NCBI GenBank assembly: GCA_965248925.1 | Contig: CBDFLE010000006.1 | Span: 4,928,001 to 4,992,000, forward strand | Length of the DNA stretch: 64,000 bases | Direction: 5' to 3' | Origin: Candidatus Multivoradales bacterium | GTDB taxonomy: Bacteria > Acidobacteriota > Thermoanaerobaculia > Multivoradales > J023 | Notes under the pieces: generated by a model | Told to the model about the DNA's origin: nothing | The model's input: the letters and a program-made list of their open reading frames with translations, nothing else | Databases searched by the model: none | Shown: piece by piece, positions 1-64,000 of the stretch | Position numbering within the stretch: position 1 is the stretch's first letter | Layout: each line of letters opens with the position of its first letter | Position numbers and translations under genes: made by a program

Positions 1-1
1 A

Positions 2-544
2 GTGATCCGGGCGCTAGTCGACCCGCCACCGGTGGTTTTTGTGACTGCCTACGACGAGTTCGCTCTCGAAGCCTTCGCGGTCGAGGCTTGCGACTATTTG
101 CTCAAGCCTTTCGACGAACTTCGCCTGCGCGAGACGCTGAGCCGGGTGCGCAAGCGCCGCTCTGCGCAGGCTGAGAATCGCAACTCCAGGGCGGCAGACC
201 CCGCACCTCCCTTGGAGCGCTTGGCTATCCCCCAAGGACGAGCTCGGGTGATGGTGCAGATGGAGCAAGTGATCGCTATCGAAGCGGAATCGAACTATGC
301 GCGCTTCCATCTGGCGGCCCGCAACCACCTGGCTCGGGTTTCACTTTCGTGGCTCGAAGAGAGGCTCGATCGGCGGCGTTTTGTGCGTGTCCACCGGTCC
401 TGGATCGTCAATATCGACCATCTCCAACGGCAGGAGCCCGCCGGTCATGGGGATCTCCGCTTGGCGCTGACAGGCGGCTTGCAGGTCGGTCTCAGCCGGC
501 GCTATCGGCGGCGCCTCGAAGCCTTGATCGAGCCCCTTTCCTGA
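2..544 (+). CDS. LytTR-family response regulator (5' truncated by window edge)
   Basis: Receiver C-half (VVFVTAYDEFALEAF..DYLLKP) followed by LytTR motifs (IEAESNY, FVRVHRSWIVN, LSRRY). Confidence 0.9.
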   Translation: MIRALVDPPPVVFVTAYDEFALEAFAVEACDYLLKPFDELRLRETLSRVRKRRSAQAENRNSRAADPAPPLERLAIPQGRARVMVQMEQVIAIEAESNYARFHLAARNHLARVSLSWLEERLDRRRFVRVHRSWIVNIDHLQRQEPAGHGDLRLALTGGLQVGLSRRYRRRLEALIEPLS

Positions 545-2523
545 GTACTGGCGGAGGTCGCTGACAGGTCTTCGTTGAGGGTGTCGCGCAGTTGCCGCGC
601 GGCCGCGTAGTGGGGATAAATCTCGAGCGTCTCATCGAGTAGGGCGCGAGCTCGCGCAGCATCTTTGGGCTCTTGCAACAGCAGCAGCCGAGCCAGCCAA
701 AAGCGGCTCATCGGCGCTTGCCAGGTGGGGCGCAGGCGGTTCGACCGGGCCGTCGGAGCGGTCGCCGAACGGGCGATGACCTCTGCCAACTGCTGCCGCG
801 CAGCGGCGGGATCGCCGCCCCATTGAGCCGGGGTGTAGGCCAAGTCGAGCCCGCGGATGGCCAGCGCCCGGAGGTTGTCGGGCTCGAGGTCGAGAGCACG
901 TCCGAGATGCTCATCGCCGAGCGGCCCGACCACCCCCGCCCGCTGTGGAGCGAGTCGATAGTAGCCGGAATACAAGGTGCTTAGCAGGGCGTGTGCTTCG
1001 GCGTTACGGGGCTCCAACTCGATCGAGCGCTTCTCTGCCTCGACCGCTTGGTCGAGATATCCGAGGCGGCCGTCGCCGGGGCCGACCAGACTGAGGATCC
1101 ACAGTCCGAAGCCGCGATAGTAGGCGGACCAGGTGGCCAGCTCCGGGTCGCTGTTCCAGACGGAGAGGCTCTCGATACCGCTGGCGATAGCCTCGAGGTC
1201 TGAGCGCATGGAGGCTTGGGTGAGCTTCTCAATCACGGCAGAGAACTCCGCTGGCACCTCCAGTTCACTCTCCATGCTAGCTGCCACTTGCGGCTCGCCT
1301 AGGGCGTTGAGGTCGAGGGCCAGAACTATCGCTTGATCCCGCAGGAAGAGTCGATTGCCGATCACCGTCGGCGGCGTCCAGCTGCGCTTCTCGACCACTC
1401 GGGTGGTCTGTAGACGCGTGATGCCTTGGCGGTCGAGTCGGGCGATGGTTAGCTCGCCTCGGTCGCCGAGCAACAGGGCTTGCTGATCCGCCAGCAGTAG
1501 GTTGGCGGCGCCAAAGCGCCGTTCCCGCCAGAGGATCTCGCCGCTGCGCGCGTCCAGCGCGAGAAGGCTATTTTTGTAGGTGGTGTAGATCGTTCCGCCT
1601 TGGTGGACGGCATTGAAATGGGAGACTTGAAAATCGGGCTGCTGCCACAGCTGCTCAACTCGATCCGCGGCGACCAAACGCAGGCCGCGGCTGCCTAAGA
1701 AGTAGGCCGAGACGAAAAGCAGATCATCATCCACCAAAATGGGGGTGCCGAGCATGGTGCGATGTTGGTTGGCGAACTCGTGGCGCCACAGCAGGGAGCC
1801 AGTGAGCGGATCGAGGCCAACCACCTCGCCAGCGGCGGCGGCGATAATTTGCCGTCCGTGGGCAGTCTCGGCCAGGATCGGCGAGGCATAGCTAGGCGCG
1901 AAAGAGCGGTTCTGCCACAGCAGTTCGCCGCTCGCCGGCTCAAAGGCCAAGGCGCCGCCCGCCAACACCACCAGCGCCCGCCAGCCGGGTTTCTTGGGGT
2001 CGTCTACCAGCAGAGGGCTCGCTGCGTAGCCGAAATATGGAATCCTGGCTTGATGCTCAGCGCCCAGGTCCTTGGCCCACAGCAACTCGCCGGTGGCGGC
2101 ATCCAGGGCATGTAGATGACCTGTGAAACCGAGGGTGAAGAGCCGCCCGTCGCTGAATATTGGGGTGGCTTGGGGCGCGTTGCCATAAGACACATCGACC
2201 CCGCGCAGCTCACTGACCGGGGCTTGGTAGCGGTATTCCCACAAAGTCTTGCCGCTGCCTGCCTCAAGCGCGACGATCACTTCCTGCTCACCCTCACGAG
2301 TGGCGGTGAAGAGGTGTTGGGTTGAAGGATCGGAGATTAGAGCGGAATAGCCTGGGCCGAGGTCTCGCTGCCACAACCGACGCGGCCCGGCAGCGCCCCA
2401 GGCTGCGATTCGCGGTGCCTGGTCCAGAGTGAAGTCACGCCCAGGACCGCCGAACTGTAACCATTGGGCGGCTAGGGGTGGACTCAAGAACAGTGCGCAG
2501 ACGAAGAGTAACAAACGATGCAT
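502..2523 (-). CDS. Secreted PQQ-like/BamB-type beta-propeller protein with C-terminal TPR region
   Basis: Start MHRLLL at 2523 with signal peptide; WLQFGGP N-motif; repeated ALDAATGELLW blades; helical TPR-like C-terminus. Confidence 0.8.
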   Translation of the reverse strand: MHRLLLFVCALFLSPPLAAQWLQFGGPGRDFTLDQAPRIAAWGAAGPRRLWQRDLGPGYSALISDPSTQHLFTATREGEQEVIVALEAGSGKTLWEYRYQAPVSELRGVDVSYGNAPQATPIFSDGRLFTLGFTGHLHALDAATGELLWAKDLGAEHQARIPYFGYAASPLLVDDPKKPGWRALVVLAGGALAFEPASGELLWQNRSFAPSYASPILAETAHGRQIIAAAAGEVVGLDPLTGSLLWRHEFANQHRTMLGTPILVDDDLLFVSAYFLGSRGLRLVAADRVEQLWQQPDFQVSHFNAVHQGGTIYTTYKNSLLALDARSGEILWRERRFGAANLLLADQQALLLGDRGELTIARLDRQGITRLQTTRVVEKRSWTPPTVIGNRLFLRDQAIVLALDLNALGEPQVAASMESELEVPAEFSAVIEKLTQASMRSDLEAIASGIESLSVWNSDPELATWSAYYRGFGLWILSLVGPGDGRLGYLDQAVEAEKRSIELEPRNAEAHALLSTLYSGYYRLAPQRAGVVGPLGDEHLGRALDLEPDNLRALAIRGLDLAYTPAQWGGDPAAARQQLAEVIARSATAPTARSNRLRPTWQAPMSRFWLARLLLLQEPKDAARARALLDETLEIYPHYAAARQLRDTLNEDLSATSASTQERGSIKASRRRR

Positions 2524-2689
2524 GGGGACCTCCTTGCCGGTTGTTTTTGTGGCCGCTTCTAGCAAATACCGAGAAGCGGCCGCGGAAGATCCAGCAATGG
2601 TCCCAGAGGGATCTGGGCGGGGTCGGCGGGACCGGTGGGTTCTAGGACGTGGCGCCGGAGCCGAGTTCGCGCCTTGCTGAGCCTTACGC

Positions 2690-3829
2690 TCAGCGCTGTT
2701 CTTCGAGGTCGAGGCGGCCGTAGATCGCTTCGCGCAAGGTCCGCTCGGTCGCCAGGTCTCCACGACGATAGGCGATGTCGGCCCGCTTGAGGCGGACTCG
2801 GCTGGTGCGATCAGGGCTGTCTTCTAGCCGGCTGTAAAGTTCGTCGGCGAGCAGCAAGTCGCCAGCGCTGAATGCCTCGTCGGCGGCCTGTTCCAGCCGG
2901 TCCAGGCTCAGCCTCGGAGCCGGGGGATTGGCGCTAGCCGACTCTTGAGTAGGCCGGTCGCGGAGCCACTGGCGGGCGGCGTGCAAGAGGTCTTCCCGCG
3001 CCGGGTCGCTGAGGTGCTCGGCGCTGACTCTCCAGCGGTCGACGAAGAGTCGCCGTCTGCCGGGTGCGACAAAGGGTACAAGCAGAACCGCCGGATCTGT
3101 CGCTATCAACAAGTCGTCGACGAAGTAGTCGAAACGCCCGCGGTCTTCGAGATCGCCGATGAATGAGAAATAGCGCACTGACGAGTCGTTGGCGTCGGCG
3201 AGATTTCGCTGTTGGCGCAGATCTGCGATCGGTTTTTCACAATCGACACCGCAACCTTCTTCGTAGATCGCCAGGTCGTAGGTGCCGAGGTCGACGCGGT
3301 AGACCAGGTCGATGAAATACCAGACGAAGGCTTGCGGGGCGAAAGTCTGTTGCCATCGATCGGCGGGTCGATGGCCGAAGAATCCATTTTGAGTACCGAG
3401 CCAGACAGCGTGGCCGTGCTGTCCCTGGCTGAGAAACCAGCGCTGGCCGGCGAGGCCGAAGTTGAATTTTTGACCAGGATCGGTGAGCAGCAAGTAGAAC
3501 TGGACGAACACCGTTCCTGAGCGTCGTTCCTCGAAATAGCCGAGGAACTCGGCGAAGTCGCGGTTGCCGGCTTCTTCGTGTAAATGTAGCGAGTGCTCGC
3601 CACCAACGCGGAAGGCCAGCGACAGATCGACCTGTCCGCCGCCGCCGTCGCGCAGCCAGAAGGTGTCGGGGCCAGAGGCCACCGGGTCTTCGAAGTCGTA
3701 CGATGCAAGGATTGGCGACGACGCGTTGCCCTCGACTTGTGCCGAAATCGCCTGCGTGGAGAGCGCGGTGGCTACCAGCATGACAACGCCGACGATCAGC
3801 CCGATTCGAAGAGGTTGGGATGAAGCCAT
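2690..3829 (-). CDS. Hypothetical exported protein (beta-sandwich-like N-part, TPR-like C-end)
   Basis: 379-aa ORF with signal peptide, beta-rich region (YDFED...YFVDDL) and C-terminal helical hairpin. Confidence 0.6.
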   Translation of the reverse strand: MASSQPLRIGLIVGVVMLVATALSTQAISAQVEGNASSPILASYDFEDPVASGPDTFWLRDGGGGQVDLSLAFRVGGEHSLHLHEEAGNRDFAEFLGYFEERRSGTVFVQFYLLLTDPGQKFNFGLAGQRWFLSQGQHGHAVWLGTQNGFFGHRPADRWQQTFAPQAFVWYFIDLVYRVDLGTYDLAIYEEGCGVDCEKPIADLRQQRNLADANDSSVRYFSFIGDLEDRGRFDYFVDDLLIATDPAVLLVPFVAPGRRRLFVDRWRVSAEHLSDPAREDLLHAARQWLRDRPTQESASANPPAPRLSLDRLEQAADEAFSAGDLLLADELYSRLEDSPDRTSRVRLKRADIAYRRGDLATERTLREAIYGRLDLEEQR

Positions 3830-3932
3830 GGCGGCAAGTGTAGCTCACTGACGCTGAAGACCCTTCTGCCCAGCTGTAGTCCACTATGCTGTAGCCTCAT
3901 CGGGGTGTGAACGTCGCTTGGAGGTCCAGAAA

Positions 3933-5105
3933 ATGCGAGATCGCTGGTTGTTTGTCGTCGGAGTCTTATTGCTGCTGGGGCCGACCGTGCTGCGTGCCTA
4001 TCTCTCCTGGCCGCTGCCTGGTTCGCAAGATCTCGACTCGATCCACTTCGCCTACCGGCTCAGCGCTTGGATAGTACCTCTGCGGCTCTTGGGGGCGGTG
4101 CTGGCGGTGTTTGGCATTGTCGGCATTTTTCGTGGTCCACGCACCAGGAAGACCATCGCCTTGATCGTTTTGGTCTCTGCTCCGGCGCTGCTGCTGAGCT
4201 ATCTGATCTACAACTACGAAGCGGTGCGGCTGTTTCGTCAGCCGCGGCAGGTGGTTTTTGCTCAAGGGACCAGTGAGCAGTTGCCTGCCGAAACGCTGGT
4301 CATCGGTTTGACCGCGGCTGGTCAGGCGAAAGCCTACCCATTGCGCCTGCTGGCCTACCATCACCAGGTGCAAGATCAAGTGGGAGGGCAGCCGGTGCTG
4401 GTGACCTACTGTGTGATGTGTCGCACCGGTAAGGTGTTCCGCGCCGAAGCGGCGGGAGAGCCGTTGGAGCTGGAGCTGGTCGGTGCCTATCGCTACAACT
4501 CAGTCTATCGCGACCGCGGCACTGGCAGCTGGTGGTTCCAGGCCGACGGCCGGGCGGCGGTCGGGCCCCTGGCCGGTGAGCAGCTCAGCGAGCTGCGCAC
4601 CGACCAAATGACCCTCGGGCGTTGGCTCGAGCTACATCCCGACAGCGATGTTCTGCAGCCCGATCCGGCTTCCGCCGACGGCTACCAGATGTTTAGTTTC
4701 GATCGCTTCGACGAGGCCCGGTCCGAGAGCGAGTCGCCACCCGGATGGCGGTGGGTGGTGGGGGTGCGCCACGGCGAGCTAGCGCGGGCTTACCCCTGGT
4801 CGTTACTGACCGAGCAGGGCCTGATCGAGGATCAGCTCGGGGATCTGCCGTTGGCGGTGCAGCTGCTTGCCGATGGCGTCAATCATCGGGTTTGGGATCG
4901 CCGGCTCGGCGACCGGCTGCTGCACCTTGAAGTCGAGGGTGAAGAGCTTTGGGCGTCCGCCGCAGGGACTCGCTTTGGTTTCGATGGGCTCGGCCATGGC
5001 GGTGAACTCGATGGCCAGCAGCTCGCGCCAGTGACGTCCGCGGTCGAATACTGGCATTCCTTCGAGCATTTTTCCGGCGGCGAACTCTTTGCCGGCTTGC
5101 CTTGA
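3933..5105 (+). CDS. DUF3179-family membrane protein (CxxC form)
   Basis: N-terminal TM helices, then KAYPLRLLAYHHQVQD, VTYCVMCRTG, RGTGSWW and YWHSF motifs typical of DUF3179. Confidence 0.75.
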   Translation: MRDRWLFVVGVLLLLGPTVLRAYLSWPLPGSQDLDSIHFAYRLSAWIVPLRLLGAVLAVFGIVGIFRGPRTRKTIALIVLVSAPALLLSYLIYNYEAVRLFRQPRQVVFAQGTSEQLPAETLVIGLTAAGQAKAYPLRLLAYHHQVQDQVGGQPVLVTYCVMCRTGKVFRAEAAGEPLELELVGAYRYNSVYRDRGTGSWWFQADGRAAVGPLAGEQLSELRTDQMTLGRWLELHPDSDVLQPDPASADGYQMFSFDRFDEARSESESPPGWRWVVGVRHGELARAYPWSLLTEQGLIEDQLGDLPLAVQLLADGVNHRVWDRRLGDRLLHLEVEGEELWASAAGTRFGFDGLGHGGELDGQQLAPVTSAVEYWHSFEHFSGGELFAGLP

Positions 5106-5174
5106 GCGGCCCTCGCTCCCGCTCCGCCGCCCGCTGGCTTGCCTTCAGTGGCTCGGGTTTGACAGGGTTCGAGG

Positions 5175-6101
5175 ATGAAAGAGGAATACTCTAGCCGCAT
5201 CTGGCTCTGGCTGTTGGCCGCGGGAGTGCTGCTCGGCGCGCCGTTGAGCGCTCAACAACCGCCGCCGACCGACATCTACTTGCTGCCGATCGCCCATGGC
5301 GAGTACGGCCCTGCGCTCGGCGAGGCGCGCAACATCACCCGTCGTCAGGGCTACGATAATCAACCATCTTTCCTGCCCGATGGCCGTGGCTTGCTCTACA
5401 CCTCGATTCGCCAAGGCCAAGCCGACAGCTGGCTCTATGATCTCAAAAAGGACACTCACCAGCAGCTTACCGACACCCCGGAGAGTGAGTATTCGCCGAC
5501 CCTGATGCCGGGGGAACGGGCGATCTCGGTGGTGCGGGTCGAAGCTGATGAGCGGCAGCGTCTGTGGCGCTTTCCGCTTCGCGGTGGCGAGCCCGAGCTG
5601 TTGCTGCCCGACGTGGCGCCGGTGGGCTACCACGCATGGGGCGAAGATGGCCGGTTGGTACTTTTCGTGCTCGGTGAGCCGCCCACCCTGGAGTTGGCCC
5701 GCCGCGGCCCGGGAACGGGGCGCCAAGTGCTCAGCAACATCGGCCGGTGTTTGGCACGGATTCCGGGCTCGACCGAGATCAGCTTCATCGCCAAGACCGA
5801 CGCCGGGGCACAGATTCAAGCGATCGATCCGGCCAGCGGCGCCGTTCGTCATTTGGCAGATGGATTTGCCGATCAAGAAGATTACGCCTGGTCGCCCACT
5901 GGCGAATTGTGGATGGCCCACGGGACCCGGTTGTTCCGCCGTCTACCGGGGGCTGAGGAGCGCTGGAACCTGATCGAGGAACTGGGCAAACGGGGCCTCG
6001 GTAAGATCACTCGTTTGGCGATTTCTGCCGACGGCAGGTTGCTGGCTTTGGTGGCCGACTTACCGCCGGTCGCGGTCGCCGAGGAGGAGTCGGGCGAATG
6101 A
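5175..6101 (+). CDS. TolB-like (PD40) beta-propeller exported protein
   Basis: Signal peptide; GYDNQPSFLPDG, ESEYSPT, YAWSPTG and AISADG repeats. Confidence 0.8.
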   Translation: MKEEYSSRIWLWLLAAGVLLGAPLSAQQPPPTDIYLLPIAHGEYGPALGEARNITRRQGYDNQPSFLPDGRGLLYTSIRQGQADSWLYDLKKDTHQQLTDTPESEYSPTLMPGERAISVVRVEADERQRLWRFPLRGGEPELLLPDVAPVGYHAWGEDGRLVLFVLGEPPTLELARRGPGTGRQVLSNIGRCLARIPGSTEISFIAKTDAGAQIQAIDPASGAVRHLADGFADQEDYAWSPTGELWMAHGTRLFRRLPGAEERWNLIEELGKRGLGKITRLAISADGRLLALVADLPPVAVAEEESGE

Positions 6102-6337
6102 GCCGCCCGCACCGCTGGGTGGCTAGGCTGTGGACCGTACTCGGCCTGCTCGGACTGCTACTGCTCGCGGCGGTCGCGGTGGCCTGCGGGGCGCAGTTCA
6201 GTTGAGAGCGAGTCTTGGCCAAGGTGCGCGGGGTGCATCCCTACAATCCGCAGTGGGGAAGACTCCTCGACCGGAAACGGCGGCAATATGATGCTTCGCC
6301 GACGGGTTCTGCCGAGCCGGGCGAGTCGCTACGCTAG
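6098..6337 (+). CDS. Small membrane-anchored ORF with in-frame TGA at codon 36 (candidate selenoprotein or pseudogene)
   Basis: GAGGAGG SD; ATGA overlap with upstream stop; MSRPHRWVARLWTVLGLLGLLLLAAVAVACGAQFS-TGA(6203)-ERVLAKVRGVHPY... open to TAG at 6337. Confidence 0.45.
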
Positions 6338-6397
6338 ATTCTTCTAGAGCGGTTTTTTGCGCTTTTCAGCTCGCCATGGCGATGGTAAGTTAGCGCC

Positions 6398-7591
<1,194 letters not shown>

Positions 7592-7617
7592 GCAAAGCCC
7601 CACGCCTTGCTCACCAC

Positions 7618-7650
7618 GCCCGGCCGCTCGCGACCGGGCATGGTTGTTTG
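7618..7650 (+). terminator. Probable intrinsic terminator after the FKBP gene
   Basis: GCCCGGCCGC-TC-GCGACCGGGC hairpin followed by a T-rich tail. Confidence 0.5.
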
Positions 7651-7693
7651 TACGGCTTGTCGCGGGCCAGCGCGGGTCGCATAATAGGGCGCC

Positions 7694-8842
7694 ATGTCCA
7701 AATCCAACGCCCCCTCCGCCAGCGCCCCCGACCTCCAAGGTTTGCGCCAAGCTCTCGAAGCCATCGACCGCCGTTTGCTCACCTTGTTGCGCGACCGCAT
7801 GGGCAGGGTGGAGGAGGTGGCGCGATCAAAGATCGCCGCTGCTTTTCCCTTTCGTGATCAGCGGCGCGAGGACCAGGTCTTGCAGCGGGTCCGGGGATTG
7901 GCGGTCGAGTTGGGGCTCGACGCGCACGCCGTCGAGCGTCTCTATCGCTTGATCATGGAGATGTCGATCTCGCACCAGCAGGCTCACCTCGAAGCACTCG
8001 AAACCGTGCCGCTGCGGGTGGCCTACCAGGGGGTCGAGGGTTCCTACAGTCACCTGGCGGCTCAGCAGCGCTATGGCGGCCGCGAAGGGGGCGCTCTGCT
8101 CACCGGCCACTCCAGTTTTCGCCAAGCCGCCGCCGCGGTGCTCGACGGCGGTGCTGACTTTGCTCTACTGCCGATCGAGAACAGCACCGCCGGGTCGATC
8201 AATGAAACCTACGATCTGCTCGCCGATGGTGGCTTGATGATCAATGCCGAAGTGATTCACGAGATTCAGCACGCCTTGCTCGCCCTGCCTGGGGTTGAGA
8301 TCGACCAGCTTCATACAGTGATCTCTCATCCCCAGGCCCTGCAACAATGCAAGCGATTCTTCGAGGGCTTGCCGACCATCGAGACCCGGATCGAGTTCGA
8401 TACCGCGGGTGCGGCGCGGATGGTTCGGGAGTCCAACGATCGTGGCCTGGCGGCGGTGGCCAGCGAATCGGCGGGCCAGCGATATGGCCTGGTCGCTCTG
8501 CGCCAGGGGATCCAAGATCAACGGCTGAATTTCACCCGCTTCGTCGAGGTTGCCATCGAAGCCTCACCGCGGCCCGCGGATGCCGACTGCAAGAGCTCAT
8601 TGATTGTCAAATTGGCTCATCAACCGTCGGCCTTGGGGCAGGTGTTGATGGAGTTTGGCGACCGTGGCATCCAGCTGCTCAAGCTGGAATCGCGGCCGGC
8701 CCCTGGTGAGCCCTGGAACTACCGCTTTTACCTCGATGTTCACGCACACTCGGCGAGCACCGAGATGCAGGAGTGCTTGCGGGCGATCCAGCCGCTGACT
8801 TCCGAGGTGCGGCTACTCGGCACCTACCCGCGGGCAGTTTGA
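7694..8842 (+). CDS. pheA: Bifunctional chorismate mutase / prephenate dehydratase
   Basis: AroQ domain (LRQALEAIDRRLL), VAYQGVEGSYS, PIENS, SHPQALQQC, N.TRF, ACT domain with ESRP. Confidence 0.93.
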   Translation: MSKSNAPSASAPDLQGLRQALEAIDRRLLTLLRDRMGRVEEVARSKIAAAFPFRDQRREDQVLQRVRGLAVELGLDAHAVERLYRLIMEMSISHQQAHLEALETVPLRVAYQGVEGSYSHLAAQQRYGGREGGALLTGHSSFRQAAAAVLDGGADFALLPIENSTAGSINETYDLLADGGLMINAEVIHEIQHALLALPGVEIDQLHTVISHPQALQQCKRFFEGLPTIETRIEFDTAGAARMVRESNDRGLAAVASESAGQRYGLVALRQGIQDQRLNFTRFVEVAIEASPRPADADCKSSLIVKLAHQPSALGQVLMEFGDRGIQLLKLESRPAPGEPWNYRFYLDVHAHSASTEMQECLRAIQPLTSEVRLLGTYPRAV

Positions 8843-8961
8843 AGGCGGCTTATTGCATCTGTTTTGACGGTAGAATGAGTATAAAGATCACGGGCGAGAG
8901 TGGTGAGGTTTTCTACCTTGGATTGGCCCAATCGACCGGGAGACCGTCGCGCAAACTGTTG

Positions 8962-9486
8962 TCATTCGGAGCCTTGGCGGCGAAACTCGAAGCGCTGGGA
9001 TTGATCGCTGTCGTGGTGGGGGTCGGAAAGGGTGATGCATAGCTGATTTTCGGCGATCAGTTGATAGACGATACGAGTCGGGAAATCCTTGTCTGGATTC
9101 TCGAAGACAGCCTTTCTGGCCTGTGGGTCGAGTTCGGTGAGCCGCATCTGGACCCCCCTTTTGCCGCCCGGGAAAGGGGTGAAAACGACACTACCGTCTT
9201 CGATATCGAAACGCTCGAATTCGTGAAAAGCAATTTTCCCGTCGCGCCGCAGCTCGGTATAGCTGAGCACCATGCCACCCTCCGGCGTGGTGTAGTGCGC
9301 GACTAACTCGCCGCCCCACATCTGGCCGCTCCAAGTACCTGCCAGGAATTCCAACGCCAATATTTGCCGGCCGGATTCTTCGGCGCCGTCGGCGCCCTCG
9401 GCGCTTGCTGTGAGGAGTAGCACGGCCAGACCCAGGAATAGGAAGGCGAGCAGCCGCCAGGTTGACTTGGGGTTTGATCTGTGCAT
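8962..9486 (-). CDS. Exported DUF6265-like protein
   Basis: Signal peptide; LAGTWSG and VFENPDKDFPTRIVY motifs. Confidence 0.65.
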   Translation of the reverse strand: MHRSNPKSTWRLLAFLFLGLAVLLLTASAEGADGAEESGRQILALEFLAGTWSGQMWGGELVAHYTTPEGGMVLSYTELRRDGKIAFHEFERFDIEDGSVVFTPFPGGKRGVQMRLTELDPQARKAVFENPDKDFPTRIVYQLIAENQLCITLSDPHHDSDQSQRFEFRRQGSE

Positions 9487-9509
9487 TTTCAGCTTCCTTC
9501 GGGCAGCGG

Positions 9510-9911
9510 TCATCGCCGCGCATCTAGGCTCTTGACCTGAGGGTAGGCCAGGATCCGTTCGTCGGCTGTGAGCAGAGTGAAGTGATGTATACGAGCGGTG
9601 GCGACGAGAAGGCGGTCGGCAGGATCCTGGTGGAACTCATCGGGCAAGTCATAAGCCGCGGCAGCGATCCTGTGGCAGATCTCGATCGTGGTGCAGCGCA
9701 GGCTGTCGATTGTGTCGCTGATCCAGGCGCCTAGAGAACACGCCAAGTCGATTCTCCCACCCTCCACAAGGCGGGCGATCTCGAGAGTGGAAATTGGCGA
9801 TACGTAGAGCTGGGTCTGAGGCTGGGTGAGGTGGTTCTTGGCCTCGGTGCCTAGTTTTCCAAGCTGCTCCTGCGACCAGATCCAGACGTGAGTATCCAGC
9901 AGCAATCTCAC
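9510..9911 (-). CDS. vapC: VapC/PIN-domain toxin
   Basis: LLLDTHVWIW, SPISTLEI, HQDPADRLLVATA, LLTAD; GTG start overlaps antitoxin stop. Confidence 0.9.
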   Translation of the reverse strand: MRLLLDTHVWIWSQEQLGKLGTEAKNHLTQPQTQLYVSPISTLEIARLVEGGRIDLACSLGAWISDTIDSLRCTTIEICHRIAAAAYDLPDEFHQDPADRLLVATARIHHFTLLTADERILAYPQVKSLDARR

Positions 9912-10141
9912 TTGAGCATCTCCCAATCACTCTCGGTGTCTGTGTAGACGAGATCACCGGAGATCCGCATTCGCCCCTTGTAGATTCCTAGCTGGCGCTT
10001 GGCGTTGGCGTTCGGCAGGGGTTCGATACGAGCAATCGGCGATCCCCGGCGGGTCACCAAGAGTGCTTCGCCGGTGTCTTGAGCCTGGCGCAGCACGGCT
10101 ATACATCGTGCTTTGAAATCGGAGATCGCTATTGTCTTCAT
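9908..10141 (-). CDS. Phd/YefM-family antitoxin
   Basis: MKTIAISDFKA...LVTRRGSPIARIEP; directly upstream of the PIN toxin. Confidence 0.9.
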   Translation of the reverse strand: MKTIAISDFKARCIAVLRQAQDTGEALLVTRRGSPIARIEPLPNANAKRQLGIYKGRMRISGDLVYTDTESDWEMLK

Positions 10142-10151
10142 GATTCGATCC

Positions 10152-10175
10152 TGACGTAGTCAGATGACTTGGTCA
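10152..10175. promoter_or_regulatory. Tandem TGAC-N3-GTCA palindromes, probable antitoxin operator
   Basis: TGACGTAGTCA (10152-10162) and TGACTTGGTCA (10165-10175) just upstream of the antitoxin start. Confidence 0.6.
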
Positions 10176-10245
10176 ACTGGGCGGCTGCGGATGCTTGGCA
10201 GGTATCGAGTCGGGCCAGGCCAAGGGGCATCCGCTGCGAGGCGAG

Positions 10246-11271
10246 TCAGCCGCCCTCGGGGCGGCTGAGTTCACCGCGCAGGTCGTTGGCCATTTGCTGG
10301 CGAACGGCGTCGGGTTCGAGATCTTGTGACAGCAGGTAGAACAGTTTGGTGAGGGCGGCTTCGGGGGTCATGTCCCAGCCGCTGACCACTCCGGCGTCGC
10401 GCAAGGCGCGGCCGGTGGCGTAACTCTCCATGTTGACCCGGCCGCGCAAGCATTGAGTGCAGTTGACCAGCACCACGCCGTGTTCACTGGCCTGTCGCAA
10501 GACGGCGAGGAAGTCGCTGTTGTTGGGAGCGTTGCCAGCGCCGAAGGTGTGCAAGACGGCGCCACGGATCGGGGCGCGCAAGAACTGGCGCATGGTGTCG
10601 GGGGAAATGCCGGGGAAGAGATGGACATTGGCCACCGCGGGTTGGCCGACTTCGGTGAAGCGCAGGGGGCCTGGCTGTGGCGAACGGACCAGGGAGTGCT
10701 CGATCTGAATCTCTACCCCAGCGCTGCCCAGCGGCGGCAGGTTGGGTGAGTCGAAAGCGTTCAGGCCGATGGTCGAGGTCTTGGTGGCGCGGTTGCCGCG
10801 CAGCAGGCGCTCACCGAAGAACAAGCAGACTTCCGGTAGGGTTTGGTGGGCGGCGATCAGCAGGCTGGTAATCAGGTTGTCGCGGGCGTCGTTGCGCACT
10901 TCCTCAAGCGGAATCTGCGAGCCGGTGAAGATCACCGGCTTGGCGAGGCCGGCGAGCATGAAGGAGAGGGCCGCCGCCGAATAGGCCATGGTGTCGGTGC
11001 CGTGCAGCACCAAGAAACCATCGAAGCGCTCGTAGTGACGTACGATATCGCGGCCGATGTGCGCCCAATCCGCGGGCGCCATATTCGACGAATCGAGCAG
11101 CGGGTCATATTCGTGAATCTCGTAGCGCGGCATCCGCGGATCGGCGAGTTCGGGCATGCGCTGCATCTGCTTTTCCAGCCAGCCAGGCGCCGGCCGGTAG
11201 CCGTGGTTGCCGCGGCGCATACCGATGGTGCCGCCGGTGTAAGCGATATAGACGCTTTTTCTAGAATTCAT
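10246..11271 (-). CDS. ansA: L-asparaginase type I
   Basis: YTGGTIGM, LDSSNM, HGTDTMAY, TGSQIP, RGNR, DMTPEAALTKL; start MNSRKS at 11271. Confidence 0.93.
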   Translation of the reverse strand: MNSRKSVYIAYTGGTIGMRRGNHGYRPAPGWLEKQMQRMPELADPRMPRYEIHEYDPLLDSSNMAPADWAHIGRDIVRHYERFDGFLVLHGTDTMAYSAAALSFMLAGLAKPVIFTGSQIPLEEVRNDARDNLITSLLIAAHQTLPEVCLFFGERLLRGNRATKTSTIGLNAFDSPNLPPLGSAGVEIQIEHSLVRSPQPGPLRFTEVGQPAVANVHLFPGISPDTMRQFLRAPIRGAVLHTFGAGNAPNNSDFLAVLRQASEHGVVLVNCTQCLRGRVNMESYATGRALRDAGVVSGWDMTPEAALTKLFYLLSQDLEPDAVRQQMANDLRGELSRPEGG

Positions 11272-11350
11272 CGTCGTATCTCGGAATCTTCTGCCGGCGG
11301 CGATTGTATGTACTACCGCGGGCTCGGGCGAGTCCTGGAGCAAGATATCG

Positions 11351-11656
11351 ATGGCTGTCGACAAGAAATCTAAATCCCAAGGCGGACCGCGGCCCACCGC
11401 TGAGGCATTATCTCCCTTACCGCGCAGCACCCGCTGGCTGCTCTTGCTGCTGGGTTGGACCTTGCTCATGGTCGGCCTGATCGGCTTGGTTCTGCCCGGC
11501 ATCCAGGGCATTCTGACCCTGCTGGCTGGCGCAGCCGTCTTGTCGTTGGTCGATCCGGCTCTTGAACAGTGGCTCGACCGCCGCTTGCGGCGCCGGCCTT
11601 GGGCGCGGCAGAAGCTGCACAATCTGCGCCGCCGGATCCATCGCTGGGTTAGCTAG
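11351..11656 (+). CDS. Small membrane protein (PGPGW-like)
   Basis: GWTLLMVGLIGLVLPGIQGILTLLAG hairpin with basic tail. Confidence 0.55.
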   Translation: MAVDKKSKSQGGPRPTAEALSPLPRSTRWLLLLLGWTLLMVGLIGLVLPGIQGILTLLAGAAVLSLVDPALEQWLDRRLRRRPWARQKLHNLRRRIHRWVS

Positions 11657-11674
11657 AGTGGCACAATAGGGGCC

Positions 11675-12907
11675 ATGCCAAATTCTGCATCGCGACGCTT
11701 GCCGCGCAATCTGCGGGTGCTGAGTTGGACCAGCTTGCTCACCGATCTGTCGAGCGAGATGGTGCTGCGCCTGCTGCCGCTCTATTTGTCGAGCGTGTTG
11801 GGGGTGCGGGTCAACGTCATCGGGCTAATCGAGGGGGTGGCCGAGTCTGCCGCCAGCTTGCTCAAGTTGGCCTCGGGCTGGCTGTCGGATCGACTCGGGA
11901 GGCGTAAGTGGTTGGCGGTGGCGGGCTATGGGGTGTCAGCGTTGGCCAAACCGTTCTTCCTCGGCGCTTCGACTTGGGCGCAAGTGGCGGCGGTGCGCTG
12001 GACCGAGCGGCTGGGCAAGGGCCTGCGCACGGCGCCGCGTGACGCGCTGTTGGCCGACAGCGTGACTGCCGAGCGGCGCGGTTTCTCATTCGGTTTTCAT
12101 CGCTCGGCCGATACTCTGGGCGCCTTTCTCGGTTTGGCGTTGGCGGCGGTGGTGGTGTGGCGGCTGCAAGGCGATGCCGTCGAACTCGGCCGCCAGACCT
12201 TTCACACCTTGGTCTGGCTCAGCCTGTTGCCGGCGGTTGCCGCGGTGTTGGTGCTGGCTCTGGGAGCGCGAGAGGTCGCGGCACCGGCTAGCGCCTTCAC
12301 CTCCAGACCCAGTCGGCGTGGTTTGGGTCGCCAGTTCTGGCTCTATCTCGGCATTGTGGCCTTGTTCGACCTCGGCAATTCGGCCGACGCTTTCTTGGTG
12401 TTGCGGGCGGCCGAGCGGGGTCTCTCAGTGCTCGGCGTACTCGGCATGTTGGCCACTCTGAACGTGGTTTACTTTCTCACCAGCACTCCTGGCGGGATGT
12501 TGTCGGACCGCTTCGGTCGCCGCCGCGTGTTAGCCGGCGGTTGGCTGCTCTATGCCGCCGTCTACCTTGGCTTGGGTCAGGCTGAGAACGGTGTTCAAGT
12601 ATGGATGCTGGCGGCGGTCTACGGTGCCTATTACGGACTCAGCTTCGGCACCGCCCGTGCCCTGGTCGCCGATCTGGTGCCGGCCGAGCGGCGTGGCACC
12701 GCCTTTGGCACCTTCCACGCCACTCTGGGAGTGATCGACCTGCCGGCCTCGGTGATCGCCGGTGTGCTGTGGCAGGGGTTCGGCAGCTGGTCGGGGTTCG
12801 GCGCCGCGGCGCCGTTCTACTTCGGTGCGGCGACAGCGGCGTTGGCGGCTGTGTTGCTGCTGGTCTGGCGAGGTGGGGCGGGGCGAACTGCTAAGCTTGC
12901 ACTATGA
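11675..12907 (+). CDS. MFS transporter
   Basis: About 12 TM segments; motif A GWLSDRLGRRK and GMLSDRFGRRR; RTAPRDAL. Confidence 0.92.
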   Translation: MPNSASRRLPRNLRVLSWTSLLTDLSSEMVLRLLPLYLSSVLGVRVNVIGLIEGVAESAASLLKLASGWLSDRLGRRKWLAVAGYGVSALAKPFFLGASTWAQVAAVRWTERLGKGLRTAPRDALLADSVTAERRGFSFGFHRSADTLGAFLGLALAAVVVWRLQGDAVELGRQTFHTLVWLSLLPAVAAVLVLALGAREVAAPASAFTSRPSRRGLGRQFWLYLGIVALFDLGNSADAFLVLRAAERGLSVLGVLGMLATLNVVYFLTSTPGGMLSDRFGRRRVLAGGWLLYAAVYLGLGQAENGVQVWMLAAVYGAYYGLSFGTARALVADLVPAERRGTAFGTFHATLGVIDLPASVIAGVLWQGFGSWSGFGAAAPFYFGAATAALAAVLLLVWRGGAGRTAKLAL

Positions 12908-13299
12908 GAGGCGCCCTCGAAGAGACCCTGCAAGCAGTGCTAGCAGATCGGTCGGATGTCGATTTGGTTTTGGTTTTCGGGTCACGAGCCCGTGGCATTG
13001 CCCGGCCTGGCTCAGACCTTGATCTGGCGGTTCTCGGGAAGCGGGTCGAGATACTCGACTTGCAAGCCCGACTCAGCCTGGCCTTAGGGGTCGAGGTCGA
13101 CGTGGTCGACCTGCGTCAGGCTGGTTACACGCTGTTGAAACAAGTCAACCGCGAGGGGCGCCGGGTCTTTGAGCGCCGGCCCGGTGTTGAAGGAGCGTGG
13201 CGCGCTCAAACCCTGGCGCAGCTCGAGACCGACGGTCCCTGGCACGAACGTATGCGACGCGCATTCGTAGCTCGATTGGCCGAGAGCAGCCATGGTTGA
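12904..13299 (+). CDS. mntA: MNT nucleotidyltransferase antitoxin (type VII TA)
   Basis: GS-X10-DXD motif FGSRARGIARPGSDLD; VDVVDL. Confidence 0.85.
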   Translation: MRGALEETLQAVLADRSDVDLVLVFGSRARGIARPGSDLDLAVLGKRVEILDLQARLSLALGVEVDVVDLRQAGYTLLKQVNREGRRVFERRPGVEGAWRAQTLAQLETDGPWHERMRRAFVARLAESSHG

Positions 13300-13714
13300 C
13301 GCTGAGCTGATCTCAGCCAAGCTCGCCGATTTGACCGATCGTAATCGGCGGGTGCGGCAACACTGTCCAGCCGATGCCGAGGCATTGTTGGCCGATCGTG
13401 ATCGCCTCGACCTTGTGGCTTTCAATCTCCTTCTTGCAGTCCAGGCTTGTCTCGACATCGCCAGTCATTTGATCTCAGACCAGGGCTGGCGACCCGCCGA
13501 AACCTTGGCCGAGGCTTTCCAGCGACTAGAGGAGCACGAGGTCTTGGCGTCCGAGACGGCGGCGGCGATGGCCAGAGCCGTGGGCTTGCGTAATGTCGTG
13601 GCGCATGGCTACTCACGCATCCAGCCAGGGCTGCTCTTTGAGGCCGCAACAACTGGCCTCGCCGACCTCGAAGCCTTCGCCGGTCAGCTCAGCCGGTGGA
13701 TCGAGTGCGACTGA
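13292..13714 (+). CDS. hepT: HEPN (DUF86) ribonuclease toxin
   Basis: RX4HXY motif RNVVAHGY; coupled to the MNT gene. Confidence 0.85.
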   Translation: MVDAELISAKLADLTDRNRRVRQHCPADAEALLADRDRLDLVAFNLLLAVQACLDIASHLISDQGWRPAETLAEAFQRLEEHEVLASETAAAMARAVGLRNVVAHGYSRIQPGLLFEAATTGLADLEAFAGQLSRWIECD

Positions 13715-15443
13715 GATCGTATCTACCTGTATCTTGTTCCCCATCGGCGAGAGCCTGGACCAGCTTCGCCTTGGGTGATTCCAGGTCTTGGAGGTGCTCA
13801 CCTTGGAAGGTAGGGGAGGCCCTCAGGGTGAGTAGCTGGTCGAGCAAAGCGAGATGTTCTTCAACCACTTTGGGGACGCTGCAACTTTGTAGGGCGTGGC
13901 CGTAGGACCGGCTGGCCAGGTCTGTGTGCTCGACGCTGCTCGCGGTGCTGAGAGCCAATCCGCAATGCGCCAGGCCTCGATAATAGGGGGCAGTGTAGTC
14001 GAGTACCTGGTCGCAATAAGAGAGGGCTGCGCGGAATGCTTGCTCGGCGCCATCGCGGTAGTTATCGCGTTGCTGCTGACCTTTCTCTAGCGCCATCAAC
14101 CGCAGCTCGACCAGGCCCCGCAGTGCCGCTGCGGCGTGACGTGATGCGGCGGTGCTCTCTGAACCTTCGAATTCTCTTGCCAGCTTGAGGTGCCGCTGCG
14201 CCTGGGGCAGCTGATGGCGAAGCAAGTGGCATCTGGCGACCAGGGTGTGGCGTTGCAACAAATGCAATTTGTGAGGGCCACCGATGGAGAATTCGAGAGC
14301 TGCGCGGGCCGCTTCGAGGGCCTCAGGTGTATCGCCGTAGAGCAGGTGGGTCAGGGCTAGATCGGCCCGAACGAAGGCGACGATGAACCACGCGCCGTCT
14401 TGGCTCAGCATGGCTAGCCCTTTCTGGTGACACTCGATGGCAAGGTCATAGTTGCCGCTGTAGGCATAGCTGGTACCGAGGCTGTTGAGTGCCTTGCCGT
14501 GGCCACGGGAGTCTTCGTGGGAGCGGGCAATCTCAAGGGCTCGGTTGAGGGCGCGAGCTTGGGCTTCGAAGCGGCCTTGGTCACGGTAGACGAGGCCTAG
14601 GTTGAATTGTTGAGTGCCGACTTGCTGCAAGTCGTTGAGCTGCTGGAACAGCTTGATTGCCTTCTCGTAGGCCTCGATTGCTGGTTCGTAGTGCCCCAGG
14701 TTGCGCCGCGCATTGCCGATGAAGCCTTGCCGCCTGGCTTCATCGAGTTTGTCGTTCAGATCACCCTGAGCCATCGCTTGCTTAGCTTCGTCGTAGCGTT
14801 CAAGGCCTTCGGCATAGAACCCGCGATTGGCGCGGATGTTGCCGAGATCGATCAAGATCCTTCCTGCTAAATCGCTCTTTTGCAATTGGCGAGCGATGGC
14901 GATGGCCTGCTCGAAGGCCTGTTGGGCAGCTTCCTGGGTAGCAGCATCTTTGCCAGCGTTGCGTCTTGACCTGCCAAATTGGTGGAGCAGTTTGGCGCGG
15001 TTCTCGGTGCCGCTGTCACCCAGTCCGTCGAGCAGTTCGAGGCCGGCGCGACAGTTGGTGGTGGCCTGCCGGTGGTCACCCAGGTTGAGATGCGCTTCGC
15101 CGAGATAGCCGAGCAGTCGAGCTTGCAGGCGCTGTTTACCCAGTTCTTGGGTGCTGTCGATCGCCGGTTGCAGCCAGTCGATGCTTTCCTGAGCAGGTCT
15201 TAGCAGTCGCAGTAGATGCCATCCGTGGCGGGCGTAGCCGATGCAGAAACGGCGCAGGGTGGGGTCGCTTTCGCGGCCCAGCAGGATCTCCCGATGGATG
15301 CCTTTGAGGGTGTCCCAAACCTTTTCGAACTCTTGCACCACCGCGGCGGGCCGGGCGGCATGGTCGCTCGACAGTTGGCGGAGTTTGTCCAGGTAATAGC
15401 TCTTCAGGCGGTAGCGCAAGGCCGGGGCAGGGGTCTCAATCAT
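13689..15443 (-). CDS. TPR-repeat protein (sensor half of a split STAND/NLR-like protein)
   Basis: Many TPRs (LGNIRANRG, IGNARRNLG, LGLVYRDQG, LNSLGTSY); ATG at 15443 overlaps the NB-ARC stop. Confidence 0.8.
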   Translation of the reverse strand: MIETPAPALRYRLKSYYLDKLRQLSSDHAARPAAVVQEFEKVWDTLKGIHREILLGRESDPTLRRFCIGYARHGWHLLRLLRPAQESIDWLQPAIDSTQELGKQRLQARLLGYLGEAHLNLGDHRQATTNCRAGLELLDGLGDSGTENRAKLLHQFGRSRRNAGKDAATQEAAQQAFEQAIAIARQLQKSDLAGRILIDLGNIRANRGFYAEGLERYDEAKQAMAQGDLNDKLDEARRQGFIGNARRNLGHYEPAIEAYEKAIKLFQQLNDLQQVGTQQFNLGLVYRDQGRFEAQARALNRALEIARSHEDSRGHGKALNSLGTSYAYSGNYDLAIECHQKGLAMLSQDGAWFIVAFVRADLALTHLLYGDTPEALEAARAALEFSIGGPHKLHLLQRHTLVARCHLLRHQLPQAQRHLKLAREFEGSESTAASRHAAAALRGLVELRLMALEKGQQQRDNYRDGAEQAFRAALSYCDQVLDYTAPYYRGLAHCGLALSTASSVEHTDLASRSYGHALQSCSVPKVVEEHLALLDQLLTLRASPTFQGEHLQDLESPKAKLVQALADGEQDTGRYDLSRTRSTG

Positions 15444-16590
15444 CGTCGTCGCCAAAATCGATAGCGAGTGTTCGAGCGCCTTGCACTGACTCTGCTGCCA
15501 ACGAGTCTTGGTACATCGTGCTGGCTAGAGAGTGCAGTAGGGCGTGCATTTGGAAGCGGCCGTCGTCGTTCCGCTCGAGCAGACCTCGTCGCTTCAGGGT
15601 GCGCAGGGAGGGTCGGGGGTCGCCCACCTGCCACTGCGCTTGCACGGCCTCCAGGCCGAAGCTGGCCGGCATTCCAGGAAATGCACCCAGCAAGGTGAAA
15701 AGCCTCCGCATCGTTGGCGACAGGGTGTCGATGCTGCGCCGCAGCAGCGCGCCGACGGTGGGTATTTCGGCGGTCTCGTGCTGGAAGTCGGTACGGTCTG
15801 CCGGCGCGGTTTGCTCGAGTAGCTGGGCGCCGGAACGCAGGCTCTCGAGTAGCGACTCGACATCTTCTAAGTGGTCTTCTTGCGCCTCGCCGAGCATGCC
15901 GCCGGCGACCAGGATGGCCAGGGGTAGGCCCTCGAGGTCTCGCACCAGCTGGCGGCAAGATTGCTGATTCTGGGTCACTACCTCCGGCACCAGAAGGTTG
16001 AGCAGGTTGAGAGCATGGTCGGCGGCGAGTTCGCGCAGTCGAAAGCGGCCCTGGGGAAAGGTCAAACAGTATTTTCTGGCGAACTCGTGAAAGCGACTGG
16101 TCAGCACGATGGGGCAAGAGCCACGGGCGGCGAGGAAGAGGTCGCCATGGCCCTCTTCCCACACATCGTCGACGATCAACAACGCTCGACGGCCTTGTAG
16201 CAGGGTGCGAATTTTGGCGGCGGCCTGGCCGACTTCACTTTTTGGGTGATGGCGGATGGTCTCGTTGCCCAGGGGTTGCCCCCAATTACCAAGTTCCTGA
16301 ATTAAGTCGGGCTTGGCGCCAAGATCGGCCCACAGGATGCCGTCAGGGTAGGCTGCGGCAACTTCAGGGTCGTGTGCCAGCATGGAGGCGGTGGCGGTCT
16401 TACCCATGCCGGGGTAGGCGTGGATGACGGTGATCGGATCAGGGAGGTCGGCGGCGTCGGGGCCGATTCCCAAGCGCCGCTTGAGTTCGACCATGGTCTG
16501 CTCGCGGCCGACGAACAAGCTCGGCCGGGATGGTGGCAGGCCGATGATCTGACCTGTTTCGGCGGATGAATCGGAGTTTCTCTTTCCCAT
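15436..16590 (-). CDS. NB-ARC (STAND) NTPase lacking effector and repeat domains
   Basis: FVGRE, Walker A YPGMGKT, Walker B LLIVDDVW, TSR, GLPLA, MHD-like MHAL. Confidence 0.88.
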   Translation of the reverse strand: MGKRNSDSSAETGQIIGLPPSRPSLFVGREQTMVELKRRLGIGPDAADLPDPITVIHAYPGMGKTATASMLAHDPEVAAAYPDGILWADLGAKPDLIQELGNWGQPLGNETIRHHPKSEVGQAAAKIRTLLQGRRALLIVDDVWEEGHGDLFLAARGSCPIVLTSRFHEFARKYCLTFPQGRFRLRELAADHALNLLNLLVPEVVTQNQQSCRQLVRDLEGLPLAILVAGGMLGEAQEDHLEDVESLLESLRSGAQLLEQTAPADRTDFQHETAEIPTVGALLRRSIDTLSPTMRRLFTLLGAFPGMPASFGLEAVQAQWQVGDPRPSLRTLKRRGLLERNDDGRFQMHALLHSLASTMYQDSLAAESVQGARTLAIDFGDDDD

Positions 16591-16627
16591 GCTCGCTCCA
16601 AGTCGCTCGGGACCAAGGATCTGGCGG

Positions 16628-17398
16628 TTAACGAAAGTGCATTTTACGCCGCATCCACTCGGCCGCCGGGGGTTTGCGGCAGTTCAAGTCGGCTACCGCT
16701 TGGTGCTCGGGGTAAGCGGCTCGTCGGGGCAGCACATTGGCCTGGCCGTGCTCGAAATCGACGATCAGATATTCGGCTCCTGCTCCCTCGCGCGGTGCTC
16801 CAACACTGCCGGCGTTGAGCCATCGCCAGTCTTGCCAGCTGCGATCCATCGGCCGGTGGGTGTGACCGCCGATCCCTAGCCGGCCGGTGAGCTGGTCAAA
16901 AGCGGCGGTCAGCGCAGCGCTATCCAGGGTTGTTTCGGGGTCGAACCAGCCTTCGTCGTCCCCCGGCAGGCCGTGGTAGCCAAGCACCCGGCCGAGACCC
17001 TCGACATCGAGGGTCAGGGTGGTCTCGGGTAGGTCGCGAAGAAAGGAGAACTCCATCAACGACAACTGGGAAACCGCCCAGTTCAGCGTCAAGTCACGGG
17101 CGGTCCAGTCCTCGCTCAGGGTGGCGAAGGTCTCGGCGGTGATCGGTAGAGGCTGAGCCCGCCGCTCGCCAGTTACCAAATAACGGTCCGTATTGCCGCG
17201 GATTAGCGACAGCTGGTCCTGCCAGTCTTGACTCAGCGCCTGAACTCGCTGGATGCACTCCGCCGGCCGCGGGCCAAAAGCGGCCAGGTCTCCCAACAGC
17301 CAGAGCTGATCAGGGGTGTCGAACTCTGCTACGGCCTTCAGCACCGCCTCGAGGGCAGCGAGGTTGCCGTGGATATCGGAGAGGATGGCTAGGCGCAT
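16628..17398 (-). CDS. Calcineurin-like metallophosphoesterase
   Basis: SDIHGN, LGDL, RGNTD, HG, GHTH, NAGSVG. Confidence 0.88.
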   Translation of the reverse strand: MRLAILSDIHGNLAALEAVLKAVAEFDTPDQLWLLGDLAAFGPRPAECIQRVQALSQDWQDQLSLIRGNTDRYLVTGERRAQPLPITAETFATLSEDWTARDLTLNWAVSQLSLMEFSFLRDLPETTLTLDVEGLGRVLGYHGLPGDDEGWFDPETTLDSAALTAAFDQLTGRLGIGGHTHRPMDRSWQDWRWLNAGSVGAPREGAGAEYLIVDFEHGQANVLPRRAAYPEHQAVADLNCRKPPAAEWMRRKMHFR

Positions 17399-17482
17399 GG
17401 GCGGCTCATTGGAGGCAGATGAGACGAATTTCCCATCCCTCAATTCTAACATGCAAGAGATTCGCAGCCGGGGTTCGCGACC

Positions 17483-17500
17483 TTGTGACAGATTTCACAA
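17483..17500. promoter_or_regulatory. Rex/CRP-like palindromic operator upstream of nqrA
   Basis: TTGTGAC-AGAT-TTCACAA (contains TGTGA-N6-TCACA). Confidence 0.6.
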
Positions 17501-17607
17501 GGGGTCTTGGAAGATCGCTCGAACGATGGCACAATGCCAGCCGCAGAAAGTCATTTGCCGGGCTTGTGCCCGGCTCCATCCCATCCCAGCTCGAGGACCG
17601 ACGCAAG

Positions 17608-18978
17608 ATGGCTGTCCACAAGGTGAAGAAAGGGCTCGATCTGCCGATTGGCGGAGCGCCCGAGCAGCGGATCGAGCATGCCGCCGCGCCGCCGCGGGTG
17701 GCGCTTTTGGCCGCCGACTACATCGGCATGAAACCCACCATGCACGTCCAGGTGGGCGACGAGGTGCGGCGCGGCCAAACGCTGTTTGAAGACAAAAGGA
17801 CTCCGGGTGTGCACTTCACCGCGCCGGCAGCCGGGCGGATCGAGGCCATCCACCGCGGCCAGCGCCGGGCGCTAGTCTCGGTGGTGATCGAGACCAGCGA
17901 CGAGGAGCGGAGCACTGGCGCCGAGACAGTGGCCTTCGCCGCTTACACGGGCAAGCCCCCAGCCGAGCTGACGGCTGAGCAGGTTCGCGATCTGCTGGTT
18001 GAGTCTGGTCTGTGGACCGCGTTGCGCACCCGGCCTTACAGCAACGTGCCGTCGCTGGCCGACAGCCCCCACTCGATTTTCATCACCGCTACCGACAGCC
18101 AGCCGCATGCGCCGGATCTGGGGCTGGTGCTGGCTGCTAAGGGTGAGGACTTTGAACGTGGTCTGGTGGCGCTGTCGCAGCTCACCGCGGGTCAAATTCA
18201 TGTCTGTATCACCCCGGGGCTCAGGCTCAGGTTGCCGACTTCGGAGCGATTGCGGGTGCATCAGTTCACCGGCAAACATCCCAGCGGCACGGTGGGCTAT
18301 CACATCCACACTATCGATCCGGTCGACCGCGCAAAGCAGGTCTGGCACATCGGCTGCCAAGACGTGGTGGCGGTTGGCCGGTTGTTCGCTAGCGGCGAAC
18401 TCGATCCCGCGCGAGTGATCTCGCTAGCCGGCCCTGGGGTCGAGCGACCGCGGCTGCTGGCCACTCGCATTGGCGCCGCTGTCGATACCCTGGTCGAGGG
18501 CGAACTCAAGGCGGGTGAGATGCGGGTGCTGTCGGGCTCGGTGCTGGCGGGGCGCATCGCTAGCGGTGGGGAGAGTGGCTTTCTCGGCCGCTACCATCAG
18601 CAGGTTTCAGTGCTGGCCGAGGGTCGCGAGCGTGAGTTTCTTGGCATGGTGAAACCAGGGGCGAACAAATTCTCCACTATCAACGCCTTCGTCTCACGGC
18701 TGATGCCTGGGCGAACGATGCCGTTTACTACTACGACTCATGGTTCGAGCCGAGCGATCGTGCCGATCGGCATGTATGAGCGGGTGTTTCCACTCGATAT
18801 CCCGGCGACTTTCCTGCTCCGTTCTTTGGCGGTGGGCGATATAGAACGGGCTGAGCGTTTGGGTTGTTTGGAACTCGACGAGGAAGATCTGGCCCTCTGC
18901 ACCTTTGTTTGCTCAGGCAAGAACGAGTACGGGCCATTCTTGCGCGACGTGCTGAACACTATCGAGAAAGAGGGCTGA
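17608..18978 (+). CDS. nqrA: Na+-translocating NADH:quinone reductase subunit A
   Basis: [41 protein letters not shown]. Confidence 0.95.
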
Positions 18979-18982
18979 GGCG

Positions 18983-20203
18983 ATGAAACTGCTACGCAAG
19001 CTACTCGATACTCAGGAGAAGCACTTCAAACCGGGTGGCAAGCTGGAAAAGCTCTACCCACTCTACGAGGCCACCGACACTCTTCTCTTCACGCCTGCGG
19101 ATGTTACCCGCGGGGCCTCGCATGTGCGCGATGCCATCGACCTGAAGCGCATCATGATCACCGTCGTGATGGCGCTGTTGCCAGCGATCGCCATGGCGAT
19201 GTACAACACCGGCTACCAGGCCCATCTGGCGATCCAGGCCGGCGCTGAGCCGCTGGCGCGCTGGCAGACCGCGGTGATGCAGTGGTTGGGGCTCGCCTTC
19301 GATCCGGCCGATGTGCTCGCCTGTTTTGCCCATGGGACGCTCTACTACTTGCCGGTCTTGGTGGTGACTTTCGCCATCGGTGGCAACGCCGAAGTGCTGT
19401 TCTCGATGGTCCGCAAGCACGAGATCAACGAGGGTTTCTTGGTCACCGGCATGCTCTTCCCGCTGGTCTTGCCGCCGACCATTCCGCTGTGGCAGGTGGC
19501 GGTCGGCATTCTCTTCGGCACGATCATCGGTAAGGAGATTTTCGGCGGCACCGGGATGAATATCCTCAATCCGGCGCTGACGGCCCGCGCTTTCCTGTTC
19601 TTTGCCTATCCTGGGCAGATCTCGGGCGACGGGGTGTGGATCGCTGCTCAAACCTCCACCGATGGCTACTCCGGCGCCACTCTGCTGGCGCGGGCGGCGG
19701 AGGGAGGTACGGCCGCGTTTGAGTCTGGGGCGAGCTGGATACAGAGCTTCTTGGGCCTGATACCGGGCTCGATGGGAGAGACTTCGGCATTGGCTTGCTT
19801 GCTGGGCGCGGCGATCCTCTTGATCACTCAGATCGCTTCCTGGCGCATCATGCTGAGCGGGGTGGTGGGCAGCTTCCTGGCCGCTGGCCTGCTGAATTGG
19901 GTCGGCTCGACCACCAATCCGATGATGAACGTGCCCTTCCACTGGCACATCGTGCTCGGGGGCTGGGCCTTCGGCCTGGTGTTCATGGCCACCGACCCGG
20001 TGTCGGCGGCGCACTCGAACAAAGGCAAGCTGATATACGGCTTCTTGATCGGCGTGCTGGCGATCTTCATTCGCGTGCTCAACCCGGCGTTTCCTGAAGG
20101 AATGATGCTCGCCATCCTCTTGATGAACGTCTTTTCGGCCTTGATTGACCACTTCGTCGTCGAGGCCAACATCCGTCGTAGGAGGGCTCGCTATGCGGCA
20201 TAG
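18983..20203 (+). CDS. nqrB: Na+-NQR subunit B
   Basis: [28 protein letters not shown] site [12 protein letters not shown]. Confidence 0.95.
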
Positions 20204-20969
20204 CGTTGGGTACACGCTGATTTTCGCTGCCATCATTTGCGCCGTCTGCGCGGTGATGGTGTCGGGCTCGGCGGTGGTGCTGAAAGAGCGGCAAGAGATC
20301 AACGCCGCCATTTCGAAGCAGAAGAAGGTGCTTGAGGCGGCTGGCCTCGCGGCGGCGGGCGAGAAGCTCACCCAGGCCGATGTGGAGCGCCTCTTCGAGT
20401 CCATCGAGCCGGTGCTGATTGACCTGGTAAGCGGTGAAGAGGTGGCGAGCGAAGATCCAGGCAGCTTCGACCAACAGAAGGCCAAGAAAGATCCCGCCGC
20501 CAGCCGCAAAGCCCCGGCCAACCGGGCTTCGGTCTTTCGCCTGCCCCACCAAGCTCTGGTCTACAAGGTGTTAGACGACGGCGGCCAAGTGCAGAAGCTG
20601 GTACTACCGATCGAAGGCTACGGCCTGTGGGGCACTCTCTACGGCCTGATCGCGCTGTCTGCCGACACCACCACCGTCGAGGGCCTGACCTACTACGAAC
20701 ACAAAGAAACCCCAGGTTTGGGCGGTGAGGTCGACAACCTTCGCTGGAAGGCCCTGTGGGTTGGCCGGCAGGTCTTCGACTCGCAGTGGCAACCCAAGAT
20801 CCGGGTGATCAAAGGGCGAGCCGGCACACCTGAGGAGACGCCCTACCAAGTTGACGGGCTGTCCGGGGCGACGATCACCAGCCGCGGGGTGACCAACATG
20901 TTGAATCTGTGGCTGGGTGAGAACGGCTTCGGCCCCTACCTCGAAAAAATCCGTGCGGGGAGCGCCTGA
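20193..20969 (+). CDS. nqrC: Na+-NQR subunit C
   Basis: [19 protein letters not shown] site [11 protein letters not shown]. Confidence 0.95.
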
Positions 20970-20970
20970 G

Positions 20971-21594
20971 ATGGCTGACAACAATCGCGACGTTCTGCTC
21001 GACCCGTTGTTCAACAACAACCCGATCACCCTGCAAGTGCTAGGTATCTGCTCGGCGCTGGCGGTGACCACCAAGCTTGAGACTTCGCTAGTGATGTGTT
21101 TGGCGGTGATGGCCGTGCTGGTGGGCTCCAATCTGGCCATCAGCTTGCTGCGCAATCACATTCCTTCGAGCATTCGGATCATCGTTCAGCTGACCGTCAT
21201 CGCCTCCTTGGTGATCATGGCCGACCAGGTGATGAAGGCTTATGTTTACGAGATCTCCAAGCAGCTCTCGGTCTTCGTTGGCCTGATCATCACCAACTGC
21301 ATCATCATGGGGCGCGCCGAGGCCTTTGCGATGCAGAACCCGCCCAAGGCGGCGATCATCGATGGCATTGGCAATGCGCTGGGTTACAGCGTGGTGCTCC
21401 TCGGCGTCGCCTTTCTGCGCGAGCTGCTGGGCTCGGGCAAGCTGTTCGGTTACCCGGTCCTGCAGCTACAGACCGAAGGTGGCTGGTACAACCCCAATGG
21501 CTTGATGGTGCTGTCGCCCGGTGCGTTCTTCATCATCGGCTTGTTCATCTGGGCGATCCGAACTTGGAAGCCCGATCAGGTGGAGGCGGACTGA
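20971..21594 (+). CDS. nqrD: Na+-NQR subunit D
   Basis: [34 protein letters not shown]. Confidence 0.95.
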
Positions 21595-21595
21595 G

Positions 21596-22210
21596 ATGGA
21601 GGAATATCTCAATCTAGCCATCAAGGCTATCTTCGTCGAGAACATGGCACTGGCCTTCTTTCTCGGCATGTGCTCATTCTTGGCCTGCTCAAAGAAGGTC
21701 GAGACCGCGATCGGCCTGGGCGCGGCGGTGGTCTTCGTGCTCACCGTCACCGTGCCGATGAACAACCTGGTCTACAACTACCTGCTGCGCGAAGGCGCGC
21801 TGGCTTGGTTGAGTCCCTCGTTGGCGCATTACGACTTGTCCTTTCTCGGCTTTCTGAGCTACATCGGCACCATCGCAGCGATCGTTCAGATCGTCGAGAT
21901 GACCCTCGATCGCTACGCTCCCAAGCTTTATGCCGCGCTCGGTGTCTTCTTGCCGCTGATCGCGGTGAACTGCGCCATCCTCGGCGCCTCGTTGTGGATG
22001 GTGGAACGCGAGTACGACCTCGCCCAAAGCGCGGTCTTCGGTTTTGGTTCGGGAGTGGGTTGGGCCTTGGCGATCGTTGCCCTAGCAGCGATTCGCGAGC
22101 GCATGCGCTACAGCAACGTGCCCCTTGGTCTGCGTGGCCTGGGTATCACCTTCATCCTCACCGGATTGATGGCCATCGGTTTCATGGCCTTCAGCGGTAT
22201 TCAGCTCTGA
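21596..22210 (+). CDS. nqrE: Na+-NQR subunit E
   Basis: [37 protein letters not shown]. Confidence 0.95.
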
Positions 22211-22220
22211 GGTCGGCGTC

Positions 22221-23450
22221 ATGATGAGCACGATTTTGCTCGGCGTGGTGATGTTCACCGTCATCATCCTGTCGCTAGTCGCCCTCTTGATGGTCGCCAA
22301 GCGGCAGCTGGTGCCCTCAGGCGAAGTGACCATCGCCATCAACGGCAACCCTGAGTTGGCGCTTAGGGTGGCGTCGGGCGGCAACCTGCTGAACACCCTG
22401 GCAGACAACCGCATCTTCATTCCCTCGGCCTGTGGCGGCAAGGGCAGCTGCGGAGTGTGCAAGGTCGACGTGGTCGATGGCGGCGGCGCCATGCTGCCCA
22501 CCGAGCTCAGTCACATCAGCCGCGGCGAGGCGCGTGAGGGTTGCCGGCTGTCGTGCCAGGTCAAAGTCAAAGGCGATATGGCCTTGCAGATGCCGGCCGA
22601 CATCTTCGATGTTCAGCAGTGGACCTGCAAGGTGCGCTCGAACCACAACGTCGCCACCTTCATCAAAGAGCTGGTCTTGGAACTGCCCGAAGGGGAGTCG
22701 GTGCCCTTCCGCGCCGGCGGCTACATTCAAATCCAAAGCCCGCCTCACGTCGCCAACTACAAAGATTTCGACATCGAAGAGGAGTATCGCGGCGACTGGG
22801 ACAAGTTCAACATGTGGCGCTACGTCTCGACCGTCGACGAGACTGTCGAGCGCGCCTACTCGATGGCCAACTACCCGGAAGAGAGGGGCATTATCATGCT
22901 CAACGTGCGGGTAGCCTCGCCGCCGCCCCGCGGTCCCGAGGGCATTCCACCGGGCAAGATGTCCTCCTTCATCTTCAACCTCAAGCCTGGCGACGAGGTA
23001 GTGATCTCTGGCCCCTTCGGCGAGTTCTTCGCCAAAGAGACCGACAACGAGATGCTATTCATCGGTGGTGGCGCCGGCATGGCGCCGATGCGCTCGCACA
23101 TTTTCGACCAGTTCCGCCGCTTGAGCAGCAGCCGTAGAGTGTCCTATTGGTACGGTGCCCGCAGCTATCGCGAGGCCTTCTACAACGAAGACTTCGACAG
23201 CATCGCCGCCGAGTACGACAACTTCGAGTGGCACCTGGCCCTGTCCGAGCCTCAGCCGGAGGACAACTGGCAAGGGTACACCGGCTTCATTCATCAGGTG
23301 GTGCTCGACAACTACCTCAAAGACCATCCGGCACCGGAAGACGTCGAGTACTACCTCTGCGGCCCGCCGATGATGCTGCAAGCCTGCATGAAGATGCTCG
23401 ACGACCTCGGAGTCGAGCAAGAAAACATCCTCTTCGACGACTTTGGCTGA
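22221..23450 (+). CDS. nqrF: Na+-NQR subunit F
   Basis: 2Fe-2[42 protein letters not shown]. Confidence 0.96.
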
Positions 23451-23481
23451 GGTGGGAAGCTGCCCAGTGCGAGAGATCTAC

Positions 23482-23513
23482 AGCCGGCGGTCCTCCGCCG
23501 GCTTTGGTGTTTC
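23482..23513 (+). terminator. Intrinsic terminator after nqrF
   Basis: AGCCGGCGG-TCCT-CCGCCGGCT followed by TTGGTGTTT. Confidence 0.75.
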
Positions 23514-23584
23514 TTGGAGAGCTAGCTCTACCTCCCCGGTCTCTCGATGTGCCGGTGCCTCACGGTGCTTGTCCGAGGCGGTCC

Positions 23585-23837
23585 CTAATGGTTGCCAATA
23601 CTCGACTTAACTCTCATCGCAGGTCCTGCAATACGACGGATGGTGTGGCGATAGCCGTCCGTTCCGCGGTTATTCGACGACCGCTATCGACATTGACACC
23701 CCTACCTACCAGAGAGTAGCCTGCAAGTCATTGCCTACGGCAAAGATACGCTACCGGGACCGGTACGATGACTGCATCTAGACACAGTAGACATTGTCGC
23801 CGAAGACCTTCGCCGGTTGCCGAATTATGAGTTTGGG
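23585..23837 (+). repeat. Promoter-attI-like module, copy 1
   Basis: Imperfect direct repeat of 24778-25036; TTGACA-N18-TAGCCT (23693-23722); ends GCCGAAT-TATGA-GTTTGGG. Confidence 0.6.
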
Positions 23838-23904
23838 TGGACAGAAGATCGCTGTGCGGCAGAATAGAGCTTGGAGACGATGGAGTTCGGACTAGGATGA
23901 GGCG

Positions 23905-24363
23905 ATGAAGATCCGGATCTACACGGACACGTCGGTCCTTGGCGGCTGCGAGGACGAGGAATTTGCCGAGCACTCCATCCGGCTCATGGAGGGCTTCGTC
24001 AGAGGCGAACTTGTCCTGGTTCTGTCCGGCCTCACGGTGCAGGAACTGGCCGGGGCACCGGTCGAGGTTCGTCGGCGAATCGCTGCTGTGCCGGAGGCGC
24101 ACATAGAGACGCTTCAGCTTGATGCCGAGTCCAGGGAACTCGCAGAAGCCTACATAGCCGCCGCCGTCCTCACGGCCAAGATGCGGGCCGACGCCCAGCA
24201 CATTGCCTTGGCGACGGTTGGCCGCGCTGACGTCTTGGTGAGCTGGAACTTCAAGCACATCGTCAACCTGCAGCGGATCCACGGGTACAACTCCGTGAAC
24301 CTGCGCAAGGGCTACCCAATGATCGAGATCCGGACGCCGCGAGAGGTGTTGTCAGATGAGTAA
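23905..24363 (+). CDS. PIN-domain toxin-like protein (gene cassette)
   Basis: IYTDTSVLGG, DAQHIALAT, LVSWNFKHIVN, IRTP. Confidence 0.85.
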   Translation: MKIRIYTDTSVLGGCEDEEFAEHSIRLMEGFVRGELVLVLSGLTVQELAGAPVEVRRRIAAVPEAHIETLQLDAESRELAEAYIAAAVLTAKMRADAQHIALATVGRADVLVSWNFKHIVNLQRIHGYNSVNLRKGYPMIEIRTPREVLSDE

Positions 24364-24565
24364 GACCGAGAAGGAATTCGACGCGGTCGCGATGATGCGA
24401 TCGGCCCGGGACAATATCTCCGCAGAGATCGAAGGTATGACACTGGAGGAAGAGTTGAAGTGGCTCGCCTCGCAAGAAATGAATGATCCGTTCCTGGAGC
24501 GGCTCCGTGATCGCGATGCCCAACAAGCCGATGCAGCCGGACGGCCGCTCCGCGGCCGCCGCTGA
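24356..24565 (+). CDS. Small putative antitoxin downstream of the PIN gene
   Basis: FDAVAMMRSARD..S.EI.GMT.EE motif; overlaps the PIN stop and runs into attC. Confidence 0.65.
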   Translation: MSKTEKEFDAVAMMRSARDNISAEIEGMTLEEELKWLASQEMNDPFLERLRDRDAQQADAAGRPLRGRR

Positions 24566-24582
24566 TCGGCAAGGCGTTCGGC
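24518..24582 (+). mobile_element. Integron attC site 1
   Basis: R'' GCCCAAC, GCCGAT(G)CAGC / GCTGATCGGC with extrahelical G, R' GTTCGGC. Confidence 0.85.
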
Positions 24583-24777
24583 GGTAGACACATGATTCCC
24601 TATGTGTTGGCGCTACCGTACTTTGTGTGGGTAGCACTCACCGCCAGACACTTTCAGGGTAGAGATCAAGACCTCCATGATGGAAGAAGAGCTGGTCGGA
24701 GCTTTATCCGGCATGTCGCACCATCATGAAGCGTTCATGCGGCCTTGATAATCGCAACCAAAGGCTCCGAATTCACC

Positions 24778-25036
24778 CCTGACTACTGCCAGGCATGGGC
24801 TTAGATTTCTTTGCAGAGTAGCAACACGACGGATAGAGTCGCGATAACCGTCAGCTCCGCGGTTGTGCGACGACCGCTGTTGACATTGACACGCATATCT
24901 ACCAGAGAGTAGCCTGCAAGTCGTTGCCAAAGGCGAAGATAGGCTACCGGGGCCTGGACGATGACGGCCGGCGTCCAGACGACAGTAGACATTGTCGCCG
25001 AATACCTCCGCCTGTTGTCGAATTATGAGGTTGTCC
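24778..25036 (+). repeat. Promoter-attI-like module, copy 2
   Basis: Repeat of 23585-23837; TTGACA-N18-TAGCCT (24886-24915); ends GTCGAAT-TATGAG-GTTGTCC. Confidence 0.6.
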
Positions 25037-25058
25037 GTTCCATGGCGGGTGCAGAAAT

Positions 25059-25832
25059 ATGATCAGGTTGTTCATCAGTCACAGCGCCGCTGATGCCGAA
25101 TTGGCGGGGGCGGTCGCCGACTTATTCCGATTCGCGCTTCGAATGCCAGCGGACGAGATCCGCTGTACTAGCGTCGATGGCTATCGGCTACCAGGTGGAG
25201 CAAACACGGATGAGCAACTTCGGCAGGAGGTAATGCTGGCGCCCGCATTTGTGGGCGTCGTTTCCCACACGAGCTTCGAGTTGGCCTACGTCCTGTTTGA
25301 GCTTGGAGCTCGATGGGGTCGGAACGAGTACCTCGTGCCGCTTCTCGCTCCAGGAGTGCCCGCGTCGATTCTCAAGGGACCGATTTCCGGACTGAACGCC
25401 CTCAGTTGCGACTGTGCTTCCCAACTACATCAGCTCGTGGCTGAAGTTGGCGAGCGGCTTGACCTATCGCCTGAGCCAGCTGCCGTCTACCAGGGTGCCG
25501 TCGATCTCATCGCTCAGCACCAGTCCACAGCACGGCCCCCCTCATCCAATCGGGCTGACACAAGAGGCTCCGAGTTTCCGGAGGCCGAGTCGATCATCAA
25601 AGCGAGGTGCGCCGCCGAATGGAGCGACGATTTTGAAATGAGGCTCGACTGCGAAGAGTCTCAGCGGAAGGCGCTAGGCAAACTGAAGCGTCGTGATCAC
25701 CAAGAAGTTCCTGATGAAATTTTCGAACGAATTCGAGCCTATGCCACGCGGGAGTGGCCGGACGATTTTGAGATGCGAGTCGACACTGTAGAAAGCCAGC
25801 TTGCCGCGTATCGCAAGCTCTATTCGCGATGA
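25059..25832 (+). CDS. TIR-domain protein with duplicated C-terminal EWxDDFEMR motif (gene cassette)
   Basis: LFISHSAAD, VVSHTS...YVLFELGA (TIR_2-like, catalytic Glu retained). Confidence 0.8.
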   Translation: MIRLFISHSAADAELAGAVADLFRFALRMPADEIRCTSVDGYRLPGGANTDEQLRQEVMLAPAFVGVVSHTSFELAYVLFELGARWGRNEYLVPLLAPGVPASILKGPISGLNALSCDCASQLHQLVAEVGERLDLSPEPAAVYQGAVDLIAQHQSTARPPSSNRADTRGSEFPEAESIIKARCAAEWSDDFEMRLDCEESQRKALGKLKRRDHQEVPDEIFERIRAYATREWPDDFEMRVDTVESQLAAYRKLYSR

Positions 25833-25836
25833 TGAC

Positions 25837-25901
25837 GGCTAACAAGGCGATGCAAACCGATGGCCACTTCGCGTCGGTCGCTGATCGCCGAGGCGTCAGA
25901 C
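25837..25901 (+). mobile_element. Integron attC site 2
   Basis: R'' GGCTAAC, GGCGAT(G)CA / TGATCGCC, R' GTCAGAC; similar in length and sequence to attC1. Confidence 0.8.
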
Positions 25902-25917
25902 GGCATTAGGCCAAGAG

Positions 25918-27024
25918 ATGTCAATGGCCTCTGAAGTCGTGGAGAACGGAAGACTCGACCTTGAGAGAAGAAAACTCGACTTTGAGCGCGAGAAATGGGA
26001 GGCGAAGGTCGCTCACCAACAGCGCTTGGCCGCGCGAGAAGACGCTGAGCATCAACTAAGGGCGGCAGACTTTGATCTTAGGCGCGAAGAGCACAGGCGA
26101 GCAGGTTGGCGCAATCCTCTCGTAGTAGCGATTCTTGCTGCGACGATTGCGGCAGTCGGAAATGGCGTTGTAACAGTCGTTAACGGTTCGCTACAGCGTG
26201 CTATCGAGAGTCAAAGGTCGGATTCAGTGCGCATTCTCGAGATGATTAGGACTGCCGGCGACTCCGATAAAGCAGCGGAAAATCTGAAGTTCCTCCTGGA
26301 AGCTGGATTGGTAGACAATCCTTCTCGTATCGAGAAGCTGAAAGCTTTCCTGGAAAAGCGGGAGCCGGGTACCGGGCCGTCGTTGTTGGGTGGCCGTGTA
26401 GTACCCGGAATTGTTGGACCGGACGATGCCGTTTCAACGGACGCACTACAAGCAGGCCATCCTCTCCGGCGAATCGCAAATGCCGTGGGACTTCTGTTGT
26501 CTGTCCGGAAGGACGGTTTCTCCTCTGCATGCACTTCATTCTTGATCGGTGATGGTCTGCTACTCACTGCGTTTCATTGCGTGGAGGACGTTTCCTCGCT
26601 GACTGTGGAACTGTCCGATGACGCGGGAACCGAGAGATACCCGATCCCCCCACAGCCAGTCGCAGCGGACCGAGATTTGGACTTCGCAGTATTTCGGGTT
26701 CCGGAAGAGGCTGCCTCCAGGTTCGGGGCAATTCGTCTGGGTGATTCAGTTCCGCATCTCGGGCAACAGATAGCCGCTGTCTACTATCGCGGTGGCGGAC
26801 GCCGATTGGCAGTGCTATCCGATGATTGTCGAATCGTGAAAGTGGAGGCTAGGAAAATACACCATCTCTGCGATACTGGGGCTGGAAGCGCAGGTGCACT
26901 GATCGTTAGCAGCGACGGTACTTTAACTATAGGGTTGCACCACAGACGGGGTCCACTTGGTGGAGTCGCGACTCGTATCGATACGATTAAGCAAGCCATT
27001 TCCAGAATCACTCCTGGCTACTGA
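25918..27024 (+). CDS. Membrane-anchored trypsin-like serine protease (gene cassette)
   Basis: Coiled coil plus TM, then triad motifs LTAFHC, DLDFAV, DTGAGSAGA. Confidence 0.8.
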   Translation: MSMASEVVENGRLDLERRKLDFEREKWEAKVAHQQRLAAREDAEHQLRAADFDLRREEHRRAGWRNPLVVAILAATIAAVGNGVVTVVNGSLQRAIESQRSDSVRILEMIRTAGDSDKAAENLKFLLEAGLVDNPSRIEKLKAFLEKREPGTGPSLLGGRVVPGIVGPDDAVSTDALQAGHPLRRIANAVGLLLSVRKDGFSSACTSFLIGDGLLLTAFHCVEDVSSLTVELSDDAGTERYPIPPQPVAADRDLDFAVFRVPEEAASRFGAIRLGDSVPHLGQQIAAVYYRGGGRRLAVLSDDCRIVKVEARKIHHLCDTGAGSAGALIVSSDGTLTIGLHHRRGPLGGVATRIDTIKQAISRITPGY

Positions 27025-27048
27025 CGTGAACCACATACTTACCTCGCC

Positions 27049-27143
27049 GTCAAACAGAGCGGTCAACCCGATGCCCAAACCGCTACGCGATTCGGATTCC
27101 CTCCGCGCTACGAACTCCGGCGCGGGTTACCGCGAAACTTACC
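27049..27143 (+). mobile_element. Degenerate integron attC site 3
   Basis: R'' GTCAAAC, GCGGT(C)AACCCG / CGGGTTACCGC; R' damaged. Confidence 0.65.
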
Positions 27144-27176
27144 AAGCATCCTGGCCATCGAGTGGCTACGCTGAGC

Positions 27177-27850
27177 GTAAGACCTCGCCTTGCCCCGTCT
27201 TGACAAGGGCCTCGGATTCGAGCAGCGAAAATCAGTTTGATCGCGGTGAATCGCCTGAGCTGGCCGGCAGGGTGACGGCGCCGGGATTCTCGAGAGCAGC
27301 CCGCGTTGCTTTGAGGAGGTAGGCGTAGGGCTCATCGCTGGCGAGCTTGGCGCGATCGGTCAGACTGTAGGGAAGCGCCGCGACCTCGGTTCCTCGCTTG
27401 GAGCGCGATCCGTAGTGGTTCTTGCGTCCGATGAAGACGCCTCGCAGTTCCCTCTCGGCAATGCTGAAATCGAAAGGGATGAGAGGGTTCTCAAGAAAAT
27501 ACGTTGGCCCCTTCCGGAGGCCGAGTAGGAAGATGGCCCCATTCTCCAAAATCGCTGCGCGGTAGACCTTCGGCTCGGTCCTCCATGGCCAAAGCCTCCA
27601 GCATCTTGAGAATGGGCCCGGATTGCTCGGGGCACAGTTGCAGGCGCAAGCCCAGAATGTCCTGCGGCTTTGGAATCTGGACAGCCGGTAACGATAAGTC
27701 CGCCGCTGGCGCTTGACTAAGATGAAGATTCTCCGGACTACGGCGAGATCCTGGTGTCGGCGATAGTTGCGCGACCGCGTTCGCTTCTGCGCTACTAAAC
27801 TCCTCGTGGTGCCCGGAGCCAATCCGTCGCTTGTGGACCACCTCGTGCCG
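27177..27850 (-). pseudogene. IS66 TnpC transposase 3' remnant with terminal GTAA
   Basis: AERELR...GRKN..GS...G...A..YSL...AK....P.AYL; frameshifted upstream; GTAAG end at 27177. Confidence 0.7.
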
Positions 27851-27939
27851 GCGGTGGTGGGCGATGAGATTTCGGTCTTCCCGGCGGAAGCTCTAGTCCT
27901 TCACAATCTGCAAGACAACCGGCCGCAGGATCGGGCGAA

Positions 27940-28084
27940 TGTCGTGGCCCTCCTCGACGCCGGGGCCGAGCCGGTCTTGACGGCGGCGGTCGGGGTGTTG
28001 GTTCTGGCCAGCTTGCTGGCCGCCCTGTGGCCTGCTTTTCGCGCGACTCGGGTGAGCCCGCAGACTTGTTTGCGCGCGGATTGA
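27940..28084 (+). pseudogene. C-terminal remnant of an FtsX/MacB-like ABC permease
   Basis: LVLASLLAALWPAFRATRVSPQTCLRAD terminus without the N-terminal part. Confidence 0.6.
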
Positions 28085-28134
28085 GGCCTCATCTCGCAAT
28101 GGACGCGGTGGGTCGCTGTGCGTAGACTCAGCCA

Positions 28135-29181
28135 ATGTCGAGTCGTGATCAACCTTGGATATTTCTCGTCGGATGGGCTCTGGTCGTGCTCCTGGCCGGG
28201 GCTTGCCGGCCGGTTGAGGAAGGCCCCGCGAGCCATCTCTTCTCAGGCCCGACCATGGGCACCACTTACCGGGTCAAGGTGGTCGCTAGAGAGCTGCCCG
28301 CGGAGCGTCGGCAGCAGCTGGCTGCGGCCATCGAGCAGTGGTTGGACGCGGTCGACGCCAGCATGTCGACTTATCGTCCCGACTCCGAGTTGTCTCGTTT
28401 CAATCAGCATGTCGCGGGCACGCCGTTTGCGGTTTCTACGGCGATGGCCGAGGTCTTTGCCGCGGCTCTCGAACTCGGCCAAGCCACCGGGGGTGCCCTC
28501 GATATCACTCTTGGGCCGCTGGTCGATGCCTGGGGTTTTGGTCCAGGTGGCCGCGGGGCGGTGCCGGATCCACAACAGCTCGCCGAACTGCGCTCGCGGA
28601 TTGGGCTTGGCTTGCTGTCCTTGGACCGCGATCAGGGCACCCTGATCAAGGAGATTCCGGAGCTGCACTGTGACCTGAGTTCGTTGGCCAAGGGCTATGC
28701 GGTGGATCGAGTTCTGGAGGCGTTGGCGGATTTGGGAGTTACTGACGCCATGGTCGAAGTCGGGGGTGAGGTTCGCACCCTCGGTCACAATGCCAGTGGG
28801 CAGGCTTGGCGGATTGCCATCGAGCAGCCGAACTTCGCGCCGGGTGGCATTCAGCGCGTCGTTGCCTTGACGGATCGGGCGATGGCCACCAGTGGCGGCT
28901 ATCGCAACTTCATCGAGGTAGCAGGCGAGCGTTTGCCTCATCTGCTCGACCCGCGCACGGGTTGGCCGGTACGCCACCGGCTGGCATCGGTGTCGGTGGT
29001 GGCCGCCAGATGCCTCGAGGCGGATGGCTTGGCGACCGCTTTGGCCGTGCTCGGGCCGGAGGAGGGGCTGGTGTTGGCCAATCAACAGGGTTGGGCGGCA
29101 TATTTCTTGGTCCGTGGGGACCAGGGTGTGTTGATCGAGCGGGCTAGCCGATCTTTTGCGGAACTCTACATGTCTCGCTGA
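28135..29181 (+). CDS. apbE: FAD:protein FMN transferase (lipoprotein)
   Basis: LAGAC lipobox, TMGT, MSTYRPDSELSRFN, DLSSLAKGYAVD, ATSGGYRNF, ADGLATA. Confidence 0.93.
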   Translation: MSSRDQPWIFLVGWALVVLLAGACRPVEEGPASHLFSGPTMGTTYRVKVVARELPAERRQQLAAAIEQWLDAVDASMSTYRPDSELSRFNQHVAGTPFAVSTAMAEVFAAALELGQATGGALDITLGPLVDAWGFGPGGRGAVPDPQQLAELRSRIGLGLLSLDRDQGTLIKEIPELHCDLSSLAKGYAVDRVLEALADLGVTDAMVEVGGEVRTLGHNASGQAWRIAIEQPNFAPGGIQRVVALTDRAMATSGGYRNFIEVAGERLPHLLDPRTGWPVRHRLASVSVVAARCLEADGLATALAVLGPEEGLVLANQQGWAAYFLVRGDQGVLIERASRSFAELYMSR

Positions 29182-29283
29182 GTGCGTCGTGCTGATCGCG
29201 CCTCCACTGCTGCTGGAGAGCTGCTGGAGAGCCCCGATCCGATATGATGGGGCTGGCGGGTACACCGCCTTGGAGGTTAGTTC

Positions 29284-29502
29284 ATGGGTCTGTTTCTCAT
29301 CACTCTCGGTGTCTTCGGTGTAGCTATGTTGATCATGGCGGTCGGCGTCATTCTGCAAGGGCGCTGTTTGCGCGGTTCTTGCGGTGGCCCCGAGGTTCTG
29401 GCTCCAGATGGCACTTCGCTGAATTGTCCTACTTGTCCGCAACGCAAGGAGCGGCAGGCTCGACAAGCCGAGCGTTTGGCGGTTCTCGGCCACAGTGGCT
29501 GA
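29284..29502 (+). CDS. nqrM: Na+-NQR maturation protein NqrM-like
   Basis: Single TM, MAVGVI..GR.LRGSCGG...C..C; follows apbE. Confidence 0.75.
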   Translation: MGLFLITLGVFGVAMLIMAVGVILQGRCLRGSCGGPEVLAPDGTSLNCPTCPQRKERQARQAERLAVLGHSG

Positions 29503-29703
29503 GCCCCACCCTGGCCAGAAGCCCACCCGTGGGCTAGACTAGCCTCAGGTTTCTCATTTTCAGCCTCCCTCCGGCGAGAGGCTGAGCACGCGATGGCGTC
29601 GCTGAACCCGGTTTGCGGGGACGACTCTGATTCGGGGTGCCACCGGCGACACCGCTGTTTTTTGGCAGACGGTTGTAGGGGCGCCTGCCTGTTAGGAGTT
29701 CTG

Positions 29704-30246
29704 ATGTTCGACATCGTGCTACCCACTGCCCGCGACTGGATGACTTCGAAACCGCTGACTTTGTCGCCTGAGCAGGAGCTTTTCGAAGCTATCGATTTAC
29801 TGCTCAAGAACAGCTTTGCCGCCGCTCCGGTCGTTGATCAAAATGACGACCTTCTCGGTATGTTGACCGAGAAGGACTGCCTGCGGGTGCTGTCGAATCT
29901 GGCTTACGACGAGGACCTCCAGGGCGGTCAGGTGCGGGACTACCTCAGCGCTATTCGATTGCACTGTGAGCCGCAGATGGATCTGTTTCGGGTTGCCGAG
30001 ATGTTCCTAAGCACTAACTTTCCGCTCTTGCCTGTAGTCGAGGAAGATCATCTGTGCGGGGTGATCAGCCGTCGCGACATGCTGCGCGGCATTCGCGCTT
30101 TTCGCTCGCAGTTGCTGCAAATGAAGGGCGCACAGGAAGCCGTGGCAGGCCATCAAGCAGACCGGCCGCGCTCGATTGAAAGCCTGCAGCGAACCGTCGC
30201 TAACCAAACCAAGGATCAGCTAGTACGTCTGTTGGGGCGCGGCTGA
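29704..30246 (+). CDS. CBS-domain protein
   Basis: ARDWMT, APVVD...LLGMLTEKDCL, LPVVE...GVISRRD. Confidence 0.88.
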   Translation: MFDIVLPTARDWMTSKPLTLSPEQELFEAIDLLLKNSFAAAPVVDQNDDLLGMLTEKDCLRVLSNLAYDEDLQGGQVRDYLSAIRLHCEPQMDLFRVAEMFLSTNFPLLPVVEEDHLCGVISRRDMLRGIRAFRSQLLQMKGAQEAVAGHQADRPRSIESLQRTVANQTKDQLVRLLGRG

Positions 30247-30274
30247 TTGCCGCTGGGCCAAGGCGAGAGGTTTG

Positions 30275-30437
30275 GCGGGGCCACCCCTTGACTCTGGGGT
30301 GGCCGTTTGAGGTAAGTCTTGGTGGTGGGGAGTTGGGGTGGGTCGTATAGGTATGTCAACGACCAAAGGCCGTATCTTTAAGGGTAGGTATCAAAGATCT
30401 CGCGAAGAGACCTGGCGAATACTAGATCCGCCGTTGT
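30275..30437 (-). ncRNA. Candidate sigma54-dependent sRNA (about 160 nt)
   Basis: ORF-less span between a -24/-12 promoter and a strong hairpin; C-rich tracts. Confidence 0.4.
30279..30310. terminator. GC hairpin, probable (bidirectional) terminator
   Basis: GGCCACCCC-TTGACTCT-GGGGTGGCC. Confidence 0.65.
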
Positions 30438-30447
30438 CTGCTACTTA

Positions 30448-30464
30448 AGCAAGGGGTGTGCCAG
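30448..30464 (-). promoter_or_regulatory. Sigma54 (-24/-12) promoter
   Basis: Minus strand CTGGCAC-ACCCC-TTGCT matches TGGCAC-N5-TTGCW; AT-rich upstream region with palindromes. Confidence 0.75.
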
Positions 30465-30714
30465 ATTAGGGGGAAATCTAGAATTCAAGCTAGATTTTCT
30501 TTTACGAAGTGCCTGCAAGTTACTTGTTTCGAAGCATTTGTGGGCCAAGTCAAGATTATTGAATCGGCTGGGTGACTAACAGGCAGCTAATAGATCTGTA
30601 GCAAATTGCCAAAACGTGTGTGCGTTTTGGGCACGTCTGTGCTTTTTTCCCGCCACTTCTTGCCACTCTGGCATATGCAGGCGTCACTATCGCTGGGTTG
30701 GGTAACGGGTAAAG

Positions 30715-31281
30715 CTAGCCGCTGTCGACTTCACGGGACATCAGGATCAGGTCGTGGGTGCGGCCATTTTGGTCGATAACCCAGTCGTGGAGCAGGGCTT
30801 CTGGGATAAATTCCAGGTGGTGGAAGAGGTTCTGAGCCGAGCGTTGGTTACTCATCATCTGTGCCACCAGCTTGTGCAGACCGAGATTCTGCGCCAGATA
30901 GAAGAGCTGGTCGGCTAGCTTGCCGCCGACTCCTTTGCCGCGGAAGGCGGAACCTACCAAGAGCCGCATCTCGCCCAAGTGGCGGGTCCACAAGATCTCG
31001 CTATGGTGCAGGCTGCCGTAGGCGACTATTTCGCCACTGTCTTTTTCTTCAGCCAGCACCGTTACGGTTTTGGCCTGGCGCACGTTGTCGATCCAATCTT
31101 GGACCACCTGCGGATCAGTGATATCGATGCGCAGGAAGAGCTTGTCGTGTTCGGGCAGCTGGCGGGTGAAGGCCAGCATTGCCTCGAGGTCACCTTCGCC
31201 CAACATGCGAAAGCGTACTTGCAGGTCGCCGATAGGAATCGACCACGGGTAGGTGTAGCTGGAGCAGGTGGCCTCGGTCAC
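30715..31281 (-). CDS. GNAT N-acetyltransferase
   Basis: FRGKGVG acetyl-CoA motif; AQNLFHHLEF. Confidence 0.85.
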   Translation of the reverse strand: MTEATCSSYTYPWSIPIGDLQVRFRMLGEGDLEAMLAFTRQLPEHDKLFLRIDITDPQVVQDWIDNVRQAKTVTVLAEEKDSGEIVAYGSLHHSEILWTRHLGEMRLLVGSAFRGKGVGGKLADQLFYLAQNLGLHKLVAQMMSNQRSAQNLFHHLEFIPEALLHDWVIDQNGRTHDLILMSREVDSG

Positions 31282-31563
31282 GGCTCGTTCTCTTCAGATC
31301 AATTCAGACTTCGGGATTCAGCGCAGAGCATATACGGCTAACTGGTGTAGAGGCAATCAGCAACGAGCGGGGTGTCAAATCGGCATCTTGAGAGTCGGTG
31401 GTGGGGTATTATCAGGGCTGACGAATCAAGGGTGGGCGGCGGACCTCTCGCTAGCCTTCCCGAGCAAATCGACCGATAGCGGCTGGTGCTACGTGGGTCG
31501 ACACAGTGGGTCGACACAGTGGTCTGGGCGCGGTGTCAACATAGGCTGAGTGAGGCAAGGCAG

Positions 31564-32874
31564 ATGGGCGAATCGACCACTTGTACGGTGCTGATTATCG
31601 ACGACGAGCCGGGTGTGCTCGGTTCTGTTTCCGACGTGCTCGAAGACGAGGGTTATCGCACCTTGGCGGCGCGCAGCGGGGTCGAGGGCATCGAACTCTA
31701 TCGCAGCGAACGGCCGGACGTAGTTTTTCTCGACATCTGGCTACCTGACCGCGATGGTTTGGAGGTGCTGACGGCGCTGCGCGACGAGGATCCGCTGGCG
31801 GCGGTGGTGATGATTTCCGGCCACGGTACGGTGGCGACGGCGGTCAAGGCGATTCGCATGGGCGCCGCCGATTACTTGGAGAAGCCCCTGTCTTACAACC
31901 AGGTGGTCGAAGCAGTGGTCGAGGCCTTGGCGCGCAAGCGTTCGATGGCCGAGCGCCGTCCGCTGCCAGTGGTACGGTCGGTGCGGACCGAGATTGAGCG
32001 CGAGATTGTGCCGCCGCCGCGCCTGCCGCTGCTGCGCCAGGGAGGCGAGCCGCAACGCACCTTGAGCCGTAGCACGGTGATCTATGGCCTCGGGTTGCAC
32101 TCCGGCACCCGCACCGGCATGGTGCTGCAGCCGCTGCCCGTCGACAGCGGCATCCACTTCCTCACTTTGCCGGCAGAGAAGATTCTGGCCGCCCATGTCG
32201 ACCGCGTCGAAGACACGGACTACGCCACCACCCTCAGTCGCGAAGGGGAGAGCATTCGCACGGTCGAGCACTTGTTGTCGGCTCTTCATGCCTACGGTGT
32301 TACCAACCTGTTGATCAAGGCGCATGGCGAGATCCCGGTGCTCGACGGCTCGTCATTCGAGTTCTGCAAGGTGCTCGAGGAAGTTGGCCTTGAAGAGCAA
32401 GGCGTGCCGCGGCAAGAATTGGTGATCGATCGCTGTTACGAGATCTCGAGTGGCGGTGAGAAGAGCCTCAAGTTGGAACCCTACGATGGTTTTAGGGTGT
32501 CATATCTGCTGCGCTACCCGCCCCCGGTCGGCGAGCAGTTCTTTGAACTCGACTTGAACTCGGCGGCGGTCTATCGGCAGCAGATCGCTAGTGCTCGCAC
32601 CTTTGGTTTCATGAAGGACTTGGCGATGATGAACGAACTCGGTCTGGGCTCGGGGGGGCGGCTCGATAACTTCATTCTGGTGGGTGAGGACAACGTCATC
32701 AACACCGAGTTGCGCTATCCCGATGAGTTCGTTCGCCACAAGATCCTCGACATCGTTGGCGATCTCTACTTGCTCGGCTATCCGATCCGTGGCCGGGTCA
32801 CCGCCCGGCTGACCGGGCATCGCGACAACATTGCCATCTTGCGAGAGGTTCTCAGGCACAATCCGCCACGCTGA
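31564..32874 (+). CDS. lpxC: Receiver domain fused to UDP-3-O-acyl-N-acetylglucosamine deacetylase (REC-LpxC)
   Basis: REC: IIDDE, FLDIWLP, MISGH, EKP. LpxC: QRTL...GLHSG, TVEHLLSAL, EIPVLDGSS, ARTFGF, EFVRHKILD, GH. Confidence 0.9.
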   Translation: MGESTTCTVLIIDDEPGVLGSVSDVLEDEGYRTLAARSGVEGIELYRSERPDVVFLDIWLPDRDGLEVLTALRDEDPLAAVVMISGHGTVATAVKAIRMGAADYLEKPLSYNQVVEAVVEALARKRSMAERRPLPVVRSVRTEIEREIVPPPRLPLLRQGGEPQRTLSRSTVIYGLGLHSGTRTGMVLQPLPVDSGIHFLTLPAEKILAAHVDRVEDTDYATTLSREGESIRTVEHLLSALHAYGVTNLLIKAHGEIPVLDGSSFEFCKVLEEVGLEEQGVPRQELVIDRCYEISSGGEKSLKLEPYDGFRVSYLLRYPPPVGEQFFELDLNSAAVYRQQIASARTFGFMKDLAMMNELGLGSGGRLDNFILVGEDNVINTELRYPDEFVRHKILDIVGDLYLLGYPIRGRVTARLTGHRDNIAILREVLRHNPPR

Positions 32875-32912
32875 GCCGCTAGTGGTAGCTGAGTCCAGAT
32901 GGAAGGATAACG

Positions 32913-34820
32913 ATGACAGAGGAGCAAGAGCGGCGGCTGACCACTAGCTCGGCCCGTGATCAGGCGCTGGCCGCAGTGATGCAGCGGGTCTGGGGATATG
33001 CGGATTACCGGCCCTTGCAACATGCGGCGATGAGCGCCGTTCTGGAAGGGCGCGACACCGTTGTGGTGCTGCCCACCGGGGGCGGCAAATCGCTCTGCTT
33101 CCAAGCCCCGGCGCTGCTCGGCGAGGGGCTGGCATTGGTGGTTTCGCCACTGATCGCTCTGATGAAGGATCAGGTCGACGGATTGCGTCAGAACGGCGTC
33201 GAGGCGGCCTATTTTAATAGTTCGCTCGAGCCTGCGGAACGGGCTGAGGTACTTGCTGGCCTGCGGGCTGGGCGCTATCGTCTACTTTATGTGTCGCCCG
33301 AGCGCCTGGTGGGAGAGGGGGGCGAGCGCTTTCGCGCCTTGCTCGCCGGCTGTGATTTGCGCTACGTGGCGGTTGACGAAGCCCACTGCATCAGCCAGTG
33401 GGGGCATGATTTTCGCCCCGAGTATCGCCAACTTGGCTTGCTGCGCGATGTCTTTCCGGGCATTTCGCTCCACGCCTACACCGCTACCGCCACCGAGCGG
33501 GTACGCGGCGACATCGTCCACCAGCTGGCATTGCGTACCCCCGAGATGTTGGTGGGGTCTTTTGATCGCCCCAACCTGACTTTTCGCGCCTTGCGGCGCA
33601 GCGGCGCGCGGGCACAAATTCGCCGGGTGCTCAAGCGCCACCAGGGTGAGGCCGGGATCGTCTATTGCTTGTCGCGTAAGCAGGTCGACAAGACCGCCGC
33701 TGAACTGCGTGACGAGGGTTTTCGCGCGGTGCCTTACCATGCCGGCCTGGACCGAGATGTGCGCCGCCGACATCAGGACCTCTTCACCCGTGAAGAGGTC
33801 GACATTGTGGTGGCGACCGTCGCTTTTGGCATGGGCATCGACCGTTCCAACGTACGGTTTGTGCTGCATGTCGGTGCGCCGCGGTCCCTCGAGCACTACC
33901 AGCAAGAGGCCGGCCGCGCCGGTCGCGATGGCCTGGAGGCTGAATGCGTTCTGCTGTACTCCCCAGGGGACTTCGTCACCTGGCGACGGATGCTCGAAGC
34001 CAATTCCGAACTCGACGAGGCGGCGCGGCGCCAATTGAACGAGATGTCGCGCTATGCCGCCCAGACCCACTGCCGGCACAAGGCGTTGGTGGAGTATTTT
34101 GGTCAACCCTTCGAAACCGAGAGTTGCAACGCCTGTGATTGGTGCCTGGGCGAGCTCGAGCGAGTCGAGCAGCCGGTGGTGCTGGCGCAGAAGATCATCT
34201 CCTGCGTGCTGCGTTTGCGCGAGGGCTGGGGAGTCGGGCAGGTGATCGATGTGTTGCGCGGTCGCAGCACCGACAAAGTGACCTCGCGCGGTCATCATCA
34301 GCTGAGCACGTTTGGCTTGTTGGCGGAGCTGTCGGTGGACGAGCTGCGTGGCTACGTCGACCAGCTGACCGGTCTGGGCTTCTTGCGCGCCCATGGCGAT
34401 CGCTATCCACTGCTCGGCGTCACTCAGGAAGGTTGGCGGCTACTGCGCGGCGGGGTCAGTTGCGAGTTGTCGCGGCATCGGCGCCCCGAGCCCAAGAGCC
34501 GCCGCCAGAAGAAGGCGCGGGCGGCCCAGGGAGCTTCCTGGGCCGGGGTCGACCGTGACCTCTTCGAAGTGTTGCGCGAGCTGCGGCTGGGGATTGCTCG
34601 CGAGCGCGGGGTGCCGCCCTACGTGGTGTTCCATGACAGCACCCTGCGCCATCTGGCCAGCTTGCGACCGTCGAGCCGCGACGGGCTGCTGGCGGTGCCC
34701 GGCGTTGGTGAGAAAAAGGCTGACGACCTCGGGGGTCCCTTTGTCGAGGCGATCGCCGAACATTGCGCCGCTCACGACTTGGAGCTCGATGCCGAGCCGT
34801 TGCTAGAGGCCGCGGAATGA
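32913..34820 (+). CDS. recQ: ATP-dependent DNA helicase RecQ
   Basis: LPTGGGKSLC, DEAHCISQWGHDFRP, QEAGRAGRDG, Zn-RQC and HRDC (VPPYVVFHD). Confidence 0.95.
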   Translation: MTEEQERRLTTSSARDQALAAVMQRVWGYADYRPLQHAAMSAVLEGRDTVVVLPTGGGKSLCFQAPALLGEGLALVVSPLIALMKDQVDGLRQNGVEAAYFNSSLEPAERAEVLAGLRAGRYRLLYVSPERLVGEGGERFRALLAGCDLRYVAVDEAHCISQWGHDFRPEYRQLGLLRDVFPGISLHAYTATATERVRGDIVHQLALRTPEMLVGSFDRPNLTFRALRRSGARAQIRRVLKRHQGEAGIVYCLSRKQVDKTAAELRDEGFRAVPYHAGLDRDVRRRHQDLFTREEVDIVVATVAFGMGIDRSNVRFVLHVGAPRSLEHYQQEAGRAGRDGLEAECVLLYSPGDFVTWRRMLEANSELDEAARRQLNEMSRYAAQTHCRHKALVEYFGQPFETESCNACDWCLGELERVEQPVVLAQKIISCVLRLREGWGVGQVIDVLRGRSTDKVTSRGHHQLSTFGLLAELSVDELRGYVDQLTGLGFLRAHGDRYPLLGVTQEGWRLLRGGVSCELSRHRRPEPKSRRQKKARAAQGASWAGVDRDLFEVLRELRLGIARERGVPPYVVFHDSTLRHLASLRPSSRDGLLAVPGVGEKKADDLGGPFVEAIAEHCAAHDLELDAEPLLEAAE

Positions 34821-35038
34821 ACGCTTCCGAGCCCGATATCGGGCCTATGGTGGCGGTGGTGTTTGTCCGCTTGGAAGGCGACGATTTTGGCCTTCAGCTG
34901 GCCTGCTTCGTCACCGACGATGGTGCCTCTTTCATGCTCGATGCGGGTGGGTTGGAGTTGCGCATCAGTGCTTTGCAGATCGCAGGTTGGGGGGTGGGCG
35001 AAGAACGGCGTGCCTTGCGCTTGTTGGCGGCGGACTAG
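34817..35038 (+). CDS. Small hypothetical protein
   Basis: ATGA overlap with the recQ stop; 73 aa. Confidence 0.35.
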   Translation: MNASEPDIGPMVAVVFVRLEGDDFGLQLACFVTDDGASFMLDAGGLELRISALQIAGWGVGEERRALRLLAAD

Positions 35039-35041
35039 GCC

Positions 35042-35103
35042 GCGCCCCTACGCCTAGGCCGAAAACTTCCGCGACGGATGTAGGGGCGCACGGCGTGCAC
35101 CCT
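35042..35103. repeat. GTAG-family REP-like inverted pair
   Basis: GCGCCCCTAC (35042-51) / GTAGGGGCGCACGGCGTGCACCC (35080-102) between convergent genes. Confidence 0.6.
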
Positions 35104-35110
35104 CTTCGAT

Positions 35111-35992
35111 CTACCCGGCGCCGATCGGTCTCCGGAGCGGCTTCCAACTCACCAGGGCCGCGCCGGTGATGGTGATGGCGCCACCTGCGGCGGTCAATAG
35201 TCCCGGCGTTTCACCGAGAATTCCCCAGGCCATGATCGCGGTCAGGGGTGGCACCAGATAGAGAAACACTGCCTGCCGCGACGCTGGTAAGCGTTTGGCT
35301 GCTTGCGACCAACTCCACACACCGATAACTCCAGGGACAATGCTGAGGTAGATCACGGCGGTAGTCGCCGCCCGACTGGCTACCGCCAAGTCCTGGGCCA
35401 AAGAACCGGCGAAAGGCAGAGCCACGGCCGTCGCCAGCAGGAAGGTCCAGGCGGTGGTGCGGCCCGCGCCCACCCGACCGATTAGACTGCGCAACAGGAC
35501 GAAGTAAAACGCCTGGCAGATCGCTGTCATCAGGATGGCGAGAGCGCCAGCGAACTCGAAAGTGAAAGCCCCGGAACTAGATCCCACCAGGATGGCGCCG
35601 ACAAAGCCAAACCCGACCCCGCTCCAAGCCAGCCGTCCCAGGCGCTCGCGCAGCAATAGGCCGGCGAGAATGGCGGTCCATATGGGTACCGTATTGAGCA
35701 GTAGGCTGGCGCCGAGAGCGCTGACTGTCTTTTGGCCACGGGCGAGCAAGAGGTTGTACAGGACAGCTCCCGAAATCGCCATCAGCAGCAAGCGGCCGAA
35801 GTCGCGACCCGAGAGGCGGCAGAAACCGCGGATGCCTTGCCGTGGCAGGACCACCATCGACACCAAGATGGCACTGACCAAACATCTCAAGAGCACCAGG
35901 CTACCCGGCGCGAAGTCGGTGATGGCGATGCGCATGGCGACGAAAGCGGAAGCCCACGACAATAGGGTCAGAGTGATGTAGAAAGCTGTCAC
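35111..35992 (-). CDS. DMT/EamA transporter
   Basis: About 10 TM; WASAFVA, P..L...R, ILAGLLLRERL, ILGE. Confidence 0.88.
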   Translation of the reverse strand: MTAFYITLTLLSWASAFVAMRIAITDFAPGSLVLLRCLVSAILVSMVVLPRQGIRGFCRLSGRDFGRLLLMAISGAVLYNLLLARGQKTVSALGASLLLNTVPIWTAILAGLLLRERLGRLAWSGVGFGFVGAILVGSSSGAFTFEFAGALAILMTAICQAFYFVLLRSLIGRVGAGRTTAWTFLLATAVALPFAGSLAQDLAVASRAATTAVIYLSIVPGVIGVWSWSQAAKRLPASRQAVFLYLVPPLTAIMAWGILGETPGLLTAAGGAITITGAALVSWKPLRRPIGAG

Positions 35993-36474
35993 GGCAGGCC
36001 CTCTTGAGGTGTCGACGAGCGTGGTTGTAAGCTCAGCCGCAGGCGTGCTTTCTCGGTCAGGGTGGCACCTTGTCGCTGGTAGAAGCGCAGTGCCTGTTGG
36101 TTCCAAAGCGGGCTTTGCCATTCCAGATGAGCGAGACCGGCGGCGGCGCAGTCCGCGACTAGCCGCTGTAACATCCGGGCACCGATTCCTCGGCCTCTCC
36201 AGGCTGGCCGTAGGTATAGGCAATCCATGTGCAGGTACTCGCAGGCTTCCCAGGTGGAGAATTCGCGGCTCCAGGTGGTGTAGCCGGCCAGGCCGTTCGG
36301 AGTGGCGGCCAGCAGACAAGTTGCCCTGGGCGGGTCAGCGAAAAAGTAGCTGGCCAGGGCGTCGCGCTTGCCGTTGGGGGAGTAGGTGGCGCGTTCGTAG
36401 GCGGCGTGCTCGGCGCACAGCTCGACCAGTGGATCGAGTTCGGCTCGGGTCAGAGGGCGCAAGGTGATCGACAT
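35989..36474 (-). CDS. GNAT N-acetyltransferase (spermidine-acetyltransferase-like)
   Basis: LHMDCLYLRPAWRGRGIG, WNQQALRFY. Confidence 0.88.
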   Translation of the reverse strand: MSITLRPLTRAELDPLVELCAEHAAYERATYSPNGKRDALASYFFADPPRATCLLAATPNGLAGYTTWSREFSTWEACEYLHMDCLYLRPAWRGRGIGARMLQRLVADCAAAGLAHLEWQSPLWNQQALRFYQRQGATLTEKARLRLSLQPRSSTPQEGLP

Positions 36475-36480
36475 GGAAAC

Positions 36481-36882
36481 TCAAGCCTCGACCAGTGAGA
36501 AACCTTCATCTTTCCATCCTTCGATGCCGCCGATCATCAATTTCACTGGACGGTCGAGCCTGGCCAGCCGCACCGCCGCCTTGGCGGCGCCGTTGCAATG
36601 AGGGCCAGCGCAGTAGACGACGAAAACGTTATCTGGCGGGTAAGCGGTGAGTCGGTTGGCGGCAATTTCCCAGTTGGAAAGGTGGGTCGCGCCGGCGATG
36701 TGGCCACGGTCGAAGAGCGCCTTCGAACGCACGTCGAGGAGAACGAAATCAGGCTCGTCGCGCTGTAGGCCGGAGTGGACATCCCAGCAGTCGGTCTCGA
36801 AGACCAGCTGAGCTTCGAAGTGGGCCAGGGCATCGCGGCTGGTGGCGGGGGGGATACGCAGGACTTCGCTGTGTCTTTTCAT
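36481..36882 (-). CDS. Rhodanese-like protein
   Basis: ETDCWDVH, LDVRS, GHIAGA, YCAGPHCNGA, MIGGIEGW. Confidence 0.88.
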   Translation of the reverse strand: MKRHSEVLRIPPATSRDALAHFEAQLVFETDCWDVHSGLQRDEPDFVLLDVRSKALFDRGHIAGATHLSNWEIAANRLTAYPPDNVFVVYCAGPHCNGAAKAAVRLARLDRPVKLMIGGIEGWKDEGFSLVEA

Positions 36883-37044
36883 TCACCGAGCCTACGATCG
36901 GTGATGGGAGTCTTCGAGTGGCAGAAATGCCAATGATCGACACGATCCCGCCACAATTCGCAGCAATTGGTGACCTCTAGTAGCGCGGTGCTACGATCAC
37001 CCACGGCAACAGATCCCAACTTTTCTAGACCGGAGGTCGAATCC

Positions 37045-38403
37045 ATGCTCAGTGCTGAGTGCAGCCGTCGCCTCGCCTTGTGCTTGATCCTTTCGTGGCC
37101 ACCAGCCGTCTCGGCGGCCGACAGTGATGTGGTCGGCAGTGACGCGGTTGACGCCGCGGTGGCGCGGTATGAAGCGCAGATTGTCGGATTTCGCCATCAG
37201 ATTCACCAGCATCCGGAACTCGGCAACCGCGAGCACAAGACCGCGGCGTTGGTTGTCGAGCATCTGCGCAGCCTCGGGTTCGAGGACATCCGCACCGGTG
37301 TCGGCTACACCGGGGTGGTCGCGGTGTTGCGCGGCGGTCAGCCTGGGCCAGTGGTGGCGGTGCGGGCCGATATGGATGCCTTGCCGGTGACCGAGGACAC
37401 CGACTACTCCTTTCGCTCAATAGTTCGCACCGAGTATTTGGGCCAGGAAGTTGGGGTGATGCATGCGTGTGGCCACGACATCCACACCGCGGTGCAGCTC
37501 GGCGTCGCCTCGGTGCTGGCCGAGTTGCGCGACCAGCTGCCCGGAACGGTGAAGCTGATCTTCCAGCCCGCCGAGGAAGGACCGCCTCCGGGCGAGGAAG
37601 GTGGCGCTGAACTGATGCTCGCCGAGGGCGCCTTCGAAGACCCCCGTCCAGAAGTGGTGTTCGGTCTGCACACCTTCGCCGACATGGAAGTCGGTAAGTT
37701 GGGCTACACGGTAGGGCCGGCCTTTGCCGCGGTCGATCATTTCGTCGCCAAGATCGTTGGTCGCCAGGCGCATGGAGCGCAGCCCCAAGCGTCGATCGAT
37801 CCGGTGGTGATGGCGGCGCAGGTGATCACCGGCCTGCAGACCATCCGCTCGCGCAACCTGCACCCGTTGGAACCCAGCGTGGTGACGGTGGGAATTGTCC
37901 GCGGCGGTACGCGCTACAACATCATCCCTGATCAGGTCCACCTAGAAGGAACGGTGCGGACCTACAGCACCGCGGCGCGCAATCAGATCGAGAGGCGCAT
38001 GGGCGAGATCCTCGATGGCATCACCCATGCCGGCGGTGGCAGTTTCGAGCTCGACTACCAACGCGGCACACCGGCGACGATCAATGCCCCCGAGCTGGCC
38101 GCCCAGATGGCCCCCAGCCTGGCGGCGGTGGTCGGTGCTGACAACGTCGAGCTGCTGCAGCCAACCATGGGGGGCGAGGACTTTGCCTTTTTCGCCAACC
38201 AGGTGCCGGGTTTCTACTTCCGTCTCGGCATGGTGGCGCCGGGCGGCGAGTCGGGGGGACACCACACTCCGACCTTCGCTGCCGACGACAGCTCGGTCGC
38301 GGTGGGCATGCGGGCGATGAGTCGGTTGGTGCTCGACTATATGCAGGCGGCTGGCGGAAAAAATGCCGACCACCAGGCATCCTTGCCGTCGTTCGGTCGC
38401 TGA
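37045..38403 (+). CDS. Exported M20-family amidohydrolase
   Basis: HQHPELG, RADMDALP, MHACGHD, FQPAEE, GEDF; signal peptide. Confidence 0.9.
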   Translation: MLSAECSRRLALCLILSWPPAVSAADSDVVGSDAVDAAVARYEAQIVGFRHQIHQHPELGNREHKTAALVVEHLRSLGFEDIRTGVGYTGVVAVLRGGQPGPVVAVRADMDALPVTEDTDYSFRSIVRTEYLGQEVGVMHACGHDIHTAVQLGVASVLAELRDQLPGTVKLIFQPAEEGPPPGEEGGAELMLAEGAFEDPRPEVVFGLHTFADMEVGKLGYTVGPAFAAVDHFVAKIVGRQAHGAQPQASIDPVVMAAQVITGLQTIRSRNLHPLEPSVVTVGIVRGGTRYNIIPDQVHLEGTVRTYSTAARNQIERRMGEILDGITHAGGGSFELDYQRGTPATINAPELAAQMAPSLAAVVGADNVELLQPTMGGEDFAFFANQVPGFYFRLGMVAPGGESGGHHTPTFAADDSSVAVGMRAMSRLVLDYMQAAGGKNADHQASLPSFGR

Positions 38404-38415
38404 TAGCATTCGCCA

Positions 38416-40749
38416 ATGCGGAGGAAGAGAACTTGGAGCCTGGTTGTTGGCGGATCCGTGGGCGGATTGTTGCTAGCGGTAGCAAGTTTGGCGCAGCTGC
38501 CTGACGCGGCTACCGCGGCGATGGTGGCGCGGCTGGCGAAGTTGGCTGATTCGGCCGATCCGAACCTCAACACTTTTCTCAATGGTGCTCGGGTCGAGCA
38601 ACTGCGCACTCTATCCGAGCCCGATCTACCCGTCGATCAAGTGCGTTATTTTTACGCCTTGGGCAATGAGCTGCTACTCGATGGTCAGGGTCTGCCGGCG
38701 ATCGAGGCTTTGCAAAAGGTCATGCAGTTGCTCGGTGGACAGCCACTGGGCTTCGACGCGGCTTTTGTCGAGCAGGCGCAGAGCCGTCTGGCCTTGGCTT
38801 TCCTACGACTTGGCGAGTTGGAGAACTGCGTTGCCGCGCACACGGTCGACCGTTGTCTACTGCCGATCAGCGGCAGTGGCGTGCACACCATCGAGCGCGG
38901 CTCACGGGCGGCTATTCGGGCCTATTTCCCGCTGCTGCAAGCCCATCCCGAGCGGCTGGACTATCGCTGGTTGGTGAACCTGGCTTTTATGACCCTGGGC
39001 AAGCATCCCCAGGCGGTGCCACCGGAGCTGCTGATTCCCGCTACGGCCTTTGCCTCCAACTACGATCTGGGGCGCTTTGTCGATGTCGCTGCTGGCCTCG
39101 GCCTCGACACTTTTGGCCTTTCTGGTGGCAGTGTGGTAGAGGACTTCGATGGTGACGGCCTGCTCGACTTGATGATCTCCGGCTGGGGCCTCGACGAGCA
39201 GATTCGGTTTTTTCGCAACCTCGGCGACGGTCGCTTCGCCGACCGGACCGCTGTCGCCGGCCTGACCGGATTGACCGGTGGTCTCAATCTGGTGCAGGCT
39301 GATTACGATAACGATGGCTGGGTCGATGTTTTGGTTTTACGTGGCGCCTGGTTGCGCGCTGGTGGCGATCACCCCAACTCCTTACTGCGCAATCTCGGCG
39401 GCCGATTTGTCGATGTCACCGCCGCGGCGGGGTTGCTGACTCTGCACCCCACCCAAACCGCGGCGTGGGGAGACTACGACAACGACGGCTGGATCGACTT
39501 GTTCATCGGCAATGAGCATTTGGCCGACGATCCCCATGCCTCTGAGTTGTTTCGCAACAATGGCGACGGCACCTTCAGCGATCAGGCGAAAGTGGCGGCG
39601 GTGGAGGTCGGTGCTTACGTCAAGGGCAGTGTTTGGGCGGATTACGACAACGATGGCCGGATCGATCTTTTTGTTTCTAATATGTCGTCGCCGAACCGGA
39701 TTTACCGCAATCTGGGGCCTGATGTGGCGGGGCGCTGGCGTTTTGCCGACCACACTGCGCAGGCTGGGGTCGCGGAGCCCCTGGCCAGTTTTCCGGTGTG
39801 GTTCTGGGACTACGACAACGATGGTTGGGAAGACCTCCTGGTAAGCGGCTACCAGGGTTCCCTGGACGATATCGCCGCCGAGTACTTAGGCCGTAGCTTC
39901 GCCGGCGAGAGGCCGCGGTTGTACCACAACAACGGCGACGGCACCTTCACCGACCGGGCTCGCCGATCCGGACTCGACACCCTGGCCAAACCGATGGGTA
40001 GCAACTTCGGTGATCTCGACAACGACGGCTGGCTCGATTTCTACTACGGCACCGGCGATACCGAACTCAGCTCGCTGATGCCCAACCGGATGTTTCGCAA
40101 CGCAGGCGGCGAGAAATTTCAAGATGTCACTACCTCGGGCGGCTTCGGCCATTTGCAAAAAGGGCACGGAATATCGTTTGGCGATCTCGACAACGATGGC
40201 GACCAAGACGTATACGCGGTGATGGGTGGCGCTCATTCCGGCGATGGTTTTCACAATGCTCTATTCGCGAATCCGGGCCACGGTGGGCGGTGGATCACTC
40301 TGCGGCTGGTTGGAAAAGCTGCCAATCGAAGCGCCATCGGGGCGCGTCTGAAGGTGATTGTCGAAGAGGCTTATGAAAAGGCCGACCAGGAGGTTGCCGA
40401 AGCGGGTGGCACCTCGCTTGGCACCTCGCTTGGCACCTCGCTTGGCACCTCGCTTGGCACTTTGCTTCGGCAACGCGAGATCCACCGCACGGTGGGCTCG
40501 GGAGGTAGCTTCGGTGCTTCACCGCTGCGCCAGGAGATCGGCCTGGGACGGGCCCGGCGGATCGTCCGGGTCGAAGTTCGATGGCCGGGATCGGCGCAGC
40601 CGCAACTGCTGGAAGATCTGCAACTCAATAGTTTCTATGAAGTTCAGCAAGCTCGGCCACCCCGCTTGCTGCACTTGCCGAGTTTTTCCTTGGTCAAGAC
40701 GGCGAAGTCCGGTGCGGAGGCTGCGCACCAGCCCCCATCCGGTCGTTGA
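38416..40749 (+). CDS. CRTAC1-like FG-GAP / ASPIC-UnbV protein
   Basis: Repeated DYDNDGxxD motifs, NRSAIGAR, EIGLG, VRWP. Confidence 0.88.
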   Translation: MRRKRTWSLVVGGSVGGLLLAVASLAQLPDAATAAMVARLAKLADSADPNLNTFLNGARVEQLRTLSEPDLPVDQVRYFYALGNELLLDGQGLPAIEALQKVMQLLGGQPLGFDAAFVEQAQSRLALAFLRLGELENCVAAHTVDRCLLPISGSGVHTIERGSRAAIRAYFPLLQAHPERLDYRWLVNLAFMTLGKHPQAVPPELLIPATAFASNYDLGRFVDVAAGLGLDTFGLSGGSVVEDFDGDGLLDLMISGWGLDEQIRFFRNLGDGRFADRTAVAGLTGLTGGLNLVQADYDNDGWVDVLVLRGAWLRAGGDHPNSLLRNLGGRFVDVTAAAGLLTLHPTQTAAWGDYDNDGWIDLFIGNEHLADDPHASELFRNNGDGTFSDQAKVAAVEVGAYVKGSVWADYDNDGRIDLFVSNMSSPNRIYRNLGPDVAGRWRFADHTAQAGVAEPLASFPVWFWDYDNDGWEDLLVSGYQGSLDDIAAEYLGRSFAGERPRLYHNNGDGTFTDRARRSGLDTLAKPMGSNFGDLDNDGWLDFYYGTGDTELSSLMPNRMFRNAGGEKFQDVTTSGGFGHLQKGHGISFGDLDNDGDQDVYAVMGGAHSGDGFHNALFANPGHGGRWITLRLVGKAANRSAIGARLKVIVEEAYEKADQEVAEAGGTSLGTSLGTSLGTSLGTLLRQREIHRTVGSGGSFGASPLRQEIGLGRARRIVRVEVRWPGSAQPQLLEDLQLNSFYEVQQARPPRLLHLPSFSLVKTAKSGAEAAHQPPSGR
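40408..40460 (+). repeat. In-frame 12-bp tandem repeat (GGCACCTCGCTT x4.4)
   Basis: Encodes GTSL x4 inserted in the ASPIC/UnbV domain. Confidence 0.9.
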
Positions 40750-40875
40750 TCAGCGGATGACTCTTCCCTGAGGGGCCGTTGGCGGCAGCCAAAGACTGGG
40801 GAGCGGGTCAGGCCGAGAAGTTCGGTTCCTGGGATAAGCTCATTGCCAGCTCATCACTTAGGTTGAAATCACTTA

Positions 40876-41523
40876 TTGACAGAGAAATCACTACCGAGAG
40901 TGCTTCAGATGGATGGCGTTGAGGATTCCGGGTTCGACCAGAGTCTCGAGCCGGCGGAGAGAGTTCGCCGGGCGGTGCGGTGTTTTCAGGCCGGCCGCGA
41001 ACTCGAAGAGAGCTTTCGGGTGATCTTCGATGTCCACTACCCGGCAGTCGCCGCTTTCTTCGCCAGGCGAATCAAGTCACCCGAAGATCGTCTCGACCTA
41101 ACCCAAGAGACCTTTCTGCGAGTCTATAAAGGATTGAAGGGCTTTCGCGGCGACGCCCCTTTTGGCGCCTGGCTGTTCCGCATCGCGCGCAACGTGCTGC
41201 ATCGGTGTTTGGCCACCCGGGCACCGGCTGCGGAGCAGCTCAGTTGGCAGGAAGACGACACTAGGCCCGGCTCTTCGCAGTTGATCGTCACGGCAGACCC
41301 GGTGGTCGAGATCGTCGCGGCTGAGAACCGAGAGAAGTTGAAATTGGCGGTGCAGCAGTTGCCGCCCCAACGCCGGACTTGCATGGTGCTGAGGATTTAT
41401 CACGAACTCACCTACGTCCAGATTGCCAAGACCTTACGGCTGTCGGTCGGCACGGTGAAGGCGCATTTGGCGCAGGCGCGCAAGCAGCTCGAGGAGCTGA
41501 TGGTCGAAGGGGATCGAATCTAG
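40876..41523 (+). CDS. ECF sigma-70 factor
   Basis: DLTQETFLRVY, FGAWLFRIARN, LPPQRR, IAKTLRLSVGTVKAHL. Confidence 0.92.
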   Translation: MTEKSLPRVLQMDGVEDSGFDQSLEPAERVRRAVRCFQAGRELEESFRVIFDVHYPAVAAFFARRIKSPEDRLDLTQETFLRVYKGLKGFRGDAPFGAWLFRIARNVLHRCLATRAPAAEQLSWQEDDTRPGSSQLIVTADPVVEIVAAENREKLKLAVQQLPPQRRTCMVLRIYHELTYVQIAKTLRLSVGTVKAHLAQARKQLEELMVEGDRI

Positions 41524-41525
41524 CT

Positions 41526-42310
41526 ATGAGCAGAGTATCTCCCGAGTTCGAAGCGGCCCTTGGCGAGTCGATCGCCGCCCTACTGGCGGAGTCTCCAGAC
41601 CAAGAACTGGCCCATCCTTCCATCGACGATTGGCTAGCCTATCGGCGGGGAGATCCAGGGGAAGCCGAGAACTTGCGCTTGCAAGAGCATCTTCATGTTT
41701 GTCGGTCCTGCTTGGAAGAGCTGCTCGATCTGCAGGACTTTGTCGAGCCGGCCCCGCCATCGGACTCGAATATCTCGGACCTCTCCAAGGCAGCGGTTTG
41801 GCGGGAGTGCGCCGCCGGCTCGCGACGCCCCGCAGTTGGCCGCGCAACAGCTTGGTAGCGGCACTCTTTGTCGGCCTGATCGCCGCCGTTTCCTCCTCCT
41901 ACTCCAAGCACCAGCAGTTGGTCGCAATGTTGCGACCGACCACCGAAGCCAGAGTGCTCCACCTGGATTCAGCCAACGTACGCTCAGGCGGCCGCCCAGC
42001 GATGCCCAGCAATGCTCAGCAAGTAACGCTGGTCCTGCACCCGGAAGAGATCCGGGATTTTTCAGCTTTTCGAGCCGACTTGATCGATGCTCAGGGGCAG
42101 CGGCGCTGGCAGGGAGAAGTGCAGCGCGGAGCCTGTGAGATCGCCAGTGCGGATGCGGCCTACAGCTTCTGCATCGGCTTGCGTCGGGGGTTCTTGCCAG
42201 TCGGTGAATACAGAGTCGATCTCTGGGGACGCGACGACGAGGCATGGGAGAAGATCGACACCTTCCCCTTGGTGTCTAGAGAGCAGCACCCATCCCAAGG
42301 AAGTGGTTAG
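41526..42310 (+). pseudogene. zf-HC2 anti-sigma factor with a single frameshift near 41803
   Basis: One frame gives HP...EHLHVCRSC; TM and extracytoplasmic part continue in another frame after TGGCGGGAGTG (one G short). Confidence 0.7.
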
Positions 42311-42321
42311 ATATCGACTCG

Positions 42322-45300
42322 ATGACAGCACCCAGACTCACTCCAAGATCTTCAGCTCTGCTGTTGTTGCTGGCGTTCTGGCTGCTGCCATCCTGTCAGC
42401 CACCGACTGAAACGAGCCCAGCAGCGACGGAGCCGGTAGCTATCCCGGTTGCCGAACCCACCCAACTCCCTTGTCGGCCCATCAATCTGGTGGCGGATCA
42501 GCCGCTGACCCGGACCTTGCCCGAGAATGGTTGCGATCGCTTCGAGATCGAGTTGGAGGCCGGTAGCTTTCTGCAGATTGAGGCTCAACAGATCAGCGTT
42601 GACCTGAAGATCGAACTCTACGGACCGGGGGGGGCGGAGCCGTTGGTGGTTGTTGACAGCCATTTTGTCAGGGAGGGGGATTGGGGCGAGAATCTAGAGT
42701 TGCTCTTAAGGGTGGCCGAGGTCTCAGGGATCTACAGGGTTGAAATCATAGGATGGGAAGGGTCCTTTGGAGGATATCAAGCACGATTAAAGCAAGTGCG
42801 TGTCGCCGAGATCCATGATCGCGACGCCTCGAAATTATGTGAACTACTGTACAAGGCTGACTACGAATCTGACCACGAGAGATATAAGAAAGCGGAGAAG
42901 ATCTTAGGTGAAATGATGATACTTGCTCGAAAGAGTGGGGCTTTGCGTTACGAGGCAATTGCAGGCCAACGGCTTGGTCGCATTCATAGAAAATTTCTAG
43001 AGGATCTGACATCTGCGGAGCGTTTCTATAGCCAATCACTTATTGCCTACAGGAAGATTGATGACCTTTTCGAGCAGTCTGTAGTTCTCAACAACCTAGG
43101 TCGTATTCATCGTGCATGGGGAAGAATGGACGAGGCAGTTGAATTCTGGGAGCAGGCTCGGGATCTCAAGAAATTGGCAGGTGATAAACGTGGGGAGGCA
43201 AGATCTTTCGCCAACCTAGGGAACGCTTTCAGGTTTCACGGTCAATTTCAGCAAGCACTGACCGCCTATGACCAAGCCGTGCAAGTGCTCTCGGAAGGAG
43301 TGCCAGAAGTAGGCGTTGGCATTGTTCTGAACAACAGGGGAACGCTGTACTCCCTGCTTGGCGACGATCGTCAAGCTCTTGTGGATCATCGCCGGGCTTT
43401 GGATCTGGCCCAGCAAGTTTCGGACCTTCGGTTGCAGGCCGACTCAGAGACTGCGATCGGGCGGATTCAAGATCGTCTCGGGGAGTCTCAGGTAGCTTTA
43501 GGCACGCTCAAGCGAGCCCTCGATCTGCAAACAGAAGCTGGGACCCGACTTGGCAGAGCTAGAACCCTTCGAAGTCTTGCTTCAGCCTACGAGCAACTAG
43601 ATCGGGACACACAGGCCAGAGCGATTAGTCTTGAAGCGCTTACCCAGTTTCGAGACCTCGAGTCACCTCATGGAGTAGCTACTGTGCAATCTGGCATGGG
43701 TCGTATTTTGCTGAAGGAAGGGAACGGTAAAGGAGCCTTGGCATATTTTCGTGAAGCCTTAGACGGTTTCAGGCAGGTGAGTGATACCGGTGCCGAGATT
43801 GAAGTTCTAGCGGAGATCACCAAAGTAGAGCGTTTCTTGGGGCGTCCGGGGTCGGCTGCCCAAACAGCTAGACTAGCTCTGGAGGTCTTCGAGGAAGTTC
43901 GAAGTCAAGCGCCGGGATTCTATCTGCGTTCACAGTATGCTTCTTCTCAGAGGGGGCTGCATGACCTGTTGGTCGAATTGCATATGGAGCTTTCTAGAAA
44001 AGACCCGTCGGGAAAACACGACAGTGAAGCGTTACAGTTCAGCGAGAGATCACGAGCCCGATCACTACTGGATTTTCTAGAGTTCGACATCAGAGGGTCA
44101 CGCCAGAAGGCCGACTCTGAACTGCTCGAAGAAGAGGAGGCACTGATCGAGATGCTGAGCGTTCTCGAGTCTGAACGTCTGGGTTTGCTCGATAGTCCTG
44201 AATTGGGGATGGAGGATCTGAAAGCCGTTGAGGGGCGGATCGCTGAGCTTGTTCGCGAACTCCGCAGTGTGGGAAGCCAGATTGAGATTGGAGACTCATC
44301 CCACCCGCAGGACCGCAGTGCTGTGCTTACTGTTGACGAGATTCAACGGTTGGTTCTGGATGAAGAGACGCTTCTTTTGCAATACTTCCTTGGCCGCAAT
44401 CGGAGCTATCTCTGGGTGGTTTCAACGGATTCCATAGACACATTTGAGCTACCTTCTCAAGGGGAAGTTGAGCGCCTTGCACGACGAGCTTATGAGAAGA
44501 TAAGTAGTCGCCGCTCGCGTGCGACTCGTCAGCGCGAAGTGCTGTCGAGGTTGAGCGACGTTCTGCTTGGTCCTGCGGCCCATTTGCTGGCTGAGAAGCG
44601 TTTGTTAGTGGTTGCCGATGGGGCTCTTCACTATCTTCCCTTTGGCGTGATGCCTGAGCCACGGCATCCTAATGACGTTGGTGACCGGATGCTTCTCGTA
44701 CAACGGCATGAAATCGTTACAATGCCATCTGCATCGGCATTGGCGGCTCTTCGTCGCCGAATAGAAGACCGGCTTTTGCCGCGTGAAACCGTCGCGGTGC
44801 TTGCAGACCCCATTGGCCTTTTCGAGCCTGAGACAGAGCGAATGAGTAGCGGAACCCTAGAAGCAACTAGTAGACAATACAAGCCCTTGCCGTTCGCCCT
44901 TGAGGAGGCAGAGGCGATCATTCGGCTCTCAGGAGAAGAAGGGAGTTTTCTGGCAAGTGGATACGACGCTACTCTGGAGCTAGCTACCTCGGCACGATTA
45001 CGCGATTTCAAGATTGTTCATTTCGCTACCCACGGTGAACTCAATGCAGATGCTCCCGAGCTTTCACAACTTGTGTTCTCGCGTTTCGATCGAGAGGGGC
45101 GCGTGCTGCGAAACAGCTTGTTCGTGCATCAGGTGTTCCAACTTGATCTTCCCGTGGAGTTGGTGGTGGCGAGTGCCTGCAGCACGGCGTTGGGCGCAGA
45201 GGTTCGAGGAGAGGGCCTTATCGGTCTGACTCAGGGCTTTCTGACCGCCGGTGCCGCGCGAGTCTTGGTTAGTTTATGGCGAGTCGATGATCGTGCTACT

Positions 45301-45498
45301 GCTGAGCTAATGGAGCGATTCTACCGCTACTTGCTAGTCGAACGATTGGCTCCTGCTTCCGCACTCCGTTCGGCCCAGTTGTCGATCCGCAAGGACCCGA
45401 GATGGCGGGCACCGTATTTCTGGGCTGGATTCGTCCTGCAGGGGGAATGGCGCTCGTTCGAGGTAGGCAGGTCGCTCGGTGCTGCGTCGGCGCACTAA
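42322..45498 (+). CDS. Lipoprotein with PPC-like domain, TPRs and CHAT (caspase-like) protease
   Basis: LLPSC lipobox-like; TPRs; ERSRARSLLD; ADGALHYLPF; catalytic HFATHG and ASACST; PYFWAGF. Confidence 0.9.
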   Translation: MTAPRLTPRSSALLLLLAFWLLPSCQPPTETSPAATEPVAIPVAEPTQLPCRPINLVADQPLTRTLPENGCDRFEIELEAGSFLQIEAQQISVDLKIELYGPGGAEPLVVVDSHFVREGDWGENLELLLRVAEVSGIYRVEIIGWEGSFGGYQARLKQVRVAEIHDRDASKLCELLYKADYESDHERYKKAEKILGEMMILARKSGALRYEAIAGQRLGRIHRKFLEDLTSAERFYSQSLIAYRKIDDLFEQSVVLNNLGRIHRAWGRMDEAVEFWEQARDLKKLAGDKRGEARSFANLGNAFRFHGQFQQALTAYDQAVQVLSEGVPEVGVGIVLNNRGTLYSLLGDDRQALVDHRRALDLAQQVSDLRLQADSETAIGRIQDRLGESQVALGTLKRALDLQTEAGTRLGRARTLRSLASAYEQLDRDTQARAISLEALTQFRDLESPHGVATVQSGMGRILLKEGNGKGALAYFREALDGFRQVSDTGAEIEVLAEITKVERFLGRPGSAAQTARLALEVFEEVRSQAPGFYLRSQYASSQRGLHDLLVELHMELSRKDPSGKHDSEALQFSERSRARSLLDFLEFDIRGSRQKADSELLEEEEALIEMLSVLESERLGLLDSPELGMEDLKAVEGRIAELVRELRSVGSQIEIGDSSHPQDRSAVLTVDEIQRLVLDEETLLLQYFLGRNRSYLWVVSTDSIDTFELPSQGEVERLARRAYEKISSRRSRATRQREVLSRLSDVLLGPAAHLLAEKRLLVVADGALHYLPFGVMPEPRHPNDVGDRMLLVQRHEIVTMPSASALAALRRRIEDRLLPRETVAVLADPIGLFEPETERMSSGTLEATSRQYKPLPFALEEAEAIIRLSGEEGSFLASGYDATLELATSARLRDFKIVHFATHGELNADAPELSQLVFSRFDREGRVLRNSLFVHQVFQLDLPVELVVASACSTALGAEVRGEGLIGLTQGFLTAGAARVLVSLWRVDDRATAELMERFYRYLLVERLAPASALRSAQLSIRKDPRWRAPYFWAGFVLQGEWRSFEVGRSLGAASAH

Positions 45499-45567
45499 AC
45501 ATTCAGAAGTAACGCTGATCTTAATGCTTGAACGGTCTACTACCGGCACCCCGAATAGGAGCGAGCT

Positions 45568-45777
45568 ATGCCAGTGTACTTGGATGAAGAGGGCCATGGT
45601 GATTCAGAACTTGATCAGCAGGCTAGAGGCTTAAGCACTACCGATCTCACGGTCCGCTGCTCCTGCAGCCGAGAGATGATCCGGAGCGGGCTGCGTAAGG
45701 AGCCTGACCAACATGTCTACACTTATGGGTGTAAGCGGTGCAGTTATGAGATTGAGGTCTTGGTGCCATCGTTCTAG
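45568..45777 (+). CDS. 69-aa Cys-rich (Zn-ribbon-like) microprotein
   Basis: AGGAG SD; CSC...CKRC. Confidence 0.5.
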   Translation: MPVYLDEEGHGDSELDQQARGLSTTDLTVRCSCSREMIRSGLRKEPDQHVYTYGCKRCSYEIEVLVPSF

Positions 45778-45927
45778 GTCGCAATCTATCTTGACGTTCT
45801 CTATTTCTGAATGGAACACGGTTCCCTCTCGGTCCGCGGCGGTTCTTTGTCTGCCGGGATCGAGAGCTGCTGCTGTGGCAGAGCGGCTACTTTTTTCGTT
45901 GCCTTGTTGCAGCCTGACTTTTGGGGG

Positions 45928-48555
45928 ATGGGTATGCCCAGTATTGACGACTCACAGCTGGTTCCAGACCAGGTTCTAGACGAGCGCTACAAGATCTACA
46001 CCTTGCTCGGTGGCGGCGGGCAGGGTGAGGTTTACCGTGCCGATGATATGAAACTGGGCAAGTTTGTGGCGCTGAAGGTACTGCATGCTAAAGGCCGGGA
46101 GGAGCGGCGGCGGCTGCGCCTGGAAGCTAGGGTGGCGCAGGAGGTGTCGCACCCGAATGTCTGCCGAGTGCACGATATCGGTGCGTTTGGCAAGCATGTC
46201 TACCTGTCGATGGAATACGTCGATGGTGAGGATCTGGGCAGCATCTTGCACCGCGAGGTCGGCAGCCTGGGGGAGGGCGAAAAACTGTCGATCGCCTATC
46301 AGCTGTGCGCTGGGTTGCAAGCGATTCATGAAGCTGGGGTGGTCCATCGCGACTTGAAACCCGGCAATGTGATGATCGGCGGCCGCGGACGGGTGGTGAT
46401 CAGTGATTTCGGCCTCGCCGAGATCGGTGCTGGTATCCCCGATCCGAAGTCCGGTACTTGGCGCTACATGGCACCTGAGCAGTTGGCTGGGGAGGGGGTG
46501 TCGCAGAAGAGCGATCTCTATGCCCTCGGGCTGCTGCTGTTTGAGCTTTTCTGCGGCAAGAGCCCGTTCTCGGCCCGGTGTCCCGAAGAATTGATGGAAG
46601 TTCAGCGTCAGAAGCTCGCTTTCCCGGCGCAGCTCAAACCCGAGGTGAAGGAGGCGATTCGCCAATGCTTGCAGCCGCTACCGCAGCTGCGGCCGGCTTC
46701 GCCCTGGGCGGTCGCCGATCTACTACCCGGCGATATCGTGCAGATTCTGCACCCTGTGGACGGGCCGCCGCAGCCCGAGTCGTTGCTGCTTGTACCGCGA
46801 GGCAATCTCGGCCGCCGGGCAGCTTGGAGCTGCCTCTTGGCCATCATCGCCGCCTTGCTGCTGCTTGCCACCTTCGGCTCGCGAGCCCAAGTGGTGGGTC
46901 TGTCTGAGCTCTCCGAACCGCCAGCGGTGCTGGAGAGGCTGGCCCGTGAAGTGCTTGCTGAACTCGGCCGCAACCGCCCCGATTGGGACTCGATGAGTGG
47001 CTTCTCGTACGACGACAGAGCCGTGCGGCGGATCGCCAACCAGGATTCGTCACCGGATCGCTGGTCAGGGCTGGCCGGCAGTCGGGCTGACCCGGTCGAT
47101 TTCTGGTATCGCCAAAGTCCGGACAATCTTCTGCCTCTAGAGAGCGGCAGGATCATGGCGGCGGACGATGACCCGCCGGCTAACATTCCCGGAATGACCA
47201 CCGTCAGGCTGGATGTGCGGGGCCGGCTGCGCTCTTTTGAGGCTATTGTCATAACCCCCGCGTTGTCGTCGGTACCTACTTTGTCACCGGATCAGGAGCC
47301 GCCGCTTTGGTCGGCTTTGATGCCACCGTTGTTCACCGCGGCGGGGCTCGATTTCGAACCCTTCAGGAGGATCCTGCCGGTTGATCCTCTGCTGATCGAA
47401 GGGCACTTACCGGCCGCTTCCTGGATGGCTTGGGAGGGCCCGGACAGGCCAGAATCTAGCCATGCGATGCGGGTTGAAGCAGCCGTGGTCGGCAGCCGGG
47501 TCGTGGGATTTAGGGTTTTCGAGCTGCGCTCGCGAGAGACGCTCAGGGAACAACCCAGGCTGAGCAAGATCTTGGGACAAGTAGGGCAGTGGGTCACCAC
47601 CCTGTGGTTCACCATGACTCTGCTGCTGACCTTGGTGTGGACTCAGCACAACCTGCGCCGCCGCCGGGCGGATACCACTACCGCTCTGCGGCTGGTGATC
47701 CTACTGCTGATTATCAGGGGCGTGGTGTGGCTGCTGGGCGCCCATCATCTGCACGGCCTGGACGGGGTCCGGGTTTTTCGTGCTCAGCTAGCCTGGGCGC
47801 TCTACGATGGGGCTCTGGCGTGGCTGATCTACATTGCTTTGGAGCCCCATCTGCGGCGCCATTGGCCGGAGCGGTTGGCCTCGTGGGCGCGGTTGGTTCG
47901 CGGCCGGATCTTTGATCCGCTGGTAGGGCGCGATGTGCTGATCGGCATCTTCGGCGGCATCGCCGCGGTGCTCTCACAGCGTCTCTATGCGTTGGCCCCG
48001 GCCTGGTTGGGGATGCCACCACCTCGGCCCGATCTTCTGCAATCTCTGATTTGGCAACGCGGTTCGAGCTTCGGCGCCTTTAACGCCGAACTCGAAGCCC
48101 TACGCGGGTTTCGGCACGCACTGGCGATCGAGGTCTTAGTGCTGGAGAGGGCTCTGCTGTTGGCTTTCTGCGGGGTTGTGGGGGCGCTGATGCTGCGGAC
48201 CCTGCTGCCCGCCAGGTGGATGGCCCTGGTCTCGGTAATGACCTTGTTCACCGCTGTATGGTACCCAGTGGGTGCGGGGCATCCTCTGTTCGACCTGTTG
48301 ATGGCGGCGATCGCCACCGGTTTGTGGCTCTTGGTGTTGGTGCGGTATGGCTTTTTGGCGGTGGTGGTGACCACGGCCACCGCTTGGCTGTTGAACAGCC
48401 ATCCGCTGACCCTGGATTTCGAGAGTTGGTATTTCAATGGCTCAGCCGCGGTGTTGCTGACCATCGCGTTGGCTGCTTGCAGCGCTTTCTGGGTGGCGTT
48501 GGCGGGCCGCTCGCCTCTGCCTGAGATTGCGGTGATTCGAAACCGCGGGGAATAG
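45928..48555 (+). CDS. Hanks-type Ser/Thr kinase with extracytoplasmic and multi-TM C-terminal region
   Basis: GGGGQG, VALK, HRDLKPGN, DFG, APE; one TM, a soluble domain, then several TM helices; start 45928 or 45934. Confidence 0.9.
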   Translation: MGMPSIDDSQLVPDQVLDERYKIYTLLGGGGQGEVYRADDMKLGKFVALKVLHAKGREERRRLRLEARVAQEVSHPNVCRVHDIGAFGKHVYLSMEYVDGEDLGSILHREVGSLGEGEKLSIAYQLCAGLQAIHEAGVVHRDLKPGNVMIGGRGRVVISDFGLAEIGAGIPDPKSGTWRYMAPEQLAGEGVSQKSDLYALGLLLFELFCGKSPFSARCPEELMEVQRQKLAFPAQLKPEVKEAIRQCLQPLPQLRPASPWAVADLLPGDIVQILHPVDGPPQPESLLLVPRGNLGRRAAWSCLLAIIAALLLLATFGSRAQVVGLSELSEPPAVLERLAREVLAELGRNRPDWDSMSGFSYDDRAVRRIANQDSSPDRWSGLAGSRADPVDFWYRQSPDNLLPLESGRIMAADDDPPANIPGMTTVRLDVRGRLRSFEAIVITPALSSVPTLSPDQEPPLWSALMPPLFTAAGLDFEPFRRILPVDPLLIEGHLPAASWMAWEGPDRPESSHAMRVEAAVVGSRVVGFRVFELRSRETLREQPRLSKILGQVGQWVTTLWFTMTLLLTLVWTQHNLRRRRADTTTALRLVILLLIIRGVVWLLGAHHLHGLDGVRVFRAQLAWALYDGALAWLIYIALEPHLRRHWPERLASWARLVRGRIFDPLVGRDVLIGIFGGIAAVLSQRLYALAPAWLGMPPPRPDLLQSLIWQRGSSFGAFNAELEALRGFRHALAIEVLVLERALLLAFCGVVGALMLRTLLPARWMALVSVMTLFTAVWYPVGAGHPLFDLLMAAIATGLWLLVLVRYGFLAVVVTTATAWLLNSHPLTLDFESWYFNGSAAVLLTIALAACSAFWVALAGRSPLPEIAVIRNRGE

Positions 48556-48694
48556 GGTAAGAGGTGCTGAATTTACCGCCGAGCCGGGTCTGCTCAGGGA
48601 TGCACTGCTGTCTGATCGAGTGGACGGTCGCCGGCAGCAGGAAAACGGTAGTCGGCGCTGAAGGGCTGGTGCGAGGCTTGCAGGTCGAACCGTC

Positions 48695-50488
48695 ATGATG
48701 CAAGCAAGCGCTGGCCGCTGCCTTCTCTTGATCTGTTGGGTCGGATTGACTTCTGTCGCGGCAACGCCCTGTCGGGCAGCTCCCGAACCCTCGCCGAAGG
48801 CAGTTTTCAACCAGCTCGATCGGCTCACCGCTATCGATGTCACCATCGAGGTCGCAAGGATCAAGGATCGCTGGAAGGCTGGCGAATGGCGACCGGGAGA
48901 CTTCCAAATTCTGCTGGATGCTCAGTCGCGGTCGGTGATCGGGGTGGAGCCAGTAGCTGCCGCGGGTGGCTGGCGGACGGTGATCTACTTCGATTTCGAA
49001 CTCGCAGGAGAACGCACGGTTCGCTGGGCTGCCGAGACTCTGGCCCAGCAGGCGAGCCGTTTGTTGGAGCGCGGCCAAGTTGAGGTTGTGGTGGCCGATC
49101 CGCTGCCCAGGCAGCTGCTACTGTCCAGTCGCGATCCCCAAGCCTTGCGCGCCGTCCTGAACGATCTTGCCTTGCGCCCTTCAGGCCGAGAAGTTCTGCT
49201 GCAGCTACGGACGGAGGTGTTGCAGGAGCTGGACCTCGGTGCTACTGAGCTGAGCGCCGACCAGCTGATGGGCTGGGCCAGCGGCGAAGAAGTGCTGCGG
49301 GTTCAGCGGCAGCAAGATCGACTGCTCGCTTGGTTGTTGCAGGCGGGCACTGAAGATGAGCGAGCTTTGTTCTTGGTCACTGACGGCTACGACCTGCGGC
49401 CAGCGGAATTTTACGCCTCTCAGGTCGACACCGAGGTGGCGACGGACCAGCAGGCATCGCTGGTGGTGGCCAGTAGCGAGCTGGCGCGGACTGTTGCTGC
49501 TTATGGCTGGCTGACGTTTCCGCTCAAGGCTCCGGCGGCGCAGCTTTCGGTGCCCGGCAAGCGGATAGGAAAGTGGCGGTTGCAGGGCTTGACGGCGGCG
49601 CGGGAAGCGGAGCGCGATCCGGAACTTGCCGAGGCCTACCTCGAACTCGGCGCGGCATTGCAAGTCCAAGGCAAGCTGGATGATGCGGAACGTGCCTATC
49701 GCAAAGCGCTGCACCACTTCTACCGCGACCCGCGCACCGCCGATCGGCAGGCGGCTGTGCTCGCCGGACTCGGCCGGGTGTTGCTGGCGCTGGACCAGGA
49801 GGCAGCCGCCCGTCGGGCTTTTCGCCAAGCTCTTGACCTCGATCCGCAGGTCGTCTTGCAGGAGGGTATTCCAGCTGCGATTTTGATCGCGCCTACAGTG
49901 CCGTTAAAGGAGTTGGCACAAGCCGCGGGCGGCCGTTTGTTGCGCCAAGCGGAGGCGGTGACTGAAGCGATCGACAGTTGGTCCCGCCGGGTGCGGTTGA
50001 GCTATCAAGTGGCGGGCGATCCGCTCGGCCGCTTGTGGCCGCTCGAGGTTCGCGGGCCGGGCGAGAAGGCGCTTATCGGTCCGGCCTGGGGGCGTTTCTC
50101 GACCCCCTTGACGGTGGCTAAAGCGCGTTTGCGACTGGCGCCGTCGACGATCGATGCCGCTGGCCTGTTGCCGTTGCGGGTCGATCTCTCTCTGCCTGCT
50201 TCGGCTGGCGAGCCGGCCAAGCTGCAAGTAGCGCTTGCAGAGGGCGCCGCCGATTTGTTGAGTGGCGGCGCGCTGCTGCGCACCAGTTGGGGAGCGGGTG
50301 TCGAAGAGCGGCTTCTGCGCAGCGAGCACCAACCTCCAGAATCACTGGCGGTGAGCGACCTCGTTGCCTGGCGAGACCATTTCGAAGTCGAGTCAAGGGT
50401 CGCCGAGGGCTGGGCGGCGGTGTTGGTCGAAGATCTTCTGAGTGGCCTCTGGCGGGTCGAGCTGGTGCCTTTGCAGCCGGACCTCTAG
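48695..50488 (+). CDS. Exported VWA-like/TPR protein
   Basis: Signal peptide; VIYFD...LFLVTDG VWA-like motifs; TPR (AYLELG...AFRQALDLDP). Confidence 0.6.
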   Translation: MMQASAGRCLLLICWVGLTSVAATPCRAAPEPSPKAVFNQLDRLTAIDVTIEVARIKDRWKAGEWRPGDFQILLDAQSRSVIGVEPVAAAGGWRTVIYFDFELAGERTVRWAAETLAQQASRLLERGQVEVVVADPLPRQLLLSSRDPQALRAVLNDLALRPSGREVLLQLRTEVLQELDLGATELSADQLMGWASGEEVLRVQRQQDRLLAWLLQAGTEDERALFLVTDGYDLRPAEFYASQVDTEVATDQQASLVVASSELARTVAAYGWLTFPLKAPAAQLSVPGKRIGKWRLQGLTAAREAERDPELAEAYLELGAALQVQGKLDDAERAYRKALHHFYRDPRTADRQAAVLAGLGRVLLALDQEAAARRAFRQALDLDPQVVLQEGIPAAILIAPTVPLKELAQAAGGRLLRQAEAVTEAIDSWSRRVRLSYQVAGDPLGRLWPLEVRGPGEKALIGPAWGRFSTPLTVAKARLRLAPSTIDAAGLLPLRVDLSLPASAGEPAKLQVALAEGAADLLSGGALLRTSWGAGVEERLLRSEHQPPESLAVSDLVAWRDHFEVESRVAEGWAAVLVEDLLSGLWRVELVPLQPDL

Positions 50489-50501
50489 CTTGACTCCGCT
50501 A

Positions 50502-50534
50502 TTCGACACTACTGTTCGACACTACTGTTCGACA
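50502..50534 (+). repeat. 13-bp tandem repeat TTCGACACTACTG x2.5
   Basis: Seen directly in the intergenic region upstream of the IOR gene. Confidence 0.8.
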
Positions 50535-50696
50535 TCGCCGCGGCGGAGCAGTGAGGGAAGGCCGCCAGCTCTGTCTGGCATCTTGCCGCTGCGGGCGTTT
50601 TTCTTGCAGCCGAAACTAGCGGACGGTACTCTCAGCAAACCTCTGAGATCGCTTGCCAATCCCTGGTGCAGTAGGGAGCAAGGTGGAACTACGACT

Positions 50697-53600
50697 GTGG
50701 GCCAATACTCAACAGACACTCGCTATACCGCCACCTCGGGTCGGGTCTTCCTGACCGGGGTGCAGGCGCTGACCCGAATTCTCGTCGATCAGCTGCGGGT
50801 TGATCGCGCCGCTGGCCGTCGCACGGCGGCTTTCGTCTCCGGCTATCCGGGGTCGCCACTGGGTGGCTTCGATCTCGAGATGAGCCGCTTGCTGAGTCGG
50901 GTAAAGGACCTGCCGATCGTCCATCAGCCGGGGGTCAACGAAGAACTCGGGCTGACCGCGGTGATGGGCTCCCAACTGGTGGGTGGCCAGGACGACAAGA
51001 TCTACGATGGGGTGGTCGGGTTGTGGTACGGCAAGGCGCCGGGCTTTGACCGTGCCGGCGATGCTATCCGTCACGCGGTTTTCACGGGTACCGATCCCGC
51101 TGGCGGCGCGGTGGCCCTGGTCGGCGACGATCCGAGCGCCAAGAGTTCGACCCTGCCGTCCTCCAGCGACGTCTCCTTTGTCGATATGAAGATGCCGGTG
51201 TTCTATCCCGGCTCAGTGGGGGAGATCTCCCGCCTCGGGCTGCACGCCGTCGCCGTGTCGCGGTTGTCCGGCCTGTGGTCGGCGATCAAGGTAGTCACAC
51301 CGGTGGCTGATGGCACGGCGGCGATTGAGCTCGATGCCCTGTCGTTCGCGCCGCGCATCCCGCAGACCGACTATCGCTGTCGTCCGAGCGCCATGTTTCT
51401 CGGTGCTCGCACCCTGGTCACCGAACAGGAGCTGTTTGGCATTCGTACCGAATTGGCGCTGCGTTACGGCATTGAGAACCAGCTCAACCGCATTGTTGTC
51501 GACTCGCCGGATGCCTGGATCGGCCTGCTGGCCAGTGGTTATACCTATCACCAGATGCGGGCGGCGCTGCGCCGTCTGGGGTTGGCCAGTGACCAAGACT
51601 TGGCCGCGGCCGGAATCCGTTTGCTGCACCTTCAGATGCCGGTGCCTTTTGACCGCGATTTGGTGCGCCAGTTCGCCCGCGGCTTGCAAGAGATCTTGGT
51701 GGTTGAGGAGAAGAATCCAACCCTCGAAGTCTGGGTGCGAGACGCTCTGTACGGGCGGAGCGATCAGCCTCTAGTGCTCGGCAAGTCGGGTGCCGACGGG
51801 GGGCCGTTGTTGCCGGCCCATGGCCAGCTCGATGCCGACGCGATGATTGCCGGCGTTCGTGCCCGGCTGGCCCAACGTCTGCAAGCTCGCCTGGCGCCTT
51901 TGCCAGCGGTCAGCAGGGTGGACGATCTACCGCTCACGGTGGCGCGCAAACCCTACTTTTGCTCTGGCTGTCCCCATAGCTGGGGAGTCAAGACTGTTGA
52001 GGGTGTGTTGGTAGGAGCTGGTACTGGCTGTCACGGCATGAGCCTGCTGATGGACGAAGGGAGGGTTGGGCAGACCCACGGCATCACTTGCATGGGCAAC
52101 GAGGGTAGCAATTGGATTGGCATGGCGCCGTTCTTGGAGCGCCAGCATAGTGTCCAGAATCTTGGCGACGGCACCTACTTTCATTCCGCCCAGCTAGCGG
52201 TGCAGGCGGCGGTGGGCGCCAGCGTCTCGATCACTTATAAGTTGCTCTACAACCATACGGTGGCGATGACCGGTGGTCAAGATCCGCCCACCGTGCTGGC
52301 AGTTCCAGAATTGGTGGGGACCCTGCTGGCTTTCGGGGTGAAAGAGGTGCTGATCACCACTGACGAGGTGGAAAAGTACAGCCACCTCGGGCTTCCCGAG
52401 GGGGTCCAGGTGTGGCCGCGGCAACGCATTGTCGAAGCCCAGGAGCTGCTGGCACAAGTCGCTGGGGTCACCGTGCTAATCCATGATCAGGCTTGCGCCA
52501 CTGAGCTACGCCGCGGGCGCAAGCGGGGGCTGATCGAGACGCCCCGGCAGCGGGTGGTGATCAACCCGCGGGTCTGCGAGGGCTGTGGCGATTGTGGCGA
52601 TGTTAGCGGCTGCTTGTCGGTGCAGCCCTACGACACCCCGTTCGGGCGCAAGACCCGCATCGACCAGGCGACTTGCAATCTCGACTACACCTGCCTCGAC
52701 GGAGATTGTCCGGCCTTCATGACCGTGACCGCGCCGCGTATCTGGCGGCGGCAGAAAGGCCGGCAGACCCGCCCCGCGCCCCCCGAACCGCCGCTGGTGG
52801 CCGCGCCGCGATCGAGCTTGATCGAGGCGGATCGGGTCGCCATTCGCATGGTGGGTATCGGTGGCACCGGGGTGGTGACGGTCGCCCAAGTGTTGGGAAC
52901 GGCGGCGACTCTGGCGGGGTGGCAGGTGGCCGGCCTCGACCAAACGGGCTTGGCGCAAAAAGCCGGCCCGGTGGTTAGCGACGTACTGCTCAGCCGTCAC
53001 GAGCCGCTTTTCAGCAACTTGATCGGCCGTCAAGAGGCCGACTTGATTCTCGCTTTCGATCTCTTGGCCGGTACTACCGCGGCCAATCTGGAAGTGGCCT
53101 CGGCGGCGCGGACCGTGCTGATCGGTTCGACGGTGATCGTGCCTACCGGCGATATGGTGGTCGACCCCAGTTTGGCGGCGCCCAACGTCGATCAGCTCAG
53201 TGGCCGCGCGGCGGCGGTGACCCGCGACGAGCACAATCGCTGGGTCGATAGCCCGCGGCTCGCACGGCGCCTGGCCGGCGAGCCCGCCACCGCCAACATT
53301 CTGCTCCTCGGAGTGGCTACGCAAGCGGGGCAGGTACCGATTCCACCAGCTGCCATTGAGCAGGCCATCGAACTCAACGGTGTCGCCATCGCGGCCAATC
53401 TGCGTGCTTTCCGCTGGGGTCGAGCCTGGTGGGCAGACCCGGAGGCGGTGGCAGCTCAGCTGCCGGCTGTGGCCCCGCCACTAACTCTTGATGAACGGGT
53501 CGATTTTCTGGCCGCCGACTTGTCTGCCTACCAGAACGCCGCTTACGCCAAGACCTTTCGCCAACGAGTGGCCGCAGTCAGCACCGCTGAAGACGAGGCG

Positions 53601-54107
53601 GTGGCGGGTTCGCGGCAGCTTGCATCAGCCTACGCCTCCTGCTTACACAAGCTAATGGCCTACAAAGACGAGTATGAGGTGGCCCGGTTGCTGCTGCTTC
53701 CCGAGGCTCGCCAGGCGGCCGAGGAAGTGGCCGGCGCCGGCGCCAGATCGAGTTGGAATCTACATCCGCCGATGCTCAAGGCGTTGGGAATGAACAGCAA
53801 GTTTCGCATCGCCAGGTGGTGGGGAGTGCCCTTGATGGGTGCGTTGCGGGCGGCCAAGAGAGTTCGCGGAACTCCCTTCGATCCTTTTGGCTGGATGGGG
53901 ATGCGCAAGCTGGAGCGTCAGTTGATCGACGAATACGTGGCGGCCTTAGACCAGGTAGTCACTCGGCTCAGCGCTGAGAACCTCGAGCAAGCCACCGCCA
54001 TCGCCGAGCTGCCGGATCAGGTGCGAGGATACGAAGAACTCAAACAGTGCCGCGCAGCGGCCTACCAAGTAGAGCTGGCCGCCAAGGTGGCGGCTTTCAT
54101 CGGCTGA
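50697..54107 (+). CDS. Indolepyruvate:ferredoxin oxidoreductase family protein (fused alpha/beta)
   Basis: TGVQAL, SGYPGSPLGG, NEELG, FCSGCPH, GDGTYFHS, CEGCGDC, GIGGTGVVT, KLMAYKDEYEVAR; GTG start at 50697. Confidence 0.92.
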   Translation: MGQYSTDTRYTATSGRVFLTGVQALTRILVDQLRVDRAAGRRTAAFVSGYPGSPLGGFDLEMSRLLSRVKDLPIVHQPGVNEELGLTAVMGSQLVGGQDDKIYDGVVGLWYGKAPGFDRAGDAIRHAVFTGTDPAGGAVALVGDDPSAKSSTLPSSSDVSFVDMKMPVFYPGSVGEISRLGLHAVAVSRLSGLWSAIKVVTPVADGTAAIELDALSFAPRIPQTDYRCRPSAMFLGARTLVTEQELFGIRTELALRYGIENQLNRIVVDSPDAWIGLLASGYTYHQMRAALRRLGLASDQDLAAAGIRLLHLQMPVPFDRDLVRQFARGLQEILVVEEKNPTLEVWVRDALYGRSDQPLVLGKSGADGGPLLPAHGQLDADAMIAGVRARLAQRLQARLAPLPAVSRVDDLPLTVARKPYFCSGCPHSWGVKTVEGVLVGAGTGCHGMSLLMDEGRVGQTHGITCMGNEGSNWIGMAPFLERQHSVQNLGDGTYFHSAQLAVQAAVGASVSITYKLLYNHTVAMTGGQDPPTVLAVPELVGTLLAFGVKEVLITTDEVEKYSHLGLPEGVQVWPRQRIVEAQELLAQVAGVTVLIHDQACATELRRGRKRGLIETPRQRVVINPRVCEGCGDCGDVSGCLSVQPYDTPFGRKTRIDQATCNLDYTCLDGDCPAFMTVTAPRIWRRQKGRQTRPAPPEPPLVAAPRSSLIEADRVAIRMVGIGGTGVVTVAQVLGTAATLAGWQVAGLDQTGLAQKAGPVVSDVLLSRHEPLFSNLIGRQEADLILAFDLLAGTTAANLEVASAARTVLIGSTVIVPTGDMVVDPSLAAPNVDQLSGRAAAVTRDEHNRWVDSPRLARRLAGEPATANILLLGVATQAGQVPIPPAAIEQAIELNGVAIAANLRAFRWGRAWWADPEAVAAQLPAVAPPLTLDERVDFLAADLSAYQNAAYAKTFRQRVAAVSTAEDEAVAGSRQLASAYASCLHKLMAYKDEYEVARLLLLPEARQAAEEVAGAGARSSWNLHPPMLKALGMNSKFRIARWWGVPLMGALRAAKRVRGTPFDPFGWMGMRKLERQLIDEYVAALDQVVTRLSAENLEQATAIAELPDQVRGYEELKQCRAAAYQVELAAKVAAFIG

Positions 54108-54194
54108 TTAGCCGCGCCAAGCGCCGCATCCTCAGCCCACGGCGGCGGTTACAGGGCGGTCTGTTTCGAGCTGACGAGCCACCAGCTCAGCGTA

Positions 54195-54420
54195 CAATCT
54201 TTGCCGGCCCCCGAGCGGCCGACCAGGGCGACGAAGGTACCGGGTTTGACTTTCACCGCAACGTCTTGCACCACCATCGGCGAAGTTGGGCCGAACTGAA
54301 AACTCACCTGGTCGAGTGAGATCCGGCCCTTTAACCGGTAGGCGCTGGCCTTACCCTCGGACTGCTCCTTTGGAGTCTCTAGGACGTCGTTAATGCGATC
54401 GATATAACTCGCCAGCATCT
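54195..54420 (-). pseudogene. Fragment of a peptidase-containing/bacteriocin-type ABC exporter
   Basis: YIDRINDVLETPKEQ...LKGRISLDQVSF...VALVGRSGAGK only. Confidence 0.6.
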
Positions 54421-54424
54421 GTCT

Positions 54425-54740
54425 GCTGCACAGCAGCGACAGGGTCACGCCCTTCTTCCTCAGCTCGCCATGCACCTTGGCCCAGTCGGGCAAGGTTCGC
54501 TGACCGCCTTCTGGCCGCGCCCGCGGCCGAGGAAACAGGCGCTCGTCCAGCTCAGCGTCGCTCAGGGCTACTACCTGCTCCCAGCTCAAGCCGCCGACCT
54601 TGGCTCGCAACGAATAGTCGCAAACTGTCCCGTGGCCCAGCCGCACCGACCGTTCGATCTGGCGGTGCGGCTGGGCCATGCTGCCAGTTCAGTCTCAGTA
54701 CCGCGCCTATCTCACGCATCGATGTCCTCACTCTCGGCAT
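54425..54740 (-). pseudogene. IS21 IstA transposase 5' fragment (frameshifted)
   Basis: MREI..VLRL...; RQI..S.R.G..TV; LSW...LSDAELDERLFP; PDWAKVHGELRKKGVTL. Confidence 0.75.
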
Positions 54741-55171
54741 CCGATCCTCCTTCCGGGGAGGCTGGAATACCCCGTTTGCGAGGATCACGCAACCATCGAC
54801 CTCGGTCGCGGCCAGGATTCCGTCGGTGCAGGCAGCGAGACTCGTACCACAGGCTGTGGGGCCGCTGTGACCTCCGCCGCAGACCGAAACGGGCTCAATT
54901 CAAACACTTATGGCCGAGAAGCAGCAAGCTCTCGAGGTTCGGGGCGGAGATTGTTCTTCCGGCTGAGCAGCCGATCTCCGGCTCTCGCGCCAAATATCTC
55001 GGCGCGGTTGCCTATGCCGCAAAGTCTCCGGGTTCTTGATGCCTCGCCAGCCTCGCGGTATGTTTTCGCAACAGAGGCCTTACGCGAAATTGTGGCTTGG
55101 CGACAACGGTGCCGCGCCGCGCCGCCTGTCTTCGGTGCGATATGTCTGCTGATGGGGACAAGTAGAAGTTT

Positions 55172-55190
55172 GTAGAACGTAAGGTTATGC
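55172..55190 (+). mobile_element. attI-like site heading the second cassette array
   Basis: GTAGAAC-GTAAG-GTTATGC; GTTATGCGG is complementary (1 mismatch) to CCGCAGAAC at the cassette end. Confidence 0.55.
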
Positions 55191-55200
55191 GGACTAGAGA

Positions 55201-55998
55201 GTGATTCAGGGCATAGGCGAAAGAATCCAGGTCGCTCGTGAGTCCAAGGGCTTGGCGATGATCGATGTCGCCAAGCTAATTGGGGTAACGTGGTCGCCGA
55301 CGGCGCCACCCATCATGTACAAATTAAGAGGAGCAGCAAACAGTGGGCCCACAAACCCAGCGACGACAGCAAGAGATTGAATCGGCACGGCAGCAGAGGG
55401 AGAAAGATCATGAAACGCGCAATGGCATGCAAGACAGTCCGATAAAATCAGGAGAAATCAAAGCTCAGGCTGTTTCCCCGCCGGAACCATGATATTGACT
55501 GCCATAGGGGCAGTTGATATCGCGTCTTTAAAGGAGGGAGACTCGATTCTGACGTTTGACATTCGCCGTGCCGCTCTGAATCCAGAGCGTATTTTGAAAG
55601 TCAGTGAGCACAGAGATTGCAGAATCTGGGAGATTACGTTTACGGATGGGCATCAGGTCCAGACGACTGCTGTTCACAGTTTTCGCCTTGCGCAAGGATG
55701 GAAAATGGCGAGAGATATCTCCGGAGGTGATACGGTTCGCTGTATGACCAAGGGTGAAACACTTTTGCGGAAAGTGTCAGAGTCAAGGCAAACGATGAAA
55801 GTCGGAAACGTGTTCAATCTAATTGTGGAGGGTCAATTCTCTTTCGTTGCTGATGATGCGGTTGTCCACAGTTTTTCATATTTCCGAATTCCAAGGATGC
55901 TGGCATGGGCTTTCTACGCAAAACTGAGACGACATCTTCTCGGCAGGATTACTAAACCACGCTCACGCAGTTGTAAGGCGCATCGGGTTTTTACATAA
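55201..55998 (+). pseudogene. XRE-HTH plus Hint (intein-like) domain gene, interrupted; gene cassette
   Basis: IGERIQVARESKGLAMIDVAKLIGVT from GTG 55201; in-frame TGA at 55378 and 55411; then CFPAGT (55471), TTAVH, VFNLIVEG.FSFVAD..VVHS. Confidence 0.7.
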
Positions 55999-56029
55999 GG
56001 CGCTCAGCGGAACGTAGTAGAGCAAAGCC

Positions 56030-56156
56030 GCAGAACAAAGCGCATTCAAGGGACGCCATAGCCGTCTCTATCGTCCGTGGTGGGCGTAGAGCGGGTAGCT
56101 TCGCTGAGTCTCAACAGCTGGTTGAGGGGGCGCTCCTGGTGCGCTTGCCGTTCAGC
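56030..56156 (+). mobile_element. Integron attC site 4
   Basis: R'' GCAGAAC, AAGCGCATTCAAGGGACGCC / GGCGCTCCTGGTGCGCTT, R' GTTCAGC. Confidence 0.7.
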
Positions 56157-56202
56157 GCTATTGGTAAGTGCACAATGTCGATCGGAACGAAACGAAGGAT
56201 TC

Positions 56203-58731
56203 CAGACCTCCTGACCTACCCCTCCTAACCCTCTGAAAACACAGGACCGCCCCTCAGAGGTGGTGCGGACCCAAAACTGTCCGCTTTTTTCGGTGCCGAG
56301 GCATGATCGAGCATGGCACTGACGAGCGAGCACACCGTCCTGTTCCCAGACCACGCCGGGGTCCCCGATGGGGTTGTGGTGATCAACGACCGCTGCCGCC
56401 TCCAGCAGAGGGGCGGCTATCGGGTGGTGGTGGTCAGCGGCATGCCGCTCGCTCACTTCGCTGCCGGCGACAGGACAGGCGAGGCCCACGCGATGGTGAG
56501 TCTCGTTGAATTGGGCTGGGCACAGCAACGCGAGGTGGCCCTTGCGTTCGCTTGTGATGTGCGGACTGTGCGCCGGAATCAGCGCCGCTTCGAAGAAGGT
56601 GGGCTGGCTGCTCTGGGCCGGCCGCGCGGTTTTCCCCGGGGTCAGTCTCGGGTAGCGCAGGGCCGCCTGGACGCGGTCAACGGCTGGAAGGCCGAGGGTG
56701 TGTCGAATCGCGAGATTGGCCGGCGGCTGGGCATCGATGAGAAGGCCGTTCGCAAGCTCGCCAAGCGCCTGGGCTGGAAAGAGCGGTCGGTAGTGCAGAT
56801 GACGATGCCCTTCGAGAGTGCGGACCCAAAACTGTCCGCCTCTGATGAGCAGCAGGTCGACGGCCCCCTGAAAACTGCGGATCTTGCGCTCGACGCTGAG
56901 GGTGGCGGTGACCCAGCGGCTGCGGACCCAAAACTGTCCGCTTCTGCGTCCGAGCAAGATCAGGTTCCCCTCTCGCTGGACCTCGATCCAGCGGATCGCG
57001 CCAGCGATCGGCTGCTGGCGAGGCTGGGATTCCTCGATGATGCGGCGCCGATCTTCGGAGCGGCGACCCAGCTACCGGGCGCCGGTGCTCTGCTGGCGAT
57101 TCCCGCCCTGGTGGACAGCGGCGTGCTCTCCATCGCGCAGGAGCTGTACGGCAGCATCGGGCCGGCCTTCTATGGGCTGCGCACCACTCTGGTAACCCTG
57201 CTGCTGATGGCACTGTTGCGGGTCAAGCGACCCGAAGGGCTCAAGGAGCGCTCACCCCGGCATTTGGGTCAGCTTCTCGGGCTCGACCGAGCGCCGGAAG
57301 TGAAAACCTTGCGCAACAAGCTCGCTCGGCTGGCCGCGCATGGCCTGGCCGCGGATCTCGGTCGCGCCCTCGCTCAGCGCCGGGTCGCCACCAGGGGCCA
57401 TGCCATGGGCTTCCTCTACGTGGACGGGCATGTGCGCGCCTACCACGGTGGCCGAGAGATTCCCAAGACACACGTAGCGCGGATGCGGATCGCGATGCCG
57501 GCCACCACCGACTACTGGGTCAACGATGCTGAGAGCGAGCCTCTCTTCGTGGTCCCCACCGAGGCCAACAAGGGGCTTGCGACGATGCTTCCCCTCATTC
57601 TCGAAGAGGTACGAAAGCTACTCGGAGACCGGCGAGTCACCGTCGTCTTCGACCGTGGGGGTTGGAGCCCGAAGCTGTTTGCGAAGCTCATCGCCAAGAA
57701 GTTCGACATCCTCACATACCGAAAGGCCCCCTTTCGTCCGGTGCCGTTGAGCAAGTTCGGGCAGATCAAGGACACGATCCACGGGCGGAAGCTCGAGTAC
57801 CTCCTCGCCGATCAGCGTATCTACCTCGAGTATGGCCCGAGGAAGAAGCGCAAGCGGCTGTACCTGCGCCAGGTCACCCGCCTCTGCGACAACGGCCACC
57901 AGACGTCCATCATCACCTCCCGCCGCGACCTCTCCACACTCGAGGTCGCCTACCGCATGTTCGATCGTTGGAGGCAAGAGAACTTCTTCAAATACCTGCG
58001 CGAAGAATTCGCACTCGATGCCCTGGTGGACTATGGCACCGAGCCAGCGGACGCTGCCCGCGATGTGCCGAATCCCGAGCGCGGCAAGATCAATGCAGAG
58101 CTGCGCAAAGCTCACGCACATCTCGAGCAGCTTCGGGCCCACATCGGGATCGCTGCTCTTGAAAACCGCGAGGATCGGCGGCGCACGATGCGCGGATTCA
58201 AGATCGCCAACGCCGCCATCTCCGCCAGGGTCCGGGCAGCGATAGAGCAGATCACCGAACTCGAGAACCAGCGCGCGACCCTCCCCGTCCGCGTCCCCGT
58301 CCAAGAGGTCGTCGAAGCGGATGTCATCAAGCTGTCCGTCGAGCGCAAGCACCTCACCGATATTCTCAAGATGGTCGCCTACCAGGCCGAAGGTGATCTT
58401 CTCCGGCTCCTATCACCCCACTACCGCCGCACCGAGCAGGAGGGACGCACCCTGATCCAAAGCGCTTTCGCGGCCGGCGGCGATATGGAGGTTACCGACA
58501 CCGTGCTGCTCCTTTCCATCGACCCGCTCAGCTCTCCCCACAAGACGGCGGCGATCGCCGCCGTCTGCGAAGAACTCAACGCTACCGCCACCCACTTCCC
58601 CGGCACCGAGCTACGGATGCGGTTCGCGATCAAGAAGGCGCCACCCCGGAGCCTGGCCTTCCCAGGGCCTCGGAACACCTCCGGAGAGGCTCAACCGGAC
58701 ATTTGAGAAAAAGGGTATGTCAGGAGTTCTG
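56203..58731 (+). mobile_element. Intact insertion sequence (about 2.5 kb) with TIRs and 5-bp TSD
   Basis: TIRs CAGACCTCCTGACCTACCC / GGGTATGTCAGGAGTTCTG; GATTC duplicated at 56198-56202 and 58732-58736. Confidence 0.85.
56313..58706 (+). CDS. Large DDE transposase with N-terminal HTH domains
   Basis: Two HTH motifs; YVDGH, VFDRGG, RWRQENFFKY catalytic motifs. Confidence 0.85.
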   Translation: MALTSEHTVLFPDHAGVPDGVVVINDRCRLQQRGGYRVVVVSGMPLAHFAAGDRTGEAHAMVSLVELGWAQQREVALAFACDVRTVRRNQRRFEEGGLAALGRPRGFPRGQSRVAQGRLDAVNGWKAEGVSNREIGRRLGIDEKAVRKLAKRLGWKERSVVQMTMPFESADPKLSASDEQQVDGPLKTADLALDAEGGGDPAAADPKLSASASEQDQVPLSLDLDPADRASDRLLARLGFLDDAAPIFGAATQLPGAGALLAIPALVDSGVLSIAQELYGSIGPAFYGLRTTLVTLLLMALLRVKRPEGLKERSPRHLGQLLGLDRAPEVKTLRNKLARLAAHGLAADLGRALAQRRVATRGHAMGFLYVDGHVRAYHGGREIPKTHVARMRIAMPATTDYWVNDAESEPLFVVPTEANKGLATMLPLILEEVRKLLGDRRVTVVFDRGGWSPKLFAKLIAKKFDILTYRKAPFRPVPLSKFGQIKDTIHGRKLEYLLADQRIYLEYGPRKKRKRLYLRQVTRLCDNGHQTSIITSRRDLSTLEVAYRMFDRWRQENFFKYLREEFALDALVDYGTEPADAARDVPNPERGKINAELRKAHAHLEQLRAHIGIAALENREDRRRTMRGFKIANAAISARVRAAIEQITELENQRATLPVRVPVQEVVEADVIKLSVERKHLTDILKMVAYQAEGDLLRLLSPHYRRTEQEGRTLIQSAFAAGGDMEVTDTVLLLSIDPLSSPHKTAAIAAVCEELNATATHFPGTELRMRFAIKKAPPRSLAFPGPRNTSGEAQPDI

Positions 58732-58761
58732 GATTCTGGAGTTGCAAGATTCGAGAGGGTG

Positions 58762-59019
58762 CTACTTCTTGTAGACGTCACCCCGTGGGCCTACTTCGAG
58801 TACAAGGATGATCGAGTCATCGAGGTAGGCGAAGAGCACTCGCCAAGTGCCGACTCGAAGCCGGTAGGTATCGCCGGACGCTTCTCGCAGGCGGCGAACA
58901 TCGCCTTCGTTCGACTCAGCGAGAGTCTTGATTCCGGCGGTGATCCGATCTCGGGTCGGCCGATCGAGGCGGGAGATCGTCTTGAGCGCTCGTTTCGCCC
59001 ACTGAATCTGCCGGCTCAC
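58762..59019 (-). CDS. RelE/ParE-family toxin
   Basis: WAKRALK...GDVRRL...YRLRVGTWRVLF...VGPRGDVY. Confidence 0.9.
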   Translation of the reverse strand: MSRQIQWAKRALKTISRLDRPTRDRITAGIKTLAESNEGDVRRLREASGDTYRLRVGTWRVLFAYLDDSIILVLEVGPRGDVYKK

Positions 59020-59273
59020 CCAGTTTCGGAGAGGAGCCGCAGTGCCTCTCCGTGGGAGACGACGTCGCCTCGCTCGATGTCTTCTTGGCCTTGTCGTATC
59101 GCGACGAGATCATCGGGTGTTACGGGCTCATCGTCCCAAGGAGCTGCCTCGAGGACCGAGCGGAGGGTGTCAGCACCACGCAGACGAAGATTCTCCAGGA
59201 GTCGTCTTGCGGCCCGAAGTTCCGGGTCCGCCAGCTCGTCAACGAGCGTGTGGAGTGCTGCGCGGGTGGTCAT
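59016..59273 (-). CDS. Antitoxin cognate to RelE
   Basis: LHTLVDEL...APWDDEPVT...GQEDIERGDVVSH; GTGA overlap. Confidence 0.75.
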   Translation of the reverse strand: MTTRAALHTLVDELADPELRAARRLLENLRLRGADTLRSVLEAAPWDDEPVTPDDLVAIRQGQEDIERGDVVSHGEALRLLSETG

Positions 59274-59282
59274 GGGCAAATC

Positions 59283-59935
59283 CTACACCAGGTGTAAGAG
59301 GTCGCGCCAGGGGCTATTCGACCGCAGATGCGCTGTTTTCGGTTCGACGCTGAACCCGCGGTGGGGGGTGGACCACTTGCGAAGAAAAGAGTCGTAGGCT
59401 TTGCGGGCGGCCTTGCCGTTGCTCGCGTAGACGATCCGATCCCAGTCGCGTTTGAGCTCGGCGCGGGCGTGAGTCGGGCAGTGCTCGCTTAGGTTGCGCC
59501 ACTTGTGCTGGGTGCAGGTTTGAACGCGAACCCCCGGCCAAGCGGCGATGGCCTTGGTGAGTCCACCATGACCATCGGCGATCACCAACTCGGGTGTCGG
59601 TAGCCCTCGGTGGAGCAGATCTTCGATAACGCCCTGCCAATGTGTCGACGCCTCGCTGACGGCCAACCGCCTGATACTTCCGTGGCGGTAGCCCCTGCGG
59701 GCATCGCTGCGGTCGTAGCGAGAGCAGCCCAGGGCCTCCTCAAGCTCTTCTTCACGTACTACCTAAATTGCCTCGCGGATCCGGGACCGAAGCAAGGGGT
59801 TCAGGTCGCGACGAAACGCGAGGACCGGGTCGCTGGTCTTGGAGGCTTCCTGCATGGCGTAGCCTCCTTTCGTCGTCGTGGCGAAGTCTTTGGATGACTG
59901 GAGGTTACGCCATTTCTGCATTTTCTACAGGACTC
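59283..59935 (-). pseudogene. IS256-family transposase remnant (internal deletion and stop)
   Basis: N-term EEALG..RYDR...RRGYRHG; core RGL..PELVIADG..GL..AI...Q.C..HK.RN; GAGTCCTGTAGAAAA end at 59935. Confidence 0.8.
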
Positions 59936-60137
59936 GGGATAGATCCGACAGCAAGATCAAGCCGAGGAGGCGCCAGTCCCAAGCGCCTCGGAGGAGGTGG
60001 CCCGCCAGCAACAACCAACGGTTTTGAAGCCGCTGTCCACAGTCGCGATAGACAGCATAGACGATGACAAAAAAAGTGGCGACCTCCAGTTTGTTGAACA
60101 ACAAACCATCGCGATCTTGAGATGAAGAAGATGCAGA

Positions 60138-60875
60138 TCAGTTGGGCGGCTGGGGGAAGCGGGCGAAGATCTCTCCAGCTATCTGCGCCGCCCAAGTGGC
60201 ATAGCCCACCGGGGCGAGATGGAATCCGTCGGGGCCGAACAGCTCGCTCGGATCGCCTTGGTCGATCGGTGGCAGATACCAGACCCCGGTGCGATGCTCG
60301 GCGAGGTTGGCGGTAATGCGGTCGATCTCGACTCCACGATGACCGAGAATCGTCGCCAGAGGTCGTGGGAAGCCAGGGAAGCTGTCGACTGGAGGCATGC
60401 CGATGAGCAAGATCGGGACCTCTGGGAAGCGCTTTTCTAGACGGTTCAAGAGAGTCTCAAGGTGCCGCCGCCAGGTCGAACGCCGGGTCAGCCGGACAGT
60501 GTCGTTGACTCCCAGATTGAGCACCAGCAAATCCGCCTGGTGGTTGGCGAGGCGGGGCAGCAGTTCGCTGATCGCCTCTTTGGCGGTGATTCCGCAGCGG
60601 CCGATCGCCCGCCAGCGCACGGCCTGCTGCCAGTGTCGAGAGAGGCTGTCGCCGAGCTGACCGGCCAGCGCGAGTTCCAGGCGTGGCACACCCACCCCAG
60701 CCGCTGGTGATTCGCCGATCAGCAAAAGACGCACCGGATCGCCGCCGCTGCCGGCGATGGCTGAAGCAGGTCCAGCAGCCTCGACCAGCTCAGGCAGGCG
60801 CCAGCTCACCCAGGCGGCCTGGGCCGCCAGCAGGGGCAGCAGAGGTAGGGAAAGTGAGAGTAGGCGCAGAGACAT
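60138..60875 (-). CDS. SGNH/GDSL hydrolase
   Basis: GES.AAGVG, LGVND, DGFH. Confidence 0.85.
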   Translation of the reverse strand: MSLRLLSLSLPLLPLLAAQAAWVSWRLPELVEAAGPASAIAGSGGDPVRLLLIGESPAAGVGVPRLELALAGQLGDSLSRHWQQAVRWRAIGRCGITAKEAISELLPRLANHQADLLVLNLGVNDTVRLTRRSTWRRHLETLLNRLEKRFPEVPILLIGMPPVDSFPGFPRPLATILGHRGVEIDRITANLAEHRTGVWYLPPIDQGDPSELFGPDGFHLAPVGYATWAAQIAGEIFARFPQPPN

Positions 60876-60896
60876 GATCAGAGGTCTGGAGCCGTC

Positions 60897-62174
60897 TCAG
60901 CCGAGCCGTTCGATGATCGTTGCCTCTCCCTGGCCGACCCCGACACAGAGGGTCGCCAGGCCGTATTTCATCCCTTGACCTTGGCTGGCTCGGCGTTTCA
61001 TCTCGTGGATCAGGGTGGTCAGGATGCGGGCGCCGGAGCAGCCCAGGGGGTGGCCGAGGGCGATAGCGCCACCGTTGACATTGCAAATTTCCTGGCTTAG
61101 CCCGAGCCCTTGCAGCACCGCCAGGCTCTGAGCGGCGAAGGCTTCGTTGAGTTCGGCGAGGTCGATGTCGCTGATGGCCAGGCCGGCGCGGCCGAGAGCT
61201 TTGCCGGTGGCGCTGATCGGGCCGATGCCCATCACTCGCGGATCGACTCCGGCAACCGCTGAGCAAACCCAGCGGGCCAGGGGGCGCAGGCCGAGTTCGA
61301 CGGCCTTGGCGGCGGAGGTCAGCACCAGGGCGCAGGCGCCGTCGTTGAGGCCGGAGGAGTTTCCCGCTGTCACCGAGCCACCCTGACGGAAGGCTGGGCG
61401 AAGTTTGGCGAGCTGCTCGGCGCTGGTGGCCAGCTCGTAGCCGTTCTCGGTGCGGCGGTAGCGGGGGTGCTCGTCCACCGCGAAGACGATTGGCTCGCCC
61501 TTGCGCTGGGGGATTTCCACCGCCACGATCTCGTCGTCGAAACGGCCGGCGTTGATCGCCGCGACGGCTCGCCGTTGGCTTTCGAGAGCGAAGGCATCCT
61601 GGTCTTGGCGGCTGATCGGCTGGCCACCGTAGGCTCCTCGGTGGCTAGACTCAACCACATTCTCGGCCGTCTCGCCCATGCCTTCGAGCGGAAAGAGTTT
61701 GGCCAGCTTGGGGTTCGGGTAGCGCCAACCGAGGGTGGTGTCCCAGCCGGTGATATTGCCCGATGGACCAAAGCCCAGTGGATTCTTGGGCATCGAGTAA
61801 GGGGCTCGGGTCATCGATTCGACCCCACCGGCGACGTAGACCTCGCCCTCGCCACAGCGGATCGCCCGCGCCGCCTGGTTGACCGCGTTCAGGCCGCTGG
61901 CGCATAGCCGGTTGAGGGTGACCGCGCCGACCTCTTGCGGCAGGCCGGCGAGCAGGGCCGCCATTCGGGCGACGTTGCGGTTGTCTTCGCCGGCTTGGTT
62001 GGCGCAACCCAGATAGACCTCCTCGATGGTCGCCGGATCGACCCCGGAGCGTTCGACGGCAGCCCGGATCGCCAAGGCCGCCAGGTCGTCGGGCCGTACT
62101 TGCGACAAGGCGCCGCGGATGCGGCCAATGGGGGTGCGGATGGCACTGACGATGACGGCTTCGTTGGCTTTCAC
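60897..62174 (-). CDS. Thiolase (PaaJ/PcaF-like)
   Basis: [45 protein letters not shown]. Confidence 0.92.
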
Positions 62175-62223
62175 GAGAGCTTGCTCCTGGGATTGAAGTC
62201 GCTGACAGAAAAGGGTAAGTGGC

Positions 62224-62997
62224 CTATTTACCGCTGAAAATCGGTTGCCTCTTGGCTTGGAAAGCGCCGATACCCTCGGCGTAGTCGGCAGTGCGCGAGG
62301 CGGCACCCTGAGCGCTGGCCTCGGCGGTGAGGACGGCGCCGAGGCCCATGTGGTGAGTGTCCATCTGCCGCACCAACCGTTTCGATAGCAGAAAAGCCGC
62401 GGTCGGCCCTTGGGCTACACGCTGGGCCATTTTGGTGACCGTATCGACCAGGTCCTCGGCCGCCACTGCGGCGTTGACTAAACCTAAAGACGCGGCATCT
62501 GTACCGCTCAGCAAGCGGCCGGTGTAGATCAACTCCAGCGCCCGGTGCGGTCCCAGACGCTCAACCAGGTAGCGGTGACCGCCGCTGTCGAGCACTGCGC
62601 CGATGCGGGCGAAAGGGGATCCCAGCTTGGCCGACTCGGCGACATAGACCACGTCGCAAGCCAGCGCCAGGCCGAGGCCGACGCCCAGGGCGGCACCCTG
62701 GACGGCGGCGAAGGTCGGGGCCGGGAACTCGGCAACGCGACGCAGTAGGGGGTTGAAGGTCGTCGCTAGAATCGCTTCGGCATCCTCGCTGCCGGGCTCG
62801 GCATCGGCCAGATCGCGGCCGGCGCAAAAGGCCCGCCCTTCGGCGCGTAGCATCAGCGCCCGCACCCCGGCCGCCTCTGCTCGGTCGAGCACCCGCAGCA
62901 GGTCGGCCACCATCGCGTTGCCCATCGCGTTCATCTTGTCCGGCCGATTGAGCACGATATCGGCGAAATGGTCGTCAAGGTCGAGCACGACAGTCAT
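62224..62997 (-). CDS. Enoyl-CoA hydratase/isomerase (PaaG-like)
   Basis: [42 protein letters not shown]. Confidence 0.88.
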
Positions 62998-63056
62998 CGA
63001 AGGCTCCTCTACGGGGTGGTTCAGCAAGTCGGTGGCTGTTCGCCAGCGGTTGTTTC

Positions 63057-63094
63057 GATACGATAGCGGCGGTTGAGCAAGTCATATTTGTATC
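63057..63094. promoter_or_regulatory. PaaX-type operator
   Basis: GATACG-N26-TGTATC between the divergent crotonase and paaX genes. Confidence 0.65.
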
Positions 63095-63137
63095 ATAAGG
63101 TGCGGCGTTGAGCCGGCGGTAGGAGGCCGCGGTATTC

Positions 63138-64000
63138 GTGGGCAATCCAGACATCACAGAACGAGCCCGCCTCTTTGGCGCCAAGGCGGATATCTCGGCG
63201 CGCTCGGTGCTGGTGACCATCTTTGGCGACTCGATAGCCGCTCTCGGCGGCGAGGTGTGGCTGGGTGATCTGATTGCTTTGACTCGGCCGTTCGGCTTTA
63301 GCGAGCGGCTGATCCGTACCTCCCTATTTCGGCTGGTGGCGGAAGGTTGGTGCGCCACGACCCGCGTCGGCCGGCGTAGCCGCTACTCCCTGACCCCCTA
63401 TGCCAGCGCCGAGTCCGCCGATGCCGACCGACGGATATACCAACCGCGAGCAGCCGAGTGGGATGGCGGCTGGACGATCGTTTTCAGTCGTGCCAGCGAC
63501 CTCGGCAGCGAACAGCGAGGGCGCTTACACGAACATCTCGGCTGGCGAGGTTTTGGCCGTCTCAGTATCGGTGCTTGGGCATTTCCCGATGGCGACACCA
63601 GCAGCGCGCATGGGGTGCTCGAACGGCTGGGTCTGGCCGGCCGAGTGCCAATCGCCAGTGCTCGTTTCGACCAACTGCCCCGGCTGGTGGGGGATGGGCT
63701 GCTGACGGTCGGCTTCGGTCTCGATAAAGTCGCCAAGAGCTATCGCGATTTTGTTGAGCGCTACACTTGGACCGCCGACCTCGATGCCGGGTCCTTGGCC
63801 ACCGAAGACGCCTTCGTCATCCGCACCATGCTGATCCACGAGTTTCGTCGCCCGCGTCTTCATGACCCCGGTCTGCCGGCAGCCCTGCTGTCCGCAAGCT
63901 GGGTCGGTCGCCAAGCCTTCGACCTCGCCGCCGCCACCTATCGCCGGGTTGATCCCATGGCTTGGGCCTGGCTGGCGGAGGTCACCGCACTTGGGCCGCC
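63138..64000 (+). CDS. paaX: PaaX-family transcriptional repressor (runs off window; absent from ORF track)
   Basis: AGGAGG SD; SARSVLVTIFGDS...ERLIRTSLFRLVAEGW...GRRSRYSLT...WDGGW...HEFRR..L.DP.LP..LL. Confidence 0.88.
   Translation, partial: MGNPDITERARLFGAKADISARSVLVTIFGDSIAALGGEVWLGDLIALTRPFGFSERLIRTSLFRLVAEGWCATTRVGRRSRYSLTPYASAESADADRRIYQPRAAEWDGGWTIVFSRASDLGSEQRGRLHEHLGWRGFGRLSIGAWAFPDGDTSSAHGVLERLGLAGRVPIASARFDQLPRLVGDGLLTVGFGLDKVAKSYRDFVERYTWTADLDAGSLATEDAFVIRTMLIHEFRRPRLHDPGLPAALLSASWVGRQAFDLAAATYRRVDPMAWAWLAEVTALGP

What the first reader, a model, noticed from the sequence alone, without database searches (positions are those of the whole stretch)
23585..25036. Duplicated ~250-bp promoter-attI-like module with no integrase: stand-alone cassette landing pads
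Seen: two diverged direct repeats (23585-23837 and 24778-25036). Both conserve TTGACA-N18-TAGCCT and both end in GYCGAATTATGA(G)GTT, exactly where similarity stops and a cassette begins. The bases after GTT complement the far-end R'' of each cassette (GTTGTCCGT vs ACGGCTAAC; GTTTGGGT vs GCCCAAC). No intI ORF is adjacent. Established: integrons have one intI-Pc-attI platform, and CALINs are attC clusters lacking intI. Inference: tandem, integrase-free Pc-attI platforms served in trans, with a third unrelated attI-like site at 55172. This could be a dispersed multi-attI integron architecture.
Basis: partly seen in the sequence, partly recalled or inferred. Interest (0 to 1): 0.75.

Follow-up and report, generated by a model that had tools for sequence, protein, structure and literature searches.

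The report
Two orphan integron docking sites
Two diverged copies of an integron's promoter-plus-docking-site region, each holding a different captured defence-type gene cassette, sit in a genome that has no integron integrase, and look like IS-scarred leftovers of an ordinary integron rather than a new architecture.

Summary
Two direct copies (core 23628-23832 and 24821-25030, 84% identical, non-coding) exist only here in the 8-Mb genome.

Each copy ends at the base where a real integron cassette begins. A close homologue of cassette 1 in another family starts at window 23833, directly after an attC. Both cassettes end in hairpins of an attC family that forms arrays beside IntI genes across this order.

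The module has no R'' (AAC), so it is not an attC. It shares an architecture with real platforms of the order, which are mostly co-oriented (intI, spacer, crossover, cassettes):
- a TTGACN-17/18-TANNNT motif 100-126 nt before the crossover, seen in 6 of 9 real platforms and in both copies here;
- a crossover of the form ..AGG|TT.

So "Pc-attI-like module" is supported. "New dispersed architecture served in trans" is not:
- the genome has no IntI;
- a truncated ISL3 end lies between the units and an IS66 remnant lies downstream;
- one core triplet per unit is mutated;
- nothing at 55172 matches the attC model.

This is an attI-headed CALIN, a kind already in print (Qi et al. 2023). Earlier notes of this scan describe similar integrase-less platforms on other DNA.

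The parts
22221..23450 (+). nqrF, left border of the 4.7-kb insertion; terminator-like hairpin at 23482-23503
   Evidence: 409-aa ORF, 74-82% identical to NqrF of family relatives; terminator scan
23572..23832 (+). Module copy 1 (core 23628-23832): Pc-attI-like region. Has -35 TTGACA at 23693-23698 and -10 TAGCCT at 23717-23722. Crossover lies after 23832, where copy 2 has G and this copy has T.
23833..24576 (+). Cassette 1: PIN-like protein (23905-24363) and overlapping 69-aa ORF (24356-24565), ending in attC1 (R'' at 24518, G|TT at 24576|24577)
   Evidence: 88.7% nt identity to L118 over 23833-24574 and 87.3% to L117; both are flanked by attCs. PIN_3 E 0.004, below the Pfam cut-off.
24518..24578 (+). 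attC1 hairpin
   Evidence: R2 93.6 bits. A near-identical copy with different flanks sits in a second contig of the sample and in G092 beside IntI.
24577..24608 (+). 32 nt after attC1, starting like a cassette (TTCGGCGG, as in the attC-family consensus tail)
   Evidence: consensus line; inference
24609..24690 (-). Truncated end of an ISL3-family insertion sequence (terminal repeat plus last codons of the transposase); decayed similarity may run to about 24765
   Evidence: 88, 83 and 80% identity to three other copies in the genome, and matches at contig ends in relatives. Transposase ORFs in L180; the family name is from my reading of those ORFs, not from a profile search.
24766..25030 (+). 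Module copy 2 (core 24821-25030): -35 TTGACA at 24886-24891, -10 TAGCCT at 24910-24915, crossover GAGG|TT at 25030|25031
25031..25895 (+). Cassette 2: TIR-domain protein (25059-25832), ending in attC2 (R'' at 25837-25843; G|TC at 25895|25896)
   Evidence: TIR_2 E 1.7e-5, below cut-off. PADLOC spbK E 1.1e-10. R2 81.4 bits.
25896..27175 (+). Third cassette-like unit: trypsin-like peptidase (25918-27024) starting right after attC2; no attC found behind it
   Evidence: Trypsin_2 E 5e-13; no R1/R2 hit at 27025-27175
27176..27746 (-). IS66-family remnant
   Evidence: 78-82% identity to five other full-length (515-518 nt) copies in the genome, plus shorter partial matches; DDE_Tnp_IS66 E 9.6e-5
28135..29181 (+). 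apbE, right border of the insertion
   Evidence: ApbE E 1.2e-87. In 14 of 23 family genomes apbE abuts nqrF.

Best explanation
The locus is the remains of an integron platform, or of two related ones, of the type common in this bacterial order. That type runs intI, a spacer with a cassette promoter, the attI crossover, then co-oriented cassettes.

Each ~210-265-bp module is the promoter-to-attI end of that spacer. An integron integrase once inserted a circular cassette at the G|TT at its end:
- a PIN-like toxin with a small partner in copy 1;
- a TIR-domain defence-type protein in copy 2, followed by a trypsin-like peptidase unit.

The integrase gene has since been lost. Insertion sequences (a truncated ISL3 end between the units, an IS66 remnant downstream) rearranged the region, which now lies between nqrF and apbE. 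By IntegronFinder's terms it is a two-attC CALIN with attI-type heads.

Today the modules most likely act only as promoters for the fixed cassettes. Recombination would need an integrase from outside.

Shown: the repeat, the attC family, the cassette boundaries, the absence of IntI and the IS remnants.
Inferred: attI function, promoter activity, and the order of events (duplication versus two acquisitions).
For: 1. The attC identity of the two ends.
- The hairpin has 20 pairs, 12 with compensatory changes across 38 sites. 0 of 500 shuffles reach this, and slid controls pair in 26-43% of cells against 88.6%.
- 30 BLAST matches at E<1e-6 fall in 22 other genomes of the order.
- The model finds arrays beside IntI: 15, 14, 7 and 6 sites in four loci.
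- A second contig in the sample, identical in its flanks to G092 next to IntI, matches only 24518-24578, that is R'' through GTT.

2. The boundary.
- Homologous PIN cassettes in L118 and L117 start right after an upstream attC.
- They align to the window from 23833 and 23850.

3. The module is not an attC.
- No AAC lies within 140 nt upstream in either copy.
- There is no R2 hit.

4. Shared architecture with real platforms.
- Nine predicted attI crossovers lie 177-490 nt after the intI stop.
- 6 of 9 have TTGACN-17-TANNNT ending 100-126 nt before the crossover. One has the same two hexamers as here.
- 4 of 9 read GAGG|TT. Here the distances are 110 and 115 nt and the crossover reads GAGG|TT.
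- Null rate for the promoter-like motif at that distance: 167 of 200,000 random positions and 40 of 20,000 shuffles.

5. Integrase.
- IntI over cut-off occurs in 85 of 300 genomes of the order and in none of this genome's contigs.

6. IS remnants flank unit 2.

7. One core triplet per unit is mutated: T for G at 23832, and GTC in attC2.

8. CALINs arising by intI loss or rearrangement, and an attI-headed CALIN, are in print (PMC4889954 and PMC9892861, passages).
Against: - No sequence homology between the module and any real attI region could be shown. BLAST over 299 other genomes of the order gave only 20-33-nt hits at E 0.001-0.009. nhmmer --max over 0.79 Mb of loci, including about 25 IntI flanks, found nothing. 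Local alignments against six attI regions were no better than shuffles after correcting for 24 tests (best 39 and 52 of 2000).
- No intI relic lies in 23300-28300 (best E 0.075).
- The attI crossovers of the relatives are my predictions from R'' complementarity (9/9 in 3, 8/9 in 5, 7/9 in 2; one 7/9 case, L074, was dropped before the promoter count). They are not experimental sites.
- Six of the nine platforms come from one family, so they are not independent.
- The second junction has no close homologue to confirm it. The best TIR relative is 50% identical, and its cassette ends were read by eye.
- Both copies lose similarity at about the same left position. Two independent intI deletions would not predict this.
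Confidence: 0.65

Rival explanations
1. The modules are maintained, integrase-free Pc-attI landing pads. They still acquire and exchange cassettes using an integrase supplied in trans, by an incoming mobile element or after DNA uptake from neighbours.
For: - Two different cassettes sit at the homologous base.
- The module core is better conserved (84-90%) than its left part (about 56%).
- An organism in the same sample carries an integron whose first cassette has an attC 95% identical to attC1.
- Cury et al. speculate that CALIN cassettes can be mobilised by incoming integrons (PMC4889954 passage).
Against: - There is no IntI in the genome.
- Copy 1 has lost the G of G|TT and attC2 reads GTC.
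- IS scars suggest decay.
- There are only two copies and only two attCs in 8 Mb.
- No population data show turnover.
Confidence: 0.13
2. The module is the tail of an unusual, attI-ended or ORF-less cassette that moves as part of the array. This would resemble the delta-attI-type cassettes of mobile integrons, rather than the head of a platform.
For: - Segment 24577-25030 is bounded by G|TT on both sides.
- Delta-attI-type cassettes are functional substrates in class 1 and 2 integrons (PMC12901181, abstract and passages).
Against: - That segment contains a truncated IS end.
- Copy 1 has no attC upstream; the nqrF terminator lies 68 nt to its left.
- No further copy of the module exists in any array searched.
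Confidence: 0.07
3. Secondary-site insertions. The module is a duplicated host promoter region unrelated to integrons, and cassettes were inserted there at a fortuitous GTT.
For: - IntI-mediated insertion at secondary sites is a recognised source of CALINs (PMC4889954 passage).
- The module has no detectable homologue next to any IntI.
Against: - The same base was used by two different cassettes.
- Promoter distance and the AGG|TT context match real platforms.
- The module has no copy elsewhere that could be its 'empty' host site.
Confidence: 0.07
4. The module encodes a structured RNA (leader or small RNA) that regulates the downstream toxin or defence genes. Its position at the cassette boundary is incidental.
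For: Conserved small hairpins; several mismatches fall in loops.
Against: - Folding energies are no better than shuffles (z +0.64 and -1.55).
- No Rfam match, even at E 10.
- Two sequences cannot show covariation: 2 compensatory pairs on either strand alike.
Confidence: 0.05

Closest known systems
CALIN: cluster of attC sites lacking an integron integrase (Cury et al. 2016, IntegronFinder; PMC4889954)
   Same: Two attC sites 1.3 kb apart on one strand, no intI within 10 kb or anywhere in the genome, and non-resistance cargo. The proposed origins (intI loss, rearrangement, IS involvement) fit the IS scars here.
   Different: Each of the two cassettes is headed by its own copy of a non-attC, attI-like promoter module. 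The definition says nothing about attI. IntegronFinder itself was not run.
attI-headed CALIN beside a complete integron in Shewanella prophage M16-3 (Qi et al. 2023; PMC9892861, passages read)
   Same: A second copy of the attI site stands at the start of a cassette array that has no integrase gene of its own.
   Different: There an intact IntI and its own attI are in the same element and the attI is a known 28-nt Shewanella type. Here no IntI exists in the genome, both heads are orphans, and the attI assignment is inferred.
Integrons of the 'inverted integrase group' (named in PMC10500605, one passage read; the layout is as I found it in this order)
   Same: Cassettes co-oriented with intI, crossover 177-490 nt after the intI stop, promoter-like hexamers 100-126 nt before the crossover, and crossover context ..AGG|TT.
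   Different: The window has the spacer end and cassettes but not intI. Sequence similarity of the spacer to real ones is not demonstrable.
Delta-attI-type cassettes and attI duplications inside class 1/2 integron arrays (PMC12901181, abstract and passages)
   Same: More than one attI-derived site in one array region. Such sites can flank cassettes.
   Different: Those are short attI1/attI2 fragments replacing attC in clinical mobile integrons with IntI present. Here there are ~210-265-bp promoter-bearing modules in an environmental chromosome without IntI.

Membership tests
Integron attC site | Outer core sites: R'' ending in AAC and R' beginning GTT (consensus RYYYAAC recalled; G|TTRRRY as in PMC9892861 passage) | tested here: met
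   attC1 has GCCCAAC and GTTCGGC. attC2 has GGCTAAC and GTCAGAC, so one core base is off. Across 38 family sites AAC is present in 33-35 and G-T-T in 36/28/29.
Integron attC site | Imperfect hairpin kept by compensatory change while the sequence varies | tested here: met
   12 of 20 pairs have changes on both sides and 88.6% of cells pair. 0 of 500 shuffles reach this and slid controls give 26-43%. The alignment was fitted to the model, which favours it.
Integron attC site | Occurs in same-strand arrays next to an integron integrase | tested here: met
   43 model hits in five IntI loci of relatives (15, 14, 7, 6, 1), all but two on the array side and strand. Eight more were found in 20 IntI loci with 1.5-kb flanks.
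Integron attC site | Similarity between unrelated cassettes stops at the crossover G|TT | tested here: met
   The second contig and G092 match 24518-24578 only. L118 and L117 show an upstream attC ending at G|TT, then cassette homology.
Integron attC site | Recombined by IntI as a folded bottom strand | not testable with these tools
   Needs a recombination assay.
attI site / integron platform | Lies next to its intI gene | tested here: not met
   No IntI or relic in 23300-28300 or in the genome.
attI site / integron platform | Non-attC partner sequence ending at G|TT directly before the first cassette | tested here: met
   The boundary is fixed by homologues. There is no AAC within 140 nt and no attC model hit in the module.
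attI site / integron platform | Different cassettes inserted at the same base | tested here: met
   Position 23832 aligns with 25030. Cassette 1 starts at 23833 and cassette 2 at 25031. The second start is supported only by its own attC, by position and by R'' complementarity.
attI site / integron platform | Cassette promoter (Pc) upstream of the site | tested here: inconclusive
   The hexamers are conserved and sit at the same distance as in 6 of 9 real platforms. The simple sigma-70 scan does not call them, because the -10 matches 3 of 6. No RNA run is available.
attI site / integron platform | Bound and recombined by its cognate IntI | not testable with these tools
   The cognate IntI is unknown; an assay is needed.
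CALIN (IntegronFinder definition) | At least two attC sites within 4 kb and no intI nearby | tested here: met
   attC1 and attC2 are 1.3 kb apart and no intI is present. This used my own family model, not IntegronFinder's.
Complete integron | intI with the IntI-specific domain plus at least one attC | tested here: not met
   The best TIGR02249 pieces score 72 and 69 bits against a cut-off of 265, and none covers model positions 181-228.

The most novel reading that the evidence does not exclude
The two modules are kept as working, integrase-free docking-and-expression sites. The bacterium carries no integrase, but acquires and swaps defence cassettes at these sites whenever an integrase arrives on a transient element. 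The cassettes come from a pool shared with integron-bearing neighbours; one neighbour in the same sample has an attC 95% identical to attC1.
Probability: 0.12. Interest if true: 0.7.

Novelty: new member of a known kind. Interest (0 to 1): 0.4.

Why it matters
attI sites are unknown for most integrons outside the clinical classes (PMC4889954 passage). Two diverged module copies with two different cassettes work as a natural experiment that pins the crossover to one base.

Comparison with relatives gives a testable picture of the platform in this order's co-oriented integrons: a promoter about 110 nt upstream and a crossover ..AGG|TT.

The locus also shows how cassettes carrying toxin-antitoxin and TIR defence-type genes end up fixed in genomes without an integrase. 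For the specific claim of a new multi-attI architecture, the result is mostly deflationary.

Tried and rejected
- Coding sequence: rejected. Mismatches are not 3-periodic and indels total 5 nt.
- Known RNA family: none at gathering score or at E 10.
- Stable RNA fold: z +0.64 and -1.55. Two-sequence consensus folds are uninformative on either strand.
- Homologues of the module:
  - none in 23 family genomes or in 299 other order genomes;
  - exact-word scans gave 2 metagenome loci and 1 genome locus, all a chance 22-33-nt match inside a low-GC gene;
  - viral contigs gave 0.
- First attC model (two sequences) on six IntI neighbourhoods of family relatives: nothing better than E 0.3. Plain repeat finding there showed no attC repeats. 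The broader model R2 later found arrays.
- intI relic beside the modules: none.
- Sequence-level similarity of the module to six predicted attI regions: not significant.
- Third attC behind the trypsin-like gene: none.
- RNA evidence: no RNA holder listed, so expression is untested.
- nqrF-apbE inserts in relatives (kinase genes, glycosyltransferases, an ankyrin-like gene, a PIN pair on the other strand) share nothing with this island.
- A covariance-model scan of TIR-homologue loci found few attCs of this family (5 weak hits in 19 loci), so junction 2 could not be confirmed that way.

Full report
**What is there**

The window is part of a 7.98-Mb, six-contig genome with 62% G+C. Between nqrF (22221-23450) and apbE (28135-29181) lies a 4.7-kb insertion. 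In 14 of 23 other genomes of the family these two genes abut.

Among the other nine family genomes:
- five carry unrelated inserts of 0.9-5 kb at this junction;
- in two, nqrF is not within 10 kb;
- in two, the contig ends.

The insertion reads, left to right:
- module copy 1;
- a PIN-like gene with an overlapping 69-aa ORF;
- a 65-nt hairpin;
- 32 nt, then a truncated insertion-sequence end;
- module copy 2;
- a TIR-domain gene;
- a related hairpin;
- a trypsin-like peptidase gene;
- an IS66 remnant.

**The repeat**

The two module cores are 84-90% identical, and weaker similarity runs back to 23572/24766. The 35 mismatches show no codon periodicity and the indels are not multiples of three. 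The module is therefore non-coding.

BLAST and nhmmer --max find exactly two copies in the genome. An independent contig set from the same sample spans the whole region without a difference. That sample may be the assembly's own source.

No homologue was found elsewhere:
- in 23 family genomes or 299 other genomes of the order;
- by exact-word scans of metagenome, genome and viral collections, apart from a chance match inside a low-GC gene.

**The ends are true attC sites**

The two hairpins (24512-24590 and 25831-25909) are 72-78% identical with compensatory changes. The first clue came from laying contigs. In all four runs a second contig matches only 24518-24578, from the first base of the AAC-bearing outer repeat to the GTT, and differs on both sides.

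That contig equals a stretch of genome G092, in another family of the order. There the hairpin closes the first cassette next to an integron integrase.

BLAST of the hairpin gave 30 matches at E<1e-6 in 22 other genomes. A covariance model built from 38 sites shows:
- compensatory change in 12 of 20 pairs;
- 0 of 500 shuffles reaching the observed values;
- slid controls pairing in 26-43% of cells against 88.6%.

The alignment was fitted to the model, which favours these figures. The model finds same-strand arrays of 15, 14, 7 and 6 sites beside IntI genes in four relatives. In this genome it finds only the two sites. The genome-wide look scored 150 of 13,551 candidates. The window was scanned without filters.

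**The module ends where a cassette begins**

The PIN-like protein has relatives in 127 of 300 genomes of the order, counting this one. The closest are 93-94% identical in protein. At the DNA level, L118 matches the window over 23833-24574 (88.7%) and L117 over 23850-24583 (87.3%).

In both loci an attC of the same family sits directly upstream, and the shared sequence begins right after its G|TT. Cassette 1 therefore starts at 23833.

Base 23832 (T) aligns with G25030 of copy 2. Both cassettes thus follow the homologous module position. The site reads GAGG|TT in copy 2 and carries a G-to-T change in copy 1.

Junction 2 has no close homologue; the best TIR relative is 50% identical. Its support is:
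- its own attC;
- a leader of 28 nt, against 34-35 nt in two homologous cassettes whose ends I read by eye;
- 7 of 9 bases complementary to its R''.

**What the module is**

It is not an attC. There is no AAC within 140 nt upstream of the crossover in either copy and no model hit.

Integron integrases over the NCBIfam cut-off occur in 85 of 300 genomes of the order. In nearly all cases examined, intI is co-oriented with and upstream of the array. One divergent case is G092.

I predicted the first-cassette start in ten such integrons from complementarity to the first attC. The scores were 9/9 in three, 8/9 in five and 7/9 in two. One 7/9 case (L074) was dropped as unreliable. In the remaining nine:
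- the crossover lies 177-490 nt after the intI stop;
- four read GAGG|TT;
- six have a TTGACN-17-TANNNT motif whose second hexamer ends 100-126 nt before the crossover, and L068 has the very hexamers of this window.

The modules here have TTGACA-18-TAGCCT ending 110 and 115 nt before GAG(T/G)|TT. Such a motif at that distance occurs at 167 of 200,000 random genome positions and in 40 of 20,000 shuffles of the module.

The limits of this evidence:
- the six platforms come from one family;
- the crossovers are predictions;
- no sequence homology between module and real spacers can be shown.

**Why not a new architecture**

- The genome has no integron integrase. The best profile pieces score 72 and 69 bits against a cut-off of 265 and miss the IntI-specific segment. 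The best tblastn hit of 20 relatives' IntI is 32% identical. Completeness is 96.9%, so an unassembled copy cannot be excluded.
- No intI relic flanks either module.
- Between the units, 24609-24690 is the inverted end of an IS present in three other copies (88, 83 and 80% identical), with matches at contig ends in relatives.
- 27176-27746 is an IS66 remnant.
- One core triplet per unit is mutated.
- There are only two modules, 1.2 kb apart, and nothing behind 55172 matches the attC model.

These features fit loss of intI and IS-mediated rearrangement. Cury et al. list both among the origins of CALINs (PMC4889954, passages).

An attI copy heading an integrase-less array has been described in Shewanella prophage M16-3 (PMC9892861, passages). 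attI-derived sites inside arrays are known in clinical integrons (PMC12901181, abstract and passages).

Search listings only indicate that integron cassettes often encode defence systems and toxin-antitoxin pairs (10.1101/2024.07.02.601686, 10.1101/2024.07.02.601719, PMC13108822). I did not read those papers.

**What stays open**

- Both copies lose similarity at roughly the same left position. This suggests duplication of an already truncated unit followed by cassette exchange, rather than two independent deletions. I could not decide between that and two acquisitions.
- Whether the core's higher conservation reflects selection is untested.
- Promoter activity and recombination competence are inferred only.
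- Earlier notes of this scan describe integrase-less attI-headed arrays in phages. They gave the lead to Qi et al. 2023, which I checked. They are not independent support.
I did not test that and make no taxonomic claim.

Noticed in passing
window 23451-28134, and L032, L042, L048, L049, L051: The nqrF-apbE junction is a recurrent insertion spot in this family. Five of 23 relatives hold unrelated inserts of 0.9-5 kb: kinase genes, glycosyltransferases, an ankyrin-like gene, and a PIN toxin pair on the opposite strand in G011.
   Followed up: partly
window 24518-24578; G092:C4:1491887-1491945 (L088, L184): A second organism in the same sample, matching species representative G092 (a different family, with contig depth about 1-4 times that of the host contig), carries an integron. 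Its first cassette ends in an attC 95% identical to attC1, pointing to a shared cassette pool.
   Followed up: partly
L060, L061, L068, L070, L072, L075 (IntI loci of relatives): Co-oriented integrons of one family in the order share a platform layout. The intI stop is followed by about 330 nt, then a sigma-70-like promoter, then 100-126 nt, then a crossover ..AGG|TT. I did not find this layout in the papers I read, but I did not search for it specifically.
   Followed up: partly
G000:C5:923173-975667 and G000:C6:3501990-3517779 (outside the window): Seven near-identical 372-aa tyrosine-recombinase genes lie 7-12 kb apart in one 52-kb stretch, and three more lie 8 kb apart elsewhere. This suggests tandem copies of a recombinase-bearing element.
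   Followed up: no
window 25617-25649 and 25752-25784: Internal 33-nt repeat (76%) within the C-terminal half of the TIR-domain gene, encoding a repeated EW.DDFEMR.D motif.
   Followed up: no
window 55100-56000: Low-G+C stretch with a 169-aa ORF (55489-55998) that looks like a Hint-type domain by eye.
   Followed up: partly
window 61924-62009 (-): Weak attC-model hit (20.7 bits, E 6e-4) that overlaps ORFs on both strands in the ORF list; probably chance.
   Followed up: no
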